A stretch of DNA of 58,579 bases from the IMG/VR virus record IMGVR_UViG_3300045988_039851. The stretch is one strand, 5' to 3'. Positions within the stretch are counted from its first letter, which is position 1, and each line of letters starts with the position of its first letter. Made by a program: the position numbers and the translations under genes. The notes under the pieces were generated by a model. That model did no database searches. It was not told the DNA's origin and was given only the letters and a program-made list of their open reading frames with translations. This DNA comes from a virus. Of this stretch, positions 1 to 58,579 are shown piece after piece.

Positions 1-91
1 CTTTTTTTTGAACAATTCTTGCAGAATAATCTGCGCCAACGATTTCGGCAAGCTCCTTGATTCCGTTTTCGATGCGGTTGTAATCGGTGTA
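1..91. repeat. Terminal direct repeat, copy 1 (identical to 58489-58579); overlap of a circular assembly
   Basis: 91/91 nt identity between window start and end, read directly. Unique length is 58,488 bp. Confidence 0.95.
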
Positions 92-226
92 GCTGAGTGC
101 GCCTTTCATGCCAGCGGCCCATTCTTGCTGCTCCTCTTCTGTCCATGTGCCGGTTCTGGCTTTGACAGCGATTTCTTTTACGCGGTCAATATCCGCTTGT
201 GTGCGGTCTGTAATCCATGTTGCCAT
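1..226 (-). CDS. N-terminal segment of junction-spanning tail-fibre-like protein (continues 58488->57806; 302 aa in total)
   Basis: ATG at 226 follows a GAGGTG RBS. The frame is open to nt 1 and in phase with ORF 57806-58579 through the repeat (226-91=135). Confidence 0.8.
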   Translation of the reverse strand, partial: MATWITDRTQADIDRVKEIAVKARTGTWTEEEQQEWAAGMKGALSYTDYNRIENGIKELAEIVGADYSARIVQKK

Positions 227-235
227 GTAATCACC

Positions 236-2857
236 TCAGCTTTCAAAGATAAGCTTGCCATCTGCGTCGATAGCAAGAGACTTCGGAACGGTAAACGCAG
301 GATGAACAACATTATCGTATTTCATAGGAATTTCGTCATTTGTTGCGTAAGATATTGTTTCCGCGTTGCGAGACACCTCCGAAGATGAACCGTATGATAA
401 GAACGACGTTACAAGCTTGCTAACAATCAATGGGCGCCAATACTTATTATCGGTGGAACTTGTGCCCGCAAGATCTCTGAGCATCTGGAGCGAACCTAAA
501 TATGGAGTTCTAGTCCAAATAGCTCGTCCTCTATTAGAACCCTCGAAGTCAGAAACAAGCATTGTATTCAGAATTTTGGATGCGTTTGGCAACGGGGTTC
601 CTTCGTTATGGGTATAAGTTGGGCTACTCGTCGTCCAGTTCGGCGTATCAGAGCCTTTGCTGTCATATCCAAATTCATGCTCAGAAAGCAAAAAAATACT
701 TCTCGCCATCGTGATCACTTTACTACTACCCGAATTGCAATAAGAATCAGAAAATCCGGGAGTGTAGTAAATCGTAGTCTTATCAATCGTGTTTTTCTGC
801 GCAGAAGTAAAAGCATTGAAATAATCGCTATTAAGCCAAGAATTTACATCACTATTAGCGTATCTAGACCACGAAGAATCCCATGCCATAATAGCGGCGT
901 AATGCTTACGAACCAAAAGCGTACGTCCTGCCCCGTTCAGCTCGCTCTCATAGTCATGCTTGGCGACAATGAACTCCACGACGTTGCTGCCCTCGTCCAT
1001 AAGAACAGTCTCGCCCTCCGGAATATTGGAAAGATAATATTCAGTGGTGAGGAACGAACAGCTGGCAGAATTGCCACCAGCAGAAGCAGTAACGATAGTT
1101 GTGCCGGGGGAGTTCCATTTGACCTGACAGGTGGATTTTCCCTCTGTATTGGTAAGCACATGGAGGGAAACGATGCCTTCTGGAGATGCAGACCAACTGA
1201 TTTTAGGCGAATCTTGGGAGGCAGGGGAGAGAATGGCAGTGATCACTACAGACTGTCCCCACTCGAGTGTCTCGTTGGATTTGTCTACAGTCAAAGACTT
1301 AACATCCGCCATCATATATCCTTCAAGCTTGCCTTTAAAGCACCCATTGTAGGTGTAAGACACATTTGTCAATAACAGAGTTGCGCTGTAATCGAACTGA
1401 TGATGGATTTTCACAAAATCCAAAGCGTCCGTTATGGGACTGGCTCGATATTCCAAAGTAGCTTTGCGCCGATTGGAAAGCACGCTGTAAGATTCCGTAA
1501 GGGCGTTTCGAGACTTTTCAAGCGTAGACTCGGAAAGAAGAGCGTTGCTCAAGCTCTGAGATACGCCACGACCGGAAGGATTTTCAGGGTAAGCGTATGT
1601 TTTGTTCCCAACAGAGGTCGTGACATTAAGAAGGTTTTGTGCGAAAGTGATTTCAGGCCAAGAATAATTGTTGAGAAGAGTGATGTCCTCAACATCCGTA
1701 CCGGAGCCAAATTCATACGCCCGCTTGATAGTGATAACGCCATCTCGCGTCTGATATAGTGCCATGCCCGCTGCGTTGGCTGCAAGCTGCAAAATATCAG
1801 AGTTTTTATACGAAGAGCCATCCGAAGAGATGTCAGCAGAATAATCTTTCAGTTCGTCCGAAATATCGAAGGTGATTTCATCTGCTTCCAACAGCTCCAA
1901 AGCGTCGTAGCACATCTCATAGAGCGTACCGTATTTTCTGCCGGTGTAGGTGGTGGACATCAAGTAAAGAAAGGAATCGCGGGCGGAAAAGCTTGCCTCA
2001 ATACTGTTGGCGGGAACGCTCCACTCCGACAGGAAGAACTTTCCACCATTGACCCACTCGACATTACCATCAATATCCATGCCGTAGCGCACAGAGATGG
2101 GCTGACGTTCGTAAATATACTTGTAGATGCCTTGAGGATTGACAGAATCCCATGTACGGTCGCTATTATCAAGGCTAAACGAAATACTTTCCTGTGAAAG
2201 CTGACCGGAAATCGGGTCACGAGAAGAGGTGTGACGATAGGAAAGGATTTTCGTCTTGTCAAAAATCAGATATTGTCCAATTCTGAACTGTTCAATCCGG
2301 GCCTTGCGATTCGGAATGCACCAATCCAAAACTTCTACTTTAACGGCATCAAACCCGCTCAGCTCAATCTCCACATCGGAGAATGCCGATGCATTCCCTG
2401 TAACGGTGACAGAATTAAGCTCTTGCGTGCCAAGATAAGAAGTGACTTTGAAGCTGGTAGCGTATTCGTTGAAAATAGACGACCAGATAATACTGACGCC
2501 CGGAACGGAAGATTTTACCTCGCTGGCAAACGTGGCAAAGAGAACAGGGGGGTTAGAGGTGCTGAAGATTGTAGAGCTAACGAACCCGGTATTTTCATAT
2601 GGAGCGGAAGCGGGAACAACTTTGCAGCTGCCATCGAGCACACAAAGATTAGGCTCTCCTGTGCCATATTTTACAAAGGAAACCACTCCCGCTTGTGAAA
2701 GAGCATTCGCGTTTGCAAACGCACTCATAGCAGACGTGACAAATTTTGCCTTTTTGTTTACACCCGGCGCAGTGATGCCAACCGTTATCTCGACAAAAGT
2801 TTCGGGCACAAGTGTGTTGTTAAACTTTTGCGTCCATTTGTCGGTAGCTCTTTCCAT
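236..2857 (-). CDS. Tail-tip/baseplate protein with Ig-like domain; probable receptor-binding component
   Basis: 873-aa ORF two genes after the tape measure, with a GAGGTG RBS. It has an Ig-like segment (VVITAILSP..ISWSASPEGIVSL) and a C-terminal FLLSEHEFGY..IWTRTPY motif. Confidence 0.7.
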   Translation of the reverse strand: MERATDKWTQKFNNTLVPETFVEITVGITAPGVNKKAKFVTSAMSAFANANALSQAGVVSFVKYGTGEPNLCVLDGSCKVVPASAPYENTGFVSSTIFSTSNPPVLFATFASEVKSSVPGVSIIWSSIFNEYATSFKVTSYLGTQELNSVTVTGNASAFSDVEIELSGFDAVKVEVLDWCIPNRKARIEQFRIGQYLIFDKTKILSYRHTSSRDPISGQLSQESISFSLDNSDRTWDSVNPQGIYKYIYERQPISVRYGMDIDGNVEWVNGGKFFLSEWSVPANSIEASFSARDSFLYLMSTTYTGRKYGTLYEMCYDALELLEADEITFDISDELKDYSADISSDGSSYKNSDILQLAANAAGMALYQTRDGVITIKRAYEFGSGTDVEDITLLNNYSWPEITFAQNLLNVTTSVGNKTYAYPENPSGRGVSQSLSNALLSESTLEKSRNALTESYSVLSNRRKATLEYRASPITDALDFVKIHHQFDYSATLLLTNVSYTYNGCFKGKLEGYMMADVKSLTVDKSNETLEWGQSVVITAILSPASQDSPKISWSASPEGIVSLHVLTNTEGKSTCQVKWNSPGTTIVTASAGGNSASCSFLTTEYYLSNIPEGETVLMDEGSNVVEFIVAKHDYESELNGAGRTLLVRKHYAAIMAWDSSWSRYANSDVNSWLNSDYFNAFTSAQKNTIDKTTIYYTPGFSDSYCNSGSSKVITMARSIFLLSEHEFGYDSKGSDTPNWTTSSPTYTHNEGTPLPNASKILNTMLVSDFEGSNRGRAIWTRTPYLGSLQMLRDLAGTSSTDNKYWRPLIVSKLVTSFLSYGSSSEVSRNAETISYATNDEIPMKYDNVVHPAFTVPKSLAIDADGKLIFES

Positions 2858-2860
2858 ACA

Positions 2861-3238
2861 TTACACCTCAACAAGAGACAATTTTGCGCCAGTCCACCCC
2901 ATAACACTGCCATTGTTCGGGCTTCTGCGCCACATTCCGGCAGTTCGATCAGAGACATACATCTGCCGCGTCGTATATCCTGCGGTTGCCTGATTGTAAA
3001 ACCGAACAGAGCAGTAAAAATTAGCAGTAAATAGGCTTAAAATGGTGGCCCATTGCTTGGCAGTAAGATAATTCCAAGACATCGTGACTTTTGCTACGTC
3101 ATGCCGCACGACAGCTCCAACGACTTTGCCCTGAACATTTCGTCCGGAGTCTACGATCGTGCTGGTAGTTCCCTCATAAGAGGACGGTTCCGGTAACTCT
3201 ACGCCGTTCACCGTAACCAGTGCAGGAATATTAGCCAT
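2861..3238 (-). CDS. Small tail component (distal-tail position), function unknown
   Basis: 125-aa ORF immediately downstream of the tape measure gene in the same operon. Confidence 0.55.
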   Translation of the reverse strand: MANIPALVTVNGVELPEPSSYEGTTSTIVDSGRNVQGKVVGAVVRHDVAKVTMSWNYLTAKQWATILSLFTANFYCSVRFYNQATAGYTTRQMYVSDRTAGMWRRSPNNGSVMGWTGAKLSLVEV

Positions 3239-3253
3239 CGAAACCGTCCTTTC

Positions 3254-6200
3254 TTAATAAGAGTAGACCTCAGTGCCCATAATGGATACGCCCCGGTCTT
3301 TCTTCACTTTATCAACAGAGGCGGCAATTTGCTTGCCGTCAAGATATACGTTCACGTTCTGTTCTTTCAACAGCTCTTCGCCGTAACGCTGCCAGATGTC
3401 GAGGAATGCATTGTAGCAGCCGTTGTACACAGCATCTCTCATGTCCTCAGAGTTTCCTCCAGCCGCAGAATACGTGCCGCCATAAGAAGAACTGGATGTC
3501 GAGGAATTGTAACTAGAGCTTCCAACGTACTGAGATGTATCGCTGTAACTACTGGTAGGCCGGCCGCCGCCAAGTTTCGATACGATTCCAGCGATTGCAA
3601 CGCCAAGGGTCGCGGCAGCAGCAAGGGCTACGATTCCAGCGGGAAGGCCAAAAATCGTAGCACTGAGGGCGGCACCCACAGCAGAAAGCATTCCCGCCAC
3701 TGCGGTTCCGATGGTGCTTACCAGCCCGGCAAACCCAGCGAAAATTGTCGGAAAAGAGCTGAGCAAGCCGCCAGACAGCGCAGCGCTGATTGCTTTAGCA
3801 GCCGTTGCAAGAGGAGACTTCACGTTTCCGAAAGCCTGCGTAATACCAGAAAGCATCGTCTGGGTTTCAGAAGAAACCTTTCCGAAGTTCTGAGTTAGGC
3901 TGTTCACCAGATTCTTGCCAATGGTAGCAGCTGTGTTCAGCAGAGAAGAAGCTTGGCTTTTCAATTCTTTGCTTAGTCTGCTTACAAGGTCACTTGCAAC
4001 GGACTTGGCGCGTTTACGCTGCTCATCGCCCATAGCACCCCAAATGCCAGCGGCGATCGTAGTGCCGACCGTTTTCCAATCGCCGCTCTGCGCAGCCTGA
4101 ATGAAAGTTTGCACCGTACCGAAGAAGTTGGTCTTGAGGTTGTTATCGAGTTCGGCCCACTTAGAGTCTAGCCCGGAAATGATGCCGTTGACGTAGCTTG
4201 TGCCGCAGTCAATGCCATAGTTCGCCATCTCTTCGCCCTTGAGCTTGGTGGCGTCTACGAGTTTATTCATAGCATCGTTGACGTAACCGAGAGCGCCGGT
4301 GATGCCGTTTGCAAGGCCTTGGTCGATGTAGCTGCCAATCCCTTCAAACCACTTAGAGGGAGAGTGAATATCAAGTTCATCTTGAGCGGTTTTCTTGATT
4401 CCATCGGTCAACTGTTTGGTCGCGTCATTTGACACATTGGTGTTCCCCGTGATGCCCTTCGTGATGCCATCAATAATGTTTTTGCCAACGCTTAACGGAT
4501 TAAACTTAGAAACTTTATCAATTAGCTTTCCGAACCACGTTACAGCGTCTTTGATTCCATTGATTACATCAGCAATCAAGAGAACAAATTTTTCCGCAAA
4601 GTTTCCATTGGCGGCGATGGCAAGGCGGTCTGATTCGTCTACGCCTTTAATAATCCATCCAATGAACACGCCCATGTTGTGGATAACTTGAGCAAGAGAC
4701 GCGATTGCACCTTCAAGAAAATTTCCATTCATCTGGATGTCGAGCATTTCCGTTTCAGAAACGCCATTTTGAATCCATCCGATAAGAATTGCAAAATCAT
4801 TGATAAGATTTCCGAGAGCAGTTATGATGTCTGCCACTGTTTCGGCTGCAATCGTGCCGAAATTCACGAAAGCATCGTGCCAATCAGATTTCAGCTGAAA
4901 TGCTTCTGCTTCGCTTTCGCTGCCAAGACCACGCACGGCGACAGAGACAGCTTCGAAACCAAGAACTGCAAGGCCAGCAACGGGATGCCCGCTAATAGTC
5001 AAACCGATTCCAATAAGCGTCATGACCAAATCGCCCAAATCGAGGTCAAGGTCTTTGACGACTTTTTGAATTGTCTCGAATGCAGTAGAGATTTTCCCCC
5101 GCCATTCCTCAGGAATCAAATTCCAAATCGCTTGACCGAGATTAGAAAGAGCTTCTTTTAGCCATTTGATAGACTCGCCAAGTTTCCCATCAGTCAAAGA
5201 GATATTCCAGCCTTGCGTAAACCCAAGACCCGCAAGGTAAATCAAATCTTTAATACGGGCCAAACCTTGCCGGAAATTTTCGCTGTTTTGATAAAGCTGA
5301 ACAAATCGACCAACGATAAGGGCGACCGTCCCGGCTACTAGAAGCAACTCTGGATTAAGACCACCAACGATTTTGCCGAGCTTGTATGCCCAACCATGAG
5401 TGTCTTTCAACGCAGTAAGAAGCGCATTCCCGATAGCCCATGTGGCAAAACCAGCGCCGATAGCAGCAACAATAGGAGCAAGTTTGCGAAGTTTTTCCTT
5501 GATTTCATCCACAGCGTTGCCGACATAGTTCTTGAACATATCGTAGCCGGACAGGTCTACATCACCCAAAATGTTGCCAGCGGATGCGCCGCCGCCAGAG
5601 CCGGAACTTCCCTGTGTGGGGTCAATGATGTTCAGTTCATCAAAACCCATCGTGTAGTCCTTGAGGGCTTTGGCGGCCTTCTTTGTCGAATCGGCTGTGT
5701 CATCCATCGCGTCACCGATGCCGCCAACGCTGTCAGCGCTCTTGGTGAAATCAGTGAACACGACCTTCACACCCATCAGCTTTGCCACCCATTCAACAAA
5801 CTCTCGAATGAGCTGAACAGCGGCAATCAGCGGGGGCAAAATGGATTTCAGGGCAGGGTAGAGCAGAGAGCCAACAGACTTCGCCAGCATATCCAGCTGA
5901 GCTTTCAGGGTCTTAATCTGGTTCGCAGGGCTTTGGATGGTCTGTGCAAGGTTTCCCTGCACATTGGCAGTCTGCTTCATAATGGTAATGTAACGCAGAA
6001 CCGCCTTATCTGCCTGAGACAGACTAGAAACCTGCTTATTAAAGCCCAAAGCAAGAAGCTCCTGCTGTAAACGCGCCTGAGACAGGTCGATGCCCAAACG
6101 GCGAATAGGCTCAATCTCGCCAGAAATTGCGGAGGACATTGCGGTAAAGGTCTCTGCAACGTCCTTGTTCCAATAGGAACCTTCGTCATAGGCAAGCTGA

Positions 6201-7171
6201 GTCAGGTTCTTGGACAGAACGTATGCCTTGTCGCTGGCCAGACCAAACGAAGTGCCCAAGCTCTGGATGGTAGCCATGTAGGTCATCGCTTTGGTCGGGT
6301 CAACGCCAAGTAAGCCCTGCATCTTGCTAATGAGCGTATCAGCTTCACCGCTCAAATTACCCATAGCATTATGAAACAGGTCTGTTGCTTCGTAAAAGTC
6401 ATTGAACTTGGCAGCAGCGTTGCCAAGATACTCAGCGATAGCTTTCAACGAAACCAGCTTTGCCATGTTCCGCATAAAGCCGTTCATCTGATTGGACAGG
6501 CTGAGGTAGCTCTTGCGTTGCCTTTCGTTGGCAGCGGTCACACGGTTAGCCTGTGTAACCACCTTGCTCAACTGCGAAGGGAGCTTTGCAAACGCGTTGC
6601 CCACCTTGTCAAGCTGAGATGCAAGGGGAGTAATAGCAGTGGAAATCTTCTGGCAAGAACTTGCAAAAGAATCAAGGTCTGTCGATTTTAGCTTGTCGGT
6701 CAGGTCAGGAACCTTTCCAATCGCATTGAAAGCACTACCAAGAGCTTTAAGGCTCGATGCGTCCAGAATGGACAATGGAGCCAAAGCGTTAGTGAGCTGA
6801 GTAATGCTTCCAGACATAGAGTAAAAGTCCACGCCGTTCAGACCAGACACAGCCGCAGGGATCTTCTTGATTGCATTTACGACCGTGTTGATGCTCTTTG
6901 TGCTTGCGGTCGTGTTGACACTGGAAAGCCCGTTCAGAAAGCTGGTGATTTTGTCCAGTCCAGACATTCCGGCGGATGCCTGTTTCAGCGTTGCAATGGA
7001 ACCAGCCAGCTTGTCAAGGCTGTTCACAACCTTCGTGACGTTGCCTTTTGTCCGCAAATTAGAAATGGCGGCAGTAAGCTTGTCGATATTAAGCTCTGCG
7101 CCCTGCGATTCCACAGAAATCTCTACGGATAAGCTCGTAATATCAACATCAGCCATCACTACCACCATCAC
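3254..7171 (-). CDS. Tape measure protein
   Basis: 1305 aa, directly after the G/T chaperone pair, with long helical Ala/Ser/Gly-rich and hydrophobic segments. The start may instead be the ATG at 7156. Confidence 0.9.
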   Translation of the reverse strand: MMVVVMADVDITSLSVEISVESQGAELNIDKLTAAISNLRTKGNVTKVVNSLDKLAGSIATLKQASAGMSGLDKITSFLNGLSSVNTTASTKSINTVVNAIKKIPAAVSGLNGVDFYSMSGSITQLTNALAPLSILDASSLKALGSAFNAIGKVPDLTDKLKSTDLDSFASSCQKISTAITPLASQLDKVGNAFAKLPSQLSKVVTQANRVTAANERQRKSYLSLSNQMNGFMRNMAKLVSLKAIAEYLGNAAAKFNDFYEATDLFHNAMGNLSGEADTLISKMQGLLGVDPTKAMTYMATIQSLGTSFGLASDKAYVLSKNLTQLAYDEGSYWNKDVAETFTAMSSAISGEIEPIRRLGIDLSQARLQQELLALGFNKQVSSLSQADKAVLRYITIMKQTANVQGNLAQTIQSPANQIKTLKAQLDMLAKSVGSLLYPALKSILPPLIAAVQLIREFVEWVAKLMGVKVVFTDFTKSADSVGGIGDAMDDTADSTKKAAKALKDYTMGFDELNIIDPTQGSSGSGGGASAGNILGDVDLSGYDMFKNYVGNAVDEIKEKLRKLAPIVAAIGAGFATWAIGNALLTALKDTHGWAYKLGKIVGGLNPELLLVAGTVALIVGRFVQLYQNSENFRQGLARIKDLIYLAGLGFTQGWNISLTDGKLGESIKWLKEALSNLGQAIWNLIPEEWRGKISTAFETIQKVVKDLDLDLGDLVMTLIGIGLTISGHPVAGLAVLGFEAVSVAVRGLGSESEAEAFQLKSDWHDAFVNFGTIAAETVADIITALGNLINDFAILIGWIQNGVSETEMLDIQMNGNFLEGAIASLAQVIHNMGVFIGWIIKGVDESDRLAIAANGNFAEKFVLLIADVINGIKDAVTWFGKLIDKVSKFNPLSVGKNIIDGITKGITGNTNVSNDATKQLTDGIKKTAQDELDIHSPSKWFEGIGSYIDQGLANGITGALGYVNDAMNKLVDATKLKGEEMANYGIDCGTSYVNGIISGLDSKWAELDNNLKTNFFGTVQTFIQAAQSGDWKTVGTTIAAGIWGAMGDEQRKRAKSVASDLVSRLSKELKSQASSLLNTAATIGKNLVNSLTQNFGKVSSETQTMLSGITQAFGNVKSPLATAAKAISAALSGGLLSSFPTIFAGFAGLVSTIGTAVAGMLSAVGAALSATIFGLPAGIVALAAAATLGVAIAGIVSKLGGGRPTSSYSDTSQYVGSSSYNSSTSSSSYGGTYSAAGGNSEDMRDAVYNGCYNAFLDIWQRYGEELLKEQNVNVYLDGKQIAASVDKVKKDRGVSIMGTEVYSY

Positions 7172-7583
7172 TTTCCATCATAGAGAACATCATTCTCTTG
7201 ATTCGCTCCTGCGCCTCAACTGCGCGTTGGTATTCATACTCGTCTTTCTCCTTTTGGGTAAGGGGAATCGGTCTATCCATGTACTTGATAGGGCTAGACC
7301 CTTTTTTACGGAACATATTGCCAACCGTAGAGGAAAGCGCAGATGCCATGTAAAAGCCGTTTCTCCACGCTTCAGCATTGGCTCTGCGTTCTCGCAGCTC
7401 CTCTGCGTCACGGTAGACTTTCGCCAGCCAGACATCGCCGTGCCAGAACTGGTCGTAGGTCATGCCAATGGAGATGTAATAGGCTTCTACATCGTGGAAT
7501 AGCTTGGAGAAGGAGAATGGCTCTCCCTCTCCGTCTGCTTCCTGAGATTGTGCGGTTACACAATCTCCCACGTTGCGTTTTTT
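7149..7583 (-). CDS. -1 frameshift extension of the tail assembly chaperone (G-T fusion, 7903->7149)
   Basis: After a -1 slip at 7577-7583 the reading KKRNVGDCVTAQSQ.. matches ORF 7149-7571. Confidence 0.7.
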   Translation of the reverse strand, partial: KKRNVGDCVTAQSQEADGEGEPFSFSKLFHDVEAYYISIGMTYDQFWHGDVWLAKVYRDAEELRERRANAEAWRNGFYMASALSSTVGNMFRKKGSSPIKYMDRPIPLTQKEKDEYEYQRAVEAQERIKRMMFSMMESDGGSDG

Positions 7584-7903
7584 GCGGTCTTGTCCTCAGT
7601 GTCAGTTGCCAGCAGGGACTTGGAAGCGTCCATGAACATCTCAAGCAGAATGCCCATCAGGTCTTCCTTCTCCTCGATGTGCTGGAACATCTCGTCCACG
7701 ACCTTGCGCTTGATGCCCTTGTTCCGTGCGATAAACGCGCCGTAGAATAGGGCGCGGGAATTGGACAGCAGGTTGGTCATCTGGGTGTACTGGCCAATCT
7801 GAAAACCTGCGCGTTCGGTGGCTTCCACGCTGTCACGGGTAAAGGTCAGCTCATAAGTGTTCTTACCATCGGGGGAATGAAAGTTGATAACCTTAGCAGC
7901 CAT
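7556..7903 (-). CDS. Tail assembly chaperone (G-like)
   Basis: 115-aa ORF between the major tail and tape measure genes. It ends just after a slippery heptamer. Confidence 0.75.
   Translation of the reverse strand: MAAKVINFHSPDGKNTYELTFTRDSVEATERAGFQIGQYTQMTNLLSNSRALFYGAFIARNKGIKRKVVDEMFQHIEEKEDLMGILLEMFMDASKSLLATDTEDKTAKNATWEIV
7577..7583 (-). promoter_or_regulatory. Programmed -1 frameshift slippery site A_AAA_AAC
   Basis: Minus strand reads GCA AAA AAC in the zero frame, an X_XXY_YYZ heptamer 7 codons before the G stop. Confidence 0.7.
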
Positions 7904-7929
7904 AATAAATGCTCTCCTTTATAAATAGA

Positions 7930-7960
7930 GGCAGAACCAAATCCGTTGTTCAGTTCTGCC
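7930..7960 (-). terminator. Hairpin between the major tail and chaperone genes (possible attenuating terminator)
   Basis: GGCAGAAC..GTTCTGCC 8-bp stem followed on the minus strand by a U-rich CTCTATTTAT. Confidence 0.4.
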
Positions 7961-7987
7961 CGGTTTGATTGATTCGATTTTTGCGGT

Positions 7988-8425
7988 TTAGCCGCCAGTG
8001 ACAGTCAGGGTCTCGCTGAACTCAGGCTTCTTGGTGAAGATGCAGTTGATGGTCATTTCCACAACCTCGTCAACACCAAAGCCGGACAGGCCAACCTGAT
8101 GCATACCCTGCCAAGTGAAGCCGGAGCCGTCCTGCATCTTCAGGGCGTAGTACTTCACGGCGTTGCTATCGGAAGTCTCATCATAGCCAGCTTCCTTGAC
8201 CTTCTTGTAGTCAGTCTTGTTGTAGTTGGCAGTGAAAGACTTGGTGTCGCTCTGGATGATGCCAAAGATGTTGACCTGCATGGGGTCGGACAGGGTAGTT
8301 GCATCCAGAAGGTTCGGTTCGGAGATCAGGTCGGGTACATCCTTAATGTCGCACAGCTTCGTCAGAGCGGTTGCGCTGTCGCCACAATACAGGGTGGTAT
8401 TCAGACCGGAGATAGCAGTACTCAT
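7988..8425 (-). CDS. Major tail protein (putative)
   Basis: 145-aa ORF upstream of the G/T chaperones, the conserved siphovirus gene order. Confidence 0.7.
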   Translation of the reverse strand: MSTAISGLNTTLYCGDSATALTKLCDIKDVPDLISEPNLLDATTLSDPMQVNIFGIIQSDTKSFTANYNKTDYKKVKEAGYDETSDSNAVKYYALKMQDGSGFTWQGMHQVGLSGFGVDEVVEMTINCIFTKKPEFSETLTVTGG

Positions 8426-8440
8426 AGAATGTTTACCTCC

Positions 8441-8842
8441 TTAGTTTCGGTAAATCATTCCGTCCTCTCCGATTGTTGCCCCATAGCTGCAATCAATCCG
8501 ATAGACGGAATTGTTGTACAGCCCATTCAACGGGGCAAACGACTTGCGATAAAATTTAAGCGGTTCAAGAACAGAATCCACGATTCCAACAATGGAGCGT
8601 GCTTCTGCAATGCGCCCGGTATCCTTATTGGAGTAGACACGCACACGCAGGGAAACGGCGGCGTACTTGCTGTAACCAGCAGAATCGATGTGTACAGGAA
8701 GATTGCTGTTTTCCTCTATCTGCACACACGGAAACTTTTTGACGTTGCTGTCATTGATTTCACCAGTGACGAAAATGCCGGGAACTTGCTTTCGCAGTTC
8801 CTTAGCAACAGCCGTGAAGATAGAATTGAAATAATCGATCAA
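8441..8842 (-). CDS. Tail completion/terminator-like protein (by position)
   Basis: 133-aa ORF between the head-tail joining genes and the major tail gene. Confidence 0.5.
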   Translation of the reverse strand: MIDYFNSIFTAVAKELRKQVPGIFVTGEINDSNVKKFPCVQIEENSNLPVHIDSAGYSKYAAVSLRVRVYSNKDTGRIAEARSIVGIVDSVLEPLKFYRKSFAPLNGLYNNSVYRIDCSYGATIGEDGMIYRN

Positions 8843-9360
8843 CTATTCCAAACCTCCCTCCACGTTGCTTCGACTTGAGAAGCCATTTCCTCAACAGCTC
8901 CCCACATAGCCATAGCTGGCTCGTTGCCATCGGTGTAATTCAACTGGCCTTTACCATCTACCTGTTTGACAGGCGTACCGGCATTGCCAGATTCTCCGTA
9001 GTAGTACCACCTGCGGTTTGCGCCTTGCCCTTTTCCATATGAGCCGTGTGCGCCAACACCGGGCGGTAGTTCACCGCCATACCCGTTGTGATGTGCGCCA
9101 GTGCCAAATTCGATAAAGGCAACTGCTTTGCCCTCTGCAACGATGGTACAAGTCTTGTCTTTTTGGTTGATGTGGCATTTCACGTCATTGGAGCCAGCGT
9201 ATTTCGCATTAGCAAAACGCACCTTTGCGACTTCAAGCCCCAACCAAGAAAGACGAAAAGCTAACGCTCTAGCTTTCTTGTTCAGGGTGGTCTTGTACTC
9301 CTGTATCTGACGTTCCGCATCACGAAGTCCGGCATCGCTCAACCTCACTTTAATTTTCAC
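8839..9360 (-). CDS. Head-tail joining protein (HK97 gp10-like position)
   Basis: 173-aa ORF overlapping its neighbours by 4-11 nt in the connector module. Confidence 0.5.
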   Translation of the reverse strand: MKIKVRLSDAGLRDAERQIQEYKTTLNKKARALAFRLSWLGLEVAKVRFANAKYAGSNDVKCHINQKDKTCTIVAEGKAVAFIEFGTGAHHNGYGGELPPGVGAHGSYGKGQGANRRWYYYGESGNAGTPVKQVDGKGQLNYTDGNEPAMAMWGAVEEMASQVEATWREVWNS

Positions 9361-9727
9361 TTGCAGCCACCTCTTTCAGCGCATACAGCGTATCCGTGAT
9401 ATGCTCTGCGACCTTGACCACAATGTAATTGAAGGGCTTTGAAACGTCTGTCTGAAACCAGACACGCGTACCTTCATAAAGCGGTGTGTTGCGCTTTTTG
9501 CTGGACGAACTGACAACATAGCTGTAATCCGTGAATGCTCCAAAAGGGTTTGCTTCCGCAGAACCAGTAGGCGGGCTGACATTCAGCATCAGCTTTGCGG
9601 GGGCACTCCACGATTCGTATGCAGATTCGCCAGTTTCGTCGCCCGATTTGTCCACAACAGGCGTTTTCTCTCCGACCGGGTTTGAATACCACAGAGGGCG
9701 CTTATCCAGCGGGCTTCCATTGAACAT
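9350..9727 (-). CDS. Head closure / head-tail adaptor protein (by position)
   Basis: 125-aa ORF in the connector module. Confidence 0.5.
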   Translation of the reverse strand: MFNGSPLDKRPLWYSNPVGEKTPVVDKSGDETGESAYESWSAPAKLMLNVSPPTGSAEANPFGAFTDYSYVVSSSSKKRNTPLYEGTRVWFQTDVSKPFNYIVVKVAEHITDTLYALKEVAASEN

Positions 9728-10071
9728 CAGCCGATAACACCTACTCTCGGAACCACTTCATTCAGCAGGGACTGCGCCACATCGGAGCTTTCCCACACAC
9801 GAGTAATGCCGTTGTTGGTATAGCTCGTCTGTCCGTTTGCGCCAATGTGGTTATACAGTTCCGCTGCAATGCGTATCTGCAACGACTGATACTGCGAGGG
9901 CAGCTCGTCCGGTCTGTTACCAAATGGGTAGCCCTGCGCAAATATCTTGTCTTTGGCGAAATCAAGCAGCAGGTCGAAGAGTGGGTAGTCCTCGTCCGTG
10001 ATTTCACGGTCAAGTGCAGGGGCAATGTACTGCCCCAGCTTGACTGCCGCTTCGGAATACTGGTCTCCCAT
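9727..10071 (-). CDS. Head-tail connector protein (gp6-like position)
   Basis: 114-aa ORF directly after the capsid gene. Confidence 0.55.
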   Translation of the reverse strand: MGDQYSEAAVKLGQYIAPALDREITDEDYPLFDLLLDFAKDKIFAQGYPFGNRPDELPSQYQSLQIRIAAELYNHIGANGQTSYTNNGITRVWESSDVAQSLLNEVVPRVGVIG

Positions 10072-10091
10072 GCCGCTTTTCTCCTTTCGCC

Positions 10092-11168
10092 TTAGTAAGC
10101 CTTGATGCAGTACACAGCGTCCATGCGCTCAAAGGACGGCAGGACGATTTCAGAAGCAATAATGTCAGTGCTGACAGGATTGGCTTCCTGCTTCGTAGTA
10201 ATGGCAACGCCAGTATTCACAACGGAAACCTGCGCGTTGGAGATACCAGCCATCAGGTCAACCTCTTCCGGGGTTGCAACGTAGTACATATTGCCCAGAG
10301 AACCAGAAGGAGCCAGCACAACATAACCATCAGGCAGATACTTCTCAGCAGCTGCGGTTTCTTCCGGCTTGAACATCTTGTCGTACAGATGGATGCGGAT
10401 GCCGGATGCGCTTTCGACAACAGAACGTGCCTCAGAATCGATAAGAACGGCGGTGGTGGTTTTCATAACCGTCAGGAAACGGTTTTTGACCTCGTCCGCA
10501 GCAATCATCTTGTGGAAGGTGTTCGTATTCATGTAGGCTTCGGCAATGACTTCGCCAGTGTTCGCAAGAACAGTGTTTGCGGCAGTAGTCATCGTGGCGA
10601 TGGGGGTTGCAGTAGTAGGAGCATCCCACTTCTCCTTGGTAGTCAGAGCCTTGTAATTGGACTGCTGCCAAGTGCCATCCGGGTCATAATCATAGACGTA
10701 GCTCACGCCGTTAGATTCGATAGAAATGCCGGGCTTGCCAGTCTTGGGAGCCAGAAGCTGCCATACCATGCGCTCAGGAACGATGCGAGCACCAGTGATA
10801 AGCTGTGCAGTATCGTCGTAGACACGATTGATAACATCTGCCGCAAACTCCTGATTGGTAGCCAAAACAGAAATGATCTTGCGACGGTCGCTCTCGTCGA
10901 TATGCACACCCTCACGGAAGAAGGGCATATTCGTCTCCGTCACCTGAATACCTTTACGGGTACGGAACGTAGCCTTAGTGTCAAATACGCTAGGCTTCAG
11001 CGAAACGCCAACGCCCTTGTGACCGCGAAGCCACTTCAGTTCCATGCTGACCTTCTTGCGGGCAGGGAACAGAGCATCAGAAGCATAGGGCTGCGCATTG
11101 GTCGGGTCATTCGTCCAATAGGCGGCAATCGCAGCGGGGGAGAAGATTTCATTCAGATTCAGTGCCAT
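10092..11168 (-). CDS. Major capsid protein
   Basis: 358 aa, after the scaffold and decoration-like genes. The N-terminus LNLNEIFSPAAIAAYW..DALFP resembles the capsid protein E family (from memory). Confidence 0.8.
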   Translation of the reverse strand: MALNLNEIFSPAAIAAYWTNDPTNAQPYASDALFPARKKVSMELKWLRGHKGVGVSLKPSVFDTKATFRTRKGIQVTETNMPFFREGVHIDESDRRKIISVLATNQEFAADVINRVYDDTAQLITGARIVPERMVWQLLAPKTGKPGISIESNGVSYVYDYDPDGTWQQSNYKALTTKEKWDAPTTATPIATMTTAANTVLANTGEVIAEAYMNTNTFHKMIAADEVKNRFLTVMKTTTAVLIDSEARSVVESASGIRIHLYDKMFKPEETAAAEKYLPDGYVVLAPSGSLGNMYYVATPEEVDLMAGISNAQVSVVNTGVAITTKQEANPVSTDIIASEIVLPSFERMDAVYCIKAY

Positions 11169-11181
11169 AATTTAGTCCTCC

Positions 11182-11556
11182 TTACTCGCTCTTTGCGCCA
11201 ACATCGGTACGGCAGAAAACGGCAGGAACAGCCTTTTTCAGAGCGGCAATATCGTTTGCAGAATAGGTAAAGCCGGACAGCTTTGCTTTGTCCACATCAA
11301 TAACGCCCTGAATCAGCAGTGCGCCATTGCGGTTGACGGCAGGGTCAACAGTGTGCAGCAGAATGCCAATGGCATCGGTAGCTGCATCAGCAGCACTGGT
11401 GCCAGTAGTGGCAGCAGCTTTCAGACCAGTCTTTGCCATAGGATAACCAGCCGGGACAGCATTGGTCTCCTTGACGGTAAAAGGAATGGCAACGTAGGTA
11501 TCAGCAGCCAGAATAGTGCTTTCAGGAGCCGATACCGGAGTATTGGTGTACTTCAT
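11182..11556 (-). CDS. Head decoration-like protein (putative)
   Basis: 124-aa Ala/Thr-rich ORF between the scaffold and capsid genes. Confidence 0.45.
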   Translation of the reverse strand: MKYTNTPVSAPESTILAADTYVAIPFTVKETNAVPAGYPMAKTGLKAAATTGTSAADAATDAIGILLHTVDPAVNRNGALLIQGVIDVDKAKLSGFTYSANDIAALKKAVPAVFCRTDVGAKSE

Positions 11557-11566
11557 GTTTTCCTCC

Positions 11567-12151
11567 TTAATGGAAAGCAGTCATTGCGTCACTCGATGCC
11601 TTGTTTGCGTCTGCGCGCTCCTTCGCAAAGCGTTTAGCAAAGGAAACACCTGCGCTATCTGCGCCGTCACCATTGCCATCCGCACCCGGAGGCGTGGGCA
11701 TACCCTTCAGCAGAGAAGCCTTGTAAGCGGTGTCATGGGCGGTCATAAACTCAGACTGGAACTTAAAGACCTTGTCCATGTCGCCGTCAGCCAGTGCAGA
11801 CGCAGCCTTGTTAGCAAGTTCAGCGTCATAACCCTGTGCAACGAACTTCTCACGGTAAGATACGAGGGTCTTTTCCTTGACGAGGTTTTCCTTGTCGGCA
11901 GTCAAGGCTTCAATCTGTTTCTGCATCTCTGCCAGCTTGTCGGCCTGTTCCTGTGCAGCATTCTCGTCATCGGTACGCTTTGCCTTGAGCTGCTTCTTGT
12001 ACTCAGCAGCTTCGCCATTGGCTTTCGTCACGGCGTTGCGCAGCTTCTCAACCTCTACAGTCAGATCGGGAGCTTTTTCCATAGCAGCAACGATTTCATC
12101 GGCGGTCATGCCCTCTTTGTAGGCATCACCAAGTAACGCTTTGTAGTTCAT
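11567..12151 (-). CDS. Scaffolding protein (putative)
   Basis: Coiled-coil, Lys/Glu/Ala-rich. ATG at 12151 follows an AGGAGG RBS. It lies between the portal and capsid genes. Confidence 0.65.
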   Translation of the reverse strand: MNYKALLGDAYKEGMTADEIVAAMEKAPDLTVEVEKLRNAVTKANGEAAEYKKQLKAKRTDDENAAQEQADKLAEMQKQIEALTADKENLVKEKTLVSYREKFVAQGYDAELANKAASALADGDMDKVFKFQSEFMTAHDTAYKASLLKGMPTPPGADGNGDGADSAGVSFAKRFAKERADANKASSDAMTAFH

Positions 12152-12261
12152 ATTGTTAATTTCCTCCTGCGTTTTTTTACCGTTGCTTCCCTGCAACGCT
12201 GCGAAATTTGTATCCCGGCTTCCCTGCCGGAATATATCAGTCCGCTTATGCGGATTGATTT

Positions 12262-12645
12262 TTAATCGATTCGTTCTCCTACCGCGTTATAAACCGCTTC
12301 TGCGCTTGTGACATCAGGCGCAGAAAAATTTGTAGGGACAAGATAAACCGGAAGCCCATAAAGCTTTGCAGCGTCAGCCTCCACAGTGCAGCCGTTATAC
12401 AGCCACGCATTATCACCGCAAATACCGATGAAATAATCAGCCTGCGAAAGGAGTTCGATGCTCTTGCCAAGATACCAAAGCCCTTCAGTTTTGCACTTAG
12501 GCGGGTTATCTTCGATATAGGTTGGGATAACCTCAAGGCTTTCGCCGTACACTGCTTCGGCAATCTTGTGCAAACGGTCAAATGTCATCCGAATATTTTC
12601 TTCCGACCGATTCTTCATCGGGCAGGAAATAAACAGCTTCTTCAT
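12262..12645 (-). CDS. Nucleoside 2-deoxyribosyltransferase-like (DUF4406-like) protein
   Basis: 127 aa. Pattern MKKLFISCPM..LLSQADYFIGICGDNAW..GCTVEADAAKLYGLPVY resembles that fold family (from memory). Confidence 0.4.
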   Translation of the reverse strand: MKKLFISCPMKNRSEENIRMTFDRLHKIAEAVYGESLEVIPTYIEDNPPKCKTEGLWYLGKSIELLSQADYFIGICGDNAWLYNGCTVEADAAKLYGLPVYLVPTNFSAPDVTSAEAVYNAVGERID

Positions 12646-14144
12646 TTTTGCTCTCCTTCCTTTGCATTAGCCTGTTCTCCAACCATTTTGTCGTTGTCGG
12701 CAATATGGTCTGTGGGCTGTTTCTGCGGCTTCGGTGCTTTCCCATCCTCGCCCAGCTTGCCAGCGGCAATCAGGAACGGCTTGCTCATTTCGTAAGCAGC
12801 CTGCGGGTCGGGGAACAGGCCGGGTGTGGTGAATGCCAACTGTGGGTCAATAGACTGACCGAGCATCTGTGCGAAAATCTGAACCTTGCTTTGCTGGTTA
12901 TCGTACTGGCGGCGTGGAAGTTTGATGTTGATGTCACTTGCCATCAGCTTAGAACCAGCCGTATCACGCAGGATTTTTAGCATCACAGACAGGCTCTGGC
13001 GTTCAGCATACTTGAACATATTCTCGTACTGCTGCGCCCTCGCTTCGGTGTGATTCCAGCCGTTGCGGACGATAACTGCGCCCACGTTGTCAGACGTTGC
13101 GTTCTCGCTACCAGTGGCACTAGGCATGGCAGTCAGGCTGCGGTACACGTTCAACATGGAATCAAGCAAGGTCTGGCTCTGCTGCTGGTCAAGCTCGTTT
13201 GCAATCTGCGATACAGAAGCGGGCAGACCAGAAGTGGATTTCAGGCACATTGCGCCAAGCTCTTTTACTTGGTCGAGAGCATCCTTGTCCACAAGGCAGT
13301 TGGTGAACACCATGATGGACTGGATGAACTGCGCCACGCCGTCCAAACGGTTGCTTTCAAGGTCGTTGATGGCATCCAGCACAGGGATAGCAGGCTCAAA
13401 CAGACCCATGCGCTCCGGGTTCAGCTTGTATTCGACCATCGGCAACATTCCAAGAGAGTGATTCTCAGACTTTGTAACCTTGCCGTTGTCGATTTCAAAG
13501 TACTGGTTTGGCGTATACACGCAAATCAGGTCGTTCAAGTCATTCTGATAATTGCGTGGGATATGCAGCACGTTGGCGATGGGCTTGTGGCCGATGCCGG
13601 AGTTGTAAATCACATACGCCATGTCCGGGTCGGGAACATCCACCAGCAGGGGCGTTTCGTCCGGGTAGTTGCCGTTGTACCCCTTGTCAGGAAGGACAAT
13701 GCGGTATCCCTGTCCACACTCCAACATCCACTGCCAGAGCCGCCGATCGAGCGCGTCCTTGCCCTCATACTGCAAGGCGTTGGACAGGCGGGCAATTTCC
13801 TCACCGTCACCAGTTGCCGTTTCAGACCGCACATAAGAGCAAGGAGTACCGCTCATATAGCCCGTGTAGAAGCCCACGCACTCGTTGGCGTGGTTCTCTA
13901 CAATGCGATTGGTGATTTCAGCGTGGTACTCCTTCGTGCGGTGGAGGACAGGCTGACTACCCAAGTAGTAGTTGTGCAAAAAGCGAATCTCGTTCTTGTT
14001 CAGCAGATGAATAGGTTCTGCCTTGCCCATGACCACTTTTAGCACGTTCTCTCGGTTAATTTCCGTCTCCGGTGTTTCAATCGGTCTACGTCCGGTCAGC
14101 GGCTCATTCAAAAAGCCGCCAACAACCATCTGATACTCAGCCAT
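12642..14144 (-). CDS. Portal protein
   Basis: 500 aa in the terminase-to-scaffold interval. ATG at 14144 follows a GGAAAGGAGG RBS. Confidence 0.85.
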   Translation of the reverse strand: MAEYQMVVGGFLNEPLTGRRPIETPETEINRENVLKVVMGKAEPIHLLNKNEIRFLHNYYLGSQPVLHRTKEYHAEITNRIVENHANECVGFYTGYMSGTPCSYVRSETATGDGEEIARLSNALQYEGKDALDRRLWQWMLECGQGYRIVLPDKGYNGNYPDETPLLVDVPDPDMAYVIYNSGIGHKPIANVLHIPRNYQNDLNDLICVYTPNQYFEIDNGKVTKSENHSLGMLPMVEYKLNPERMGLFEPAIPVLDAINDLESNRLDGVAQFIQSIMVFTNCLVDKDALDQVKELGAMCLKSTSGLPASVSQIANELDQQQSQTLLDSMLNVYRSLTAMPSATGSENATSDNVGAVIVRNGWNHTEARAQQYENMFKYAERQSLSVMLKILRDTAGSKLMASDINIKLPRRQYDNQQSKVQIFAQMLGQSIDPQLAFTTPGLFPDPQAAYEMSKPFLIAAGKLGEDGKAPKPQKQPTDHIADNDKMVGEQANAKEGEQK

Positions 14145-14236
14145 GTGCCCCTCCTTTCCGGCAAAATAAAAAGCGCAGCAAGACAAACCTGTTAAGGTCT
14201 ATCTCACTGCGCTTACAACTGCGCTTCAAAAGCTAT

Positions 14237-14425
14237 TCAGTTTTTAAACTTTGGTACGGAGACCCATGTATCTTTTGGAAGGTTGGAATCTCCAATTGTA
14301 ATCCAATGGCAAAGAGGACACAGAAGGGAGAACTTGCCTTCCACTTCGCCAAGATAACGTCCGCAATCACACGGATTGCCGTTTGCGTCTTTTCGAGGAC
14401 GCTTGCATCTAACTTTCGCTACCAT
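14237..14425 (-). CDS. Small zinc-ribbon protein (Com-like arrangement)
   Basis: 62 aa with Cys at 7, 19, 21, 36 and 39 (CDCG and CPLC motifs). RBS AAAGGAG. Confidence 0.45.
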   Translation of the reverse strand: MVAKVRCKRPRKDANGNPCDCGRYLGEVEGKFSLLCPLCHWITIGDSNLPKDTWVSVPKFKN

Positions 14426-14592
14426 CTGTGCTCCTTTCGTTGAATTTCTGGAAACAGGCTGTTGAGCACAGACCTGTCAGAAGCTACTGGGAAACTGTTC
14501 GCACTTCCAGCCGTGCTATCTCCGCTCAGAGAAAGTCATTGCAGTCTTTACATTCAGTTGTCGGACAGATGTAAACGGGTTAACTGCAATTT

Positions 14593-14669
14593 TGGGTACG
14601 GGGGCTGGATTTGAACCAGCGTCCTCCAGCTTATGAGGCTGGCGAGCTACCGTGCTGCTCTATCCCGCC
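14593..14669 (-). tRNA. tRNA with CAU anticodon (Met / initiator-like, or Ile2 if lysidinylated), CCA encoded
   Basis: Hand-folded cloverleaf: D arm GAGC-AGCACGGTA-GCTC, anticodon arm CCAGC-CTCATAA-GCTGG, T arm GCTGG-TTCAAAT-CCAGC. The acceptor stem has 4 GC pairs, 1 GU pair and 2 mismatches. Confidence 0.75.
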
Positions 14670-14791
14670 ATAAATCCGGCTTGATTGGTTAACCGCTGCT
14701 CTTTGCAATGTCATGTCCAAACATTGCATCGAGAGCCGGGAATAGCGGTGGAGAATTCGGAGAATAAAAAGCCAAGCAAAGAAGATGGTTG

Positions 14792-14872
14792 TGCTGCGTA
14801 ACGGAATCGAACCGTTGCTTGCTAGCCGTGGGGGAGACAGGCCGGCATTCCCCAAACAATTGGAAACGCAAC
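14792..14872 (-). ncRNA. Degenerate tRNA-like element
   Basis: Perfect 7-bp acceptor (GTTGCGT/ACGCAGC) and T arm (AACGG-TTCGATT-CCGTT). The D loop is only 4 nt, and GGGGA..TCCCC closes a 13-nt loop in place of an anticodon arm. Confidence 0.4.
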
Positions 14873-14900
14873 ATATAAAGTCCGGTGAAGGCGAAAGAGT

Positions 14901-15010
14901 GAGAAAACCTCCACCGGTGAAAGGAGGAATATGCTTGTTGACACGCACGCGAGTAAAATGACAAAGCCCCGCGCACAAGCTATTCCTTTAAGGGAAGCTG
15001 CAGAACTTCC
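14901..15010 (-). ncRNA. Candidate small structured RNA upstream of the tRNAs
   Basis: Follows a promoter-like site. Has a long imperfect hairpin (AGGAATAGCTTGT..ACAAGCATATTCCT), then CCTCC..GGAGG and TTTTCTC. Confidence 0.3.
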
Positions 15011-15017
15011 TATGTAC

Positions 15018-15047
15018 ATTATAGGCCTTGTCAAGTGGTGAAATCAA
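15018..15047 (-). promoter_or_regulatory. Promoter-like site TTGATT-18-TATAAT facing the ncRNA/tRNA island
   Basis: Hexamers read on the minus strand, 40 nt downstream of the terL stop. Confidence 0.4.
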
Positions 15048-15086
15048 ATAAATAGACCCAGCGAACACAATATATTGTGTTTTTAA

Positions 15087-16754
15087 TCAAAATGGCCTCT
15101 TGACAGGCTCAATTTTGCTGATTCCGTTATACAATTCATCTGCAAGCTGTGCCAGACTGTCCGGTGCGTCATCGTGCGGAACTTTGCCAAGCTGCGTGAA
15201 CATCGTGACCTGTTCCATGAACGCCTTGTACTCTTTCGACTGGTGCTTCTCGTCAAGGAAATAGAACCGTTTGATGTCCGGCGCATACTGGATGATTCTT
15301 GACAGCTTGCTTTGCCCACTGGGCGCACGTTGGCTGCGGACAGAACAGTGATAGCCCTGTTGCCGGAGCTGGCTGTCTACCACATCACAGTATTCGTCAC
15401 CGCCGTTGTTGGCTTCGCCACGCACCACGTTGATTTTATGCTGAATGATTTTGCCCACAACTTCCGGTCTGGTCACGGTCTTATCGCCGTTATTGAACAC
15501 AAGGTCAGGGATGAACACAGCATCTCCGTACACATAAGCGATAGGACAGGCGGTGAAATCTCCGCCACCCCATGCAATATCCATGACCATGAGTTTGCGA
15601 TCAGGCTCACCATCAGGCAAAACGCCGTTGAAATACCGCAGTTCATCGGCAGGGAACAGCAGACCTTCACGCACATAGGGCTTGCCCATGTACTTTGCCC
15701 ACCATGTTGCATCATCAATGCTGGCTTTCATATCGGCATAGTAGGCATCATCAAAACCAACACCATAGTCATAATTAAAGTTACTGTGTCCGTTCTCATC
15801 CACCGCAGGAATCACCCGGAATCGGTACTTTGGGTTGTCTGCATACTGGTTCTGGATACGCCCCAGAGGGTCAAGCACGTTCCAGCGTGTACCGACCATC
15901 AGCTCTAATGCGCCTTGCTTTTTGCGGTCTTTCAACTGGTTCAGGTAGGCATCGTACTTGTTGTTCAGACGCTCAACGTTCAGGCTTTCCTCCAAGTCCT
16001 CGATCAGGTCATCACTGTACAGAACGCCGCCCTCGCCGATTTCAACAGCACCAGTCAGCGTACCGCCGATTGAGCGGCAAGTCAGGGTTGGGAAGCGCTT
16101 CTTTCGGTTCAGGTCAACGCTTTCGTCCTTTGCGCTTTTGTCCACAAGCTGAACGTCAGGGAAGATTTTACCCCAGTTGTAGGTTACAGGGTCGGTGATG
16201 ATGGACAGCACTTCGCCGTAGAAGCCGTTGGTCAGCTTGTCAGAGTGCCCGCTCATAACCGATGCAACGTCAGGGCGGTTGCCCATCAGCCATGTGATGA
16301 AAAATATACAGAGCGTACTCTTTCCAGTTCTCGGGGGCTGACTTACCCCAAGAAATTCTACACGATGGAAAAACAAGTCCTCTAGGTCACGAACCAACGT
16401 CAAAAGAACCTTTCTTCTCGGCTGATAGAACTTCTTCTCCGGCGCACGGTTCCATTCAAGGTAGATGCAATAGCTATCAAACACATCCCTTGCTTCAAAC
16501 AGGTAAGTTCGGCCGATAATGTCATAGGTCTTCGCTACGTCCTCGCCTGTTTTCATCTTGCCCATCATGGCTGCACAGACAGAGCGCAACTCACCAGAGT
16601 ACTTGTAGGCATCAAACCGCTTGTCTTGCGGCAGGGCATCTCTCAGGTTCACCACCGCCTGAAACCAGTCTTCATAGACCTGTGCTTCGGTCGGATTCTG
16701 CTTTGCATACGCTTTGATGCTGTCAATGATGGCGATACACTGCTTTGGCTGCAT
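15087..16754 (-). CDS. terL: Terminase large subunit
   Basis: 555 aa with Walker A-like GVSQPPRTGKST, Walker B-like VLYSDDLIED and a C-terminal nuclease-like region. Confidence 0.9.
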   Translation of the reverse strand: MQPKQCIAIIDSIKAYAKQNPTEAQVYEDWFQAVVNLRDALPQDKRFDAYKYSGELRSVCAAMMGKMKTGEDVAKTYDIIGRTYLFEARDVFDSYCIYLEWNRAPEKKFYQPRRKVLLTLVRDLEDLFFHRVEFLGVSQPPRTGKSTLCIFFITWLMGNRPDVASVMSGHSDKLTNGFYGEVLSIITDPVTYNWGKIFPDVQLVDKSAKDESVDLNRKKRFPTLTCRSIGGTLTGAVEIGEGGVLYSDDLIEDLEESLNVERLNNKYDAYLNQLKDRKKQGALELMVGTRWNVLDPLGRIQNQYADNPKYRFRVIPAVDENGHSNFNYDYGVGFDDAYYADMKASIDDATWWAKYMGKPYVREGLLFPADELRYFNGVLPDGEPDRKLMVMDIAWGGGDFTACPIAYVYGDAVFIPDLVFNNGDKTVTRPEVVGKIIQHKINVVRGEANNGGDEYCDVVDSQLRQQGYHCSVRSQRAPSGQSKLSRIIQYAPDIKRFYFLDEKHQSKEYKAFMEQVTMFTQLGKVPHDDAPDSLAQLADELYNGISKIEPVKRPF

Positions 16755-16885
16755 AAAAAATAGGCACCCCCTACCTGAAAATGTAAAGAGTGCCTACAAC
16801 TGCACAAAAATCAAATATTCGGTTTTATAATGCTGTTTCGGAAAATTATTTGCTAAAATCCATCTTAATAAATGGGTTGCACAGT

Positions 16886-17047
16886 TTATTTGACTTCTTC
16901 TGCAAGCTGGTTGAGTCTGCGTTTCAGCTCGTCTGCATCGTAGTACAAAGCGTCTGCAACGGCGTTGAGAATATCAGGCTTATCGGTGTAATCGCACAGC
17001 GTTTCAATGAGTTTCAAACTCTGCTCTGACAATTTTACAGTTTTCAT
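16886..17047 (-). CDS. Small hypothetical protein (53 aa)
   Basis: ATG follows an AAAGGAAAAG RBS. Below the ORF-track length cutoff; translated by hand (MKTVKLSEQSLKLIE..). Confidence 0.5.
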   Translation of the reverse strand: MKTVKLSEQSLKLIETLCDYTDKPDILNAVADALYYDADELKRRLNQLAEEVK

Positions 17048-17094
17048 GTCGCTTTTCCTTTCTCATTCGGTTTTATTCTATGTTGCGAGCAATA

Positions 17095-17652
17095 TCACCT
17101 TGCGGCTTTCGCACGGTTTGCGTCATAATCAGCAAACATAGACGCTGCAATCTTCATGGCTTCTTCTATTGTAGGATCCTTGATGAATGCTCTGCATCCA
17201 AACAGAACTCCGCTTGCATTTGTTTTGCTATTTTCTGGAATGATGTAGATTTTTCCGTTTTCGCGTTTGGCAAGCCATGTAGGAGTACTCCTGTATGCTT
17301 CTTCTTTCGCCTTGCGTTCAACTTCCATTTTTCCACGGACTTCCTTGAAAACAACATCAGCTTTCCGCTCTGCATCTTGCTTAGACCACGCATCGACATA
17401 AGCGAACCCTTGACCAATGATAACATTTTTCTCAACGTTATCTAAATGCGATTCACAGCAATCTGCGTCACCATAGGCATAAACCGTATAAGTGAGTGGT
17501 TTTGCCGTCAACTCTTCGGTATCCTCGTATTCTTCAACATCGGCATCGTACATCTCTGCGATTTTCTCCGCACGTCTACGGCTCTCGGTCAAAGTAATGA
17601 TATGATAATCCTCGCATCCACCGCTTGTCACTGCGTAAAGTTTTCTAGCCAT
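17095..17652 (-). CDS. Hypothetical protein
   Basis: 185 aa from the ATG at 17652 (RBS AGGTGA), directly after the recombinase stop. Confidence 0.6.
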   Translation of the reverse strand: MARKLYAVTSGGCEDYHIITLTESRRRAEKIAEMYDADVEEYEDTEELTAKPLTYTVYAYGDADCCESHLDNVEKNVIIGQGFAYVDAWSKQDAERKADVVFKEVRGKMEVERKAKEEAYRSTPTWLAKRENGKIYIIPENSKTNASGVLFGCRAFIKDPTIEEAMKIAASMFADYDANRAKAAR

Positions 17653-17656
17653 ACTT

Positions 17657-18232
17657 TCACCTGTTCTGTTCAGCAATCCGATACCATGTCTGGCGGGTCA
17701 CGCCAAGCTGTTTGGCGGCGTCCGTGACCGTAAGAATACGTTTCTCCACCTGCTCATGGAGAACGTCAAAGAGGTTGCGGTCATACTCCGTTGGTTTGCG
17801 GCCTTCCTTGTAATCGGGGCGCTGACTGGCAATCTTCTTGCCCTCTCTGGTGCGTTCAACAATCATGTCACGCTCAAACTCTGCAAAGGCAAGCATAACA
17901 GTTCGAATGACCTTGCCGGTGGGGGAGTTATTCATAACCCCAATGTTCAGGATGTTCACCGAAACGCCCTTATCAATGAACTGGTCTATCAGTTCAAGAC
18001 CATTCTTAGCGGAACGAGCAATGCGGTCAAGCTTCGCCACGATCAGCGTGTCTCCCGGCTGGATTTCAGCCATCAGCTTGTCCAGTTCAGGTCGATGCAG
18101 CTTTGTGCCGGTGTAAACATCCGAAAAGATTTTCTGTGCGCCGTTGGCTTTCAGAAGTTCCGACTGGGCTTCAAGGCTGTTGCCGTCAATCGCCTGACCA
18201 GCGGAACTGACACGAGCGTAACCGTAGATCAT
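17657..18232 (-). CDS. Small serine recombinase (resolvase/invertase family) with C-terminal HTH
   Basis: 191 aa. N-terminus [13 protein letters not shown] with the catalytic Ser motif; C-terminal [21 protein letters not shown]. Confidence 0.9.
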
Positions 18233-18540
18233 TTTCCCTCACTCGCTTCCTTTGCTTTTCTTGTAAAGTATTCTGTCTTAAACTCATCCAAGCCATCATC
18301 AAGAATATATCTTTCGTTGCAATCTGGGTCAACTGGTTCAAGAACGATGCGATAGCCTAAAAGCCAACAAAATCTTGCCAAAATTCTAACAGTAAGACCA
18401 TCACCTCTTAAACGCTGCGTAACGAAAGAACTAGTTTTTTCTTTCCCACCAATTTCGTGCGCCCAATAAGTCTTGGTTTTGCTTTTATCTCTTTTTTGTT
18501 CCTTTTCTATAAGTTCTCTTACCACTTCATTGCTCTGCAT
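18229..18540 (-). CDS. Putative DNA-binding regulator, first gene of the recombinase operon
   Basis: 103 aa. It overlaps the recombinase start by 4 nt and lies downstream of a promoter carrying two operator boxes. Confidence 0.55.
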
Positions 18541-18566
18541 AAGGCTCCCTCTCTTTCTTTAAGCCA

Positions 18567-18610
18567 ATTATAAACTTTTTAGTGTTCGTTGTCAAGAACT
18601 TTTTAGTGTT
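18567..18610 (-). promoter_or_regulatory. Promoter TTGACA-17-TATAAT with two AACACTAAAAAGT operator boxes
   Basis: -10 at 18567-72 and -35 at 18590-95 (minus strand). Boxes at 18574-86 (in the spacer) and 18598-610. Confidence 0.7.
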
Positions 18611-18773
18611 GCGATTTATTTTTTACTATCAATAGGGTGGTCAAACGGCTGTAAACTTTTTCGTTGCTTTACAAACTGTATACTTGAATAGTAGCCTTAC
18701 GAATTATCGAAAAATAATTTTCAAGTTACTATCACTATGGTAAACTAATCCGTTTACGGAAATGCTATCAAAT

Positions 18774-18789
18774 AACGTAAATTTACGTT
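18774..18789. promoter_or_regulatory. Perfect 16-bp palindrome AACGTAAATTTACGTT (candidate protein-binding site)
   Basis: Read directly. Lies in an AT-rich 300-bp intergenic region with further dyads (ACTTGAA..TTCAAGT, AATTAT..ATAATT). Confidence 0.5.
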
Positions 18790-18840
18790 AGAATGAGTAA
18801 AAACCAGAAATATCTGATGCAGATTATACAAATTGGGCTG

Positions 18841-18869
18841 TTGACAACTATATACCAAGCGTCTATAAT
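18841..18869 (+). promoter_or_regulatory. Consensus promoter TTGACA-17-TATAAT
   Basis: Exact hexamers with a 17-nt spacer. Faces the small ORFs at 19082 and 19371. Confidence 0.7.
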
Positions 18870-19081
18870 CTAAGACAGCAGAACACACGAAGAATCAGCC
18901 AACAACGGCAGATTTATCCTTTGTGGCATAAAAAATAGGCCATCAGCACCACCGACCAAAGTTGCACTGATGACCTATTCCACCACAAAACAGAAGCTGC
19001 GCAACCAAGGGTGCAGTCTCGGTTTCTGTCAATTATTATAGCAGAAGCAAACGACTTCTGCAATAGAAAGGAGCAAAAAAC

Positions 19082-19240
19082 ATGAAATTTCCCACAACAA
19101 CCGAAGAATTTCTGAAAACCCTCGCACACGGCAAAGAGCCGACCAGCGAGGACAGGGAGTATGCAGAAGCACTGAGTAAGCTGTCCGAACTGAACTACCG
19201 GGCGGGGTACGAAGCGGGAACATCCAAAAAGGATAGCTAA
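19082..19240 (+). CDS. Small acidic hypothetical protein (52 aa)
   Basis: ATG follows an AAAGGAG RBS; translated by hand (MKFPTTTEEFLKTLAHGKEPTSEDREYAE..). Confidence 0.55.
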   Translation: MKFPTTTEEFLKTLAHGKEPTSEDREYAEALSKLSELNYRAGYEAGTSKKDS

Positions 19241-19370
19241 GTTTTGTGCAAAATGTAGAAAACGGGAAGATAGTACAGATAGCAGTACTACGGATAGTGT
19301 TTCATACCTTGACTTAGCACAAAACATAGTTATACTAATATCACCAACAATCGAAAGGGGGTGGGCTAAT

Positions 19371-19538
19371 ATGAGCAATCCTTATGCTGAGAGATACAAT
19401 CGCACATTAACTATCAGCTTGACGGAACGCCAGTTTAATCACTTGCAAGACTACTGCATCAAGAACATGGTTTCCTTGTCTTCTGCGCTGCGAGAATCGT
19501 TCTTCTTGCTTCATCCGATGCTTAATGAAAAGAAATGA
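19371..19538 (+). CDS. Small ribbon-helix-helix-like protein (55 aa)
   Basis: RBS GAAAGGGGGTGG. The N-terminus RTLTISLTERQFNHLQDYC fits a CopG/RHH beta-strand plus helix pattern. Confidence 0.5.
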   Translation: MSNPYAERYNRTLTISLTERQFNHLQDYCIKNMVSLSSALRESFFLLHPMLNEKK

Positions 19539-19657
19539 TACGCTCGCTAAAGTTTGGCGACCACAGCGAACGTATCATGTAAACCCTGAGAGAAGCATTC
19601 TCTCGCCGTTATTATAGCAGAAAATTGCTTCTCTCACAAGTGAAAAGGAGCTTTTTA

Positions 19658-20482
19658 ATGCAACTTTCTTTGTCTGAGAACATCAAAATCTTTAACAACG
19701 CCGAGTTTGGCGAAATTCGTGCCGCACTTATTGACAACGAACCGTGGTTTGTGCTGAAAGATGTATGTGTAGCATTTGGAGAAACCAATTATCGACGCGT
19801 TGCCGCCAGATTAGATGATGAAGAAAAGGGTGTGTCACAAATCAACACCCCCGGCGGCACACAAAGCATGACTGTTGTGAATGAAGCTGGGATTTATTCT
19901 GCGTTGTTTGCAATGCAGCCAGAGAAAGCTCGTGGTGTCAATGAGGAATATATTTCCAATAGACAAGAGCAATTAAAGAAATTCAAGCACTGGGTCACTC
20001 ACGAGGTTTTGCCGTCCATCCGCAAGCATGGAATGTACATGACCGACAATCTGTTGGAGACGGCTATTGCCAACCCGGACTTCGTGATCGGTCTAATTCA
20101 GAACATGAAGGCCGAGAAGGAAAAGAGTGCAGCGTTGCAGATGCAGAACAAGCAGCTCTGCGAGAAGAACGAAGAGATGCAGCCTAAGGCGGACTACTTT
20201 GACGACCTCGTGGCGTGGAACGTATCTACCAATTTCCGCTCGACCGCAAAGGAACTGCGTATTCCTGAACGTCTGTTCATCAAGATGCTCATTTCTGACG
20301 GTTATATCTACCGTGACAAGAGCAAGGGTATCCTGCCGAAAGCGGGCAAGGGCGACGGTCTCTTTGCCGTCAAGGAATATTGCAACCAGAAGAACAAGCA
20401 CGGTGGCGTACAGACCAGAGTAACGCCGAAAGGCCGTGAGACATTCCGTCTGCTCTATGCAAGCATTCGTAGAAATGGATAA
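19658..20482 (+). CDS. Antirepressor (BRO-N-like N-terminal domain)
   Basis: ATG at 19658 follows AAAAGGAG. Motif FNNAEFGEIRAALIDNEPWFVLKDVCVAFG. Confidence 0.8.
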   Translation: MQLSLSENIKIFNNAEFGEIRAALIDNEPWFVLKDVCVAFGETNYRRVAARLDDEEKGVSQINTPGGTQSMTVVNEAGIYSALFAMQPEKARGVNEEYISNRQEQLKKFKHWVTHEVLPSIRKHGMYMTDNLLETAIANPDFVIGLIQNMKAEKEKSAALQMQNKQLCEKNEEMQPKADYFDDLVAWNVSTNFRSTAKELRIPERLFIKMLISDGYIYRDKSKGILPKAGKGDGLFAVKEYCNQKNKHGGVQTRVTPKGRETFRLLYASIRRNG

Positions 20483-20554
20483 TTGAGGTTTTTCTGAAAA
20501 ATCCGAAAAACTCACACGGCGGACATTTTTGTCCTTCGTGAAATAGTCCAATAG

Positions 20555-20594
20555 AAAAGCCAGTGGTTAGAGAGCATCTAGCCGCTGGCTTTTT
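20555..20594. terminator. Bidirectional rho-independent terminator
   Basis: AAAAGCCAGtGG..CCgCTGGCTTTTT hairpin between convergent genes. Confidence 0.7.
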
Positions 20595-20605
20595 ATGTTA
20601 TGCGA

Positions 20606-21235
20606 TTATTCCTCTACGAGATCTGCGTACTTGACTTCAATACGAGGAAGTTCATCAGTGGTGCTGGTCAACGCTCTGGTGATTTTTTCAAGCCCGGTGA
20701 ACTCACCATAGACGGTGATAATATCATCGTCCAGAATCTTCACGGCATCTCCACCACGCTTATCCAGCATATAATACTCGTCATCGGCATAGAAGCCGTA
20801 TCCGCTATTGTCCGTGTAGGTTCTCCATGCCTTTTCGCTACCGGAGAAGTTTGCGTCAATAATCTGCGAAACCTTTACCTTGACAACAATCTTAGTTCCT
20901 TCATACTTTTCGGGATAACGGCACAGCTCCTTGTAGTCCACAGTCTGGCACTCTGCCTTGTAATCGTCCTCGCTGATCTCAGGCACAACAGATGCAACGG
21001 AAGAAGCGGTCGATTCACTTGCCTTAGACGTTGCTTTACTGCTGCTTGCAGAACTGTCAGAGCCGCTACCAGAGCCGCCAATGGCAGACAGAACAATCAG
21101 TACGATAATAACGATGAACCACCAACGCTTGTAGATGGGCGGCTTATTCTTACCGCCACACTGAGGGCAGACCTTTGCACTTGCGGCAATCTCTGCTCCA
21201 CAGTGCTTGCACGTTGTCATTTTACTTTTAGCCAT
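20606..21235 (-). CDS. Membrane-anchored zinc-ribbon protein (moron-like)
   Basis: ATG at 21235 follows GGGAGGAA. N-terminal CKHCG..CPQCG, then a TM helix, a Ser-rich linker and a C-terminal domain. Confidence 0.65.
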   Translation of the reverse strand: MAKSKMTTCKHCGAEIAASAKVCPQCGGKNKPPIYKRWWFIVIIVLIVLSAIGGSGSGSDSSASSSKATSKASESTASSVASVVPEISEDDYKAECQTVDYKELCRYPEKYEGTKIVVKVKVSQIIDANFSGSEKAWRTYTDNSGYGFYADDEYYMLDKRGGDAVKILDDDIITVYGEFTGLEKITRALTSTTDELPRIEVKYADLVEE

Positions 21236-21367
21236 TGTAGATTCCTCCCTTTCAAGGCTTGTAAGGCAAGTATAGCACAGAACGCAGACCCTTTGTAGGG
21301 GTCTTTTTGTTTTTGCGGCGGAATTTTTAAGATTGTGCATAGAGAGCAAGATTAAGACTTATGCAAA

Positions 21368-22576
21368 TCACTTCACTTTCTTCATCGGTCTGCCATTAGG
21401 AAGCTGCGGTGACTTGATAGCCTGTTCCCATGTCATTCCTTTCTTCTTCACTCTATAAGTGACGGTAGGGACAAGCAGCCCGTATTGTTCACACCATTCT
21501 GACAAAAATTTTGTTTCTCCATCCATCGTAATTGTCATGCCGTGTTTTTTGTAAAATTCGGGTCTGTTGAACTCGCTTCGTGGACGCTGATTTGTCATCT
21601 GTTCTTTCATTGTCGCCCATCGACAGTTTTCGGGACAGTAATTACCGTCATTGTTAATTCGGTCAATGCTTAACTCGTCACTATATCCATGAGATAATGC
21701 CCAATCTTGAAATGCCTTGTAATCGTCAATCCATTCATCGCAAATAGAAATTCCTCTTGCACCATAATATTTATAAGCAATCGACTTGGGATTATAGCAT
21801 CTCTGGTGCATACCATACCAAATATTAGTGATTCGATGATTTACGCATCCGTATATTTTTGATTCCATCTTTCTTGCAACGCAATTAACGCCGCAAGAAT
21901 TTGCCGTGCCACCTGACAGCTCTACTGCCCGAACATTTTTGATGTTCCCGCAGTCGCACTTACAAGGGAATGTGCGGTTTTTCTTGTTATATGCGCCGAT
22001 GATTTCAAGATGCCCAAATCTGCGACCAATCCAATCTTTGGAATCGTATTTTCCATGATTAAAATTGCAAGGGCATTTTTCGGCAATGCCATCAACTACT
22101 TTCTTCCCAGATCGTTGCGACTTCTTGTGGCATCTAGTGCATTCACAAAGCCAACCATTTCCGCCTAAGATTTCAAGCACTTTCCAAGTGCCAAACACCT
22201 GTCCAACATATTTTTCGTCATGGTATGGGTACAGACGCGAATATGTTTTTTGAGCATCGACTTCTTTTTGTTTTTTTCGGATTTTTTCACGTTCTTCTCT
22301 TGCGGCTGCGATTCTTGCGAGTTTGACCGCTTTGCGTTCTTCTTTCATACAAGCACAATGTCCAGAGTTTTTCCCAGTAACATAATCCTTGCCGTTACGG
22401 GTCGTTCTAATCGCCCCGCAATGAACGCATTTCAACGTCCATATTTGTTTTGCACTATTCCTCATATCATCTGCGGGCTGAACGTCAATAACTTCAAAAT
22501 CTCCATACACTTTTCCGATTCTTTCTTTATAGAATCCATCGCACCATTTTTCAAGAGACCATTCAGATTTTTCCAT
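21368..22576 (-). CDS. HNH endonuclease-like protein with several Cys-rich repeats
   Basis: 402 aa. The C-terminal half has YYGARGISICDEW..SIDRINNDGNYCPENCRWATMKEQ. Confidence 0.7.
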   Translation of the reverse strand: MEKSEWSLEKWCDGFYKERIGKVYGDFEVIDVQPADDMRNSAKQIWTLKCVHCGAIRTTRNGKDYVTGKNSGHCACMKEERKAVKLARIAAAREEREKIRKKQKEVDAQKTYSRLYPYHDEKYVGQVFGTWKVLEILGGNGWLCECTRCHKKSQRSGKKVVDGIAEKCPCNFNHGKYDSKDWIGRRFGHLEIIGAYNKKNRTFPCKCDCGNIKNVRAVELSGGTANSCGVNCVARKMESKIYGCVNHRITNIWYGMHQRCYNPKSIAYKYYGARGISICDEWIDDYKAFQDWALSHGYSDELSIDRINNDGNYCPENCRWATMKEQMTNQRPRSEFNRPEFYKKHGMTITMDGETKFLSEWCEQYGLLVPTVTYRVKKKGMTWEQAIKSPQLPNGRPMKKVK

Positions 22577-22609
22577 GTAATCCTCCTTATATCGTTATTT
22601 TATGATTCT

Positions 22610-22638
22610 ATTATACCACTTTTTTAGTAGAAGTACAA
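22610..22638 (-). promoter_or_regulatory. Promoter TTGTAC-17-TATAAT with an operator-like ACTAAAAAAGTGG in the spacer
   Basis: Hexamers read on the minus strand upstream of the HNH gene. Confidence 0.55.
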
Positions 22639-22897
22639 TGTTTATTACACTATATGTGGGGCTTCTTTTATGTGGCAAGGATGGATGAAGTGTTCACCCA
22701 CCCCACCCCCGGCGCTCCCTATATACCCCGCCGGTGGAGACCCAAGCCCCAGCGCACCCGGAACGCCTGCACATATCAGGAAGCAACACAGGCCGTGCCA
22801 GAATCAGGGCAGACCGTACCGGCGGCGGACGCTGGAGGGCGTGGAGTGCGTCCGAAACTGTGCAGATTTGGACGCAGCGCAACAACGCATAAAAGCA

Positions 22898-22990
22898 AAC
22901 ACTAAAAAGTGTGCAATGTTGCGTGTGCAACTTGACGCGAACACTAAAAAGTGCTATTATAATATCAGAAACAAACGAACACTAAAAAGT
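22898..22990 (+). promoter_or_regulatory. Promoter TTGACG-17-TATTAT with three AACACTAAAAAGT operator boxes
   Basis: Boxes at 22898-910, 22940-52 (in the spacer) and 22978-90. -35 at 22932-37 and -10 at 22955-60. Confidence 0.7.
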
Positions 22991-23023
22991 GTTACACCAC
23001 CACAAAGCAGGAGGCAAACCATT

Positions 23024-23458
23024 ATGAACAATAAAGAGATCGATTATACCGCCCGCCCCATTCCGGGAGATTACGAAGGCCGCAGCCATCGCGCGTGTGT
23101 ATGGTACAACAGAGCCCGCGCCGCGTTTGATCTTGCCACGCTTGACACGCTGACAACCGCCGCAGATAAAGCCGCTGACCGCGTGCCCACTGAGGCATAC
23201 GAAAAAGCAAGAAAGCTCCTTGACAGCGTGCAGCGTTGGGGGCTTGCAGATGTAAGAGCGTGGGAGCTTGACAACGACAGCCGATATTATAACTCCGAGT
23301 GGCTCAAAACCCGACAGGCTCAGCTTGCAAAACGGCGTGTAAAGCTTAACAAAGAGCTTGCAACATACGGCTTGCAGATTGACAGTTACGGCTTGTATCC
23401 TTGCATCCGGGAGATCACCAAGCCGGGCACAGATATGAATTTATTGTACTGGTTTTAA
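23024..23458 (+). CDS. Hypothetical protein
   Basis: ATG at 23024 follows AGGAGG. The upstream part of track ORF 22670-23458 is GC-rich and overlaps the promoter and operators. Confidence 0.65.
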   Translation: MNNKEIDYTARPIPGDYEGRSHRACVWYNRARAAFDLATLDTLTTAADKAADRVPTEAYEKARKLLDSVQRWGLADVRAWELDNDSRYYNSEWLKTRQAQLAKRRVKLNKELATYGLQIDSYGLYPCIREITKPGTDMNLLYWF

Positions 23459-23475
23459 TGGGAGGTGTGCAACGT

Positions 23476-23670
23476 ATGAACAAGCTTGTTTTTGAAGTGA
23501 ACAACGGCAGAAAATTGGAACTTGTGCAGCGGGAGGACAACGGAACGACCCTTATTTGTTCCCTCGATGCACCGGACAACGAGGCATATATAAGCGCTGG
23601 CGACTTTGTGCAGCTGATTAACCTTTACCGCTACTGCAAGCGGTACGATATCAAAAAACGATTGGATTAA
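23476..23670 (+). CDS. Hypothetical protein
   Basis: ATG at 23476 follows GGGAGG. Confidence 0.6.
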   Translation: MNKLVFEVNNGRKLELVQREDNGTTLICSLDAPDNEAYISAGDFVQLINLYRYCKRYDIKKRLD

Positions 23671-23702
23671 CCCCAACGGCAAAAATACGGAGGTATAATA
23701 AA

Positions 23703-23900
23703 ATGACCAGATCGGACGAATTGAACGCAGAAATCAGAAATCAGGCCGTGCACCTATATCCCAAGTGCGCCGGGCTGTTTGAGTTGCCATTGATGGTATA
23801 CACTCAGATTGTAGCGGACAACCTGACCCGCTCCAAGCCGTACCGCTTGAGCGTTGAGCGGTGCAAAAAAATTATTCTGGCAATGCCGGAGTTTGATTGA
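23703..23900 (+). CDS. Hypothetical protein
   Basis: ATG follows ACGGAGG. Confidence 0.6.
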   Translation: MTRSDELNAEIRNQAVHLYPKCAGLFELPLMVYTQIVADNLTRSKPYRLSVERCKKIILAMPEFD

Positions 23901-23915
23901 TGGAGGTTTTACAGT

Positions 23916-24011
23916 ATGATTACTTTGGACTTTACCCAGTGGGCCGCCCTCTGGTATGTGGGCGGCATGATCTCCGGCGCACTCGTTATGATCGCATTTC
24001 TCAACAGCTAA
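23916..24011 (+). CDS. Tiny membrane protein (31 aa)
   Basis: ATG follows TGGAGG; translated by hand (MITLDFTQWAALWYVGGMISGALVMIAFLNS). Confidence 0.45.
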   Translation: MITLDFTQWAALWYVGGMISGALVMIAFLNS

Positions 24012-24027
24012 CAAGGAGGGCTAAAAA

Positions 24028-24291
24028 ATGACGATGTTTGAAGAAAAGGTGAACGCATACCGCGAAAACAAGCGGTTAATTGAAGAGCTTGAAGCGATGA
24101 ACGACGCCGTAAAGGCTGAAATTATTGACATGATGCACGGCGCGCCCGAAATGGTACAAGGCACTGCGAAAGCCATTTACAAGGACGTGCAAAGCGTCCG
24201 GCTTGATAGCAAGCTTTTACATGCAGCGCACCCAGATATTTATGCTGAGTGCAGCAAAAAGACCGTTTACAAACGGTTTAGCGTGGTATAA
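24028..24291 (+). CDS. Hypothetical protein
   Basis: ATG follows AAGGAGGG. Confidence 0.6.
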   Translation: MTMFEEKVNAYRENKRLIEELEAMNDAVKAEIIDMMHGAPEMVQGTAKAIYKDVQSVRLDSKLLHAAHPDIYAECSKKTVYKRFSVV

Positions 24292-24377
24292 GGAGGTGCA
24301 ACAAGTGTCCTGCATCCTGTTTTTATTTTGGTTTTTTAGTGCCTTGTTTAAGGCCAGCAAGTGAGGAGGGCTATATA

Positions 24378-24542
24378 ATGACTACTACCACCATTAAGGG
24401 CATTGACCCCATGACCGGACTGTATATCACCCGATACTATGCGCGCAAAGCCTGCCCCGGTGATTGCGTTGTTGTCAAGGTCTGCGGCGGCTATACCATC
24501 ATGGCCGCAGCTGATTATAACATCTGGCGATGCCAGCGTTGA
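24378..24542 (+). CDS. Hypothetical protein
   Basis: ATG at 24378 follows GAGGAGGG; 54 aa. Confidence 0.55.
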   Translation: MTTTTIKGIDPMTGLYITRYYARKACPGDCVVVKVCGGYTIMAAADYNIWRCQR

Positions 24543-24559
24543 CCCACTTTCCACTTCAA

Positions 24560-24590
24560 CCCCGCCCACGTGGCGGGGCTTTTCTTTTGC
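24560..24590 (+). terminator. Rho-independent terminator ending the 23024-24542 operon
   Basis: CCCCGCCCAC/GTGGCGGGG stem followed by CTTTTCTTTT. Confidence 0.75.
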
Positions 24591-25031
24591 CTTGCATCTG
24601 CTGAGGGTGCAGGGCTTTTATTTTGCCCTGTTGCAATATGCCTAAATACAAGCGTTTACAGAGGCTTTTATATCATCCATGCAGTTATACCGCCAACACC
24701 TCAAAACAGCGCACAGAGCTTTACAGAGGCTTTTCCTGTGATTATACCCGCTCAACCGACCACGATACCAGACCGACAAAAGCGGCTATAATATCGCCCG
24801 TGTAACGTTGGAGCGTATCACAGCGCCTCCAGCACATACCAGATACCAGATACCAGACAGCCGTGCCGGACGCTGTACAGGTCAGCGTAGTTGCCCTATT
24901 ATAATAAGGTATATAAGGGTGCGCCGCAGACCATGCAAGCCCAGCGGGGTTTCGATACTTTCCACGCCCAGCGGCTTGCGATCTGACACCGGTCAGCAGT
25001 CAGGGCGCACCGGCTGGAATAGTTGTAGCCA

Positions 25032-26076
25032 ATAGTCGTAGTTTCTCCGATAAAATAGTCGTGGAATAGTCGTAAAGTCGTCTGACAACTAGCTTTTGAA
25101 AGTCCTATATATCGTATATTAACCAGCAGTTTGCTGATAGTCGTAGAGTAATAGCCGTAGCGTTTTCTTGCGAATCATCGTCAAATAGTCGTGTATTTTT
25201 TGTATGAAATGGTCGTTCGCCTTTTAGAGAAAGAGAGATGCGATAGTCGCTAAGTCGTCCGACCATTCCCAAAATCAATAACTGTCAAGACACCTATCAG
25301 TTTTAATCCTAGTTACATTACCTCAAAATCTTTAACCATCGTACTTATTATAATAGTCGCAGACAATTACTCAATCTTTTTAACTATTATTCCACTGAAA
25401 TAGTCGTACCATCCGATTCGGTTCGTTCTTCTTCGATTTAATTGCCAACAGCCACAATCATATCATATTAATCAACTAGAATTATCCATTCAGCAAATAC
25501 TTCAATACTTTTAACTATCTAATAAAACCATCCAGCTGGTCAGTTGCTTTCAATCTGTAATCAACCGCTCATACCGCCATGCAACATTTCTACATATTCA
25601 ACCTACCACAAAATGAAGTCAATTCTCCATGTGAAATAGTCGCAGACCATCTACCAGTCTGAACCTCACGCCGGTTCTCTCCTACTGTCTGCTCTGCTGG
25701 CTAACGGTATAGTTTTGGAGATAGAGGGTTGTAGGGAGAAAGAACCTTTGTGGAAACATTTGGTTGTCGTTTTCAGTTGTCGCAGTTGTCGCACCATTTT
25801 GGCGTGGGGACATGAAATAGCTTGTCTATTTCATGGAAGGGAGATAGAGAGATAGATAGATAATAATAGGGGGTTATAGGGGGGAAGAAGAAGGAAGGAA
25901 GAGAGGAAGATTGGATGCAAACGCATCACGTGCATCCATTTGCATGCAAACGCATCACGCTTATAGTCGTAGCCATATCAGCCCAAACGACACTCGATCG
26001 AGACGGTTCCCGCTCAAAATCAGACATTGCCGTTTTCTCTCGATAAATAACAAGAGAAAAAAGCGCGGAATAGTCG
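25032..26076 (+). repeat. Dispersed same-strand array of ATAGTCG boxes around an AT-rich core
   Basis: Exact copies start at 25032, 25055, 25066, 25137, 25185, 25243, 25353, 25400, 25636, 25963 and 26070, plus at least 8 one-mismatch copies. Confidence 0.85.
25915..25959 (+). repeat. Two ATGCAAACGCATCACG boxes flanking TGCATCCATTTGCAT
   Basis: 16-mers at 25915-30 and 25944-59. The 15-mer at 25931-45 recurs at 28659-73. Confidence 0.85.
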
Positions 26077-26150
26077 CAGAGGGTAGTTTTACCACCTGAT
26101 ACCATTCCATGCTTTCTGATACAATAGTTCTGTAGCCGCACGAGCTGAGA

Positions 26151-26453
26151 TTAGATATTCTTACTCTCTCTTGCTTTACGCAGACGTTCTGCAAGTGCTG
26201 CACGCTGCTCTTCGCTGATTTCACGGGTGATGGGCGAGCGGAACTTCACAAGACGCTTCGGCATCGAATAGGTCTTGGATTCCTTGCACCGCTTGGCAGA
26301 CAGTTCCTCCATGAACTTGTACGTATCAGGGAACTGCTCACAGAGCTTGTCCAGCTTGCGAATGTAAACCGGGTCTGCTGTGTAGACTTCTGCGGTATCC
26401 TCCGCTGCGTTGAAGGTGATGATGGTTTCACGTTCGATGTTGGTAAGTGCCAT
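26151..26453 (-). CDS. Hypothetical protein (last gene of the early operon)
   Basis: 100-aa ORF with an RBS-like AAGGAGAAAAC. Confidence 0.6.
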   Translation of the reverse strand: MALTNIERETIITFNAAEDTAEVYTADPVYIRKLDKLCEQFPDTYKFMEELSAKRCKESKTYSMPKRLVKFRSPITREISEEQRAALAERLRKARESKNI

Positions 26454-26472
26454 AGTTGTTTTCTCCTTTGCG

Positions 26473-26682
26473 TTATTTTTGGTTGATTTTCTTTTTTGGA
26501 CAAGTTTCTGGCAAATAATCCATGCAAGCTCGGCATGAAATGGTCTTTCGACAAATCATTCGTTCTGCTCGTTCTTTCTCTTCTTGTTCGCGTCTTTGGC
26601 ACTCTCGCTTGTACTCTTCTTCGTGCCGTCTGTATGCATTGGCGATGATGATAGCATGGACAGCAGCCATGTTTGGAACCAT
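26473..26682 (-). CDS. Hypothetical Cys-containing protein
   Basis: 69-aa ORF with RBS AGGAGGAAAAG. Confidence 0.55.
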   Translation of the reverse strand: MVPNMAAVHAIIIANAYRRHEEEYKRECQRREQEEKERAERMICRKTISCRACMDYLPETCPKKKINQK

Positions 26683-26822
26683 AGTCTTTTCCTCCTGTAT
26701 TTTGTGTAGTGAAAAATATTTATGGGGTTCAGACGGTAACTTTATCGCCCAAACCCTGTTATCTGTTTTTCTTGCCTATTCTACTATGGCGATACGAGCG
26801 TAGAAGCGATGTTAGGCTACTA

Positions 26823-27098
26823 TCACTCAATCGCTTCGTATGTTTTCTCGAAAATGTCAGGTTTACACGGGTAGATTTCGCCATTTACGCCACGAATAAT
26901 ATAATCGCCAGTCCTCGCAACCATAGTTCCTTCAAGCGTTTTAATTTCGCACCACGCAGGTCCATCGTAAAACTTTCCGAAGTCATGCGTGATAATATCA
27001 TTGCTACTTACTGCATCCCAGAACCAATCTTCTCCAACAAGCCCTCGTGCATTGAGCTTGAATGCTTCGATAACAACTGGCTTCTTGCGGTATTTCAT
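26823..27098 (-). CDS. Hypothetical phage protein
   Basis: ATG at 27098 follows AGAGGAG, after the dnaB stop. C-terminal motif [25 protein letters not shown]. Confidence 0.6.
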
Positions 27099-27114
27099 GT
27101 TTATTCTCCTCTTA

Positions 27115-28338
27115 TTACATCCACACGCATTCTTTGAATTGCTGTGTTTCCATCTGGAACGTGATGTCAAGCGTCCCCACGTTTCCCTCTTTGTTCTTCT
27201 CAAGCGCAAAGTGATAATGCTCTTCTGGTCTCTTTTGCGTTTTTACTTTCTGCGCCAGCAGGATGATTGCATCTGCGTCCTGCTCGATTTGCCCGGATTC
27301 TCGCAAGTCTGCGGCAGTTGGTGGAATGCCCGCTCTTGCGGTCTCTCGATTGAGCTGTGCAAGTGCTACCACCAGCGTTCCTGTGGACTGTGCGAACTCA
27401 TGCAGTGCCATGCTGATCTCCGTGACGGCACTGTATCGGTCTTTCGCTCCGGCTTGATGGATAAGCTGCAAATAGTCGATGAACGCTACTTTGGCTTGCA
27501 TCCTGATGGACTGCGTTCTAATCCACCCTACGCTCTTACCAGCGGCAGAGCGGACGAACAGCGGATATTTTTTGATAGCTGCCAGCCTGTCAAGTTCTTC
27601 AATGCTGACGGTCTTGTTTTTGACCGTGTGCAGCGGTACGCCTAGCTGGTTTGCGATAATACGGGCATAGAGCGTATCTGGGTCTGTCTCTAGGCTGAAA
27701 TACGCCACTTTGCGTCCGTTCTTGGCTATTTCACAGGCAAGTTGCAGGGACAGAGCAGTCTTACCAGCAGACGGTCTGCCGCCGATCACAACGAAGTTTC
27801 CCGGCACAAGATGCAAGTTGTTATCCAGCACTCTAAGCCCTGTGCTGATATACTCCGGCTTATCATCCAGCTTGCGGATGTAGTTGTCTATGCCATCGCA
27901 CATCGGGATGAAATCGCTTCTCTCGTTGTGCAGGTTGATCGCTTCGCCTAGCTGCTCATAGATGCCTGTCAGGTCTGCATATCTGGTCGAACCATCAACG
28001 ATTTTGAATGCAATCTCTCTGGCTCTGGACAACGCTGCCTGTTCCTTGACGATTCCAGCCCACCCAAGCATCATGTCATGGGTGACGTTACGGATGAACT
28101 CTGCACCAAAGGCATCTAGACATTCACCCATTGCTTTCTTGCAGTTATCGTACCGTCCCATGACTTCTACCGGGTTCCATTTGTCGTTGTGTTCCCAATA
28201 ACCAAGAATGGCAGCGAATGTATCATGCAGTTCAGGGCAGAAATCGTCGATTTTAAGGTCTTGCAGCACATCAGCGTATTCCGAAAACGTGAGGACTGCT
28301 CCCAGCAGGATGTATTGGGTCTGATTTTCAATATTCAC
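27115..28338 (-). CDS. dnaB: Replicative DNA helicase (DnaB family)
   Basis: 407 aa with Walker [15 protein letters not shown] and a DnaB-type C-terminal domain (FIDYLQLI.., IILLAQ). Confidence 0.9.
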
Positions 28339-29003
28339 CGCAGAAAGTCTCCCTCGTCAGGCAATTCAGCCATTGTCTGCTGATAGCCACCATTCCAGTC
28401 CTTCACGTTACGCATCCAGTTCCGTGCAGCGGCTTTCCAGTCCTTCATAGGCGATTTTCCAACCTTCCAGCCATTTGCCGTGAAGTGGTCAACAAACCGC
28501 TCTGCTTCTGATTCCATGTAGCCCTTCTCGGAAAAGTATTCTCTGGCTTGCTCGACAGTCGGTGCTTTGAAGCGTTTTACTTCGTTGGTATTTTTCTTTT
28601 CACATTTTTCTTTTTTATCAAATTCAGATACAGAATCAGATACAGATAAGGCATCGTTTGCATCCATTTGCATATTTTGCATACCAGTGTATGCGTTTGC
28701 ATCATTGGTATGCGTTTGTATGCACTTGCATTTTTCATTCTTCCAACGCTTATTTGCACTTCGTCTGTTTTTCTCGATTCGCTCCTGTCTTTTCTGTGCA
28801 TTCATATCATCAAATGCCTTAACAACTTTCCAGAGCATCCGCATAGCACGGTCGTTGTCGTATGCTGGTTCAAGTCCAGTCTCAACATACTGCGCGTAGT
28901 TGCGGATGAATGCTCCAAATTCCTCGTCTGTAAGCTCATCCATCGCATGAACATGTTCCAACAAAAGAATCATTGATGTTCTCGGCTTGTGTTCCTGCTC
29001 CAT
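28335..29003 (-). CDS. Replication initiator / replisome-organizer-like protein
   Basis: Lies directly upstream of dnaB with a 4-nt overlap. C-terminal motif FKAPTVEQAREYF..FVDHFTANGWKVGKSPMKDWKAAARNW. Contains an internal repeat array. Confidence 0.55.
   Translation of the reverse strand: MEQEHKPRTSMILLLEHVHAMDELTDEEFGAFIRNYAQYVETGLEPAYDNDRAMRMLWKVVKAFDDMNAQKRQERIEKNRRSANKRWKNEKCKCIQTHTNDANAYTGMQNMQMDANDALSVSDSVSEFDKKEKCEKKNTNEVKRFKAPTVEQAREYFSEKGYMESEAERFVDHFTANGWKVGKSPMKDWKAAARNWMRNVKDWNGGYQQTMAELPDEGDFLR
28658..28731 (+). repeat. Phased TTGCAT/TTGTAT boxes inside the replication gene (candidate origin)
   Basis: Boxes start at 28658, 28668, 28677, 28697, 28716 and 28726 (spacings 10, 9, 20, 19, 10). 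The tandem CAGATACAGA x2 lies just upstream. Confidence 0.6.
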
Positions 29004-29005
29004 AT

Positions 29006-29236
29006 TCAGTCCTCTTTGTAGCGTTTGTTCCATGCTTCGATAAGGTCGGCTTTAATTCTTTCTTTATCCTTTTCGGAGCAATCAAACCAATACTCCCCAC
29101 TTTCCATAAAAACACGGCAAGTGCATTTGTTTTCTCCGTGCGCTCTCGAAATAAACATCCATTTCTTTACATCAGTCCCTGTTTCCGCAATAGCCACTTT
29201 CCCACCGCAGAACGGGCATCTCTTGAGTTCTGTCAT
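29006..29236 (-). CDS. Lar-family-like restriction alleviation protein
   Basis: 76 aa with an N-terminal LKRCPFCGGK zinc-ribbon motif (family recalled from memory). Confidence 0.5.
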   Translation of the reverse strand: MTELKRCPFCGGKVAIAETGTDVKKWMFISRAHGENKCTCRVFMESGEYWFDCSEKDKERIKADLIEAWNKRYKED

Positions 29237-29409
29237 TTTCTAAATCCCTCTCTCGTTCTCGTGATTCGCTTATGCACCTTTACAGGCCTTGCGCCTTTGC
29301 CGTAAGCTGGGCGAATATGCTTCGTCTTGATATACCCACAAGGCGGTTTCGGCCCGAAATCAAAAAAGCTCAAGTCCATTACGATGATGCCAAACTTCTT
29401 GTTTGTCAT
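29233..29409 (-). CDS. Hypothetical protein
   Basis: ATG at 29409 follows AGGAGGG. Confidence 0.5.
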   Translation of the reverse strand: MTNKKFGIIVMDLSFFDFGPKPPCGYIKTKHIRPAYGKGARPVKVHKRITRTREGFRK

Positions 29410-29420
29410 GTTTAGCCCTC

Positions 29421-29654
29421 CTATACCATCGGAAACGCCATCCAATGCGTCACCGTCACATCTTTCGGCAGTCTCTCGCCTATCTCATCCCAGAACTGAC
29501 CGTCTGCATAACAGCCAAGAAAGTATGATGTCGGCGAAAACCCTTGCAATATTTTTCCATCTTTATCACGCCACGTTGTCTTAGTCGCAAGCAACAAAGG
29601 CTGCGTCCGCTCTCGTGGCGGTTCGCTTGCCGGATGCCAAAGCGTGTTGCTCAT
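29421..29654 (-). CDS. DUF551-like protein
   Basis: 77 aa with WHPASEPP and a C-terminal VTHWMAFP motif. Confidence 0.55.
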   Translation of the reverse strand: MSNTLWHPASEPPRERTQPLLLATKTTWRDKDGKILQGFSPTSYFLGCYADGQFWDEIGERLPKDVTVTHWMAFPMV

Positions 29655-29941
29655 GACCTATTCTCCATCAAAGAACCACAGTTCGGGCAGTAGTTGTAGC
29701 GGTCTCGGTTGTTTCTCGCATGACAATTACTGCACATGAACCTCGTCTTATCTTCGTCTTGCACAATCCATTCAGCGGTACGCTCTAAGGGTGTCGGGGC
29801 ATCTTCCACAACGTCAATGGCATCGCCAATACCGCAAGCACGGCATCTAACTCCATTGTAGTTCTCGCAGCCATCGCAATATGCTTTCTTGATTCTCTCA
29901 ATAAGTGCGTTTCGTTCAAGGTATTCTGGATAATTAGCCAT
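29651..29941 (-). CDS. Cys-rich hypothetical protein
   Basis: 96 aa with several CxxC pairs. Confidence 0.55.
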   Translation of the reverse strand: MANYPEYLERNALIERIKKAYCDGCENYNGVRCRACGIGDAIDVVEDAPTPLERTAEWIVQDEDKTRFMCSNCHARNNRDRYNYCPNCGSLMENRS

Positions 29942-30113
29942 TGCCTTTCACCTCGATTGTTGGCGCGGTGTCGATGTAATCAAGCACATCGTCTAACGAC
30001 AAACCACCTATTGTTCCATCGTTATACTCCTGAATCCACGCCTCGATGTTTTGACGTAGTTCATTAGCATCAATCGGTCTGACTTCCACTGCCCTTTCTC
30101 CTTTCAATCTCAT
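29934..30113 (-). CDS. Hypothetical protein (start uncertain)
   Basis: In-frame ATG at 30113 of track ORF 29934-30218. It overlaps the upstream gene. Confidence 0.4.
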   Translation of the reverse strand: MRLKGERAVEVRPIDANELRQNIEAWIQEYNDGTIGGLSLDDVLDYIDTAPTIEVKGNG

Positions 30114-30561
30114 TGCAGACCGCCTTATAAAACACATCCCACGTCTCATAGTCACAGGAATCGCCAAAGTCGAACCCTGTCCGTTTTCGTTCTGCAATGT
30201 CGCGTTCAAAGCAGTCAAGCGTCTTGTCCGTTAGTTTCGGCAGGAGCGGTGTGATGTATCTGCATACAAGGCTAGGCATATATGAGCGTCTTCCAAAGCA
30301 GTAGCGGACAGCGCAGTTGCAGACCGCCCCGAAATCGTCATTGGTGGGGTCAATCAGATTTTTAGGTTCGTCATCTTGCAAGTCGGATATGGTGCAGTCA
30401 AGGACGGTTGCGATTCTGAAAAGCCACCTCTCTTTACATTTGCGTTTCCCGCACTCAATAGCCGATATGAAAGCGGCTGTTACACCGATTCTGTTCGCAA
30501 GGTCTTTCTGCTTGACGTGCAGTTCAAGCCTACGCTTCCTGATTTTCTCCCCTGCTGTCAT
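30070..30561 (-). CDS. XRE-family HTH protein with Cys-rich C-terminal domain
   Basis: N-terminus KIRKRRLELHVKQKDLANRIGVTAAFISAIECGKR. Confidence 0.7.
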   Translation of the reverse strand: MTAGEKIRKRRLELHVKQKDLANRIGVTAAFISAIECGKRKCKERWLFRIATVLDCTISDLQDDEPKNLIDPTNDDFGAVCNCAVRYCFGRRSYMPSLVCRYITPLLPKLTDKTLDCFERDIAERKRTGFDFGDSCDYETWDVFYKAVCNEIERRKGSGSQTD

Positions 30562-30563
30562 TT

Positions 30564-30788
30564 TTATACCCCAGCCTTGTACATCGTATATAAGATCACA
30601 AACCCAATCAAAAAAATAAAAATGTGGAGAATTGCATTCGCAAGAACCTTTATCTTTTCATCGGAAATTTCGTTCAACAATATATCCCATATCAAAATTT
30701 TTTCAATGAGATATGCCACCTCACATATAAATGTTCCAACCAGAAAAGAAGCTAAAACCACAATTAACGCATTTCCAAGATTACTCAT
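30564..30788 (-). CDS. Small membrane protein
   Basis: ATG at 30788 (ATGA overlap with the upstream stop, RBS GGAGAGG); two hydrophobic helices. Confidence 0.5.
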   Translation of the reverse strand: MSNLGNALIVVLASFLVGTFICEVAYLIEKILIWDILLNEISDEKIKVLANAILHIFIFLIGFVILYTMYKAGV

Positions 30789-31035
30789 TCTCTTTCCTCT
30801 CCCATTCCTTGCATCCACGTTCGTCCCACACGAAGTCTGCAACGTGTTCTGACTGGTCATTCACGCATACGCCCTCCGGCTCTACGTACCATTTGCAAGA
30901 ACCGCAGGATGGCTCGGATTTGTTCTCACAGGATTCTGCTGTGCATCGGACAGTTTTGCCAGCGGAGAATTGTTTGATGCCCATGCAAGAGCAATGTTCG
31001 GTGGTGCAGTAGAAGTTCATTCGTACTTCCTCCAT
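30781..31035 (-). CDS. Cys-rich hypothetical protein
   Basis: 84 aa in the operon. Confidence 0.5.
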   Translation of the reverse strand: MEEVRMNFYCTTEHCSCMGIKQFSAGKTVRCTAESCENKSEPSCGSCKWYVEPEGVCVNDQSEHVADFVWDERGCKEWERKENE

Positions 31036-31238
31036 CCAATAAAGTCACACAAGCCTATTGTCTGCGGGTCGCATTTATGTGTGAATTTTACGCTCGGTAA
31101 ATTAAACCCTTTTAAGTTATTGCAAACGGTTTCAATGCTAAAAAGTTCGTCAAACGCATTGTCAGGAATTTTCGCATCTTCGGTGCTGTAGATAACCATG
31201 CCGCACTGTTTGCAACGCCATACAGAGCATCTTTTCAT
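31017..31238 (-). CDS. Zinc-finger hypothetical protein
   Basis: 73 aa with CSVWRCKQCG. Confidence 0.5.
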   Translation of the reverse strand: MKRCSVWRCKQCGMVIYSTEDAKIPDNAFDELFSIETVCNNLKGFNLPSVKFTHKCDPQTIGLCDFIGWRKYE

Positions 31239-31438
31239 CTTTTCTGCCCTCTCTTTCCCCTGTTGAACCGCCCGATCACTCGCTTATACTCTGCATAGCA
31301 CTCCGGGCACAGGTCGCCTGTGTCCCTGCGCCATGCCCAGTCCTTAAAGTATTCGTCAGGGTTCATCATCCTGCCGCCCAGAACCGCTCCGCAGCGGTCA
31401 CATACTCGCTTGTGGTAGATTCCTCTGTCAGTTTGCAT
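31235..31438 (-). CDS. Zinc-finger hypothetical protein
   Basis: 67 aa with CDRCG..CPEC. Confidence 0.5.
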   Translation of the reverse strand: MQTDRGIYHKRVCDRCGAVLGGRMMNPDEYFKDWAWRRDTGDLCPECYAEYKRVIGRFNRGKRGQKR

Positions 31439-31449
31439 TAGTCGTCACC

Positions 31450-31779
31450 TCAAACTCTGTCCATGCAATTAGATTTCGGGCAATCGGAACAATCTCCAGT
31501 GCATTTTACTGCTTTATTCCGATATTCTTCCTTATAATATTCTTCCCAGAATGCCCTTTTCTTTTCACGGTCTCGCAGATATGTGTCGAAGTCTCCACGA
31601 CAACGCCTGTATTCCAAAAATTCCTTTCCCCTTTTTCCAAGAGTTCTATATAAATAGTAGACTTTTGAAATCATATCAAGCGTAAGTTTCAAAAAGAAAC
31701 TAGCAGCAAAGAGCATACCAGTGCATCCAGCGACGCAGAACGATACATCCTTTGCGGTTTCGTAGATATTAGCAAACAT
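31450..31779 (-). CDS. Membrane-anchored Cys-containing hypothetical protein
   Basis: 109 aa with an N-terminal hydrophobic helix. Confidence 0.5.
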   Translation of the reverse strand: MFANIYETAKDVSFCVAGCTGMLFAASFFLKLTLDMISKVYYLYRTLGKRGKEFLEYRRCRGDFDTYLRDREKKRAFWEEYYKEEYRNKAVKCTGDCSDCPKSNCMDRV

Positions 31780-32564
31780 TATTTGTCCTCCCCAACGTCC
31801 TTGAACAGAATTTCTTTGTCAGCTTTCCAGTCTTTGATTTTGCACGGAATGTCCGTGCCGGGAACGGTCTTTTTCAGCCCATCCATCTGCCAGACGTTCC
31901 ATGAGATGATAGCAGCCATGTTGCGAACCTTCCCAGCGTCAGGCTCTATGCCGAACAGCCACTTAAAGTTCTCTCGCCATGTCAGGAGCATATTTGCTCT
32001 TGCAAGCAACAGGCTGTCACCTTGCCACTCATAGCCGTATGTAGTCGTCGCTGCGTCCTCTGCCACATCGTGCCATGTCCAGACATTCCAATCAAACCAG
32101 TTGTTTACACATTTCAGTTTGCGGTCAAACAGCCCTTTCCGTCTTGGCACCGGAATCTTTTTGCCTGTTACCGTGTCGTATCGGTTCACAAGGAATGGCG
32201 CTTCTCCGCAGGTGATTTCAAGAACTGTCGAATGGATGTACTTGATAGGCTCTTTCTTCATATCGGGCATCGCACCGTTTTCTTCGCCTATGTCTATCAT
32301 CTTTTCGCAAACCCAAGAAGGAGTGAAAACCTCTGCTTTTGCTTTGGTTCTTTGCTTCTGCTCATCCAAACGCTTGAGAACTCGTGGCACTGGCGGGCAA
32401 TTCTTGATTTGTTCTAACGTGATTTCATCCGTAAATCCTGCGCCTAGTTCAGACGGTGGCTCTGTCGCCCAGATGATGTTTTTGCCGGTAGTACGGTCTT
32501 TAAGCAAGATAAACAGCACCGCTGAAAGAATCGGGTCGGAGAAGTCAACCAACCGTTGTTTCAT
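31779..32564 (-). CDS. DNA-modification (methyltransferase-like) protein, putative
   Basis: ATG at 32564 follows GAGGTGGTGG. Motifs EVFTPSWVCEKM, LEITCGEAPFLVNRYD and YGYEWQGDSLLLARANM. Confidence 0.4.
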   Translation of the reverse strand: MKQRLVDFSDPILSAVLFILLKDRTTGKNIIWATEPPSELGAGFTDEITLEQIKNCPPVPRVLKRLDEQKQRTKAKAEVFTPSWVCEKMIDIGEENGAMPDMKKEPIKYIHSTVLEITCGEAPFLVNRYDTVTGKKIPVPRRKGLFDRKLKCVNNWFDWNVWTWHDVAEDAATTTYGYEWQGDSLLLARANMLLTWRENFKWLFGIEPDAGKVRNMAAIISWNVWQMDGLKKTVPGTDIPCKIKDWKADKEILFKDVGEDK

Positions 32565-33312
32565 TTTCCACCACCTCTCTGTACTCCACGTCAATTCCTT
32601 TCGGCAAAGCCGTCTGGTACTTCTGGGCGAGTTGTTCTGCGCTCTGAGCATCGCCCAACGGCTGTTCAGGCGGCGCAACGGTGACTTCCACGTTGTCACG
32701 CATACCAAAGTAGTTCTTGGCTCGGAAAATCCACTCTGCCGGGTTCTCCTGACCGTACATACCGTTGTACGCCCACATGGACTGCATTTGCAGAATCAGC
32801 TTCAAGATGTACTTCTGCTGCAAGCTGTCGTCACGGCGTTTGCCCGCCATAATCTGCTTCAGGCTCACCCATTCGATGCCAAGCACCAGTGCAATCCATT
32901 CCACCACAGGGGAGATTCTGGCTTCGATGCAAGCGTCAAAGAAGAAGTCAAGACGTTGCTGCACTTCAATCGGGTTGTTCATGTCCACGCTCGGAAGGTC
33001 GCCAAAATACTTGGCTGCAATCATGCCGATGACCTTCTTGTCCTCTTCATCACCGATTCTCGACTGCAAATCGCCTGTATTCAGCATCTTAGACCTCGTG
33101 ATCGCTAGCTCTTGTTGTTCTTTCACCTTTTTACTCACCTGTGAGCGGATAGATTTCCGCTTGTTAAGCATCTGTTGTTTCTTCTTCTCTCGCTCTTTCT
33201 CACGCTTCGCAGCGGCTTCTTCTTTCGCCTTTTGCGCCCGCTTCTCACGCTTTTTCTTCTCAGCTTCGGTCAGTGGCGGTCTGCCACGACCACGCTTCGG
33301 GGGTGTTGCCAT
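32545..33312 (-). CDS. Terminase small subunit-like protein
   Basis: 255 aa with a basic N-terminus. Pattern FFFDACIEARISPVVEWIALVLGIEWVSLKQI..NPAEWIFRAKNYFGMRD resembles the Terminase_2 family (from memory). Confidence 0.55.
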   Translation of the reverse strand: MATPPKRGRGRPPLTEAEKKKREKRAQKAKEEAAAKREKEREKKKQQMLNKRKSIRSQVSKKVKEQQELAITRSKMLNTGDLQSRIGDEEDKKVIGMIAAKYFGDLPSVDMNNPIEVQQRLDFFFDACIEARISPVVEWIALVLGIEWVSLKQIMAGKRRDDSLQQKYILKLILQMQSMWAYNGMYGQENPAEWIFRAKNYFGMRDNVEVTVAPPEQPLGDAQSAEQLAQKYQTALPKGIDVEYREVVENETTVG

Positions 33313-33315
33313 GTA

Positions 33316-33642
33316 TCAGGCCTCCTTGATGGGTTTCCAAACAGGGTATGCGTATGGATGCTGTGCAACGACATTCCACAACCACTTATATGGATAACCT
33401 ACGCAAGCGGACTTTGTGATCGGCCCAGCAATCGCCATCACATAGCCGTTTTCATCTGCATCTTCTTTCTTAGGTGGTTGCTCGAATGTGCTTCTCCACA
33501 AACCCTCAAACCCGATTTCGCTATAAGAGCAGGTTTCAAAATAATGTGTAGCCATCCCAAGCTCTTGCTCAATATCGTCAAGGATGCTCTTGTCATCCTC
33601 GTCCGCTTCGGTTTCAAGAACAAGGTAAATTCGCTTTTTCAT
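33316..33642 (-). CDS. Hypothetical protein
   Basis: 108-aa ORF in the operon. Confidence 0.55.
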   Translation of the reverse strand: MKKRIYLVLETEADEDDKSILDDIEQELGMATHYFETCSYSEIGFEGLWRSTFEQPPKKEDADENGYVMAIAGPITKSACVGYPYKWLWNVVAQHPYAYPVWKPIKEA

Positions 33643-33646
33643 GCTC

Positions 33647-33811
33647 TCACCTCTTCATCTTTGTTTCGATGCTGTCCAGCTTCCGTGCAATCCACCAGAC
33701 GGAACAGCAGTTGTCCAATTGCCGCCACCAAGCGCACTTTTCTTTCTCGCATACGCACCGACCAAGCGGATTGCTGGTCATCTTCATCGGGCAGTAAAGT
33801 TCGTTGTCCAT
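33647..33811 (-). CDS. Small Cys/Trp-rich protein (54 aa)
   Basis: ATG follows GGAGGG; translated by hand (MDNELYCPMKMTSNPLGRCVCEKEKCAWW..). Below the track cutoff. Confidence 0.5.
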   Translation of the reverse strand: MDNELYCPMKMTSNPLGRCVCEKEKCAWWRQLDNCCSVWWIARKLDSIETKMKR

Positions 33812-33817
33812 GATTTT

Positions 33818-34039
33818 TTAGCCCTCCAACTGGAGATGAGCGTTTACCATCTTGACGGGAAAATACTCATCTATCTGCAAAAAATCGCCGTTTTTCAGGT
33901 TGATGCCGCCAGACAACTTGCTTGTCGAAAGTTCCGCGCTGGCTTTCATGAAAATTTCGCCGCTTATTTCAAACACATCTCCACGTTCCAAACTCCCAAA
34001 ATTGGCTTCGTTTCTCTCAATATCACAAATCTTCATCAT
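33818..34039 (-). CDS. Hypothetical protein
   Basis: ATGA start/stop overlap with the upstream gene at 34036-39. Confidence 0.5.
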   Translation of the reverse strand: MMKICDIERNEANFGSLERGDVFEISGEIFMKASAELSTSKLSGGINLKNGDFLQIDEYFPVKMVNAHLQLEG

Positions 34040-34230
34040 TTCCACCCCATCACAACAGCCGTACAAACGGCCAGACACACGTTAATGAACAGCCAGACGA
34101 GCATTGCCTGACGCTCTTCAAACAGGTTGTCTACCGTGTCTTTGATTGTCCGTTCGGACTGAACTACTACCGCCAGCAGGACTAGGCAGACCAGCCAGCG
34201 AGTTGCAAATTCAAACATTGTTACCTCCAT
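34036..34230 (-). CDS. Small membrane protein
   Basis: 64 aa with two hydrophobic segments. Confidence 0.5.
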   Translation of the reverse strand: MEVTMFEFATRWLVCLVLLAVVVQSERTIKDTVDNLFEERQAMLVWLFINVCLAVCTAVVMGWK

Positions 34231-34487
34231 CTAACATCCTCTATGATGTTTGGATTTTCGTGCGATTGAAACTCATATAGACTGCATATGGTTTTCTTTC
34301 CACAAATCGGACAAATAGGAGTTTCCCCATTATCTGCCATCGCAGTTGCAACGCGTGCATCACACACAGAAATTGCAGTATTGCAGAAGTAACAAGTGAA
34401 TGTTGCTCTTTTAATACGGCAAAACTTTGAATTTATTGAAGTGATTTCCGAAATAGCTTCTACCGAAAATATTGCCATCAGCTCCAC
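34221..34487 (-). CDS. Zinc-finger hypothetical protein
   Basis: 88 aa with CPICG and other Cys pairs. Confidence 0.5.
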   Translation of the reverse strand: MELMAIFSVEAISEITSINSKFCRIKRATFTCYFCNTAISVCDARVATAMADNGETPICPICGKKTICSLYEFQSHENPNIIEDVRWR

Positions 34488-34813
34488 CTTTCTCTCAACT
34501 CTTTTTCGACCTGTTCTGACTTTGCGGTGATGTAATCCGCAAACTCGTCAGGGGTCATGTCCTCTTCTTTGAACTTGCCGACCATCTCCCAGTACCTGTC
34601 ACCAATGCGGATGATTTTCTGCACTTGCTCATCGGTCAGGTCTGCATCACACCGAAGGTTCTGAATCAGTGCGCCCCATGTGGCGGCGATGCCATCCAGA
34701 GCCATGCGGAATCCGTACAACTGGTTCTGTCGTGCGATTTTGCGGAGGTTGGTCGGCTTGACCTGTTTGCCACACAGGGGGCAGTTTCCAAATTTATTCA
34801 CCCGACCGCTCAC
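34478..34813 (-). CDS. Hypothetical protein (GTG start)
   Basis: GTGA overlap with the upstream stop at 34810-13 after GGAGAA. Contains a CPLCG motif. Confidence 0.45.
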   Translation of the reverse strand: MSGRVNKFGNCPLCGKQVKPTNLRKIARQNQLYGFRMALDGIAATWGALIQNLRCDADLTDEQVQKIIRIGDRYWEMVGKFKEEDMTPDEFADYITAKSEQVEKELRERWS

Positions 34814-35016
34814 TTCTGTTCTCCTTTCAGCCAGTCGTTCAGCTTTGCCATGCAAGAGGGGCAAAGGTTGAACTCATATTCTTGTGGACAGCCAATGCTC
34901 CTTACAGTCATTTGAATGTTTGAAAGCATCGTGTAATCTTTCAACTTAAATGTTTCTCCGCATCTATCGCACTTGAATGTCTCTTCCATGTCTTTCCACT
35001 CAAACGGATTGTCCAT
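34810..35016 (-). CDS. Zinc-finger hypothetical protein
   Basis: 68 aa with CDRCG..CPSC. Confidence 0.5.
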   Translation of the reverse strand: MDNPFEWKDMEETFKCDRCGETFKLKDYTMLSNIQMTVRSIGCPQEYEFNLCPSCMAKLNDWLKGEQK

Positions 35017-35533
35017 GCTCTCCCTCCAATCTCTTTAGCAGCTCATCCACGTCATACCGCCAATGGACACGCAGCCTTTTTGCCTTGACCTCTATCCCCT
35101 CTTGTTCTGCCCACTGCCAAGGGATACTCTTCCGGCTCTCGTTGTAGCGGAACGCCAGAACCTTGCTGGCAGGGATTGCAAAGGTACGATTGACCGCTCT
35201 GTAATTGACTATCACATGGGCGGTCTGACCGCTATACCCCATTGCATCCACCATGTCAGTGATGTGCTTTTCCTTACGGTATTTGCATTTTGCCTTGTCG
35301 TACTTTCCGAGCACCTTTTCCAGAGGGATAGAGGGCGTTTCTATGGTTTTCAGCTCAAACAGGTGGCTCATCGGGTATCGGTACACAAGGAAGTCGCAGA
35401 TGTTGTCGATGGAAAAGGACAGGTTCTCGTTGCCGCCGTAGTAGGTGGCAGCACTGTCTTTCAGACGGTAGCACCACGCATCGGATGGAACGGATGCCTT
35501 GAAGTCTGCTTCAAACTGTTTGCCGGTGTTCAT
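35000..35533 (-). CDS. RecU-like Holliday junction resolvase
   Basis: 177 aa with an N-terminal GKQFEADF and a nuclease-like CDFLVYRYPMSHLFELKT motif. Confidence 0.6.
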   Translation of the reverse strand: MNTGKQFEADFKASVPSDAWCYRLKDSAATYYGGNENLSFSIDNICDFLVYRYPMSHLFELKTIETPSIPLEKVLGKYDKAKCKYRKEKHITDMVDAMGYSGQTAHVIVNYRAVNRTFAIPASKVLAFRYNESRKSIPWQWAEQEGIEVKAKRLRVHWRYDVDELLKRLEGEHGQSV

Positions 35534-35721
35534 TCGTTGCCCTCGATTTCTTTGGCTTCTCTGATACGCAGTCGGAGAAGTTCGCTATTTGCATATCGCA
35601 GTTGCCAGCTACCAAACCAGCCTTTGTGAACAAGTTTTCCATCGCAGTAAACAAACTCCTGCTTCATCAATTTATCAAGCGAAATGATGTAAACGCCCGG
35701 CTTATACTTTCTTTTGCTCAT
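35530..35721 (-). CDS. Hypothetical protein
   Basis: 63-aa ORF with a 4-nt overlap. Confidence 0.5.
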   Translation of the reverse strand: MSKRKYKPGVYIISLDKLMKQEFVYCDGKLVHKGWFGSWQLRYANSELLRLRIREAKEIEGNE

Positions 35722-35739
35722 CCTCGTTCACCTCTAAGC

Positions 35740-36015
35740 TCACGGAATATGAGTTGCTTTGTCAACGGGCTTTTCCATTTCCTTCATAATCCGCTTATGT
35801 TCTTCCACTGTCATGTTGTTCGGGTAGAATCGCTTGTCCACCAGTTCAAACGGTTGCATATAGTGGTCAAGAACATCTCGTGCTTCTTTTCGTGCTTTTT
35901 CTGCACACATTTCGATGTATTCATCTTCGGTCATGTTGTAATCGGCAATGCAATCTACAACCGAAGAAAACCTGCACAACAGGCCATTAGGCTGTCTTGC
36001 AATAAAAGCTCCCAT
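35740..36015 (-). CDS. Hypothetical protein
   Basis: 91-aa ORF. Confidence 0.5.
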   Translation of the reverse strand: MGAFIARQPNGLLCRFSSVVDCIADYNMTEDEYIEMCAEKARKEARDVLDHYMQPFELVDKRFYPNNMTVEEHKRIMKEMEKPVDKATHIP

Positions 36016-36231
36016 TTATCTTTCACCTCTAAATTCGCTTCCGAGAAACCGTTTCTTGCCTTTTTCCCGGTGCTTGTCCTCATAATCACGGTGGTACACG
36101 CTCTGGCTGTGGTTCAGCTCATACACGAATGCCTTGCGCTCCTCGAAGTCTTTCTTCTCTGCCTTGTACTTCTCGCAGGTGTCGTGACAGGCTTGGTGGC
36201 GCGATGTGCAGTTGAGGCAACAGGTAATCAT
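36016..36231 (-). CDS. Cys-rich hypothetical protein
   Basis: 71-aa ORF. Confidence 0.5.
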   Translation of the reverse strand: MITCCLNCTSRHQACHDTCEKYKAEKKDFEERKAFVYELNHSQSVYHRDYEDKHREKGKKRFLGSEFRGER

Positions 36232-36284
36232 CTTTCCAAACGCCCGTCCAGCCAGATAGCGCAGCTCTTATATAAGGTAGGCGG

Positions 36285-36584
36285 TCAGTCTGCTTGTGGG
36301 AATCTTTTCAATTCTTCTTTCAAGCATATATTGTCGCTAATATCCAGTGTTCCGTCGTTACTGCTTGTGAGAAAATCGAGAAGAGCTTCCCTCGCTCGGC
36401 ATCTGTCTAAAACGTCATCAACGCACTCTCCGTTGTATTCGCCAATGCAGAAAAGTTCATTTTCGCAATCGCTCATTTTGACCGTAATGCAAGACGAGAA
36501 ATCTTCTTTTAGTTTGGGAAAAATAATTCTCGTAATTGCATCTGCGTTGAGGTAGCACCCATTGGTAGTCCGAATCAGTTTCAT
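36285..36584 (-). CDS. Hypothetical protein
   Basis: 99-aa ORF. Confidence 0.5.
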   Translation of the reverse strand: MKLIRTTNGCYLNADAITRIIFPKLKEDFSSCITVKMSDCENELFCIGEYNGECVDDVLDRCRAREALLDFLTSSNDGTLDISDNICLKEELKRFPQAD

Positions 36585-36628
36585 TCTTTTATCTCTTCTT
36601 CTTGAAATATTACGTTGATTCGCTATTT

Positions 36629-37192
36629 TCAGAACGGTAAATCATCTGTGTTGCCCTCAATTACGGCGAAATCGCCAGTATCAGGAGCGGAGCCAGACCC
36701 GCCAGCCAGCGTTTTCTTTGGCCTGACCTCATAATCGCCGGAACGAATCTTGTCCACGCTGGTAAAGCGGTCAACGACCAGCTTTGTTTTGATGTTGCCA
36801 TCGTTGCCCATGTACTCTTCCTCACGAAGAACCACGCCGACCAGCTTGCCACGCAGGGTCTTTTCATCGTTGTTGAACTTATAGCCGGGATTGGACTGCT
36901 CCACAGCGGTGATAAATCCCTTGAAGAACGGCAGCGCCTTTTCCTTGTAGCTCTTGATGGTCTTGCCGCCCCATGCCCATTCGCCCGGATTCAGCTTGCC
37001 ACGCTCGATGAGGGAAGCAGTCTGCTCACGCCAGTAACCCTTGAACTCGCCCTCTGCGACTTCCCACTCGATGTTCAGGCGCTCCTTTGCGGGTTCGTCC
37101 GTTGACTTGCAGATACCGGCAACATAGCCGCCAACAGGCAGGTCGCGGCGTTCGGTGGCTTCCTGCACGTCATTCCAGTTGATGTTCTTCAT
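36629..37192 (-). CDS. DUF669-like (SSB-like partner of Sak4-type ATPases) protein
   Basis: 187 aa directly downstream of the AAA ATPase, with an acidic C-terminal tail ending DDLPF. Confidence 0.55.
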   Translation of the reverse strand: MKNINWNDVQEATERRDLPVGGYVAGICKSTDEPAKERLNIEWEVAEGEFKGYWREQTASLIERGKLNPGEWAWGGKTIKSYKEKALPFFKGFITAVEQSNPGYKFNNDEKTLRGKLVGVVLREEEYMGNDGNIKTKLVVDRFTSVDKIRSGDYEVRPKKTLAGGSGSAPDTGDFAVIEGNTDDLPF

Positions 37193-37195
37193 CTG

Positions 37196-37828
37196 TTACT
37201 CTCCTTTGTTATCCGGCTGAACCGGGATGTTGTAATACTCACGAATGGTCTTGTCTACGGCAGCGAGGTCGTTCTCGATTAGCGCATCGTTAAACATCCC
37301 AAGAGGGGTTTTCACGGTGTCCATCCCATCATTGCGAGTGCTGAACAGGTATCGCCCATCCTGTACAACGGTTTTCAGGACGATGGTGAAGTACCCCTCC
37401 ACGCAGACCTTCTCGTCCAGCAGCTTGCCGATGGTCTTGAACTTCTCGCCACCGTCTCCGTCACGCTCGCTGTGTCCGAAAAAGTAGACCACCACATCGT
37501 CCGGCAGCTCCTTTGCCCGCATCAGCAGAGCGTTGAAGTTGGCTGCCATGTCGGTGAACTTCTGGTATCCGGCGACCTTTGCGTTCCGCATGAACTCGCC
37601 GGTCATAAGATAGGTGACATCGTCAATGACGATTGACTTACGCTTGGTGCTGTGGATTGCAGCGTCAATCTTGCCGTAGTCGTTGGTGATATAAGTTTTC
37701 ATGTTGCTGCGGAACGGCAGCGGCTTTCCAAGCACGTTGATAATCGCAACCTGTTCCGGGTCAAAGTTCCGAAGCGAAGCGGATTTACCGCTGCCGGAGT
37801 GACCGTAGACCATTACTAATACTGCCAT
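37196..37828 (-). CDS. AAA_24 / Sak4-like recombination ATPase
   Basis: Walker A VYGHSGSGKSAS at the N-terminus; Walker B-like SIVIDDVTY. Confidence 0.7.
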   Translation of the reverse strand: MAVLVMVYGHSGSGKSASLRNFDPEQVAIINVLGKPLPFRSNMKTYITNDYGKIDAAIHSTKRKSIVIDDVTYLMTGEFMRNAKVAGYQKFTDMAANFNALLMRAKELPDDVVVYFFGHSERDGDGGEKFKTIGKLLDEKVCVEGYFTIVLKTVVQDGRYLFSTRNDGMDTVKTPLGMFNDALIENDLAAVDKTIREYYNIPVQPDNKGE

Positions 37829-37897
37829 TTTTCTTTCCTTTCTTCGGCTTCATTAGGCTTCATTGTTCTTACTTTGGCTTAATATGGCTGTGCAAAA

Positions 37898-38092
37898 TCA
37901 ACCAGCCATCAGTTCTGCCAACTGTGCACGGAGGTCTTTCAGTTCTGCTTCCCTGTCCTCGATTTCAGACTGCAAGTCCTCAATCTCAGCCAGCCGGTCA
38001 GCTTCTTTTGCCTTCGCCACCTGCTCGTTGGTCATAAAGTACACGCCGTCCTCCGGCTCTGTCACGCCACCAAATCTGTCAAGGCTAATCAT
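37898..38092 (-). CDS. Small coiled-coil protein
   Basis: ATG at 38092 follows AGAGAGGA (M50 of track ORF 37898-38239). Confidence 0.45.
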   Translation of the reverse strand: MISLDRFGGVTEPEDGVYFMTNEQVAKAKEADRLAEIEDLQSEIEDREAELKDLRAQLAELMAG

Positions 38093-38279
38093 CTTTTGGC
38101 CGTCCTCTCTTTCGCTCCTCTTTGATTTGCAACGCACTGTACCACTGGTCTTTGTCAATTTCGATGGTAGACCACCGATGGTTACAGGCAAGACACTTTT
38201 TCCTGCGAACGATGCTGTCGTGGTCAGACCGGCTATCAACCGTTGTGATGTTGTCGCTACCGCACATCGGGCATTTCAT
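38085..38279 (-). CDS. Zinc-ribbon protein (NrdR-N-terminal-like)
   Basis: MKCPMCGSDNITTVDSR..KCLACNHRW. ATGA overlap with the upstream stop. Confidence 0.5.
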   Translation of the reverse strand: MKCPMCGSDNITTVDSRSDHDSIVRRKKCLACNHRWSTIEIDKDQWYSALQIKEERKRGRPKDD

Positions 38280-38551
38280 CGTGCATCCCTCCACTCGCTG
38301 GTGTGGTGAGGAATGCGTTTTACTTTGCGATTTTCCTGTTCAATACGTTCATTTTCAGAGCTGACCCCAATGGCACACAAGACGAGTGCTGCGGCGAGGA
38401 AGCTACACGAAAGGAAAACGTATCCAAACATTGCTACTGTGCTCTGACTTTTCTGGATTGCATCGCCGCATCCTACCGAAAAGATTGCTAACGCGATTCC
38501 AAGCGTACAAAGGACATTAGCTTTCAGGCTTTTCACTCTTATTACCTCCAA
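38276..38551 (-). CDS. Membrane protein
   Basis: 91 aa with two or three hydrophobic helices. Confidence 0.5.
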   Translation of the reverse strand: MEVIRVKSLKANVLCTLGIALAIFSVGCGDAIQKSQSTVAMFGYVFLSCSFLAAALVLCAIGVSSENERIEQENRKVKRIPHHTSEWRDAR

Positions 38552-38726
38552 AACTCAGTATCCATGCCGTAGCCATCGCCACAGACGCCGCGATGATTCC
38601 ACGGGCAGCTGATGCACCTACCAGAATTCCGATGTGATGCACCATCCAGAAGTTCAACAGAAATACCGCCAAAACCACCGCCAGTGCTATGCCCCACATC
38701 AGGGCAACTTCAATAAATGCTTTCAT
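38517..38726 (-). CDS. Membrane protein
   Basis: ATG at 38726 follows AAAGGAG. Confidence 0.5.
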   Translation of the reverse strand: MKAFIEVALMWGIALAVVLAVFLLNFWMVHHIGILVGASAARGIIAASVAMATAWILSFGGNKSEKPES

Positions 38727-38750
38727 CTTGTCTCCTTTCGTTTTTCGCCA

Positions 38751-39042
38751 TTGCAAATCACGGCTATACCATGCTTTGCCTTTGCTTTTCTGCTCCTAGC
38801 TGCTCAATGCCTTAGCCTATCGTTTCTATTCTTTGCCATTGCTTATCAAAGCTACGCCTTGCATCCATAGCCTTTGCTGCGCCGCTCGTGTCGGTTCCAT
38901 GCGATTCCATTGCTCGTCTGAGCCTTGCTCCGCCATGCCTTTGCAGATCCAATCAAATCAGCGCATCGCCGTTGCCGCTCAAGTCGCTTCGTCTCCAAGC
39001 GTTGCCTTAGCATTTCTGAGCCAATCGTCACTATTCCGTTGC
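38751..39042 (+). repeat. ORF-free tract with 13 same-strand TTGC-core boxes (CCATTGC, GCCTTTGC, GCCTTGC, CGTTGCC)
   Basis: TTGC starts at 38751, 38776, 38782, 38833, 38839, 38859, 38874, 38910, 38925, 38941, 38972, 39002 and 39039. Confidence 0.7.
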
Positions 39043-39085
39043 CGTTCCACACCTAGTGCAGCACAGCCTTACCCTGCCATAGCGG

Positions 39086-39709
39086 TTAATTGAGGATTTC
39101 GTAGGTATAACGGCCTTTGCCGCTGTTGCGCCACTGACCGATGCCACGCAGAGCACCGTAGTCCAGCCACTCACGCACGACCTTCTCGTGAGAATCGTCC
39201 AGAAGAACGATTTCAAACTCGCAAGTCGAGCCAGCGGGAATCTGCTCGCTGTTGGCAAGGCTTACACGTTCACCCTGTGCAGTCTGGGCGCGGAGAGGGC
39301 GCTGGCACTCGGTAATCTCACCGTTCACATGAATGGGAATCATGCGGGGCTGAACGAAAATCAGACCATCAATGACCTTCTTGTAGGCCGTCAACTTGCC
39401 GCTTTCGTTCACGGCCTTCTTCTTGCCAGTTTCGGTTTTGCCACCGATACGACCCAGCATACCGCAAGAATCCTTGAAGAAGCCCTTGATTTGGTAGTCA
39501 TACAGGATGGGTTTGCCGTTCTCGTTGCGAGGGAACACGGTCATGCCCTTATCTGCCACAGCATCAGCGCCAAGAGCAGCAACTTCGTCCTCGATAGTGC
39601 TTGCGTCCGGGGACTTGCTGGCAATGAACTCTCGCGCAATGTTCTGGTTGCTAGGCCAAGTGCCGAGAACCGCTTCGGTGAATGTGATTCTGACTTTGAT
39701 TTTTTTCAT
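39086..39709 (-). CDS. Hypothetical protein with RAMP-like motifs
   Basis: 207 aa with GKPILYDYQIKGFFKD and a C-terminal Gly-rich GIGQWRNSGKGRY. Confidence 0.6.
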   Translation of the reverse strand: MKKIKVRITFTEAVLGTWPSNQNIAREFIASKSPDASTIEDEVAALGADAVADKGMTVFPRNENGKPILYDYQIKGFFKDSCGMLGRIGGKTETGKKKAVNESGKLTAYKKVIDGLIFVQPRMIPIHVNGEITECQRPLRAQTAQGERVSLANSEQIPAGSTCEFEIVLLDDSHEKVVREWLDYGALRGIGQWRNSGKGRYTYEILN

Positions 39710-39899
39710 TTTTGCTCACTCTTTCTTTCTCGATATGTTCCAGTCTTAAAGATTCACGCTTTTGCCAGCGCTTCTTCCACGGACTGCTTTTGTTGAAGTT
39801 GCTTATTGCTTTCTTCATCGTTTGCCATCCTCCGCTTGCGTTGGATGTGTTCCAGCCGCTCTTTCTCCCGGATGTGCCAGTGGATTTCACGTTGGCCAT
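39651..39899 (-). CDS. Very basic Trp-containing ORF (doubtful)
   Basis: 82 aa. It starts 5 nt after the upstream stop without a clear RBS and overlaps the next gene by 59 nt. Confidence 0.3.
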   Translation of the reverse strand: MANVKSTGTSGRKSGWNTSNASGGWQTMKKAISNFNKSSPWKKRWQKRESLRLEHIEKERVSKNEKNQSQNHIHRSGSRHLA

Positions 39900-39904
39900 A
39901 ATAC

Positions 39905-40345
39905 TTACCGTTCATCAGGAGGGCCTACCTTTCCCTGTGCAAGCAAAGTACTGTAATGGCCGTAGCTTATTCCAAGCTCTTTTGCTTTATCGTTCATCTG
40001 TTTGATGGTGTACTTTGGCTTAGGCTTTTCTTGTGTCTGGTTTCCTTCCGGTCTGGCCTTGCGGGTGGGAGACTTGATATAATCCGAATGTTCTTTCCAC
40101 CACTTGGCCATCTGCCTACGCTTTACTATATTTGCGCATTTTTGGTGATATTTTTGATGCTCATACAGCTTGCGCATTGGCTTTTTACACCACTCGCAAG
40201 GAACGACGCCATATGGAGCGCGTCGCGCTGCTTGGTTTTCCTTTTTAACTAATATTGCGCATTCTTTGCAATACCGTTTTGTCTTGATGACTTCGCCGAG
40301 AGGCACTCCGCAGCGTTCGCAGCTCTTAACCTCCATCTGACTCAC
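39905..40345 (-). CDS. Zinc-finger hypothetical protein
   Basis: 146 aa with CERCG..CKEC and CEWC..HQKC. Confidence 0.55.
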   Translation of the reverse strand: MSQMEVKSCERCGVPLGEVIKTKRYCKECAILVKKENQAARRAPYGVVPCEWCKKPMRKLYEHQKYHQKCANIVKRRQMAKWWKEHSDYIKSPTRKARPEGNQTQEKPKPKYTIKQMNDKAKELGISYGHYSTLLAQGKVGPPDER

Positions 40346-40571
40346 TTGCCTTTCTCAAGACTCTTTCGTTGTGTTCGGAAAAGCACTGGTCGAGAAACTG
40401 GATGAACTTTGCGATTTTCTCTGCGTCTTCCGGAGTACAACCGTTCTCCACAAAGCGCCTTACCGATTGCTCACGCTTAAAGTCCGAGTAGCTCTTGGCC
40501 GCAACGTCGATGGCGAACTTGGCTTCTTCCGGGTATTCAAGGTCTACCTTTAAGGTGATAATCTGTTCCAT
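40326..40571 (-). CDS. Hypothetical protein
   Basis: 81-aa ORF. Confidence 0.5.
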   Translation of the reverse strand: MEQIITLKVDLEYPEEAKFAIDVAAKSYSDFKREQSVRRFVENGCTPEDAEKIAKFIQFLDQCFSEHNERVLRKASESDGG

Positions 40572-40573
40572 GT

Positions 40574-41332
40574 TCAGCCCTCCGCTTTCTGGTTCTTCTC
40601 TACTTTCAAGAAGGGGTTTACAAAGTAGACTTGGCCGCGACCGGAAATCTTCGGAGTGCGGTTGATAGAAATGTGGTCGCTGTGCTGAATCGTGGTCTCT
40701 TTGATTTCAAACAGCCCCATCTCCATACTCCGCTGTGTAGGCAAGTTGTAATCGCTACGTTTCGGGTCTTTGATGAGATAGCCATTCCGGCGTAGCCAGT
40801 CAAACAAGCGGTTCTGACCGATGTTAATGCCGTTCTGAGATAGCAACTTTGCCATTTCACCAACCAAAATGCTCTTTTTGCTAGCACTCACGGCATCTGC
40901 AAAAAGCGCTTTCGGTTTCATGGTTTCAATCTGCTTGTCCTTCTGTTCCAGTTCCTCATGCGCTGCGATCAGTGCAGTTGCAAGGAGTTGCGACCGGGTA
41001 AGCTGCGGCTTTTCGGCCAGCTTCTTTTCCATTTCGTTGAACGCTGCAATGTACTTCAGTTTCCATTCGAGAGCAGCCTTGCCATTGAAGCCCATTGCCA
41101 ACAGTGTAAAGCCGTCACGGTTCATCAGATACATGGGGTAGCTCTGGCCGTTCTGCTCATGGACGTACTCGGTCTTGTAGAACATGGGGGTGTCCCCATT
41201 TTTGGGGAGACCCCTCATAATGTCTTCGATGTCACGCATCACATGGTCATGACGCTTCTCAAAGCTCTCTGCAATCTGACGGCTGGAAACCACAGGCTCG
41301 CCATTCTGCATAGATAAGATAATGTCGTTCAT
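40574..41332 (-). CDS. Rha-family phage regulatory protein / antirepressor-like
   Basis: N-terminus VVSSRQIAESFEKRHDHVMRDIEDI. Confidence 0.75.
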   Translation of the reverse strand: MNDIILSMQNGEPVVSSRQIAESFEKRHDHVMRDIEDIMRGLPKNGDTPMFYKTEYVHEQNGQSYPMYLMNRDGFTLLAMGFNGKAALEWKLKYIAAFNEMEKKLAEKPQLTRSQLLATALIAAHEELEQKDKQIETMKPKALFADAVSASKKSILVGEMAKLLSQNGINIGQNRLFDWLRRNGYLIKDPKRSDYNLPTQRSMEMGLFEIKETTIQHSDHISINRTPKISGRGQVYFVNPFLKVEKNQKAEG

Positions 41333-41352
41333 TTTTAACCCTTTCTTATGAT

Positions 41353-41580
41353 TTACTGCTTATCTCTTACAAGAAGAGCATCCACCGACACGCGGAAGTA
41401 ATCAGCGACTTTCACAAGCTGTCGAACGCTCGGCCCATTTGCGGAGCGTTCCCACTTGCCCAGTGCGCCGTTGCTCAAACCAGCAGCTACTTCCAAGTCA
41501 GTACGAGACAGACCATGCAACTTGCGAAACTCGTCGATTTTAGAAAGATTCACTAGCCATTCTCCTTTCTGGGCTTGCAT
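41353..41580 (-). CDS. Cro-like XRE HTH regulator (first gene of the early operon)
   Basis: 75 aa with LHGLSRTDLEVAAGLSNGALGKWE. Divergent from the 41781 HTH gene. Confidence 0.75.
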   Translation of the reverse strand: MQAQKGEWLVNLSKIDEFRKLHGLSRTDLEVAAGLSNGALGKWERSANGPSVRQLVKVADYFRVSVDALLVRDKQ

Positions 41581-41780
41581 TTTACTAGAAAATATGCTAC
41601 TATGTAGTTGCGAGGTACAAAGTGAACATTTTCCAGCGACTTCCCGATAGATTTTTCAGGGGTCTTGGTTTTTGTTTGCCCTGTGCTTCATATTATACTA
41701 GCCAAGTGGCTATTTTTCAATAGTCAATCTTCAATTCCGTGAACATTTGGCTATTTGCACAAAAAGAGAGGTCTTTTTCT

Positions 41781-42101
41781 ATGCGCAATGTGGAGCGAGC
41801 TAAGAAAATCGCTGCCAATAAAGGTGTGAATATATCCTTTGTGTGCAGAGAAATCGGAAAAAGCAGGGGTTATATCTCTCAAATGCTGACTACCGACAGA
41901 GATTTTCCAGATGAAATGCTTTTGCCAGTAGCCAACACACTAGGTGTTACGGTTGAGGAACTCACTGGCGTCCAAAAAGAAAACCCGCCCCAGCAGCCGC
42001 AAAGTGAAGTCGATGCAGCAGTGGAGCGGATTAGAAAAAAACTTGAATCTATGCCGAAGGAACAGCGTGAAGCGCTGATGAACTTAATCGAGAAGATGTG
42101 A
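41781..42101 (+). CDS. XRE-family HTH repressor-like protein
   Basis: ATG at 41781 follows AGAGAGG. Motif KGVNISFVCREIGKSRGYISQM. Confidence 0.7.
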   Translation: MRNVERAKKIAANKGVNISFVCREIGKSRGYISQMLTTDRDFPDEMLLPVANTLGVTVEELTGVQKENPPQQPQSEVDAAVERIRKKLESMPKEQREALMNLIEKM

Positions 42102-42120
42102 CGTTCATGCCCGGTAAAAT

Positions 42121-42168
42121 AAAAACCCCTTGTGCCGGGCTGGTGTAGCTCTGCGCAAGGGGTTTTCT
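42121..42168. terminator. Bidirectional rho-independent terminator
   Basis: AAAAACCCCTTG..CAAGGGGTTTT between convergent genes. Confidence 0.75.
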
Positions 42169-42169
42169 G

Positions 42170-42271
42170 TTACTTTAGGTCTAGCGCTTGTTCTGCTACT
42201 GGAATCTTTTCTGGGTGTTCCAGCAACCATGTGATAAACTGGTCAATCTTGGCTCTTTCCTGCTCGCTCAT
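42170..42271 (-). CDS. Tiny hypothetical protein (33 aa)
   Basis: ATG follows GGGAGGATA; translated by hand (MSEQERAKIDQFITWLLEHPEK..). Confidence 0.4.
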   Translation of the reverse strand: MSEQERAKIDQFITWLLEHPEKIPVAEQALDLK

Positions 42272-42473
42272 TGTGGCATATCCTCCCGATCAGTAAGTGC
42301 GGATGTTTGTTTGAGTCCATTTTACATCATTTTATTGTAAGTTCAAGGTATTTTTAACAACTAGTTGGAAAATAGTGCAAAAATGCTCAATTTTCTGTGC
42401 ATCCACAACTTCCGTCTGGAAACCCATGAGCGTTTAAGTCAAAAGGGACAGCGCCTATCCATCTTTCCTCCAA

Positions 42474-42680
42474 TCACAGCTCTACGAGCTGTCCGTCAAT
42501 GTTTTCGATGCTATCTGCCGGGTCTCGTCCATCGTCTAAGGCGGCTGCGGCACGTTCTAGGATGCCTTTCGCTTCGAGGTAAGCATCTTTATCAGCTTCG
42601 TACCCCGAAAGGCTCAGGACAAGCTCCAGCGTCCGTCTGCGAGCGTATGGGATAATCAGAGTATCTACAGTTCGGTTCAT
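42474..42680 (-). CDS. Hypothetical protein (68 aa), second gene of a two-gene cassette
   Basis: ATG at 42680 in a TAATG overlap with the upstream 36-aa ORF. Confidence 0.5.
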   Translation of the reverse strand: MNRTVDTLIIPYARRRTLELVLSLSGYEADKDAYLEAKGILERAAAALDDGRDPADSIENIDGQLVEL

Positions 42681-42790
42681 TAGCTTTCCTCCCACGGTTC
42701 AGGTGTGTGTGGCTTCCCATCGGGAACGCTGGCAGGCATTCCGTCGATGATTAGCATACGTTCATGGTTCCAGATTACAGTTTCTTTCAT
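42680..42790 (-). CDS. Tiny hypothetical protein (36 aa), first gene of a two-gene cassette
   Basis: ATG follows AGAAAGGAAA; translated by hand (MKETVIWNHERMLIIDGMPASVPDGKPHTPEPWEES). Confidence 0.4.
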   Translation of the reverse strand: MKETVIWNHERMLIIDGMPASVPDGKPHTPEPWEES

Positions 42791-42843
42791 TTTGCATTTC
42801 CTTTCTCTTTGGAAATTTTTGACAATACAGTTATACCACATCT

Positions 42844-42864
42844 CGCTGTTTCAATGAAACAGCG
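42844..42864. promoter_or_regulatory. Perfect 21-bp palindrome CGCTGTTTCAATGAAACAGCG (operator candidate)
   Basis: Read directly in the divergent intergenic region. A half-site TTGTTTCAC lies about 15 bp downstream. Confidence 0.6.
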
Positions 42865-42952
42865 AATTTTTTTAATTATTGTTTCACATTTTGAACAATA
42901 TATCAGTTAAATTTCTTTGATTTTATATCATTTTGTCGAAAGAGGGGTATTT

Positions 42953-43546
42953 ATGGATGATTATAGGATACGAGTGGCAAAAGCGTTAGAGATGGCAAGA
43001 GCAGAATCCGGACTTAGCCAACAGAAGCTTGCAGACAAAATGGGTATAGGCCGAACATCCATTTTTCGTTACGAGCAAGGGACAATGACCCCAGATGCTC
43101 CTACTATCATAAAGTGGTTCGTGTGCTGCGGTGTTGCGGCCAAACCGTACATAGACACCTGTTTGCATCCCGGATTATTGGAAAGTCTGGCTGGCGATGC
43201 CAGCACCGAGAGAAAGAGAGATACGCTGATAGAGCATATCAAAGAAGCCCATCCGCAAGAAATCGACCTGCTGTGCTATCTGATCTACGGCAATCACGGC
43301 TCAGATTACCTTGCCGTTCTGTGCGAAATGGTAGCCAACCTTCACACGACTTTGCGTGATCGTGTGTCCGTCTGCCGCACCGTCACAGGACATTATGAGA
43401 TGGCACAGGCCACCAAAACCGACCCAGACCCAGACGGAACACAGCCTAATATGCAGATTTTATATCAGGCACAGGACTGTGGGGAAGCTTCGGCCATGAA
43501 GCGAAACGATTCTTATACCATCAACGAAGAAAACATTTTGCGCTGA
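42953..43546 (+). CDS. XRE-family HTH regulator with a C-terminal domain
   Basis: ATG at 42953 follows AGAGGGG. Motif SGLSQQKLADKMGIGRTSIFRYEQG. Confidence 0.7.
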   Translation: MDDYRIRVAKALEMARAESGLSQQKLADKMGIGRTSIFRYEQGTMTPDAPTIIKWFVCCGVAAKPYIDTCLHPGLLESLAGDASTERKRDTLIEHIKEAHPQEIDLLCYLIYGNHGSDYLAVLCEMVANLHTTLRDRVSVCRTVTGHYEMAQATKTDPDPDGTQPNMQILYQAQDCGEASAMKRNDSYTINEENILR

Positions 43547-43587
43547 TTGTCGAATTATCGAAGTTTTTACGGTATACAGGGGGACGT

Positions 43588-43605
43588 GTTCCACTTTTTG
43601 TACAC
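43588..43605 (-). repeat. Inverted copy of the Rep iteron
   Basis: The reverse complement reads GTGTACAAAAAGTGGAAC. Confidence 0.75.
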
Positions 43606-43759
43606 AATAGACCTGTTATAAATATAGTTTTGGGTTGTCATTTTGTCCCCCATAGAATCGTAAATAGTGGATTTTTGCGGATGTAATTAACGAACTCGCG
43701 TGAAATTTTCGTTCACCAAAGGGTGACTTGTCAATTCGTCCCCTATTGGTGTGATTGCA

Positions 43760-43776
43760 CTCCATTTTCTGTACAC
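43760..43776 (-). repeat. Inverted copy of the Rep iteron (degenerate)
   Basis: The reverse complement reads GTGTACAGAAAATGGAG. Confidence 0.65.
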
Positions 43777-43913
43777 GATAGAACCGTCAGGTAGGTTATA
43801 GGGCTTGATGGACGTTTCTTATTCAGCAAAAGAAGTTGTCGTTTTCCACAATCTGCCCGTTGAAGAAAAGAAATTGTTGAAAATGTATCGTCGTCACTAT
43901 TTGATGATGATTA

Positions 43914-43948
43914 TTTATCTCTTGTTTATCTCTTGTTTATATATATAG
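43914..43948. repeat. AT-rich tandem TTTATCTCTTG x2 plus TATATATA (candidate unwinding element)
   Basis: Read directly, immediately upstream of the iterons. A DnaA-box-like TTTTCCACA lies at 43842-50. Confidence 0.55.
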
Positions 43949-43955
43949 TAAGAAC

Positions 43956-44058
43956 GTGTACAAAAAGTGGAGCATTGTGTACATAAAGTGGAGGAACGTG
44001 TACAAGAAGTGGAGGGTATCGTGTACAAAAAGTGGAGCATCGTGTACAGAATGTGGAA
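43956..44058 (+). repeat. Five direct iterons GTGTACAnnAnGTGGAG (plasmid-type origin)
   Basis: Iterons start at 43956, 43977, 43998, 44021 and 44042 (spacings 21, 21, 23, 21). Confidence 0.85.
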
Positions 44059-44080
44059 GTCGATTGTTAAAAAAATAATT

Positions 44081-44122
44081 GTGTACAGAATCATTGACGT
44101 GTACACGATACAGTGGTATAAT
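44081..44122 (+). promoter_or_regulatory. rep promoter region with two partial iterons and a TATAAT
   Basis: GTGTAC at 44081 and 44099; TATAAT at 44117-22, 25 nt upstream of the rep ATG. Confidence 0.55.
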
Positions 44123-44147
44123 AGGGTAGAAGAAATGAGGTGATGCA

Positions 44148-45245
44148 ATGCCAGAATTGACAGGAAACAATCTTGTCGAAAAGAGCAAGGCATTGGTTTG
44201 GGCGAAGTTTACGGACTACACAGCAGGCGAGCTTCGGCTGCTTGAGGTCTATCTGAGCCGTATCAATCCGAGAGACCCAGAAAGCTCTAACGTGTCGTTT
44301 ACGCTGGCTGAATATTGCAAGCTGCTGGATTTGAAGCTCAATTCAAAGAACTTGAAGTCGCAAGTTAAGCACTTTTTGGGCAACGTGGTTTCAGTACCAC
44401 TGAATACAGATGGAACGGAATATGTGATGTATCCACTGTTCACAAAGGCAGAGGTTAAGTTCAATCGGGAATCCTTGTCCTATGATGTTTCAATTAACTG
44501 CAATCCTGACTTACGGCCTGTGTTCTTCGATATTGCAAGAAGCGGCTACGTCAAATATCGCCTGCGCTATACGATTGGGATGAAACAGCAAGCATCTATT
44601 CTGATGTACAGCATGATTCGAGATTGGATGAATCGCTCTCTAACATCGAACAAGATTGGTTTGAAGCAGCTGCGTGACCACTTGGGGGCAAACGATGCAA
44701 GTTATGACGATTTCCGGGCTTTGCGCCGCAGAGTTCTTGAACCAGCAGTGGAAGAGATCAGCAATGTTTCAGACATTGTCGTTGACTTTGAAAAGATTTG
44801 CACAGGGCGAAAGGTAGTAGCAGTTGAGTTTCGATTCGGGTACAAATCCAAGCAGCCCGTCATAGATGCCGATTCTAGCGAGGTTGATTGTGAGACGGCT
44901 AATTCCAAGCCGGAAATCAAAAAAGCCGCCAGAAAACCCTGCACAAGCGGATATGAGGATTTCGACTGGTCTGTGTGTGACGAGCTAGAAAAGCAAGACT
45001 GCATTGACGTGGCGAAGGTAGTTGAGAAGTGGATGAAGAAAGAGCATCCTGAAATCAAGCTGCCGAGACGCAGAGAAGCGGTTTATGAGACGGTGAAAGC
45101 CGCATACAATGACATCTTGTCTTTGGACAGGTCTCCGTTCCCTGACAGACCCGTTGGCTATCTGATTAGAAGCGTGGACAAGGCAGGTATCGTAGACAGG
45201 TATATGCCAGCGTTCTATTCCATTGAAGCACTTAGCAGCAAATAA
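44148..45245 (+). CDS. repB: Plasmid replication initiator (Rep_3/RepB-like)
   Basis: 365 aa with N-terminus NNLVEKSKALVWAKFTDYTAGELRLLEVYLSRINPRDP. It immediately follows its iterons. Confidence 0.75.
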   Translation: MPELTGNNLVEKSKALVWAKFTDYTAGELRLLEVYLSRINPRDPESSNVSFTLAEYCKLLDLKLNSKNLKSQVKHFLGNVVSVPLNTDGTEYVMYPLFTKAEVKFNRESLSYDVSINCNPDLRPVFFDIARSGYVKYRLRYTIGMKQQASILMYSMIRDWMNRSLTSNKIGLKQLRDHLGANDASYDDFRALRRRVLEPAVEEISNVSDIVVDFEKICTGRKVVAVEFRFGYKSKQPVIDADSSEVDCETANSKPEIKKAARKPCTSGYEDFDWSVCDELEKQDCIDVAKVVEKWMKKEHPEIKLPRRREAVYETVKAAYNDILSLDRSPFPDRPVGYLIRSVDKAGIVDRYMPAFYSIEALSSK

Positions 45246-45260
45246 AGAAAGGATGATAAA

Positions 45261-45512
45261 ATGGCAAAAGTTCAAAGTTCCGTTTTGTACAGAGAAGTGG
45301 CGAAATTGCGAAACGACTTCGATTGTAACAGAGTTGAGTTTTTCACCGTTGGGGACGGAATTGATACGCCAATTCATGTAATGGTCGGTTCTCGCGGGCA
45401 CGGCACTGTAGAACCAGACGAAGCGATTGAGGAAGGAAAGGCGCTAATTGAAGCTGGTAAGGCAGCAAAAAAATTTAAGTACAATGGTTATTTTGTAATG
45501 TGGGGAGAATAA
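45261..45512 (+). CDS. Hypothetical protein
   Basis: 83-aa ORF between rep and parA. Confidence 0.55.
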   Translation: MAKVQSSVLYREVAKLRNDFDCNRVEFFTVGDGIDTPIHVMVGSRGHGTVEPDEAIEEGKALIEAGKAAKKFKYNGYFVMWGE

Positions 45513-45514
45513 AA

Positions 45515-46285
45515 ATGGCAAAAATTATAGCTGTCGCCAACCAGAAAGGCGGCGCAGGAAAGACCACCACAAGCACCTGTCTGGCTGGTGCGTTACAGTT
45601 GCTTGGCAAGAAAGTCCTGCTGGTGGACTGCGATGCCCAGTGCAACGCAACGGATACTTACGGCGCACAGACAGAGGACGTATGTACCCTGTTTGACGTG
45701 ATGACCCGGCAAGGCACGGCCGAAGAAGGAATCCAGCACTGTGAAGCTGGTGACATTCTGCCATCCGACAGCGCATTGAAGGACATTGACGAGCAGCTTG
45801 TCCGGGACATTGGCAAGAACTTCCGGCTGCGAGAAGCCCTTGAAAGCGTATCCGAGCAGTACGATTATATTGTGCTGGACACTCCCCCGCAGCTTGGTCT
45901 TGCGCTTGTGAACGCACTGATCGCCGCCAACAGCATTATCGTTCCCATCACAGCAGACCGATACGCACTGGCTGGTTTGAGCCAGCTTTCGCAGACCATC
46001 GGCGATGTTCGCAGATATTTCAATCCGACTTTGAAGATTGAAGGATTGCTTCTGAACCAGTACAAGAGCCGTGAGAACCTGTCCAAAGAGGTTGTGGAGC
46101 AGCTTCCTGTGATTGCACAGAGTATGGGAACAACCCTGCTGGACGTGAAGATTAGACCGTCTATGGGCGTTCGCAAGGCGCAGGCAGAGCGGCACAGCCT
46201 GTTTAGCGGCGACACGGCAAAGAGTACCAGCGCAGAGGATTTCAAAGAGCTGGCAAAGAAGATTGTGGAAGGAGAAGAAAAATGA
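45515..46285 (+). CDS. parA: ParA/Soj-type partition ATPase
   Basis: MAKIIAVANQKGGAGKTTTS deviant Walker A; ATG follows GGGGAG. Confidence 0.9.
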   Translation: MAKIIAVANQKGGAGKTTTSTCLAGALQLLGKKVLLVDCDAQCNATDTYGAQTEDVCTLFDVMTRQGTAEEGIQHCEAGDILPSDSALKDIDEQLVRDIGKNFRLREALESVSEQYDYIVLDTPPQLGLALVNALIAANSIIVPITADRYALAGLSQLSQTIGDVRRYFNPTLKIEGLLLNQYKSRENLSKEVVEQLPVIAQSMGTTLLDVKIRPSMGVRKAQAERHSLFSGDTAKSTSAEDFKELAKKIVEGEEK

Positions 46286-46713
46286 AATTGATTGACGCAG
46301 AACCGCTTGAAAAAAAATTCAAAGGATGGATAGAACAAATCAAGAAAGAATATCCGTTCGGGAAAATAGAAGATATTGATGGAGTGGAATCGTGCCTTGC
46401 TGAGCTGGAAGATGCGCCAGCTATTAGCTTGGATGAGCTTACAGATAGCGATAGGTGGATCAGTGTTTCAGATAGACTTCCAGAAAGGTGCAAGACCCCA
46501 TGCCCTCGTGGAAACAATCCTGATTTTAGCAATGTAAGCGAAACCGTATGGATTTGCACGCAGGAAGGGTATACGATGGAAGGTAAGTTGGAGGGCAATT
46601 CTTGGTTTGATGATATGGGGCAGTGCCTTTCAGACTATTTTGAAGATATGGCAGGTCATCATGTCACGCATTGGATGCCTCTGCCTAAGCCGCCAAAGGA
46701 GGATGTAGAATGA
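46282..46713 (+). CDS. DUF551-like protein
   Basis: 143 aa with WISVSDRLPE and a C-terminal VTHWMPLPKPPKE. Overlaps parA by 4 nt. Confidence 0.55.
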   Translation: MKLIDAEPLEKKFKGWIEQIKKEYPFGKIEDIDGVESCLAELEDAPAISLDELTDSDRWISVSDRLPERCKTPCPRGNNPDFSNVSETVWICTQEGYTMEGKLEGNSWFDDMGQCLSDYFEDMAGHHVTHWMPLPKPPKEDVE

Positions 46714-47282
46714 AATCAACCAGCAAAAAATCCTCAGGTCTGCTTGGCGGGTTTGATTTTCAGCCTATTTTTTTGGAACCTGTGTTAAGCCGAAGTGAGT
46801 CAAAGGAAGAAGAAGTAAGCCAAGCAAAGCCGAACGAAGCCGAACAAGCACAGATTAAGCCCAGTGAAGCCACAGACAGCCATGCACGGCCTAATGAAGC
46901 ACAGTTAAGCAGTATTAAGCCGAAGCAAGCCAAAGACAGCGAAACACAGCCAAACAATGCCGTAGTAAGCGAAAGTAAGCCAAAAAAGCTGAAACAGGCG
47001 AAGGAAGTTCAACGCCTTATCGAACAAGGCGATGTTCCCGGCGCACTAGCCGAAGCTGGCCTGACAAAGAAAAAAATCCCGATGCCAGAATCGCATCAGG
47101 GCGTTGCAAGCGGAGACGGCAAGCGTTCCAAGCGCATTACCATCCTTATGAGCGAGGAAGAGCGCAAGTATATCAACCGTGAAGCAAGGCGACACGGCAT
47201 GACGATTGGACAGTTCGTGTACGCTCTGGCGGTTGCGGCAGCAGAGGGAAAGATTGAATTGGAGGACTTCTTGGAGGATTGA
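46710..47282 (+). CDS. Ribbon-helix-helix protein (ParG/MobC-like) with six 10-aa repeats
   Basis: C-terminus KRITILMSEEERKYINREARRHGMTIGQFVYALA; repeats S-x-x-K-P-x-E-A-x-x. Confidence 0.65.
   Translation: MKSTSKKSSGLLGGFDFQPIFLEPVLSRSESKEEEVSQAKPNEAEQAQIKPSEATDSHARPNEAQLSSIKPKQAKDSETQPNNAVVSESKPKKLKQAKEVQRLIEQGDVPGALAEAGLTKKKIPMPESHQGVASGDGKRSKRITILMSEEERKYINREARRHGMTIGQFVYALAVAAAEGKIELEDFLED
46818..46997 (+). repeat. Six tandem 30-bp units, each of three 10-bp AGC-phased subunits
   Basis: 14 of 17 consecutive 10-bp windows (46811-46980) end in AGC, and 2 more end in GGC/TGC. Confidence 0.85.
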
Positions 47283-47314
47283 CGATAAAAGTTAAGGTTT
47301 AGAAAGGATTTGCT

Positions 47315-47572
47315 ATGACTTACGGAGAAATGAACAACTATATCACCCATATTAGTGACAATGACTTGGTTGCGTTGTGCAAGAGCGTTTACGAGTTCAA
47401 GAATGGAAACGGAGTGTTGGAGCCCACTTCGACACTCAAGATTTTATCAGAAAATTTACAGTTTCCCGATGTGAGAGCGTTGGAATATGCCATTACGGAA
47501 GAAGCGCATAAACGATACGGTCAAATTGTTTTACTTCTTATGAAAGACGCTCCGGCGCATTATTTGAAATAA
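47315..47572 (+). CDS. Hypothetical protein
   Basis: 85-aa ORF with RBS AGAAAGGA. Confidence 0.55.
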   Translation: MTYGEMNNYITHISDNDLVALCKSVYEFKNGNGVLEPTSTLKILSENLQFPDVRALEYAITEEAHKRYGQIVLLLMKDAPAHYLK

Positions 47573-47612
47573 CAATAAGAGCTGAGATTTCTGAATCTTT
47601 TGGAAGACTGAT

Positions 47613-47768
47613 ATGACGAAACAAGAGCAAGTTGCAAGAATTGCAAAATACTACACAACCTTCCACCTTTTTGGAGATTGGTACCTTGTTCGGCGTTGGG
47701 CTAGACACTGCCATAGTTGGAAGCGGTTCATTCCATTGTATATGCTAATGCACATTAAAGAAGAATAA
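47613..47768 (+). CDS. Small hypothetical protein (51 aa)
   Basis: ATG follows GGAAG; translated by hand (MTKQEQVARIAKYYTTFHLFGDWYL..). Confidence 0.4.
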   Translation: MTKQEQVARIAKYYTTFHLFGDWYLVRRWARHCHSWKRFIPLYMLMHIKEE

Positions 47769-47778
47769 TCTATGTGAG

Positions 47779-48198
47779 ATGAGAAAAATGCGTACATACA
47801 AGCCACGCAAGCACAGAAGCAAAGAGGAACAAGCTAAAATCAACGCAGAGGTAGCAAAACGTAAAGCAAAACTGGCTGAAAAGTACAATACTGACACGCA
47901 GTATTACAAGGGTATTCCTGTTGAGCTGATTGTAAGAGAGGACTACGGTTGCTACAAAGCAAAGCGTTTCAAAATCAATGGGATCAATCAAAACGTGTGG
48001 ATTCCAAACTGCTATCTTGAAGATGACGGAACAATCAAGGCGAATGTGAACATTGATTTTGTATTCCGTAAGTCTGTAAACCAGTTAAACAAAGCTGGAA
48101 TCACGCAAGCGATTATTGGTATCAAACGTAAAATGCCGGAAGCAGATGTGCCGAATCTCAAAAGCGCAATGCAAAAAATCGGAGATACAGGAACTTGA
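47779..48198 (+). CDS. Hypothetical basic protein
   Basis: 139-aa ORF. Confidence 0.55.
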   Translation: MRKMRTYKPRKHRSKEEQAKINAEVAKRKAKLAEKYNTDTQYYKGIPVELIVREDYGCYKAKRFKINGINQNVWIPNCYLEDDGTIKANVNIDFVFRKSVNQLNKAGITQAIIGIKRKMPEADVPNLKSAMQKIGDTGT

Positions 48199-48209
48199 TA
48201 AAGCACAAA

Positions 48210-48240
48210 CCCCTGTGTAGCCGCAATGACCGCACAGGGG
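48210..48240 (+). other. Hairpin CCCCTGTG..CACAGGGG (left arm shared with the 48735 hairpin)
   Basis: 8-bp stem, no U-run, followed by the RBS of the next gene. Confidence 0.5.
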
Positions 48241-48253
48241 AGAAAGGAAACAC

Positions 48254-48724
48254 ATGGGACAAAAAGTGTTAGGGCACTACGAATCACACTGGTATCTCAA
48301 TGGGACAGGCGGTGACATATACGAAGGTAAGATGGTCTTTCGGGATAAAGATTGGCGTATAAGATATATGCCAAACCAATGCGTTGAAACCTATTATTTT
48401 AGATTAAAGAAAATAAAAGATGATTTTAAGAGCAAAGGGCAAAAAGAAGGAAATTATAAAAACATTGCATGGATAAAATTTTCCGAATTGAATTGGTTTG
48501 AACGAAGAAAGCGTCCAGATTGGTTTAAGGTTCAATTTCTTTCAAATGGACTTGATAGTCCAAAAACACAATGGTATACAGTCCACGATTTGTCTGGTAT
48601 CGAAGAAAAGAAGCATTGGGTTGAGGAAAAACGCCAATACACAATGAAAGAACTTTCAGAGAGAATGCCAGCAGAAGATTTTATCGAGTATATGAAAGAT
48701 AGAGGAATAACGACAATCCGATAA
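48254..48724 (+). CDS. Hypothetical protein
   Basis: 156-aa ORF with RBS AGAAAGGAAA. Confidence 0.6.
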   Translation: MGQKVLGHYESHWYLNGTGGDIYEGKMVFRDKDWRIRYMPNQCVETYYFRLKKIKDDFKSKGQKEGNYKNIAWIKFSELNWFERRKRPDWFKVQFLSNGLDSPKTQWYTVHDLSGIEEKKHWVEEKRQYTMKELSERMPAEDFIEYMKDRGITTIR

Positions 48725-48734
48725 GCGAAAAACA

Positions 48735-48766
48735 CCCCTGCGTAGCCATTAGTGGTTACACAGGGG
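48735..48766. terminator. Hairpin between convergent genes (bidirectional terminator candidate)
   Basis: CCCCTGCGTAGCC..GGTTACACAGGGG, pairing at 11 of 13 positions. Confidence 0.55.
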
Positions 48767-48773
48767 TTCTGCT

Positions 48774-49412
48774 TTACTTATCAGCAATGCAATCCCAGTA
48801 GAGATACGCCTTGCCATCTGCGGCATCCGCGTCCTCAAGGAACGCTTTTGCCATGTCAGCGTAGAAGCCCGGAGTATCAACGGACTGGCGCTTTGCGACC
48901 TGACAATAATCTGAGTACATCATGTTCATGACAGCCCAGAAATCGTTCGGGTCACAGGTGATATTGCGCTGTTTGGCAACGTCCTGCGTCTGTTCCAGCG
49001 TCCAGTGACAACCCTTCGTGCCGTCAGCATTCACCATGCTGTCACACCATTCCTCCGCTTCATCGTGAGTGAGGTGCTGACGCGGCATCTTGATGGAACG
49101 ACTGTCTGCACCGCCAAGTTCGTACTGCCCAGACCGCTTGTCCCAGTCGCCGTTCTGCGAGAAGCCGATTTGCGGCATTTTGCGCCCATACTCAACGTCA
49201 GGGTAGCGGGGGATAGGGTAAGGGTCGATGTAGCGGTTTTCCTCCTGCGGATAGTATGGATAGCGGTCGTTGCCACCTTCCAGCTTACGCAGACGGCGTT
49301 CCATCTCACGCTCCCTGCGGTCACGCTCTTCCTCAAGGCGGTCACGTTCCGGCTCACGGTCTTTGTCGTGGTCACGGAGCATCATCATGCGGCGAAAATT
49401 GTTCTTGCCCAT
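48774..49412 (-). CDS. Cargo-island protein 5: charged Arg/Glu/Asp N-terminus, Pro/Tyr-rich middle, conserved-looking C-terminal domain
   Basis: 212 aa with RBS GAGGAGG. C-terminus HWTLEQTQDVAKQ..MNMMYSDYCQVAK. Confidence 0.65.
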   Translation of the reverse strand: MGKNNFRRMMMLRDHDKDREPERDRLEEERDRREREMERRLRKLEGGNDRYPYYPQEENRYIDPYPIPRYPDVEYGRKMPQIGFSQNGDWDKRSGQYELGGADSRSIKMPRQHLTHDEAEEWCDSMVNADGTKGCHWTLEQTQDVAKQRNITCDPNDFWAVMNMMYSDYCQVAKRQSVDTPGFYADMAKAFLEDADAADGKAYLYWDCIADK

Positions 49413-49425
49413 AATCTATACCTCC

Positions 49426-49797
49426 TCAAGAAATGGACGCGGGCGCACCGGCGTGGGAACGGCAGAAGCAGCCAAGATATTTGAACGTGCTGGTGCCGGT
49501 CGCAGACGTTACAACGCGGGTAGCATAGCGGGTGCGGGTGTGGATGCTTTCAGCGGTTGCCTGAGCGCAGTTGCAGTCGGTCAGGGGGTATGCGGTAGTT
49601 CCTGCACCGATGGTGATGACCACAGGGGCGTTGATGGTGGTCGTGTCCGGCAAAGCCTGAGCAATGACCAGACAATATTTTTCTCCCGCTGCGTAAGAGC
49701 CAGCAGGGATATTGATGGTCAGCGTGTCGTTGGCGAACGTAACAGACTGGCTCAAGACCAGATGGGGGCAGAGTTTGCAGCTTGTTTTGCAAGCCAT
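49426..49797 (-). CDS. Cargo-island protein 4: 123-aa Cys-rich beta-rich protein
   Basis: RBS AGGAGGAAAA. 8 Cys: N-terminal CKTSCKLC, central DCNC, C-terminal GCFC. Confidence 0.65.
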   Translation of the reverse strand: MACKTSCKLCPHLVLSQSVTFANDTLTINIPAGSYAAGEKYCLVIAQALPDTTTINAPVVITIGAGTTAYPLTDCNCAQATAESIHTRTRYATRVVTSATGTSTFKYLGCFCRSHAGAPASIS

Positions 49798-49811
49798 AAT
49801 GTTTTCCTCCT

Positions 49812-49848
49812 AAAAAATCAGGGGCAGAGGTGTCTTACCCCTGCCCCG
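49812..49848 (-). terminator. Rho-independent terminator after the 290-aa gene
   Basis: Minus strand reads GGGGCAG..CTGCCCC followed by TGATTTTTT. Confidence 0.7.
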
Positions 49849-49882
49849 ATGGTTCACCCGGTGTTATCGGGGAGTGTGTTGG

Positions 49883-50755
49883 TTAGCAGCAGCCGCAGCA
49901 GTTCACGCCCACGTTGGGGTTTGCCACCTGATAAGCGGGAATCGGACGAGGATTCACACGGTTCAGGATGGTATCAGTCTGCCGAGACATCACGGTGGTC
50001 AGAAGCGCATTCTGCCGATCCTGAGAAGCCGCGAACTTCAGGCTCTGGTTCTCGGCGGTCAGAGTGGCAATCTTGTCCTGCGTGAAGTAGTCCATCATGC
50101 TGCGGAAGTTGGCGTTGCAGTTGTCCACGATGGCACGGGCGTTGTCTGCGATAGCCTGACGGGTAGCGCAGTCCTCCGTTGCGATGGTGTACTTCAGATC
50201 GCCGATCAGCTGCTTGTTCTCGCAGCAGCAAGATGCCAGCTGCGTGGCAAGTGCGGTCTGACCTGCCTGCCGTGCGTTGCCCTCCTGCATGATGGCAAGG
50301 CTGATGGCATTGTCGCCGTTGGACACGCTGCGTTCCAGACCGTTCACCAGCTGTGCGTTCTGGTAGCCAAGCTGACAGATGGCACTGTTCACGCCCGCAA
50401 AGCCGTTCGCAATGTTGGCGTTGATGCCATTGATCTGTGCCAGCTGGTCATAGCCAAGAGAGCAGATACCGCTCTGGATGCCAGCCAGAGAGCGGGAGGT
50501 GTCCTGCTGGTAGAAGCCCTCAGACAGAGCCGCACGGGTGTCTGCACCGCCCTGACCGGTTGCGCCAGTGCCGACCAGATAGGGGATGTAAGCGTTCATG
50601 CCGTTGTCGCCGCCGTTCCGGCCATAGCCGTTCGTGCCCCAGCCGAAGATGATAGCGAGGATAATAACAGCCCAAAGACCCTCGTTGCCGAAGAATCCGC
50701 CGTTGTTATTGCCGCCGTCCTGCCCAGCCAGATAGCCAGTTGCAAAATCGTCCAT
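49883..50755 (-). CDS. Cargo-island protein 3: Gly/Asn-rich N-terminus with one TM helix, Gln/Asn/Ala-rich body, C-terminal CCGCC
   Basis: 290 aa with RBS AAAGGAG. Has GGFFGNEGLWAVIILAIIFGWG, an internal SCCCEN, and ends VNCCGCC. Confidence 0.7.
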   Translation of the reverse strand: MDDFATGYLAGQDGGNNNGGFFGNEGLWAVIILAIIFGWGTNGYGRNGGDNGMNAYIPYLVGTGATGQGGADTRAALSEGFYQQDTSRSLAGIQSGICSLGYDQLAQINGINANIANGFAGVNSAICQLGYQNAQLVNGLERSVSNGDNAISLAIMQEGNARQAGQTALATQLASCCCENKQLIGDLKYTIATEDCATRQAIADNARAIVDNCNANFRSMMDYFTQDKIATLTAENQSLKFAASQDRQNALLTTVMSRQTDTILNRVNPRPIPAYQVANPNVGVNCCGCC

Positions 50756-50877
50756 AACAAAACTCCTTTCAGTTTTGCGTTATGCTATCCCATCGCCGTA
50801 TGCGATGGGCGAAGCCAAACAAATGCGGTTTTTGTCAAGTCCGCAAAACTGAGAAGCGTTTCGCTTAGAGGAATGCG

Positions 50878-51129
50878 TTATCGGGGCAGCGTCAAATTTA
50901 GGACGCTTGCCAGCTGGTTCAGGTCGATACCGCGCTCTTTGGCGAGGTTCTGCGCCATCGTTCGGAGCTGTGCTTCGTTTTTGCCCTGAATCAGGTTCAA
51001 ACCTTGCATGATAGGAGCATTCTGCCCGCTTAACTGCTGGATAAGCCCCATCGGGTTCTGCCCGGCACGAGCCAGATTTGCAAGCTGCATGATAGGGCTG
51101 TGAGTAATCATATCAATCGGAGAGGGCAT
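50878..51129 (-). CDS. Cargo-island protein 2 (83 aa, Gln/Asn/Leu-rich)
   Basis: RBS AAAGGAGAA. Confidence 0.6.
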   Translation of the reverse strand: MPSPIDMITHSPIMQLANLARAGQNPMGLIQQLSGQNAPIMQGLNLIQGKNEAQLRTMAQNLAKERGIDLNQLASVLNLTLPR

Positions 51130-51132
51130 CGC

Positions 51133-51651
51133 TTATTCTCCTTTCTTTGCGGTGGCAGCGGGCTTCGAAAAGCTCTTCTGCCACTTTTCCAGTTCATCCA
51201 GCCGGTGGACGAGGGCGTTGTACTGCTCAATAGGCACATACTGCTGTGTCGGTGTAGCGGTCTGCTGTGCCTGTTGTGCTTGCATCTGCCTCCACGCTTC
51301 CGGGCTGTAAAACTCTAACACGTCAGATTCACAAGTGTTTGGGTTCAGACGTTTGCAGTAGATGACACCACTACGCAAATCCGGGCAATACGTCCATCTT
51401 CCATACAGATCAGATGGAATTGCCAAAAACTCCTCTCTGCTGGAAACAGGTCTGCCAAGCAACCAACCGCCGTCCTGTGCCGACTGCTGAACAGGCTGCT
51501 GCCCATTCATCGGCTGCGGACGCTGCGGTTGTGCCTGTTGCATCTGCGTGTTGGGCAGGGGAGTGGCAAGCCCAACTGTGCCCATGCCACCGTAAGGATT
51601 GACAGGCTGCTGTGGAACGTAGGGCGCTCCGGGTGCCGGATAATAGCTCAT
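51133..51651 (-). CDS. Cargo-island protein 1: Pro/Gln-rich N-terminus, Cys-containing C-terminal domain
   Basis: ATG at 51651 follows AAGGAGGG. Sequence begins MSYYPAPGAPYVPQQPVNPYGG. Confidence 0.65.
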   Translation of the reverse strand: MSYYPAPGAPYVPQQPVNPYGGMGTVGLATPLPNTQMQQAQPQRPQPMNGQQPVQQSAQDGGWLLGRPVSSREEFLAIPSDLYGRWTYCPDLRSGVIYCKRLNPNTCESDVLEFYSPEAWRQMQAQQAQQTATPTQQYVPIEQYNALVHRLDELEKWQKSFSKPAATAKKGE

Positions 51652-51724
51652 AAAACATCCCTCCTTGTGCATCCAGTGTACTGCATCGGCAAAAAGCAAG
51701 AGACAACAAAGGCACAACGAAGGA

Positions 51725-51768
51725 CAAAAAAGAAAAGCGCCCACACGGAAAAATCCGCATGAGCGCTT
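51725..51768 (-). terminator. Leader terminator/attenuator upstream of the cargo island
   Basis: Minus strand: AAGCGC..GCGCTT stem with an inner GCGG/CCGT helix, then TTTTCTTTTTT. It ends about 75 nt before the ATG at 51651. Confidence 0.55.
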
Positions 51769-51854
51769 AACTGTTAAGGGCCTCACATTGGAAGCGAAAA
51801 TAAAATATCACATTTTGACTTGCAAGACAAGAATTTCGGCAAAACTAGTGCGAA

Positions 51855-51930
51855 TAAAACAAAAATCCCCCACTTTGCCTACAACGTACCCCGCGTGGAA
51901 CGCAGGGCTTCGACAAAGCAGGGGATTTTA
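51855..51930 (-). terminator. Long rho-independent terminator after the sigma-like gene
   Basis: Minus strand: AAAATCCCC..GGGGGATTTTTGTTTT with an inner CCCTGCG/CGCGGGG helix. Confidence 0.65.
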
Positions 51931-52209
51931 CTCAAAAATTTTTGTGATGCCTTTCAGCCGGTAGCCTACCGCCGTCCGACTGTAATGTGTCTGTGCTGCA
52001 ATATCCGGCAGCGGGAGCCGCTCCACGTACCGTAAAAGAGCTATCTTTCGGTCTACCCTCCCAAGCGGTGCGTTTTTGATGGCTGCGGTCATCTGCTGTC
52101 GGTCAAGTCCTTGCAGCGCAGCGGGCAGCACTACGCGAGCCGCCGCCACGGGCAGCACCGAGCCAAAAAGGCTGCGGTAACTGTCCTGCGTTGCGTACCA
52201 TTTTGCCAA
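51928..52209 (-). CDS. Sigma-70 region-4-like HTH protein (late-activator-like), TTG start in the track
   Basis: Motif RVDRKIALLRYVERLPLPDIAAQTHYSRTAVGYRLKG. There is no clear RBS at the TTG. Confidence 0.45.
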   Translation of the reverse strand: MAKWYATQDSYRSLFGSVLPVAAARVVLPAALQGLDRQQMTAAIKNAPLGRVDRKIALLRYVERLPLPDIAAQTHYSRTAVGYRLKGITKIFE

Positions 52210-52321
52210 TGCTGGCGAAACGGTGACATTTTGTCACCATTTTCGTAATGTCACGAAATTGCTCTTGTGCGGCGTACATTTTGTTGGTGTCAACAAAATG
52301 CTCGTATGTAGTGCTTGCCAT
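52103..52321 (-). CDS. ORF with a strong RBS overlapping the sigma-like ORF in another frame
   Basis: ATG at 52321 follows AAGGAGG. Only about the first 35 codons look protein-like, and the ORF contains three dyads. Confidence 0.3.
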   Translation of the reverse strand: MASTTYEHFVDTNKMYAAQEQFRDITKMVTKCHRFASIGKMVRNAGQLPQPFWLGAARGGGSRSAARCAART

Positions 52322-52331
52322 GATAACCTCC

Positions 52332-52670
52332 TTACTGCTTTTGCAATGCCTTCCGCATCTGGTCGAAGAAAAATTGAATGACCTTGCTCATGGTTTCCTC
52401 GGTGATAGCCCAGCTGACCAGCTTGCCCCATCGGCTATTGTCCAGATAGTGGCGCAGCATCTTGACGCACCACGCCTTGCGTTCTGCGCCGCGCTTGGTG
52501 CCCTGAATCTCCCGCTCTGCCTGAGTGATAAGGTTGAGCACCAGATTTTTGACTGCCGCGCCATAGCCCAGACGGATGCCGCCGATGGCGTAGAAGACGA
52601 GTCCGCCCAGCATCAGGATGACGGCCACAGGAACAGGAATGATGCTCAAAATTTCATTGATTGCTTCCAT
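52332..52670 (-). CDS. Holin-like membrane protein
   Basis: 112 aa with an N-terminal TM segment ILSIIPVPVAVILMLGGLVFYAIGG. Lies downstream of the endolysin. Confidence 0.55.
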   Translation of the reverse strand: MEAINEILSIIPVPVAVILMLGGLVFYAIGGIRLGYGAAVKNLVLNLITQAEREIQGTKRGAERKAWCVKMLRHYLDNSRWGKLVSWAITEETMSKVIQFFFDQMRKALQKQ

Positions 52671-53043
52671 GATTGGTAACTCCTTTCAAAAGATAATTGT
52701 CGATGCTAGCCTTGCTTTTCTGCATCCCTTCGTGATTGTCCCCGGAGAGCTGAGCGTCCAGCAGATTTCGCACACCATCAAGGGCCAAGCAAATCTCTTC
52801 GTCGATCGCGTCGAAGCGGGTGAGGTCGCGTTTTAAGGCCGCTGCGTGCTGAGACGAAATGCTTTCGACTGCGCCCAGCCGTTGCTCGATAGCGTCAAGC
52901 CGCTGGTTTTGCGCGGCGTCGGGTGCCTGCGCCTTTTTGATATACTTGTGGATGATGTCCAGCACCTTGTCCAGCGTGACCGCTCCTGCACACACGCTGC
53001 CAACAACCCCCAGCACCCACAAAAGAGCCTGCTCTTTAGTCAT
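52654..53043 (-). CDS. Membrane-anchored lysis-associated protein (holin/spanin-like position)
   Basis: 129 aa with an N-terminal TM segment LLWVLGVVGSVCAGAV, then a coiled coil. Overlaps the endolysin stop by 4 nt. Confidence 0.45.
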   Translation of the reverse strand: MTKEQALLWVLGVVGSVCAGAVTLDKVLDIIHKYIKKAQAPDAAQNQRLDAIEQRLGAVESISSQHAAALKRDLTRFDAIDEEICLALDGVRNLLDAQLSGDNHEGMQKSKASIDNYLLKGVTNHGSNQ

Positions 53044-53840
53044 GCGCCCTCCCGGAGACGGGTCAGACCCTTCTTTCTGATGATACGGGGGTAGTTGAGG
53101 GTGGTCACGTTGAGGTCTACGTTGCCGGAGATGCCCGGCACGCTGCCCTTGCTGGTGTGCTGGTGCGCATTGTACTTAAAGCTCACTTTGGGGGCCTTTC
53201 CGGTGTAATCGGCCAGCCAGACGTCGTAAGGCTTGAGCGCTGCGCCGCCCATATAAAGGCGGGAGTTGGCAAAACTGGTATAGGTGTAGAGCTGAGCGTA
53301 AAAGCCCATCGCCTCGATACGAGCCAGTGCATAAGCCGTCAGGTCGGTGAGGGCCTGCTTGCCCAGTTGCTTGAACTTATTGTCCTCTACGTCTACAGCC
53401 ACCGGAAGGGTCAGCTCTTTCCCCCGCAGAGCTTCGGACAGAAGGGCCAGCTCCTTATCTGCACCGGTGCGGCTGATGGCGTAGGTGTAGTAGTAGACGC
53501 CCACGTCCAGCCCAGCAGCCCGGGCGTTGCGGTAGTTATCCTCAAAGGTTGGGTCGATATACAGGCCGTCTGCCCGCTTGGAGAACTTTTTGTTGGTGGA
53601 TACCGTCTTGAGCATGACGCCCTTGTAGCCAGCCGCTTTGACCTTGCGCCAGCCGTCGAGGGTGATTTTGCCCTGATACCGGCTCACGTCGATGTACCGG
53701 TAGGGCGGATCGCCCTCCCAGCCGGGAGGAGCGGAGGCTTTGGTGTCCACGGTGGACGCCTTAGGAGAGGCATCTGCGGAGGGATGGGAAGGGCCAAAAA
53801 TGCCCGCGAGAAGGTTGCTCAAAAACTCAAGAAAGCTCAT
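53040..53840 (-). CDS. Endolysin, GH25 muramidase-like
   Basis: Motifs YIDVSRYQGKITLDGWRKVKAAGYKGVMLK and AAGLDVGVYYYTYA. Confidence 0.8.
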   Translation of the reverse strand: MSFLEFLSNLLAGIFGPSHPSADASPKASTVDTKASAPPGWEGDPPYRYIDVSRYQGKITLDGWRKVKAAGYKGVMLKTVSTNKKFSKRADGLYIDPTFEDNYRNARAAGLDVGVYYYTYAISRTGADKELALLSEALRGKELTLPVAVDVEDNKFKQLGKQALTDLTAYALARIEAMGFYAQLYTYTSFANSRLYMGGAALKPYDVWLADYTGKAPKVSFKYNAHQHTSKGSVPGISGNVDLNVTTLNYPRIIRKKGLTRLREGA

Positions 53841-53856
53841 ACAACCACGTCCTTCC

Positions 53857-54060
53857 TCAGGCGTTGCTTTCGCCTACGATTTCCTCAAACCCGCTCTTGA
53901 TGAGAATGCCCTTCACCTTCGGCTTCAGCAGACGAGGGCAGCGCTCATACAGAGCCTTTGCCTCCTCCACAGTCTCAGCGGACATGATCTCCTGTGCCCA
54001 TAACATAGCCATCATAAGTACCATCCTTTCGATTTTTTGTGTGATTTTATGCATAGACAA
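53857..54060 (-). CDS. Small XkdX-like tail/lysis-adjacent protein
   Basis: 67 aa between the fibre and lysis genes. Confidence 0.45.
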   Translation of the reverse strand: MSMHKITQKIERMVLMMAMLWAQEIMSAETVEEAKALYERCPRLLKPKVKGILIKSGFEEIVGESNA

Positions 54061-54379
54061 TCTCCGACATTTCCATCAGACATTGTGTAAGCATCTCGTT
54101 CTTTCCCTGAAGCTCTGCGATTTTCTCGGCGTCAGTCTTCTCGACAGGCTCCGCCCAATCCAGATACTTTTCGGGAGCAGCCGTGACCTTTTCGAGGTCG
54201 ATTTTGCTCTCATCAGCCACGATTTCCCGGTAGTCGCACTCCCACACCTGCTGCGCAGGCTGCGATTCGTCATACTGCCGCTCCGTCCACTGGCCGTTGA
54301 CACAGATAAAGATATACAGCGTATGGCCGTCACGTACAGACCGGGCGGCGGGCTGCTCTGCATCGAAACTTGCTTTCAT
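54047..54379 (-). CDS. Hypothetical tail-fibre-adjacent protein
   Basis: ATG at 54379 follows AAAGGAG; 110 aa. Confidence 0.5.
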   Translation of the reverse strand: MKASFDAEQPAARSVRDGHTLYIFICVNGQWTERQYDESQPAQQVWECDYREIVADESKIDLEKVTAAPEKYLDWAEPVEKTDAEKIAELQGKNEMLTQCLMEMSEIVYA

Positions 54380-54480
54380 GTGCAACAACTCCTTTCGTTT
54401 TATAGCTGTCTCATGCCGCCTTGCTTTCAGTGGGGCTTCCCCCCTCTGCCGCAAGCGGCATTCACCCCCGGCGCAAGGTG

Positions 54481-56703
54481 TCAATCGGCGGCCAAGAAAT
54501 TCCAGTACCCGCCCCCAAGCGCGGACCAGCAATACACATACGAAGCGCCAGCAATCGACCAGTACCCGAGACCCCCGCCTTGCAAGTATTCGCGCAGGGT
54601 GTTCTTGCTTGCGTTTCCACCACCATAGACGCGGTCGCCGACACCTGTTTTATCTCCGGAGCCTCGCGTTGCGGGCCATGTTACGCAGGTCTCGGGGTCA
54701 AAGCCGATGTCTCCAATCCACCAGTCGTCCGCGGGAAAGTTGCCGACCTTTTTATACTTCGCCAGAATCTCCGCATCAGTCTTGGCATGCGCTATGCCAG
54801 CAGGACAGACATATACGTCCTTGCCGTTGCTGTCGTCAAAGGCGAGCGCCATATCGCTGATCGTTTCATGGCCGCCCACGGCGTACTCGATGCCCTGCAC
54901 GCGATAGGGGTGCTTAAAATCCGTATTGCTGCCGGGACTGCCATCATGGTGGCCGATGACCGCGTCCGTTGTGCCGCTATGCCAGTGCATCGTAGACAGA
55001 GTGATAGGTGCGTTCAGGGTGTCAGACAAGGAGACGGGCATGGTATCAAAAGCGTCGCAGTCCAGATACACAGCACTGGTCGTATCATCGATGGGTTCAA
55101 TCTTGAGAATTTCGGCTTCGTCTGCATACTGATGGATAGTCGAAAAACCACGGTCATTATTGACAGTGCCGTCGCTGCCCTTAAAACCGTATCCAACAGA
55201 AACCCGGCTCCCAACCAGCAAGCTTTTTGCCTGCGCCGCTGTGACAGGGAAGTAGGTCAGCTTCTCGCTTCGCTGTACAGCCGCGGGATACTGGAAATCA
55301 TAGCCCGTGCATCCTGCGTACTTTTCCTGACTGGACTTCACAGCGCACTTGATGGAATTGAACAGAATTTGCCACGTGGCTCTCTCGCCGCCTGCGCCCT
55401 TATAGCCAGCGCCCTTCTTACCATAGTCTGTAATCAGGCTGTTATACGACTGGTTGCGTGCCGGAACGAGGTCGTACACGCTTCGCAGCAACCCATCCTC
55501 GCCCACGCCACTGAAGAACTTCGAGTGAATGACGTAGGGATATACGGTGTCGCCAGACTTGGCAGCGGCCCACGGGGTAAATCCGTCTCGCGGGGAGTCA
55601 GTGATAGACCACAGGATATAATCCGGGTCGCTGTCGTCCCACTTGACATAAGGAGTCATCTGGATGACGCCAACGTCCACAGTACCAGTCTTGCGGTAAT
55701 TGTCGCTCAGATGCTCGATAGCGGTGGGGTAGGCGTGGCCGGAGGAGTCTCTCCTGTAATTGCAGTTGTACCACTTGAAAAGAGGAATGTCGGCATAATC
55801 ATCACGACCCTCGATGGTGTCGGTAGACGGCTCACACACAAGGCCCGCGTTGTCGTCCAGCTTCTCGCAGTTGACGGTGGGGTTCGTGGCAAAGCGTGGG
55901 ATTTTTACGGTGTAGACCTTTCCAGTGCGGGGGAGCTTAAAGAGCACGTCAACGGCAATATCAATGGCGCTCGCGGTGGGGATGCCAAAGTCCAGCACAG
56001 CATTGTGCTCATCGCCGGAGTTTGTGACGGTCGGAGCGGCACCAGCGTCAAGACCGGTCACAGTACCGACCGCAATGGTGGCAGCAGGGCCAGTCTCACC
56101 GGTGTCTCCTTTTTCGCCCCTGTCACCCTTTTCGCCTTTAAAATTACCACTGGCGATGCCGTCTTTCAGCTCCTGCAAGCTGTCGGAGGCCTGTTGGGCG
56201 CTTGTAGACGCATTACCTGCACTGGTGGCAGCTTCATTGGCTGCGGTCTTTGCGGCTTCTGTGGCGGAATTTACCTGCTCAACGGCTTTGTCCCGGGCAG
56301 CATTGACGGCCTGCGTAGCGGTAGACTGCGTATCGGTCACGGCCTTTACTGCTGCGCTCTTAGCCGCTTCTACGTCGTTGAGGGCGCTGGCCTTGGCCGT
56401 ATCCACCGCAGCGGTCGCGGACGTCTGCTTGACTGCCACAGCCTCCAGCGCATCGGATTTCGCAGAGTCGATTTTGTCCAGCGCGTCAGTGCGGACTTCT
56501 TCGGTCTGCTGCCGGGCGGTTTCAGCCCGGGCCGCTGCGGTTTCAGCATTATCCCGGGCGGTTCCTGCCTGCTGTGCGGCCTGTTCCGAAGCGACGCGGT
56601 TCGCTTCCTGCTCCTTGACCCACTGCTCTTCCGTGCCGGTATACCCGTACTTGACGGCGATCGCGTAGGCACTGTATGGGCCGATTTTCGTTTTCTTGCT
56701 CAT
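54481..56703 (-). CDS. Tail fibre with Ala-rich coiled coil and a short collagen-like segment
   Basis: 740 aa with GEKGDRGEKGDTGETGP and long A/T/S/E heptad-like repeats. Confidence 0.8.
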   Translation of the reverse strand: MSKKTKIGPYSAYAIAVKYGYTGTEEQWVKEQEANRVASEQAAQQAGTARDNAETAAARAETARQQTEEVRTDALDKIDSAKSDALEAVAVKQTSATAAVDTAKASALNDVEAAKSAAVKAVTDTQSTATQAVNAARDKAVEQVNSATEAAKTAANEAATSAGNASTSAQQASDSLQELKDGIASGNFKGEKGDRGEKGDTGETGPAATIAVGTVTGLDAGAAPTVTNSGDEHNAVLDFGIPTASAIDIAVDVLFKLPRTGKVYTVKIPRFATNPTVNCEKLDDNAGLVCEPSTDTIEGRDDYADIPLFKWYNCNYRRDSSGHAYPTAIEHLSDNYRKTGTVDVGVIQMTPYVKWDDSDPDYILWSITDSPRDGFTPWAAAKSGDTVYPYVIHSKFFSGVGEDGLLRSVYDLVPARNQSYNSLITDYGKKGAGYKGAGGERATWQILFNSIKCAVKSSQEKYAGCTGYDFQYPAAVQRSEKLTYFPVTAAQAKSLLVGSRVSVGYGFKGSDGTVNNDRGFSTIHQYADEAEILKIEPIDDTTSAVYLDCDAFDTMPVSLSDTLNAPITLSTMHWHSGTTDAVIGHHDGSPGSNTDFKHPYRVQGIEYAVGGHETISDMALAFDDSNGKDVYVCPAGIAHAKTDAEILAKYKKVGNFPADDWWIGDIGFDPETCVTWPATRGSGDKTGVGDRVYGGGNASKNTLREYLQGGGLGYWSIAGASYVYCWSALGGGYWNFLAAD

Positions 56704-57431
56704 TTATATACCGCCTCCAAATTGCCCTGACCGTCATCCTGCAAGGTGACGTCATCGGTCAGGTTATCTGATACCACAAGCGACAGAGTGCCGCTGTTGT
56801 CATCGTCTTCCAGATACAAAAAGCCTTTGTTCTCTGCTGCCTGTGCGGCAAGCTCTGCCTGACGAGTGGCTTCGGCGGCGCTGGTAGCGGAGGACCGGGC
56901 GTTTTTCTCGGCGTTCTCCGCGCTTACCAATGCCGACGCCGCGCTCGCTGCCGCTTCATCGGCAGATGTTATTGCCCGCTCTGCCGCGTCCAGCGCTTCC
57001 GTTTTGGACTGCTCCGCCGATGCTGCCGATTCCTTCACGGCATCCACAAAAGCCTGCCATGCGGGTGTTCCCGGTTCCGGCTCTGTGCCGTCCTCCGTGC
57101 CGGAGTTTGCGGCCACCCTGTAGCGCAGGTCAGCGCTGGTCACGGTCTTGGTGCCGTCGCTGCCCTCAAAGGTGATGCAGCCATTGCCGGGCTGTGCGGT
57201 CACGCTGGCAGGTACATCCACATAGCCGTCCACAACCAGCGAGGAAAGCGGGTCTTTGCCGTCCGGGACGTGCCAGAAGCAGCGGATAGCCAGCCCTTCC
57301 CACTCACCGGAAGCGGTGACAGCAAGGCGGTACACGCCTCGGTTCTTAGTGTAGCCGAAGCGCAGCATCTGCTCATAGCCTGCCAGCTTTGCAGCGCCGT
57401 TGGAGGCAAGAGATACGCTAAGTTCGATCAT
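56700..57431 (-). CDS. Tail fibre/baseplate-associated protein with an Ala-rich coiled coil
   Basis: 243 aa with a 4-nt overlap to the next gene. Confidence 0.6.
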   Translation of the reverse strand: MIELSVSLASNGAAKLAGYEQMLRFGYTKNRGVYRLAVTASGEWEGLAIRCFWHVPDGKDPLSSLVVDGYVDVPASVTAQPGNGCITFEGSDGTKTVTSADLRYRVAANSGTEDGTEPEPGTPAWQAFVDAVKESAASAEQSKTEALDAAERAITSADEAAASAASALVSAENAEKNARSSATSAAEATRQAELAAQAAENKGFLYLEDDDNSGTLSLVVSDNLTDDVTLQDDGQGNLEAVYK

Positions 57432-57446
57432 AAGCGCGCTCCTCTC

Positions 57447-57806
57447 TTATGCGGTATAAGGCTCGCCGGTGACGTTTTCGTACTCCGCAGCAGTCAAGCG
57501 CTGACGCTCCACCAGCAGTTTGACCATGTCTTTGTTCCAGTGGCCAGCGGTGTATGCGTCCTTGGGGGTGACGCTGCTTTCGATGGGCACGCCATCAAGA
57601 AGACACAGATACTCCATCAGTGAGGCGGTTTTTGCGGTGTCGGCATCGTTGTTTAGAAAAAGAGAATTGAACGTATCCGCGTTCATTGGCGTGCCTTCAA
57701 CGATAGGCTTGTCGTTACGGACGAGAGTGACAACCTCTGATGTGCCATCAGATTTTATCATAGTCCAACGCCCGGGATATTTTGCCTTTCGGTCAACAAA
57801 GCGCAT
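57447..57806 (-). CDS. Tail-associated hypothetical protein
   Basis: 119-aa ORF. Confidence 0.55.
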   Translation of the reverse strand: MRFVDRKAKYPGRWTMIKSDGTSEVVTLVRNDKPIVEGTPMNADTFNSLFLNNDADTAKTASLMEYLCLLDGVPIESSVTPKDAYTAGHWNKDMVKLLVERQRLTAAEYENVTGEPYTA

Positions 57807-58579
57807 TAGGGTTCACCTCCACATATAAGCTCAGAACAATAGATTAAATGGTCTTTAGCCATCGCTTCAATATCAAACAAAACCTTTTCCAATTGATTGA
57901 CAATCGAAAAACGATAGCTGAAGCTTCCCGGCGTTTCAGGGGTGGAACTTTTTCCGCTGCATTTTGAACGAATGGAGGATATGTTGCTCAGCCATCTAGT
58001 GCAGTCATCAGTAGTCAAGTAGTCATCTACACCCCAGACTGCTTCCGTAGACTCAATGACCGTAGCAGTGCCAGAGAAGAGAATCTTGCTGTCTCCATCG
58101 TAGTAAGCGCTAGCGTTGGTGACGTCGATAAAATCGTTCTCCACCACCCACCCGGGTTCCACCGAAGGCGGATAGAAGTTGTTGACGGCGGACATATACA
58201 GCTGATACTCCACGCCCTTTTCGAGTGGAAGGTCTCCCATGTCAAGGGTCACGTCGTTGTAGCCCCGGATAAGCTCCAGTGAGAGATCCACCAGTCGGGT
58301 TTGGTCAGCCGCCTTGCGCAAGATGGCCCGGCTTTTTCCGGCCACAAACCCCTTGATGCGGAAGGACATCGAGTGGAGCAACAAACCGGACTTTTTGGCG
58401 GTCAGCGGCACAAAGAACTCGGCGTGGGAGGGGTAGGCGTCCCACGATGGGATATCGCCGTTTTGGTTTCTCGCTGTAACAACTTCTACTTTTTTTTGAA
58501 CAATTCTTGCAGAATAATCTGCGCCAACGATTTCGGCAAGCTCCTTGATTCCGTTTTCGATGCGGTTGTAATCGGTGTA
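57806..58579 (-). CDS. C-terminal segment of the junction-spanning tail-fibre-like gene (start codon at 226)
   Basis: The frame stays open upstream of the track Met at 58411 to the window end, and continues in phase into 1-226. Confidence 0.8.
   Translation of the reverse strand, partial: YTDYNRIENGIKELAEIVGADYSARIVQKKVEVVTARNQNGDIPSWDAYPSHAEFFVPLTAKKSGLLLHSMSFRIKGFVAGKSRAILRKAADQTRLVDLSLELIRGYNDVTLDMGDLPLEKGVEYQLYMSAVNNFYPPSVEPGWVVENDFIDVTNASAYYDGDSKILFSGTATVIESTEAVWGVDDYLTTDDCTRWLSNISSIRSKCSGKSSTPETPGSFSYRFSIVNQLEKVLFDIEAMAKDHLIYCSELICGGEP
58489..58579. repeat. Terminal direct repeat, copy 2 (identical to 1-91)
   Basis: 91/91 nt identity, read directly. Confidence 0.95.

What the first reader, a model, noticed from the sequence alone, without database searches (positions are those of the whole stretch)
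46787..46997. AGC/AAGCC motif phased every 10 bp, in all three codon phases, inside the RHH gene next to parA
From 46811 to 46980, 14 of 17 consecutive 10-bp windows end in AGC, mostly as AAGCC. Two more end in GGC/TGC and one is slipped by 1 nt. The region forms six 30-bp units encoding a 10-aa repeat (S-x-x-K-P-x-E-A-x-x). The DNA motif falls in codon phase 1 (AGC = Ser), phase 2 (aAG-Cc = Lys-Pro) and phase 3 (gaA-GCc = Glu-Ala). The peptide repeat does not require a 10-bp sub-periodicity. A motif repeated once per helical turn places all copies on one DNA face. That is how ParR/ParG/omega-type RHH proteins decorate their centromeres. I found no other obvious centromere near parA, so the partition site may be embedded in the coding sequence of its own binding protein.
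Basis: partly seen in the sequence, partly recalled or inferred. Interest (0 to 1): 0.75.

Follow-up and report, generated by a model that had tools for sequence, protein, structure and literature searches.

The report
Centromere-like repeats inside partition-protein gene
A gut phage that probably persists as a plasmid carries about twenty 10-bp DNA repeats, most likely its partition site, inside the gene for the DNA-binding partition protein itself, so the same DNA is both a probable binding array and, read in all three frames, the protein's floppy linker.

Summary
AGC, mostly within AAGCC, recurs at exactly 10-bp spacing from 46788 to 46978, inside a 190-aa gene (46710-47282). That gene encodes a conserved N-terminal peptide, a disordered linker and a C-terminal ribbon-helix-helix (RHH) domain. 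It belongs to a Rep3/iteron-ParA module of a ~57-kb tailed phage.

The phasing exceeds what the protein needs (P=1e-4 under synonymous resampling). Among 109 relatives, diversity in the array follows the decamer phase rather than codon position. Two-fold synonymous sites are 3.4 times less variable than in the RHH domain.

Homologues at 30-45% identity lose the peptide repeat but keep short-period DNA repeats in the same linker. Ten fetched loci have a 10-bp period and one lineage a 9-bp period, with lineage-specific motifs in all three codon phases. In most of them the gene directly follows parA.

Best reading: a type Ib-like ParA/RHH partition system whose tandem-repeat centromere lies inside the coding sequence of its own binding protein. 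Binding and partition function remain untested. Motif/beta-strand covariation is only suggestive. A second, intergenic mini-array (37831-37890) complicates the picture.

Verdict: a new variant of a known kind.

The parts
46781..46990 (+). Tandem array of about 21 direct 10-bp units, consensus C-R-A-A-N-N-A-A-G-C (core [AC]AGCC followed by RAA). It is proposed as the partition site and/or operator. It is translated in all three codon phases as linker residues ~25-94.
   Evidence: establish the phasing and its significance. Searches show a 10-periodic constraint among 109 relatives.
46710..47282 (+). parB-like gene for the centromere-binding protein (190 aa). An AAGGAGG Shine-Dalgarno sequence lies 8 nt upstream, and its ATG overlaps the upstream stop (ATGA).
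   Evidence: Pfam NikA-like RHH, 25.4 bits, below the 27-bit cut-off. Searches found 819 and 514 relatives. Searches show five distant homologues starting within 4 nt of the parA stop or overlapping it.
46710..46775 (+). Conserved N-terminal peptide MKSTSKKSSGLLGGFDFQPIFL, the inferred ParA-contact and ATPase-stimulating tail.
   Evidence: M1, K2, S5 and G10 are invariant across eight lineages at 32-40% identity to the reference. The peptide is 18/20 identical in the ParB-swapped L083 phage, whose ParA is 96% identical. The role is inferred from ParG and ParB tails (PMC5393062).
47121..47270 (+). C-terminal ribbon-helix-helix DNA-binding domain, with beta strand K-R-I-T-I-L-M.
   Evidence: Pfam hit over residues 138-174. 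An AF2 model of homologue P0135 shows an extended segment plus two confident helices. The top Foldseek PDB hits are all RHH proteins: AtaR, CopG, NikA, Arc. Diversity here is purely 3-periodic, p=5e-29.
45515..46285 (+). parA: a small Walker-type ATPase (256 aa) with the deviant Walker A motif KGGAGKT and no N-terminal HTH.
   Evidence: AAA_31 6e-54, CbiA, ParA, MipZ; sequence.
46282..46713 (+). DUF551 gene inserted between parA and parB. It is variable cargo, not part of the core system.
   Evidence: PF04448. It is replaced by an unrelated 111-aa gene in MT836154 and is absent in L083 and L164-L171.
44148..45245 (+). Rep3-family replication initiator, the plasmid replication partner of the par module.
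   Evidence: Rep3_N 1.7e-17, Rep3_C 1.2e-15.
43934..44110 (.). Five to six 21-bp iterons (CGTGTACAAAAAGTGGAGCAT) upstream of rep, with inverted copies at 43587-43608 and 43760-43780. This is the presumed Rep-binding origin/operator, and its motif differs from the array's.
37831..37890 (-). Second, intergenic mini-array of the same phased motif: CAGCC, AAGCC, AAGAA, AAGCC, AAGCC, AAGGA at 10-bp steps. It lies in the 69-bp gap upstream of a P-loop gene (37196-37828). It is a possible secondary binding site or operator; whether it belongs to the system is uncertain.
   Evidence: It is the only other place in the window, on either strand, with >=3 of 6 phased [AC]AGCC, against 0.02 expected. It is conserved in relatives but is also retained in phages with a different ParB type.

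Best explanation
The window is a tailed phage carrying a plasmid-type maintenance module: iterons, Rep3, ParA and an RHH partner protein. The 190-aa protein is the centromere-binding partner of ParA, a type Ib-like 'ParB'. It has an N-terminal peptide that contacts and stimulates ParA, a disordered linker, and a C-terminal RHH dimerisation and DNA-binding domain.

The roughly 200-bp stretch of its own gene that encodes the linker (46781-46990) is about 20 head-to-tail 10-bp binding units ([AC]AGCC-RAA). Proposed mechanism (inferred): RHH dimers load cooperatively on successive units, one per 10 bp, and form a filament that winds about once around the DNA. This complex displays dozens of N-terminal tails to nucleoid-bound ParA, which segregates prophage-plasmid copies at division.

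Because 10 is not a multiple of 3, each unit is read in a different frame: AGC gives Ser, aAG-CCn gives Lys-Pro, and gaA-GCc gives Glu-Ala. The 10-aa peptide repeat is therefore a tolerated by-product in a region where the protein only needs to be flexible. A complex assembled inside the transcribed operon could also throttle parB expression, but this is pure inference.

Shown: the periodicity, DNA-level constraint, conservation of a short-period array at the same place in distant homologues, ParA linkage and the RHH fold. Inferred: that this protein binds the array, and that the array is the partition site.
For: 1. Codon choice. In-phase AGC is far above what the amino-acid sequence demands (15 of 20 against a mean of 7.9; P=1e-4).

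2. Constraint pattern. Among 109 distinct relatives, array diversity depends on decamer phase (Kruskal p=9e-4). The base right after AAGCC is hot in all three codon positions (MWU p=3e-5). Codon position does not matter significantly (p=0.058). The RHH domain of the same gene is purely 3-periodic (p=5e-29). Two-fold synonymous diversity is 0.050 in the array, 0.173 in the RHH domain (p=5e-5) and 0.141 in parA. First- and second-position diversity is higher than in the RHH domain.

3. Distant homologues. Homologues at 30-45% identity have unrelated linker peptides but the same feature. Period-10 information content against the rest of each locus gives z = 10.1 (L163), 6.1 (L164), 7.0 (L165), 5.0 (L166), 10.4 (L167), 7.7 (L168), 8.6 (L169), 6.9 (L170) and 7.9 (L171). 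L083 has period 9 (z 6.8). Motifs differ by lineage (AGTCAG, TACAGCG, CAGAAT) and, in the clearest 10-bp lineages, sit in all three codon phases.

4. Module swap. The L083 phage has a 96%-identical ParA and an 18/20-identical N-terminal peptide, but its ParB is only 43% identical, with a different beta strand (RVSVPM) and a different array. The array and the RHH domain therefore travel together.

5. Suggestive covariation. The two RVSV lineages (L083, L164) share CAGAAT, although L164's RHH core is closer to other lineages.

6. Genetic context. In L164, L166, L167, L168 and L171 the gene starts within 4 nt of the parA stop or overlaps it. No other tandem array lies near parA apart from the Rep iterons.

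7. Precedent. RHH partition proteins bind uninterrupted short direct repeats; pCXC100 has nine 9-bp repeats, one dimer each (PMC3074162).

8. A related case. The same motif forms a phased mini-array inside an unrelated gene on the opposite strand in L167 and L168, again in three codon phases.
Against: There is no binding, footprint or stability data, so who binds the array and what it does are both inferred.

Type Ib centromeres normally lie upstream of parA and double as the operator (PMC3074162). Nothing of the kind is found there, so either regulation differs or the true centromere was missed.

The covariation between beta strand and motif is weak for the window itself. Its 6-mer spectrum is no closer to the other RITI lineages (0.11-0.18) than to the RVSV lineages (0.15-0.17). 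Only the AGC core and 4-5 CAGC[CG] units are shared.

The intergenic AAGCC mini-array at 37.8 kb persists in all four examined phages whose ParB is of the RVSV/CAGAAT type. Two of them have no RITILM-type RHH within 10 kb of parB. At least that site is therefore not tightly coupled to this protein.

Synonymous diversity is lowered at almost every decamer phase, not only in the AAGCC core, which a simple 5-bp contact model does not predict.

The L166, L169 and L170 lineages show mainly 20-30-bp periods with no clear motif.
Confidence: 0.6

Rival explanations
1. The array is a functional DNA element under selection, but it is not the centromere, or it is not bound by its own product. One option is an autoregulatory operator or transcriptional roadblock only. 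Another is a site for a different factor of the phage, such as the Bro-N-RHH fusion that many relatives encode with the identical KRSKRITILMS strand, with the real partition site elsewhere.
For: The DNA-level constraint says nothing about the binder or the function. A second phased AAGCC cluster sits in a promoter-proximal intergenic gap, as an operator would. It persists in phages whose ParB has another beta strand. Many relatives carry a second RHH protein with the same beta strand. Omega-type RHH proteins are global regulators as well as partition proteins (PMC9499535 abstract).
Against: The window encodes only one RHH of this type. The array and the RHH domain are swapped together while ParA and the N-terminal peptide are kept. 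About 20 contiguous units is centromere-sized rather than operator-sized. No alternative array exists near parA. In type Ib systems operator and centromere are usually the same site, so the two readings overlap more than they exclude each other.
Confidence: 0.24
2. The repeat is only the evolutionary scar of replication slippage in a low-complexity, disordered linker. A 10-bp unit expanded in blocks of three, the DNA has no function, and the peptide is a spacer.
For: The linker is predicted to be disordered and tolerates 10- and 20-aa deletions (180- and 170-aa variants). Linker length differs between lineages (131-197 aa). Repeats are imperfect (TRF 67% matches).
Against: Neutral decay cannot explain synonymous sites 3.4 times less variable than in the RHH domain, nor diversity that follows decamer phase instead of codon position. 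It also cannot explain codon choice at P=1e-4. Frame-breaking 10-bp periods recur in nine further fetched loci with four different motifs. The length is strikingly stable, with 190 aa in 202 of the RITILM-type parB ORFs extracted.
Confidence: 0.1
3. The array is a contingency locus. Gain or loss of single 10-bp units shifts the frame and switches the partition protein on and off.
For: Tandem repeats with a unit not divisible by 3, located inside a gene, are the classic architecture of phase-variable genes (general knowledge).
Against: All six of the first 162 loci in which no intact gene had been detected aligned to the reference gene without gaps, so none carries a frameshift. The only length variants differ by 30 or 60 bp. 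The units are too degenerate for efficient slippage.
Confidence: 0.02
4. The constraint comes from an RNA structure or from an overlapping gene in another frame or on the other strand.
For: All frames are open through the array, for example a 65-aa antisense ORF at 46760-46957.
Against: The RNA folds no better than shuffled sequence (z = +0.82) and there is no Rfam match. An overlapping coding frame would impose 3-periodic constraint, but the observed constraint is 10-periodic. Open frames are an automatic consequence of a stop-free repeat.
Confidence: 0.02

Closest known systems
pCXC100 ParA/ParB (type Ib; Leifsonia xyli), PMC3074162
   Same: A small Walker ParA works with a ParB that has a flexible N-terminal domain and a C-terminal RHH. 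The centromere is a run of uninterrupted, non-palindromic short direct repeats (nine of 9 bp), each bound by one RHH dimer cooperatively. The 9-bp period matches the L083 sister lineage found here.
   Different: The pCXC100 centromere is intergenic and upstream of the operon. Here the array is about twice as long, has a 10-bp period and lies inside the ParB coding sequence. There is no detectable sequence similarity.
TP228 ParF/ParG-parH and pSM19035 delta/omega-parS (type Ib, RHH)
   Same: An RHH centromere-binding protein with a disordered N-terminal tail stimulates the ParA-type ATPase (ParG residues 15-23, Gly16/Arg19; PMC5393062). The centromeres are arrays of degenerate short boxes (parH is ~100 bp of tetramer boxes, PMC3130281) or 7-bp heptads (my own knowledge).
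   Different: Those sites are upstream and intergenic and also act as promoter operators. Their tails are 20-32 residues long, against a ~135-residue tail and linker here. Their unit lengths are 7-8 bp.
Type II ParR-parC (R1, pSK41, pB171)
   Same: RHH dimers coat tandem 10-11-bp direct repeats (R1 has two sets of five, PMC2241845). They form a curved or solenoidal segrosome. The one-dimer-per-10-bp geometry in pSK41 is from my own knowledge.
   Different: The partner there is an actin-like ParM, not a Walker ParA. ParR contacts its partner through its C-terminus. parC is intergenic and upstream.
parS inside the gene of its own binding protein: SCP2 ParT (PMC12260392) and B. subtilis spo0J (my own knowledge)
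   Same: The partition site lies within the coding sequence of the protein that binds it.
   Different: Those are single 16-18-bp palindromes bound by HTH-type ParB proteins and fit within a few codons. They are not a 200-bp tandem array that dictates about 70 residues of the protein in three frames.
Archaeal SegB (RHH) sites
   Same: An RHH partition protein whose sites are mostly intragenic, including within segAB (bioRxiv 10.1101/2025.02.07.637068).
   Different: Those are dispersed single palindromic 13-bp sites on a chromosome, not a tandem array in the protein's own linker.

Membership tests
Type Ib ParA/RHH-ParB partition system | Small Walker-type ParA with a deviant Walker A motif and no N-terminal HTH domain | tested here: met
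   The protein is 256 aa with KGGAGKT at residues 11-17. Pfam gives AAA_31 6e-54 plus CbiA, ParA and MipZ, and no HTH hit.
Type Ib ParA/RHH-ParB partition system | [quoted passage not shown] | tested here: met
   Pfam NikA-like RHH E=1.5e-5, which at 25.4 bits is below the 27-bit cut-off. An AF2 model of homologue P0135 shows residues 1-100 at low confidence and without secondary structure, then two helices at pLDDT ~90. All top Foldseek hits are RHH proteins with target-normalised TM-score up to 0.84 but weak E-values. No PDB match by sequence.
Type Ib ParA/RHH-ParB partition system | Partner gene immediately downstream of parA in one operon | tested here: met
   In L164, L166, L167, L168 and L171 the gene starts within 4 nt of the parA stop or overlaps it, and L083 is the same. 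In the window and L163 a variable gene is inserted between them, still with overlapping stop and start.
Type Ib ParA/RHH-ParB partition system | Cis-acting centromere made of short repeats that the partner protein binds | not testable with these tools
   A suitable array exists and is under DNA-level constraint. Binding and cis function need experiments.
Type Ib ParA/RHH-ParB partition system | Centromere/operator located upstream of parA | tested here: not met
   Upstream of parA there are only rep, an 83-aa ORF and the 21-bp Rep iterons. No phased [AC]AGCC array occurs there.
Type Ib ParA/RHH-ParB partition system | N-terminal tail stimulates the ParA ATPase | not testable with these tools
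   A conserved peptide is present (M1, K2, S5, G10 invariant). It is retained when the rest of ParB is swapped beside a 96%-identical ParA. Activity is untested.
NikA/MobC-type relaxosome accessory protein | Pfam NikA-like domain above threshold, and association with a relaxase and oriT | tested here: not met
   The score of 25.4 is below the gathering cut-off of 27. Neighbours in every locus are rep, parA and phage genes, with no relaxase called. The rest of the window was not exhaustively screened.
HTH ParB/Spo0J family with parS inside parB | ParB/Sulfiredoxin N-domain and HTH DNA-binding domain | tested here: not met
   No such Pfam hit; the fold is RHH.
Phase-variable contingency locus | Population variation in repeat number that shifts the reading frame | tested here: not met
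   All six of the first 162 loci in which no intact gene had been detected aligned to the reference gene without gaps. Length variants differ only by 30 or 60 bp.
Phage-plasmid | Phage structural and packaging genes together with plasmid replication and partition genes on one element | tested here: met
   Large terminase, portal, major head protein, tape measure and a DnaB-like helicase, plus Rep3, iterons and ParA. Relatives are 55-60-kb viral contigs. Absence of an integrase was not systematically checked, and extrachromosomal maintenance is inferred.

The most novel reading that the evidence does not exclude
The array plus the RHH domain form a self-contained, portable specificity cassette. 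The centromere is written into the disordered linker of the protein that binds it, so site and reader cannot be separated by recombination, and one exchange creates a new incompatibility type while ParA and the ParA-contact peptide stay the same. In this reading the amino-acid sequence of about 70 residues is dictated by a DNA-binding code read in three frames. Assembly of the partition complex on the gene would also gate its own transcription. The arrangement would be a general but overlooked solution for 'centromere-less' ParA/RHH loci in phages and plasmids of gut Bacillota.
Probability: 0.4. Interest if true: 0.85.

Novelty: new variant of a known kind. Interest (0 to 1): 0.72.

Why it matters
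Many small ParA/RHH loci in phages, plasmids and integrative elements have no recognisable centromere. If the site is routinely hidden in the partner's own linker-coding DNA, it can be found by a simple scan for non-3n periodicity in that gene.

It would also be a clean natural case of dual coding, where a protein-binding array rather than protein function sets the sequence of a long disordered segment. That is a caution for interpreting peptide repeats and dN/dS in such regions.

The tight linkage of site and reader explains how a very abundant group of human-gut phages could diversify partition specificity by swapping modules. More than 500 related viral contigs were found. The family offers ready-made orthogonal partition cassettes for vectors in hard-to-engineer gut anaerobes.

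The hypothesis is directly testable with one protein, one 210-bp fragment and a recoded allele.

Tried and rejected
- **RNA element.** The array RNA is not structured (z +0.82) and there is no Rfam hit in 43000-48500.
- **Overlapping or antisense ORF.** Rejected because the constraint is 10-periodic, not 3-periodic.
- **Phase variation.** No frameshift variants were found.
- **Misplaced start codon, leaving the array intergenic.** Rejected. A strong Shine-Dalgarno sequence and an ATGA overlap sit at 46710. The conserved N-terminal peptide is in frame with the RHH domain in every lineage.
- **Sequence search for solved relatives.** Nothing useful; the best RHH hit has E=1.5.
- **Plasmid database (PLSDB).** No DNA match.
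- **Host assignment.** The RHH protein gave no hit in GTDB species genomes. TerL gave only 62-67% relatives in a Bacillota MAG and a 'Bacteroidales' MAG. The host remains unresolved.
- **Covariation test on the second (intergenic) array.** I fetched the ParB-swapped phages expecting their motif there. The AAGCC mini-array was unchanged, so the test did not support coupling. Two of the four still encode a truncated RITILM RHH, two do not.
- **Quantitative motif similarity against beta-strand type.** It clearly supports only the RVSV pair and does not support the window against the other RITI lineages.
- **Second in-gene array in the window.** L167 and L168 carry one in a 171-174-aa gene, but the window's homologue (51133-51672) has none.
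- **A 10-11-bp AACGAANGAC repeat.** Conserved upstream of that gene in L163, L167 and L168; it is barely present in the window and not significant.
- **Literature.** I found no description of a tandem RHH centromere inside its own coding sequence in the held library. The library is incomplete.
Full report
**1. What is at the coordinates**

The region 46710-47282 (+) is a 190-aa ORF. It has a strong Shine-Dalgarno sequence (AAGGAGG), and its ATG overlaps the stop of the upstream gene.

Fourteen of 17 rows end in AGC, two end in GGC/TGC, and one is slipped by a base. The phased run begins earlier than stated. AGC occupies position 8 mod 10 in 15 of the 20 slots from 46788 to 46978. All nine AAGCC copies share one decamer phase while falling in codon phases 0, 1 and 2. 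The consensus unit over the family is C-R-A-A-N-N-A-A-G-C.

**2. Is it more than chance, and more than the peptide?**

- Elsewhere in the 58.6-kb window, no 200-bp stretch has more than 6 in-phase AGC, against 15 here.
- The pattern MAGC-N6-MAGC-N6-MAGC occurs six times, all here, where 0.2 are expected.
- Autocorrelation peaks at lags 10, 20, 30 and 40 (z 6.4-8.5). The RHH-coding part of the same gene and parA show nothing comparable.
- Period-10 information content is 12 sd above the rest of the window.
- Keeping the protein sequence and redrawing synonymous codons from local usage gives a mean of 7.9 in-phase AGC of 20. The observed 15 is reached in 2 of 20,000 draws.

The DNA phasing is therefore not an automatic consequence of the 10-aa peptide period.

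**3. Context**

Upstream lie 21-bp iterons (43934-44110, with inverted copies further upstream). These are followed by a Rep3 initiator (44148-45245), an 83-aa ORF, and a 256-aa Walker ParA with KGGAGKT (45515-46285). Next come a DUF551 gene (46282-46713) and then the gene in question, whose C-terminus gives a sub-threshold NikA-like RHH hit.

The rest of the window encodes a large terminase, portal, major head protein, tape measure and a DnaB-like helicase. The element is therefore a tailed phage with a plasmid maintenance module, which I read as a phage-plasmid.

It is common. There are 819 protein relatives and more than 500 IMG/VR contigs of 55-60 kb, plus two unannotated human-faecal phage records in GenBank. 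PLSDB has no match. The host could not be assigned.

**4. The gene is a ParA partner**

More distant relatives (30-45% identity) all share one architecture:
- an N-terminal peptide MK.TSKK.SGLLG.. with M1, K2, S5 and G10 invariant;
- a non-conserved linker;
- a conserved C-terminal domain.

In five fetched loci (L164, L166, L167, L168, L171) the gene starts within 4 nt of the parA stop or overlaps it. The gene between parA and this gene in the window is variable cargo, and MT836154 has a different gene there.

An AlphaFold model of homologue P0135 gives a low-confidence, structureless first ~100 residues and two confident helices after an extended segment. Its best PDB fold matches are all ribbon-helix-helix proteins: AtaR, CopG, NikA and Arc. 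Their E-values are weak, as expected for a 45-residue domain.

Disordered N-terminal tails of partition proteins are what contact and stimulate ParA (PMC5393062).

**5. The decisive comparisons**

(a) *Within the family.* In 109 distinct sequences of the 190-aa form, nucleotide diversity in the RHH domain is purely 3-periodic (codon positions 0.030, 0.007, 0.204; p=5e-29). In the array, codon position is not significant (0.069, 0.058, 0.104; p=0.058), whereas decamer phase is (p=9e-4). The base immediately after AAGCC is hot whichever codon position it occupies (MWU p=3e-5). Strictly synonymous two-fold sites have pi=0.050 in the array, 0.173 in the RHH domain (p=5e-5) and 0.141 in parA. Four-fold sites have 0.172 against 0.254 (p=0.036). 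The stretch evolves like a DNA element that happens to be translated.

The opposite is found. The peptide is not conserved, yet the linker DNA of the fetched homologues is again short-period repetitive.

| Locus | Period | z against rest of locus | Motif |
|---|---|---|---|
| L163 | 10 | 10.1 | AGTCAG |
| L164 | 10 | 6.1 | GCAGAAT |
| L165 | 10 | 7.0 | ACAGC |
| L166 | 10 | 5.0 | unclear |
| L167 | 10 | 10.4 | TACAGCGGAA |
| L168 | 10 | 7.7 | TACAGCG |
| L169 | 10 | 8.6 | unclear |
| L170 | 10 | 6.9 | unclear |
| L171 | 10 | 7.9 | TACAGCG-type |
| L083 group | 9 | 6.8 | CAGA[AT]T |

In the clearest 10-bp lineages the motif occupies all three codon phases. In L165, L167, L168 and L171 the array is split into two blocks offset by 4-6 bp. 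A frame-breaking period that recurs with different motifs is hard to explain by slippage in a tolerant linker. It is easy to explain if each lineage maintains an array of sites for its own DNA-binding domain.

(c) *Module swap.* The L083 phages have a ParA 96% identical to the window's and an N-terminal ParB peptide identical at 18 of 20 residues. The rest of ParB is 43% identical, with beta strand RVSVPM instead of RITILM, and the array is different. Rep type and ParB type assort independently.

(d) *Covariation.* L164 and L083 share the RVSV strand and the CAGAAT motif, although L164's RHH core outside the strand is closer to other lineages. Their linker 6-mer spectra are the most similar cross-group pair (0.25). 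For the window against the other RITI lineages, only the AGC core and a few CAGC[CG] units are shared, and the 6-mer similarity is not distinctive. I count covariation as suggestive only.

**6. Stability of the array**

The length is 190 aa in the great majority of sequences. Variants of 180 and 170 aa are clean 30- or 60-bp deletions at different places. All six of the first 162 loci in which no intact gene had been detected aligned to the reference gene without gaps, so none is frameshifted. This argues against a phase-variable locus.

**7. Other rivals**

The RNA is not structured and nothing matches Rfam. The open antisense frame is a trivial result of a stop-free repeat, and it could not produce a 10-periodic constraint.

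**8. Complications**

A both-strand scan for phased [AC]AGCC finds one other site in the window (0.02 expected). It lies on the minus strand at 37831-37890 and reads CAGCC, AAGCC, AAGAA, AAGCC, AAGCC, AAGGA at 10-bp steps. It sits in a 69-bp intergenic gap upstream of a P-loop gene.

This site is conserved in most relatives and survives replacement of the downstream gene. That shows the phased motif also exists in non-coding DNA. However, all four L083-type phages keep it. Two of them still carry a truncated RITILM-type RHH ORF just after the new parB, preceded by the last few decamers of the old array. The other two have no such domain within 10 kb. The mini-array therefore does not track the ParB type, and its binder is unknown.

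Two further points count against the simple model. Nothing resembling an operator for this protein lies upstream of parA, where type Ib centromeres normally sit (PMC3074162). And synonymous constraint extends over nine of the ten decamer positions rather than only the AAGCC core.

**9. Mechanism proposed**

RHH dimers load on successive 10-bp direct repeats, as pCXC100 ParB does on nine 9-bp repeats (PMC3074162).

The array period is 10.0 bp, while B-DNA has about 10.5 bp per turn (textbook value). Twenty sites therefore precess by roughly one full turn. The complex should be a shallow solenoid rather than a one-faced row, in line with the curved segrosomes described for ParR-parC (PMC2241845 abstract; geometry from my own knowledge).

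The complex presents many N-terminal tails to ParA on the nucleoid. The peptide repeat (Ser; Lys-Pro; Glu-Ala) is simply the three-frame translation of the site and is tolerated because the linker only has to be flexible. Autoregulation by roadblock is possible but purely inferred.

I put 0.85 on 'DNA-level functional element' and 0.6 on 'cognate partition site of its own product'.

**10. Comparison with what is known**

The parts are known:
- type Ib ParA/RHH systems with tandem short-repeat centromeres (pCXC100, TP228, pSM19035);
- partition sites inside the binding protein's own gene (SCP2 parT, PMC12260392; spo0J, my own knowledge);
- intragenic sites of the archaeal RHH protein SegB.

What I did not find described is a long tandem RHH-type array embedded in, and dictating, the linker of its own binding protein. 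The searched library is incomplete. I therefore class this as a new variant of a known kind, of clear interest to plasmid and phage biologists and directly testable.

Noticed in passing
window 37831-37890 (minus strand): An intergenic mini-array of the same motif at 10-bp steps (CAGCC, AAGCC, AAGAA, AAGCC, AAGCC, AAGGA), just upstream of a P-loop gene (37196-37828). It is the only other phased [AC]AGCC cluster in the window. It is conserved in relatives even where the downstream gene differs, and it is also retained in phages with a different ParB type.
   Followed up: yes
L332 10850-11218 and L333 10850-11218 (L083-type phages): Right after the swapped-in RVSV-type parB and a small zinc-ribbon ORF lies a truncated copy of the window-type gene. 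It consists of the last 4-5 AAGCC decamers (frame broken by a stop) followed by an intact 106-aa ORF encoding the mid-region and the RITILM RHH domain. This looks like the footprint of a cassette replacement.
   Followed up: partly
L168 5598-5647; L167 5346-5375 (gene on the opposite strand): In the TACAGCG lineages, a second 10-bp-phased array of the same motif lies in the low-complexity N-terminal part of an unrelated 171-174-aa phage gene, about 3.2 kb from parB. It has 3-5 units by TRF and is again in three codon phases. In L168 it encodes QPNTAQYSAGQ, the same peptide as in the ParB linker. The window's homologue (51133-51672, minus strand) has no AAGCC array.
   Followed up: partly
loci L006, L021, L026 and many others, downstream of parB (P0137 type): Many relatives encode a ~300-aa protein that fuses a Bro-N-like domain to a C-terminal RHH with the identical strand KRSKRITILMS. 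It would be a second potential reader of the same DNA motif. The window lacks it.
   Followed up: partly
window 46282-46713; L001 4171-4506: The slot between parA and parB holds interchangeable cargo: DUF551 in the window and a 111-aa Cys-rich protein in MT836154. It is empty in distant homologues. The stop/start overlaps are preserved.
   Followed up: partly
window 43587-44110: There are 21-bp iterons (CGTGTACAAAAAGTGGAGCAT, about 5 direct copies) upstream of rep, two inverted copies 170-370 bp further upstream, and an 11-bp TTTATCTCTTG repeat (2.5 copies) at 43914-43940.
   Followed up: no
window 46998-47075 (residues ~97-122); same region in P0126 and P0132: A short conserved segment, KPK.LKQAK.VQ..IEQG....AL.E.G, lies between the array and the RHH domain. 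It is shared by only three lineages and is absent from the others. Its role is unknown; it may serve oligomerisation or be a recombination junction.
   Followed up: no
L166, L169, L170: The 'MAK...' branch of the family (strand RRMCVAM) sits beside a tyrosine integrase and an HTH_36 replication-type gene (L166, L170). In L169 it lies on the same contig as ribosomal protein genes. This suggests integrative or chromosomal elements rather than phage-plasmids. Its linker shows mainly 20-30-bp periods and no clear motif.
   Followed up: no
L163 7470-7502; L167 5522-5556; L168 5804-5838; window ~51700-51730: A 10-11-bp tandem repeat, AACGAANGAC, of about three copies lies in the intergenic region upstream of the 171-aa gene. 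It is conserved across lineages with different ParB types and is nearly absent in the window.
   Followed up: partly

Follow-up and report, generated by a model that had tools for sequence, protein, structure and literature searches.

Several described systems share features with the locus analysed here, a set of five genes (g1 to g5) in a virus sequence of 58,579 nucleotides (IMG/VR record IMGVR_UViG_3300045988_039851; hereafter the window). Among lysis proteins, Rz (the i-spanin of lambda) and the T4 pair of holin T and antiholin RI are membrane-anchored coiled-coil proteins. The g3 protein is built likewise: a short tail at the N-terminus precedes a single transmembrane helix, and the large C-terminal part is a coiled-coil domain with conserved cysteines; the gene is linked to holin and endolysin genes. 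However, g3 has no sequence or profile similarity to Rz, T or RI and no lipoprotein partner, and the cassette differs from these systems in that its hosts are mostly monoderm, separate holin candidates are present and its soluble partners have no counterpart. The N-terminal transmembrane helix and coiled coil of a spanin are found in g3, but a two-component spanin was rejected: there is no outer-membrane lipoprotein partner, g1, g2, g4 and g5 have no signal-peptide-like hydrophobic segment, and most loci come from Clostridia rather than from diderm hosts.

The sak-scn-chp genes of Staphylococcus aureus phages and the bor and lom genes of lambda offer a second comparison. Like them, the cassette is accessory, has regulatory signals of its own, separates the lysis genes from the integrase or att site, is absent in close relatives and recombines as a unit. 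Unlike them, it keeps five to six genes in order across phages of different phyla, including crAss-like phages, where it lies within the late lysis block, and a benefit to the host is not evident. A third comparison is with the collagen-like fibres of BclA, the Cys-rich ExsY/CotY and CdeC/CdeM proteins and YjcZ, which are similar in composition and likewise have no signal peptides. With its Gly-rich head, short helix and Cys/Gly tail, g3 would be compatible with a collagen-like fibre of the BclA kind. No model of the Bacillus and Clostridioides coat and exosporium proteins or of YjcZ was matched, and the cassette also occurs in phages of non-sporulating hosts; judged from sequence, the resemblance of the cassette proteins to coat proteins is compositional only. 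The closest relatives by membership are families without an assigned function: DUF7841 (PF25223) for g5, above the gathering threshold, phrog_16490 for g3, phrog_21718 for g1 and the RNA motif DUF3800-VIII (RF03075) for the hairpin upstream of g1. Neither the linkage of these four in one cassette nor its distribution is described in the literature searched.

The window is a circular phage-plasmid, and the cassette is located before its Rep3/ParA block. All five open reading frames are on the minus strand (48774-51651), their stated coordinates were confirmed, and each has a GGAGG-type ribosome-binding site about 8 nt 5' of its ATG, in line with the strong sites that the earlier note had described. 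A hydrophobic membrane-type segment occurs in g3 only, and hydrophobicity analysis found no signal peptide in any of the five. The G+C content of the cassette (56.1%) is close to that of the lysis genes (56.2%) and the tail-fibre block (55.7%); that of the plasmid block is 44.8%, and outside the three G+C-rich regions the values are 45-49%. With this shared value of about 56%, the cassette is not compositionally foreign to its upstream neighbours. A sixth gene is linked to the unit, hth93 (51928-52209, minus strand), which lies 5' of the cassette and encodes a small regulator of 93 residues with a helix-turn-helix like that of sigma70 region 4 or LuxR. The description of the locus as a self-contained cargo island thus needs amendment: the data support an accessory unit that is self-contained and brings its own leader and terminators, but it is not a one-off and it includes the sixth gene. 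The accessory, moron-like part of the earlier interpretation is supported; the part that invoked spore coat, exosporium and YjcZ is not.

The conserved core of the cassette is the pair g3 and g5, while g1, g2 and g4 are lineage-specific partners; this division is well supported. The g3 gene (49883-50755, minus strand) encodes 290 residues and matches phrog_16490 with an E value of 2.3e-40. Its features include those the earlier note had pointed out: a Gly/Asn-rich head, which is acidic, one hydrophobic helix (GLWAVIILAIIFGWG), an SCCCEN motif and the terminal VNCCGCC. Beyond the helix come a variable stalk and a conserved coiled-coil domain at the C-terminus, in which a CCC motif is invariant and which also has a PxPAY motif and a tail rich in Cys (alignments A1 and A8); the protein has 11 cysteines in total. 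Family members have about 250-300 residues. The family comprises more than 7400 clusters at 90% identity, which places g3 among the more abundant uncharacterised gut-phage gene families, and the C-terminal domain alone forms 724 clusters at 50% identity. Even if the function proves ordinary, for example that of a single-lineage moron, the cassette provides an annotation anchor for thousands of "hypothetical" genes. The charges flanking the helix weakly favour an N-out/C-in orientation; the Cys knots and collagen fusions suggest the opposite, that the C-terminus may be extracytoplasmic. Three natural in-frame fusions place the C-terminal half of g3 after the N-terminal part of a tail-fibre-like protein, and one of them (P0068) retains the collagen repeats; in-frame deletions also occur in the stalk. 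Taken together, the fusions and deletions point to a modular, fibre-like design.

The g5 gene (48774-49412, minus strand) encodes 212 residues. Its N-terminal half is disordered and Arg/Asp/Glu/Tyr-rich, in keeping with the charged head reported earlier, and its C-terminal half contains the helical DUF7841 domain. Residues 109-202 match PF25223 with 90.7 bits (cut-off 25.2) over most of the model, and the AlphaFold2 model has a pLDDT of 82-89 at residues ~110-200. Foldseek returned DUF7841 phage proteins only, with no significant match in the PDB. DUF7841 is also matched by the proteins encoded next to g3 in cr10_1, csAssE-Sib and the cultured Bacteroides phage C3_41T2LP.

The partner proteins are smaller. 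From its ATG, g1 (51133-51651, minus strand) encodes 172 residues, and the mechanical reading frame extends to a GTG at 51786. It has the Pro/Gln-rich head noted before, also rich in Tyr, followed by a small conserved middle region, a short coiled coil and a charged tail (alignment A3). It matches phrog_21718, a family of unknown function, at 3.4e-9, and none of the 40 members scanned has a Pfam domain. The g2 gene (50878-51129, minus strand) encodes 83 residues rich in Gln, Asn, Pro and Met with a C-terminal A-x-N-L-A-K-E-R-G-I-D motif (alignment A7); its only database signal is a sub-threshold one, to Pfam E3_binding (E 0.041). The g4 gene (49426-49797, minus strand) encodes the beta-rich protein of 123 residues and 8 cysteines that had been described, with an N-terminal CxxxCxxC motif. 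It has 987 homologues in which C7, C10 and C42 are invariant (alignments A2 and A5), and its AlphaFold2 model is poor (pLDDT 47.8). Neither g1 nor g4 has detectable homology to its positional counterparts in other cassette types (hhalign probability below 5%), which shows that the partner genes are not universally conserved.

Profile and structure searches, which the earlier note had proposed, found no match for g1-g5 among solved structures, known defence systems or sporulation families. Pfam and NCBIfam gave no coat or exosporium family for any of the five, and g3 and g4 had no profile match in the PDB. NCBIfam, which holds sporulation models, gave no family for g3 at E <= 1. A YjcZ-type assignment for g3 was rejected on this result and on its length, since members of the YjcZ family typically have 30-50 residues.

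The regulatory elements lie mostly upstream of g1, all on the minus strand. The hth93 protein matches Pfam Sigma70_r4_2 (E 4.6e-4) and NCBIfam ECF-sigma models (about 1e-3), all below the cut-offs, and a homologue in locus L093 has a precomputed Sigma70_r4 match. In 46 of 87 loci a local jackhmmer search found a homologue 5' of g1, encoded on the same strand. Between hth93 and the leader, the element at 51855-51927 previously called a long terminator is indeed a hairpin followed by a U run (hairpin 51864-51927; minimum free energy (MFE) -40.8 kcal/mol, z -5.5), but its identity is corrected to the Rfam motif DUF3800-VIII. The match to RF03075 is full length (model positions 1-64), with 82.1 bits against a gathering score of 40.2 and an E value of 1.9e-15. 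The weak promoter-like site TTGCAA-17-TATTTT is present where it had been reported (51797-51825); it matches 8 of 12 consensus positions, which falls below the threshold of the promoter scan and explains its absence from the output. It is kept in one related locus (L004) and not in another (L007), whose homology to the window starts at the leader hairpin.

That hairpin (51725-51768) had been proposed as a leader terminator, and a stem of 15 pairs, 8 of them G-C, followed by a T run was found (stem 51768-51735). It is kept in both L004 and L007, with one compensatory G-C to A-T change, in L004. A second leader hairpin (51657-51725), nearly invariant in sequence in the same two loci, pairs the ribosome-binding site of g1 (AAGGAGGG); the fold of 51652-51800 has an energy of -57.3 kcal/mol (z -6.3). 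Downstream, the spacer between g2 and g3 (50756-50877) is structured (MFE -44.2 kcal/mol, z -5.05). The internal terminator claimed between g3 and g4 is likewise present (49812-49847) as a hairpin with a T run; the stem 49847-49821 has 11 pairs, 8 of them G-C, and is followed by TGATTTTTT. Similar hairpins occur in this spacer in 11 of 42 loci, and in none of 46 g1/g2 and 25 g4/g5 junctions. A further element, absent from the earlier note, is an intrinsic terminator 3' of g5 (48728-48767), a hairpin with a U run (-29.3 kcal/mol, z -4.4) that faces the convergent plus-strand plasmid block. Conditional expression of the cassette, which had been suggested together with antitermination, is plausible because the leader hairpin is conserved with a compensatory change and the second hairpin pairs the g1 ribosome-binding site.

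The cassette is far from confined to the window, and the survey of other elements suggested previously was productive. Most loci come from Clostridia, and the gene-order counts cover 87 loci. In dozens of Clostridia loci and prophages the order hth93-g1-g2-g3-g4-g5 is kept at 30-60% identity; g1 is directly 5' of g2/g3 in 71 of the 87 loci, and g2 lies between g1 and g3 in 45. The usual position in Clostridia is between endolysin and holin genes and a convergent integrase or a tRNA/tmRNA, and across thousands of gut phages the cassette follows the lysis genes, typically directly. Four types of endolysin (GH25, CHAP, C39-like peptidase and PG_binding/amidase) precede it, together with holins. 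Among 70 loci with enough downstream sequence, 20 have an integrase, convergent in 19; in others the cassette lies ahead of a tRNA or tmRNA, in some cases with no gene in between. In one Blautia prophage it comes after a gene whose product matches phrog_937 ("hemolysin"), a family which we take to be XhlA-like. Bins assigned to Subdoligranulum, Collinsella and Anaeroplasmatales contain it as well.

The core pair has a wider range. Many phages of the crAss-like group and cultured phages of Bacteroides have g3 and DUF7841 side by side (at least 10 crAss-like genomes, and C3_41T2LP). Viruses of Methanomassiliicoccales, which are gut methanogens, also have g3, and one such homologue was tagged phrog_16490 by its depositor. 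The linkage therefore extends from siphovirus-type prophages of Clostridia to a phage-plasmid and to crAss-like phages, and g3 itself is also found in archaeal viruses. In crAss-like cr10_1 the cassette is within the lysis block, between an annotated holin and an L,D-transpeptidase-type gene. In cr116_1 it lies between lysis genes and homologues of gp31 and the MCP, where crAss001 has only 236 bp. Sister phage-plasmids (L097 and L098) have lost hth93, g1, g2 and the N-terminal half of g3. These presence-absence differences, with the deletions and fusions in the sister phage-plasmids, indicate that the cassette is accessory, mobile and dispensable. It is well supported that gut phages share a very widespread accessory cassette, mobile by horizontal transfer, of which this region is one copy.

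What might such a cassette do? The reading preferred here, tentatively and on sequence evidence, is that it encodes an assembly whose expression is conditional and whose membrane anchor is g3, and that this assembly may act at the envelope around lysis. The single helix would insert g3 in the cytoplasmic membrane, its coiled coil would build an elongated, probably trimeric stalk, and the invariant CCC motif and Cys-rich tail could staple the chains together or bind metal. The proteins g1, g2, g4 and g5, which lack signal peptides and contain much low-complexity sequence, may dock on g3 to form a membrane-associated assembly. Expression would begin at the weak promoter of the cassette itself, with probable help from the linked HTH protein, and would have to pass the leader terminator and the hairpin masking the g1 ribosome-binding site; the internal hairpin, as an attenuator, would lower g4 and g5 relative to g1-g3. 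The assembly would act at the host envelope in the lytic cycle, at about the time of lysis, and not remodel spores; its effect might be to adjust or finish envelope disruption or egress, or to shield progeny from debris. We know of no lysis function in monoderm hosts that needs such proteins. A membrane module of several proteins that is conserved, mobile and located beside lysis genes would point to an unrecognised step at the phage-host envelope in the gut, with lysis control, exclusion and particle protection as candidate roles. The Anaerotruncus colihominis DSM 17241 prophage, Muriventricola aceti and phage C3_41T2LP are tractable models.

Timing at lysis as a late-gene function is weakened by the two strong terminators that separate the late operon from g1 in the window, an arrangement more typical of an independently expressed moron, and by genomes of the Dulem virus 39 type, where the cassette follows the integrase, and C3_41T2LP, where it is beside recombination genes, both away from lysis genes. 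A moron-type module for lysogenic conversion or exclusion, whose own promoter would drive expression in the prophage or plasmid state or at an early stage of infection, is a somewhat less probable alternative. In this reading, a membrane complex of g3 would block superinfecting phages or trigger abortive infection. The cassette has its own terminator and is missing from related genomes, its slot between lysis genes and integrase, att site or plasmid block (sometimes last before a tRNA/tmRNA) is classic, it is insulated from late transcription, it combines a membrane protein with a dedicated HTH regulator, and it varies in presence and is often rearranged, as expected of conflict genes. On the other hand, no PADLOC-DB v2 model was matched significantly (best E about 0.02, for g2 and g3; nothing for g1, g4, g5 or hth93), an enzymatic or NTPase domain is absent, the promoter is weak and not kept in L007, and in crAss-like phages the genes lie inside or beside late lysis genes on the same strand. 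To our knowledge, exclusion proteins are single and small rather than cassettes of five to six genes rich in disordered segments. If true, the cassette would represent a new system of defence or superinfection exclusion carried by phages.

It is unlikely that the proteins are accessory virion components (head or tail fibres, decoration or ejected proteins) adapting particles to the gut, with the g3 helix as a virion anchor or as an element inserted in the membrane during infection. The fusions to tail-fibre-like domains fit this role, as do the location in Blautia prophage L061, where capsid genes and a fibre gene flank the cassette, the adjoining genes annotated as virion structural in cr10_1 and the names "viral fiber" and "spike" given by depositors to crAss-like homologues. 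Such names, however, are guesses at the level of a coiled coil, PHROG matches to structural families are all sub-threshold and no Pfam structural family is matched, which bears out the earlier statement that no virion or replication signature is present, and the cassette is absent from crAss001, whose virion has reportedly been solved. Its position after lysis genes, or beside recombination genes in C3_41T2LP, also argues against a virion role. A 15-residue aliphatic helix flanked by Gly/Asn is atypical of soluble virion proteins, and the same partners would need to fit both siphovirus and crAss-type particles.

It is highly improbable that the proteins form a self-assembling, Cys/Tyr-cross-linked matrix or coat, made late, nucleated on the g3-bearing membrane and released by lysis, and that this would, as part of the same proposal, harden when strictly anaerobic gut content meets oxygen and protect progeny or membrane-wrapped particles in transit. 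This would explain why the cassette is common to phages of obligate anaerobes in three phyla, and it would represent a prokaryotic-virus analogue of occlusion bodies or spore coats.

Least probable of all, with barely a chance of being correct, is the proposal that spore-coat, exosporium or YjcZ-like proteins remodel the spore or cell surface of lysogens: the composition (Cys-rich, with Gly/Asn-, Pro/Gln- and Arg/Asp/Tyr-rich segments), the lack of signal peptides, the moron-like position and the many Clostridia hosts that may sporulate fit it, but no sporulation model was matched and the cassette, its core or g3 alone occurs in viruses of hosts that never sporulate, including Bacteroides, methanogenic archaea, Subdoligranulum, Collinsella and Anaeroplasmatales. 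The crAss-like phages, moreover, are not classical lysogens, which also counts against remodelling of spores in lysogens.

The five minus-strand genes of the cassette (g1 to g5, encoding 172, 83, 290, 123 and 212 aa) seem firmly to make up an accessory module of gut phages that is mobile and has g3 and the DUF7841 domain (PF25223), found in g5, as its core. All five ORFs described in the earlier note are present where it placed them, and the sequence features it quoted were found. Each gene has a GGAGG-type ribosome-binding site ~8 nt 5' of its ATG, g1 has the Pro/Gln head, g3 contains GLWAVIILAIIFGWG, SCCCEN and VNCCGCC, g4 has 8 Cys residues and g5 has an Arg/Glu/Asp head. A Kyte-Doolittle scan found a membrane-type hydrophobic segment in g3 only, and none of the five proteins has a signal-peptide-like N-terminus. 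In g3 the hydrophobic helix is followed by a stalk and a C-terminal coiled-coil domain with a CCC motif and a Cys tail. The bias of the charges flanking the helix weakly favours an N-out/C-in orientation; the Cys knots and the fibre fusions described below suggest an exposed C-terminus.

DUF7841 was the only domain that Pfam detected in g1 to g5, and Pfam searches of 40 g1-family members gave scattered coiled-coil noise only. No family for the cassette proteins was found in NCBIfam, including its sporulation models, no PADLOC defence model matched them, and g3 and g4 profiles retrieved no relatives from the PDB sequences. The AlphaFold2 model of g4, predicted from a 40-sequence alignment, has a pLDDT of 47.8 and is unusable. 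The DUF7841 domain of g5 has a confident predicted fold; Foldseek searches with this model gave only noise in the PDB (best E 0.3, HIV matrix, TM ~0.2-0.3) and only DUF7841 proteins, mostly from crAss-like phages, in BFVD. An exhaustive search with the g3 C-terminal domain gave no informative domain fusions, and a match to a 4483-aa protein in 11 separate stretches was discounted as repeat or coiled-coil noise. Clusters containing cassette proteins are named 'hypothetical protein' or DUF7841 only, and literature searches on DUF7841 and on crAss lysis or spanins gave no account of the cassette.

The g3 family is large. Its homologues fall into more than 7400 clusters at 90% identity, none of which has a name, and the C-terminal domain alone matches 724 clusters at 50% identity, nearly all of ~200-300-aa proteins in which it is C-terminal. 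In GTDB genomes 121 loci were identified, of which almost all belong to Clostridia (Oscillospiraceae, Acutalibacteraceae, Lachnospiraceae and Ruminococcaceae). Among them are the isolates Muriventricola aceti and Anaerotruncus colihominis; in strain DSM 17241 of the latter the prophage cassette (locus L014) is at ~1,677,000-1,679,800 of NZ_CP102255. When all ORFs of 87 loci were surveyed by iterative HMM searches, the order and strand were constant: a small HTH gene (detected in 46 loci), g1 (71), g2 (45), g3, g4 (38) and g5 (21). Many other loci have a second version of the cassette, in which the genes after g3 encode a beta protein of 140 aa that contains Cys, a helical protein whose Gly/Ser/Tyr/Arg/Asp-rich centre is disordered and often a small HExxH protein with a sub-threshold SprT-like match. 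A 169-aa DUF7841 protein (P0193) with 91% identity to the g5 C-terminal half carries the NCBI label Segatella hominis. This label more probably reflects a mis-binned contig than a recent cross-phylum transfer, and because mis-binning is possible it was dropped as host evidence.

The cassette extends beyond Firmicutes. Searches with tblastn detected homologues of g3 in many genera of crAss-like phages, in C3_41T2LP, which is a cultured Bacteroides phage, and in viruses with an assignment to Methanomassiliicoccales. A DUF7841 gene lies immediately upstream of g3 in at least 10 crAss-like genomes, and Pfam confirmed the domain in the cassettes of cr10_1, csAssE-Sib and C3_41T2LP. In cr10_1 the cassette lies between an annotated holin and an L,D-transpeptidase-type gene. 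In the crAss-like phage cr116_1 the lysis genes flank it on one side and homologues of crAss001 gp31/gp32 on the other, whereas crAss001 has only a 236-bp gap at this place; the cassette is therefore an accessory insertion and not core machinery. Given this range, it is bound neither to hosts that sporulate nor to lysogeny. The proteins that occupy equivalent positions in different cassette types are analogues and not demonstrable homologues, because hhalign probabilities were below 5% when the 140-aa beta protein of the second version and the crAss beta proteins were compared with g4, and when crAss proteins that by eye have a beta-barrel and coiled coil were compared with g1. It was also considered, from ERGIDLNQL/NKGVDPNLM, that g2 corresponds to an N-terminal extension of the crAss/archaeal g3, and this is not supported, as hhalign picked out the same region with a probability of 0.5%.

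An exact 91-bp terminal overlap (1-91 and 58489-58579) indicates that the genome in the window is circular and complete, at ~58.5 kb. The earlier note took the element for a phage-plasmid, and we agree on the basis of the Rep3 initiator (44148-45245, plus strand) and ParA (45500-46285, plus strand), which are among the convergent genes that face the cassette. No integrase was found among the window ORFs scanned, and close relatives such as locus L004 have one at the same position. The minus-strand late operon runs from the structural genes across the circle junction to the tail-fibre-like genes (54481-58411), the lysis genes, the HTH gene (51928-52209, a 93-aa sigma70-region-4-like protein) and the cassette. 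In the lysis block (52332-53840, minus strand) a GH25 endolysin (53040-53840) is followed by a 129-aa protein with an N-terminal hydrophobic helix and a 112-aa holin-like protein with hydrophobic segments (phrog_15303); by this gene order the endolysin is 5' of the putative holins. At 56.1%, the G+C content of the cassette is like that of the lysis genes, at 56.2%, and of the tail-fibre block, at 55.7%, and unlike the 45-49% of the remaining genome. The ~56% G+C shared over the 9.8 kb of 48774-58579 suggests acquisition or exchange of the entire envelope-interaction block as one unit.

The same position recurs elsewhere. Four phage lineages that differ in their endolysins (GH25, CHAP, C39-like peptidase and PG_binding/amidase) have the cassette 3' of the lysis genes and 5' of a convergent integrase. 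An integrase is present within a few kb in 20 of the 70 loci with enough downstream sequence and is convergent in 19 of these, and g5 is followed directly in three prophages by a tRNA or tmRNA gene, which marks the attachment site. There are exceptions: the integrase precedes the cassette in the Dulem virus 39 type, host genes directly precede it at the prophage edge in two loci, and in a Blautia prophage (L061) it is flanked by the capsid genes and a fibre gene. In the latter it is directly preceded by a protein matching phrog_937 ('hemolysin'), which we take to be XhlA-like.

The hairpins reported in the earlier note are real and much more stable than shuffled controls. Its long terminator, 3' of the HTH gene, is a hairpin with a U run (51864-51927, minus strand, z -5.5) and was identified as a full-length Rfam DUF3800-VIII RNA (RF03075, 82 bits). 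The discoverers of this motif proposed no function for it and noted terminators 3' of several members (PMC5737381). In locus L052 RAGATH-31, which is also a catalogued hairpin motif, is found in this slot between the HTH gene and g1. The g1 leader (51652-51800, minus strand, z -6.3) contains a terminator-like hairpin of 15 pairs with a T run, and a further hairpin in which the g1 ribosome-binding site is paired. Both are kept in loci L004 and L007 with one compensatory change, and homology between L007 and the window starts exactly at the leader hairpin. The promoter proposed in the earlier note is exactly at the stated place but matches only 8/12 consensus positions. An internal hairpin with a T run is located in the g3/g4 spacer (49847-49821, minus strand) and a terminal terminator 3' of g5. 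Across loci, terminator-like hairpins were found upstream of g1 in 51/74 with a generous search window, in the g3/g4 spacer in 11/42, and at none of the g1/g2 or g4/g5 junctions in the same survey. This pattern fits a predicted conditional and graded expression, with g1-g3 above g4-g5. The 122-nt g2/g3 spacer (50756-50877, minus strand) also has a very stable fold (-44.2 kcal/mol, z -5.05) and matches no Rfam family above noise.

We favour a role in which the cassette proteins would form an assembly anchored in the membrane and active at the envelope in the lytic cycle. This is because the cassette is linked to lysis genes in unrelated lineages, crAss-like phages among them, because one membrane protein is combined with soluble partners that have no signal peptides, and because the cassette, tail-fibre and lysis genes have a common G+C content. 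A serious rival is an exclusion function expressed in lysogens, with which the insulation of the cassette by terminators and its moron-like position are consistent. A virion-accessory role is also still alive and draws on the Blautia prophage context and on rearrangements seen in sister phage-plasmids with the same Rep3/ParA block. In these, a tail-fibre-like protein that is intact in L004 has its N-terminal part joined in frame to the g3 C-terminal half (L097 1699-3066; L098 1811-2650). There are three different junctions (P0054, P0068 and P0073), with collagen repeats kept in P0068; these variants lack the HTH gene, g1, g2 and the g3 helix and retain g4 and g5. Other variants have in-frame deletions of the g3 stalk (P0048, P0049 and P0051). 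The variants argue that the g3 C-terminal domain is an independent module compatible with a trimeric fibre; they also argue that the stalk is free to vary in length and that the upstream genes are dispensable for maintenance of the element. The spore or exosporium remodelling proposed in the earlier note was drawn solely from composition and is contradicted by the host range and the failed family tests.

Several neighbouring features were also observed. Many cassettes, in Clostridia as well as in crAss-like phages, have small HExxH proteins of ~105-130 aa at their edges (L021 10104-10427; L061 10072-10822; L003 2886-3233 and 5466-5861); one has a sub-threshold SprT-like match and two match phrog_1233. 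The window has none, and locus L087 has an annotated PolyVal metallopeptidase in this place. A tRNA-Met (CAT) gene (14593-14669, minus strand) lies between the terminase and portal genes of the window. Reverse transcriptases of the diversity-generating-retroelement type or RT-18 RNA motifs are found just upstream in several cassette phages, near tail-fibre genes (L091 3179-4309; L012 3874-3950; L013 465-541; L088 4152-5186).
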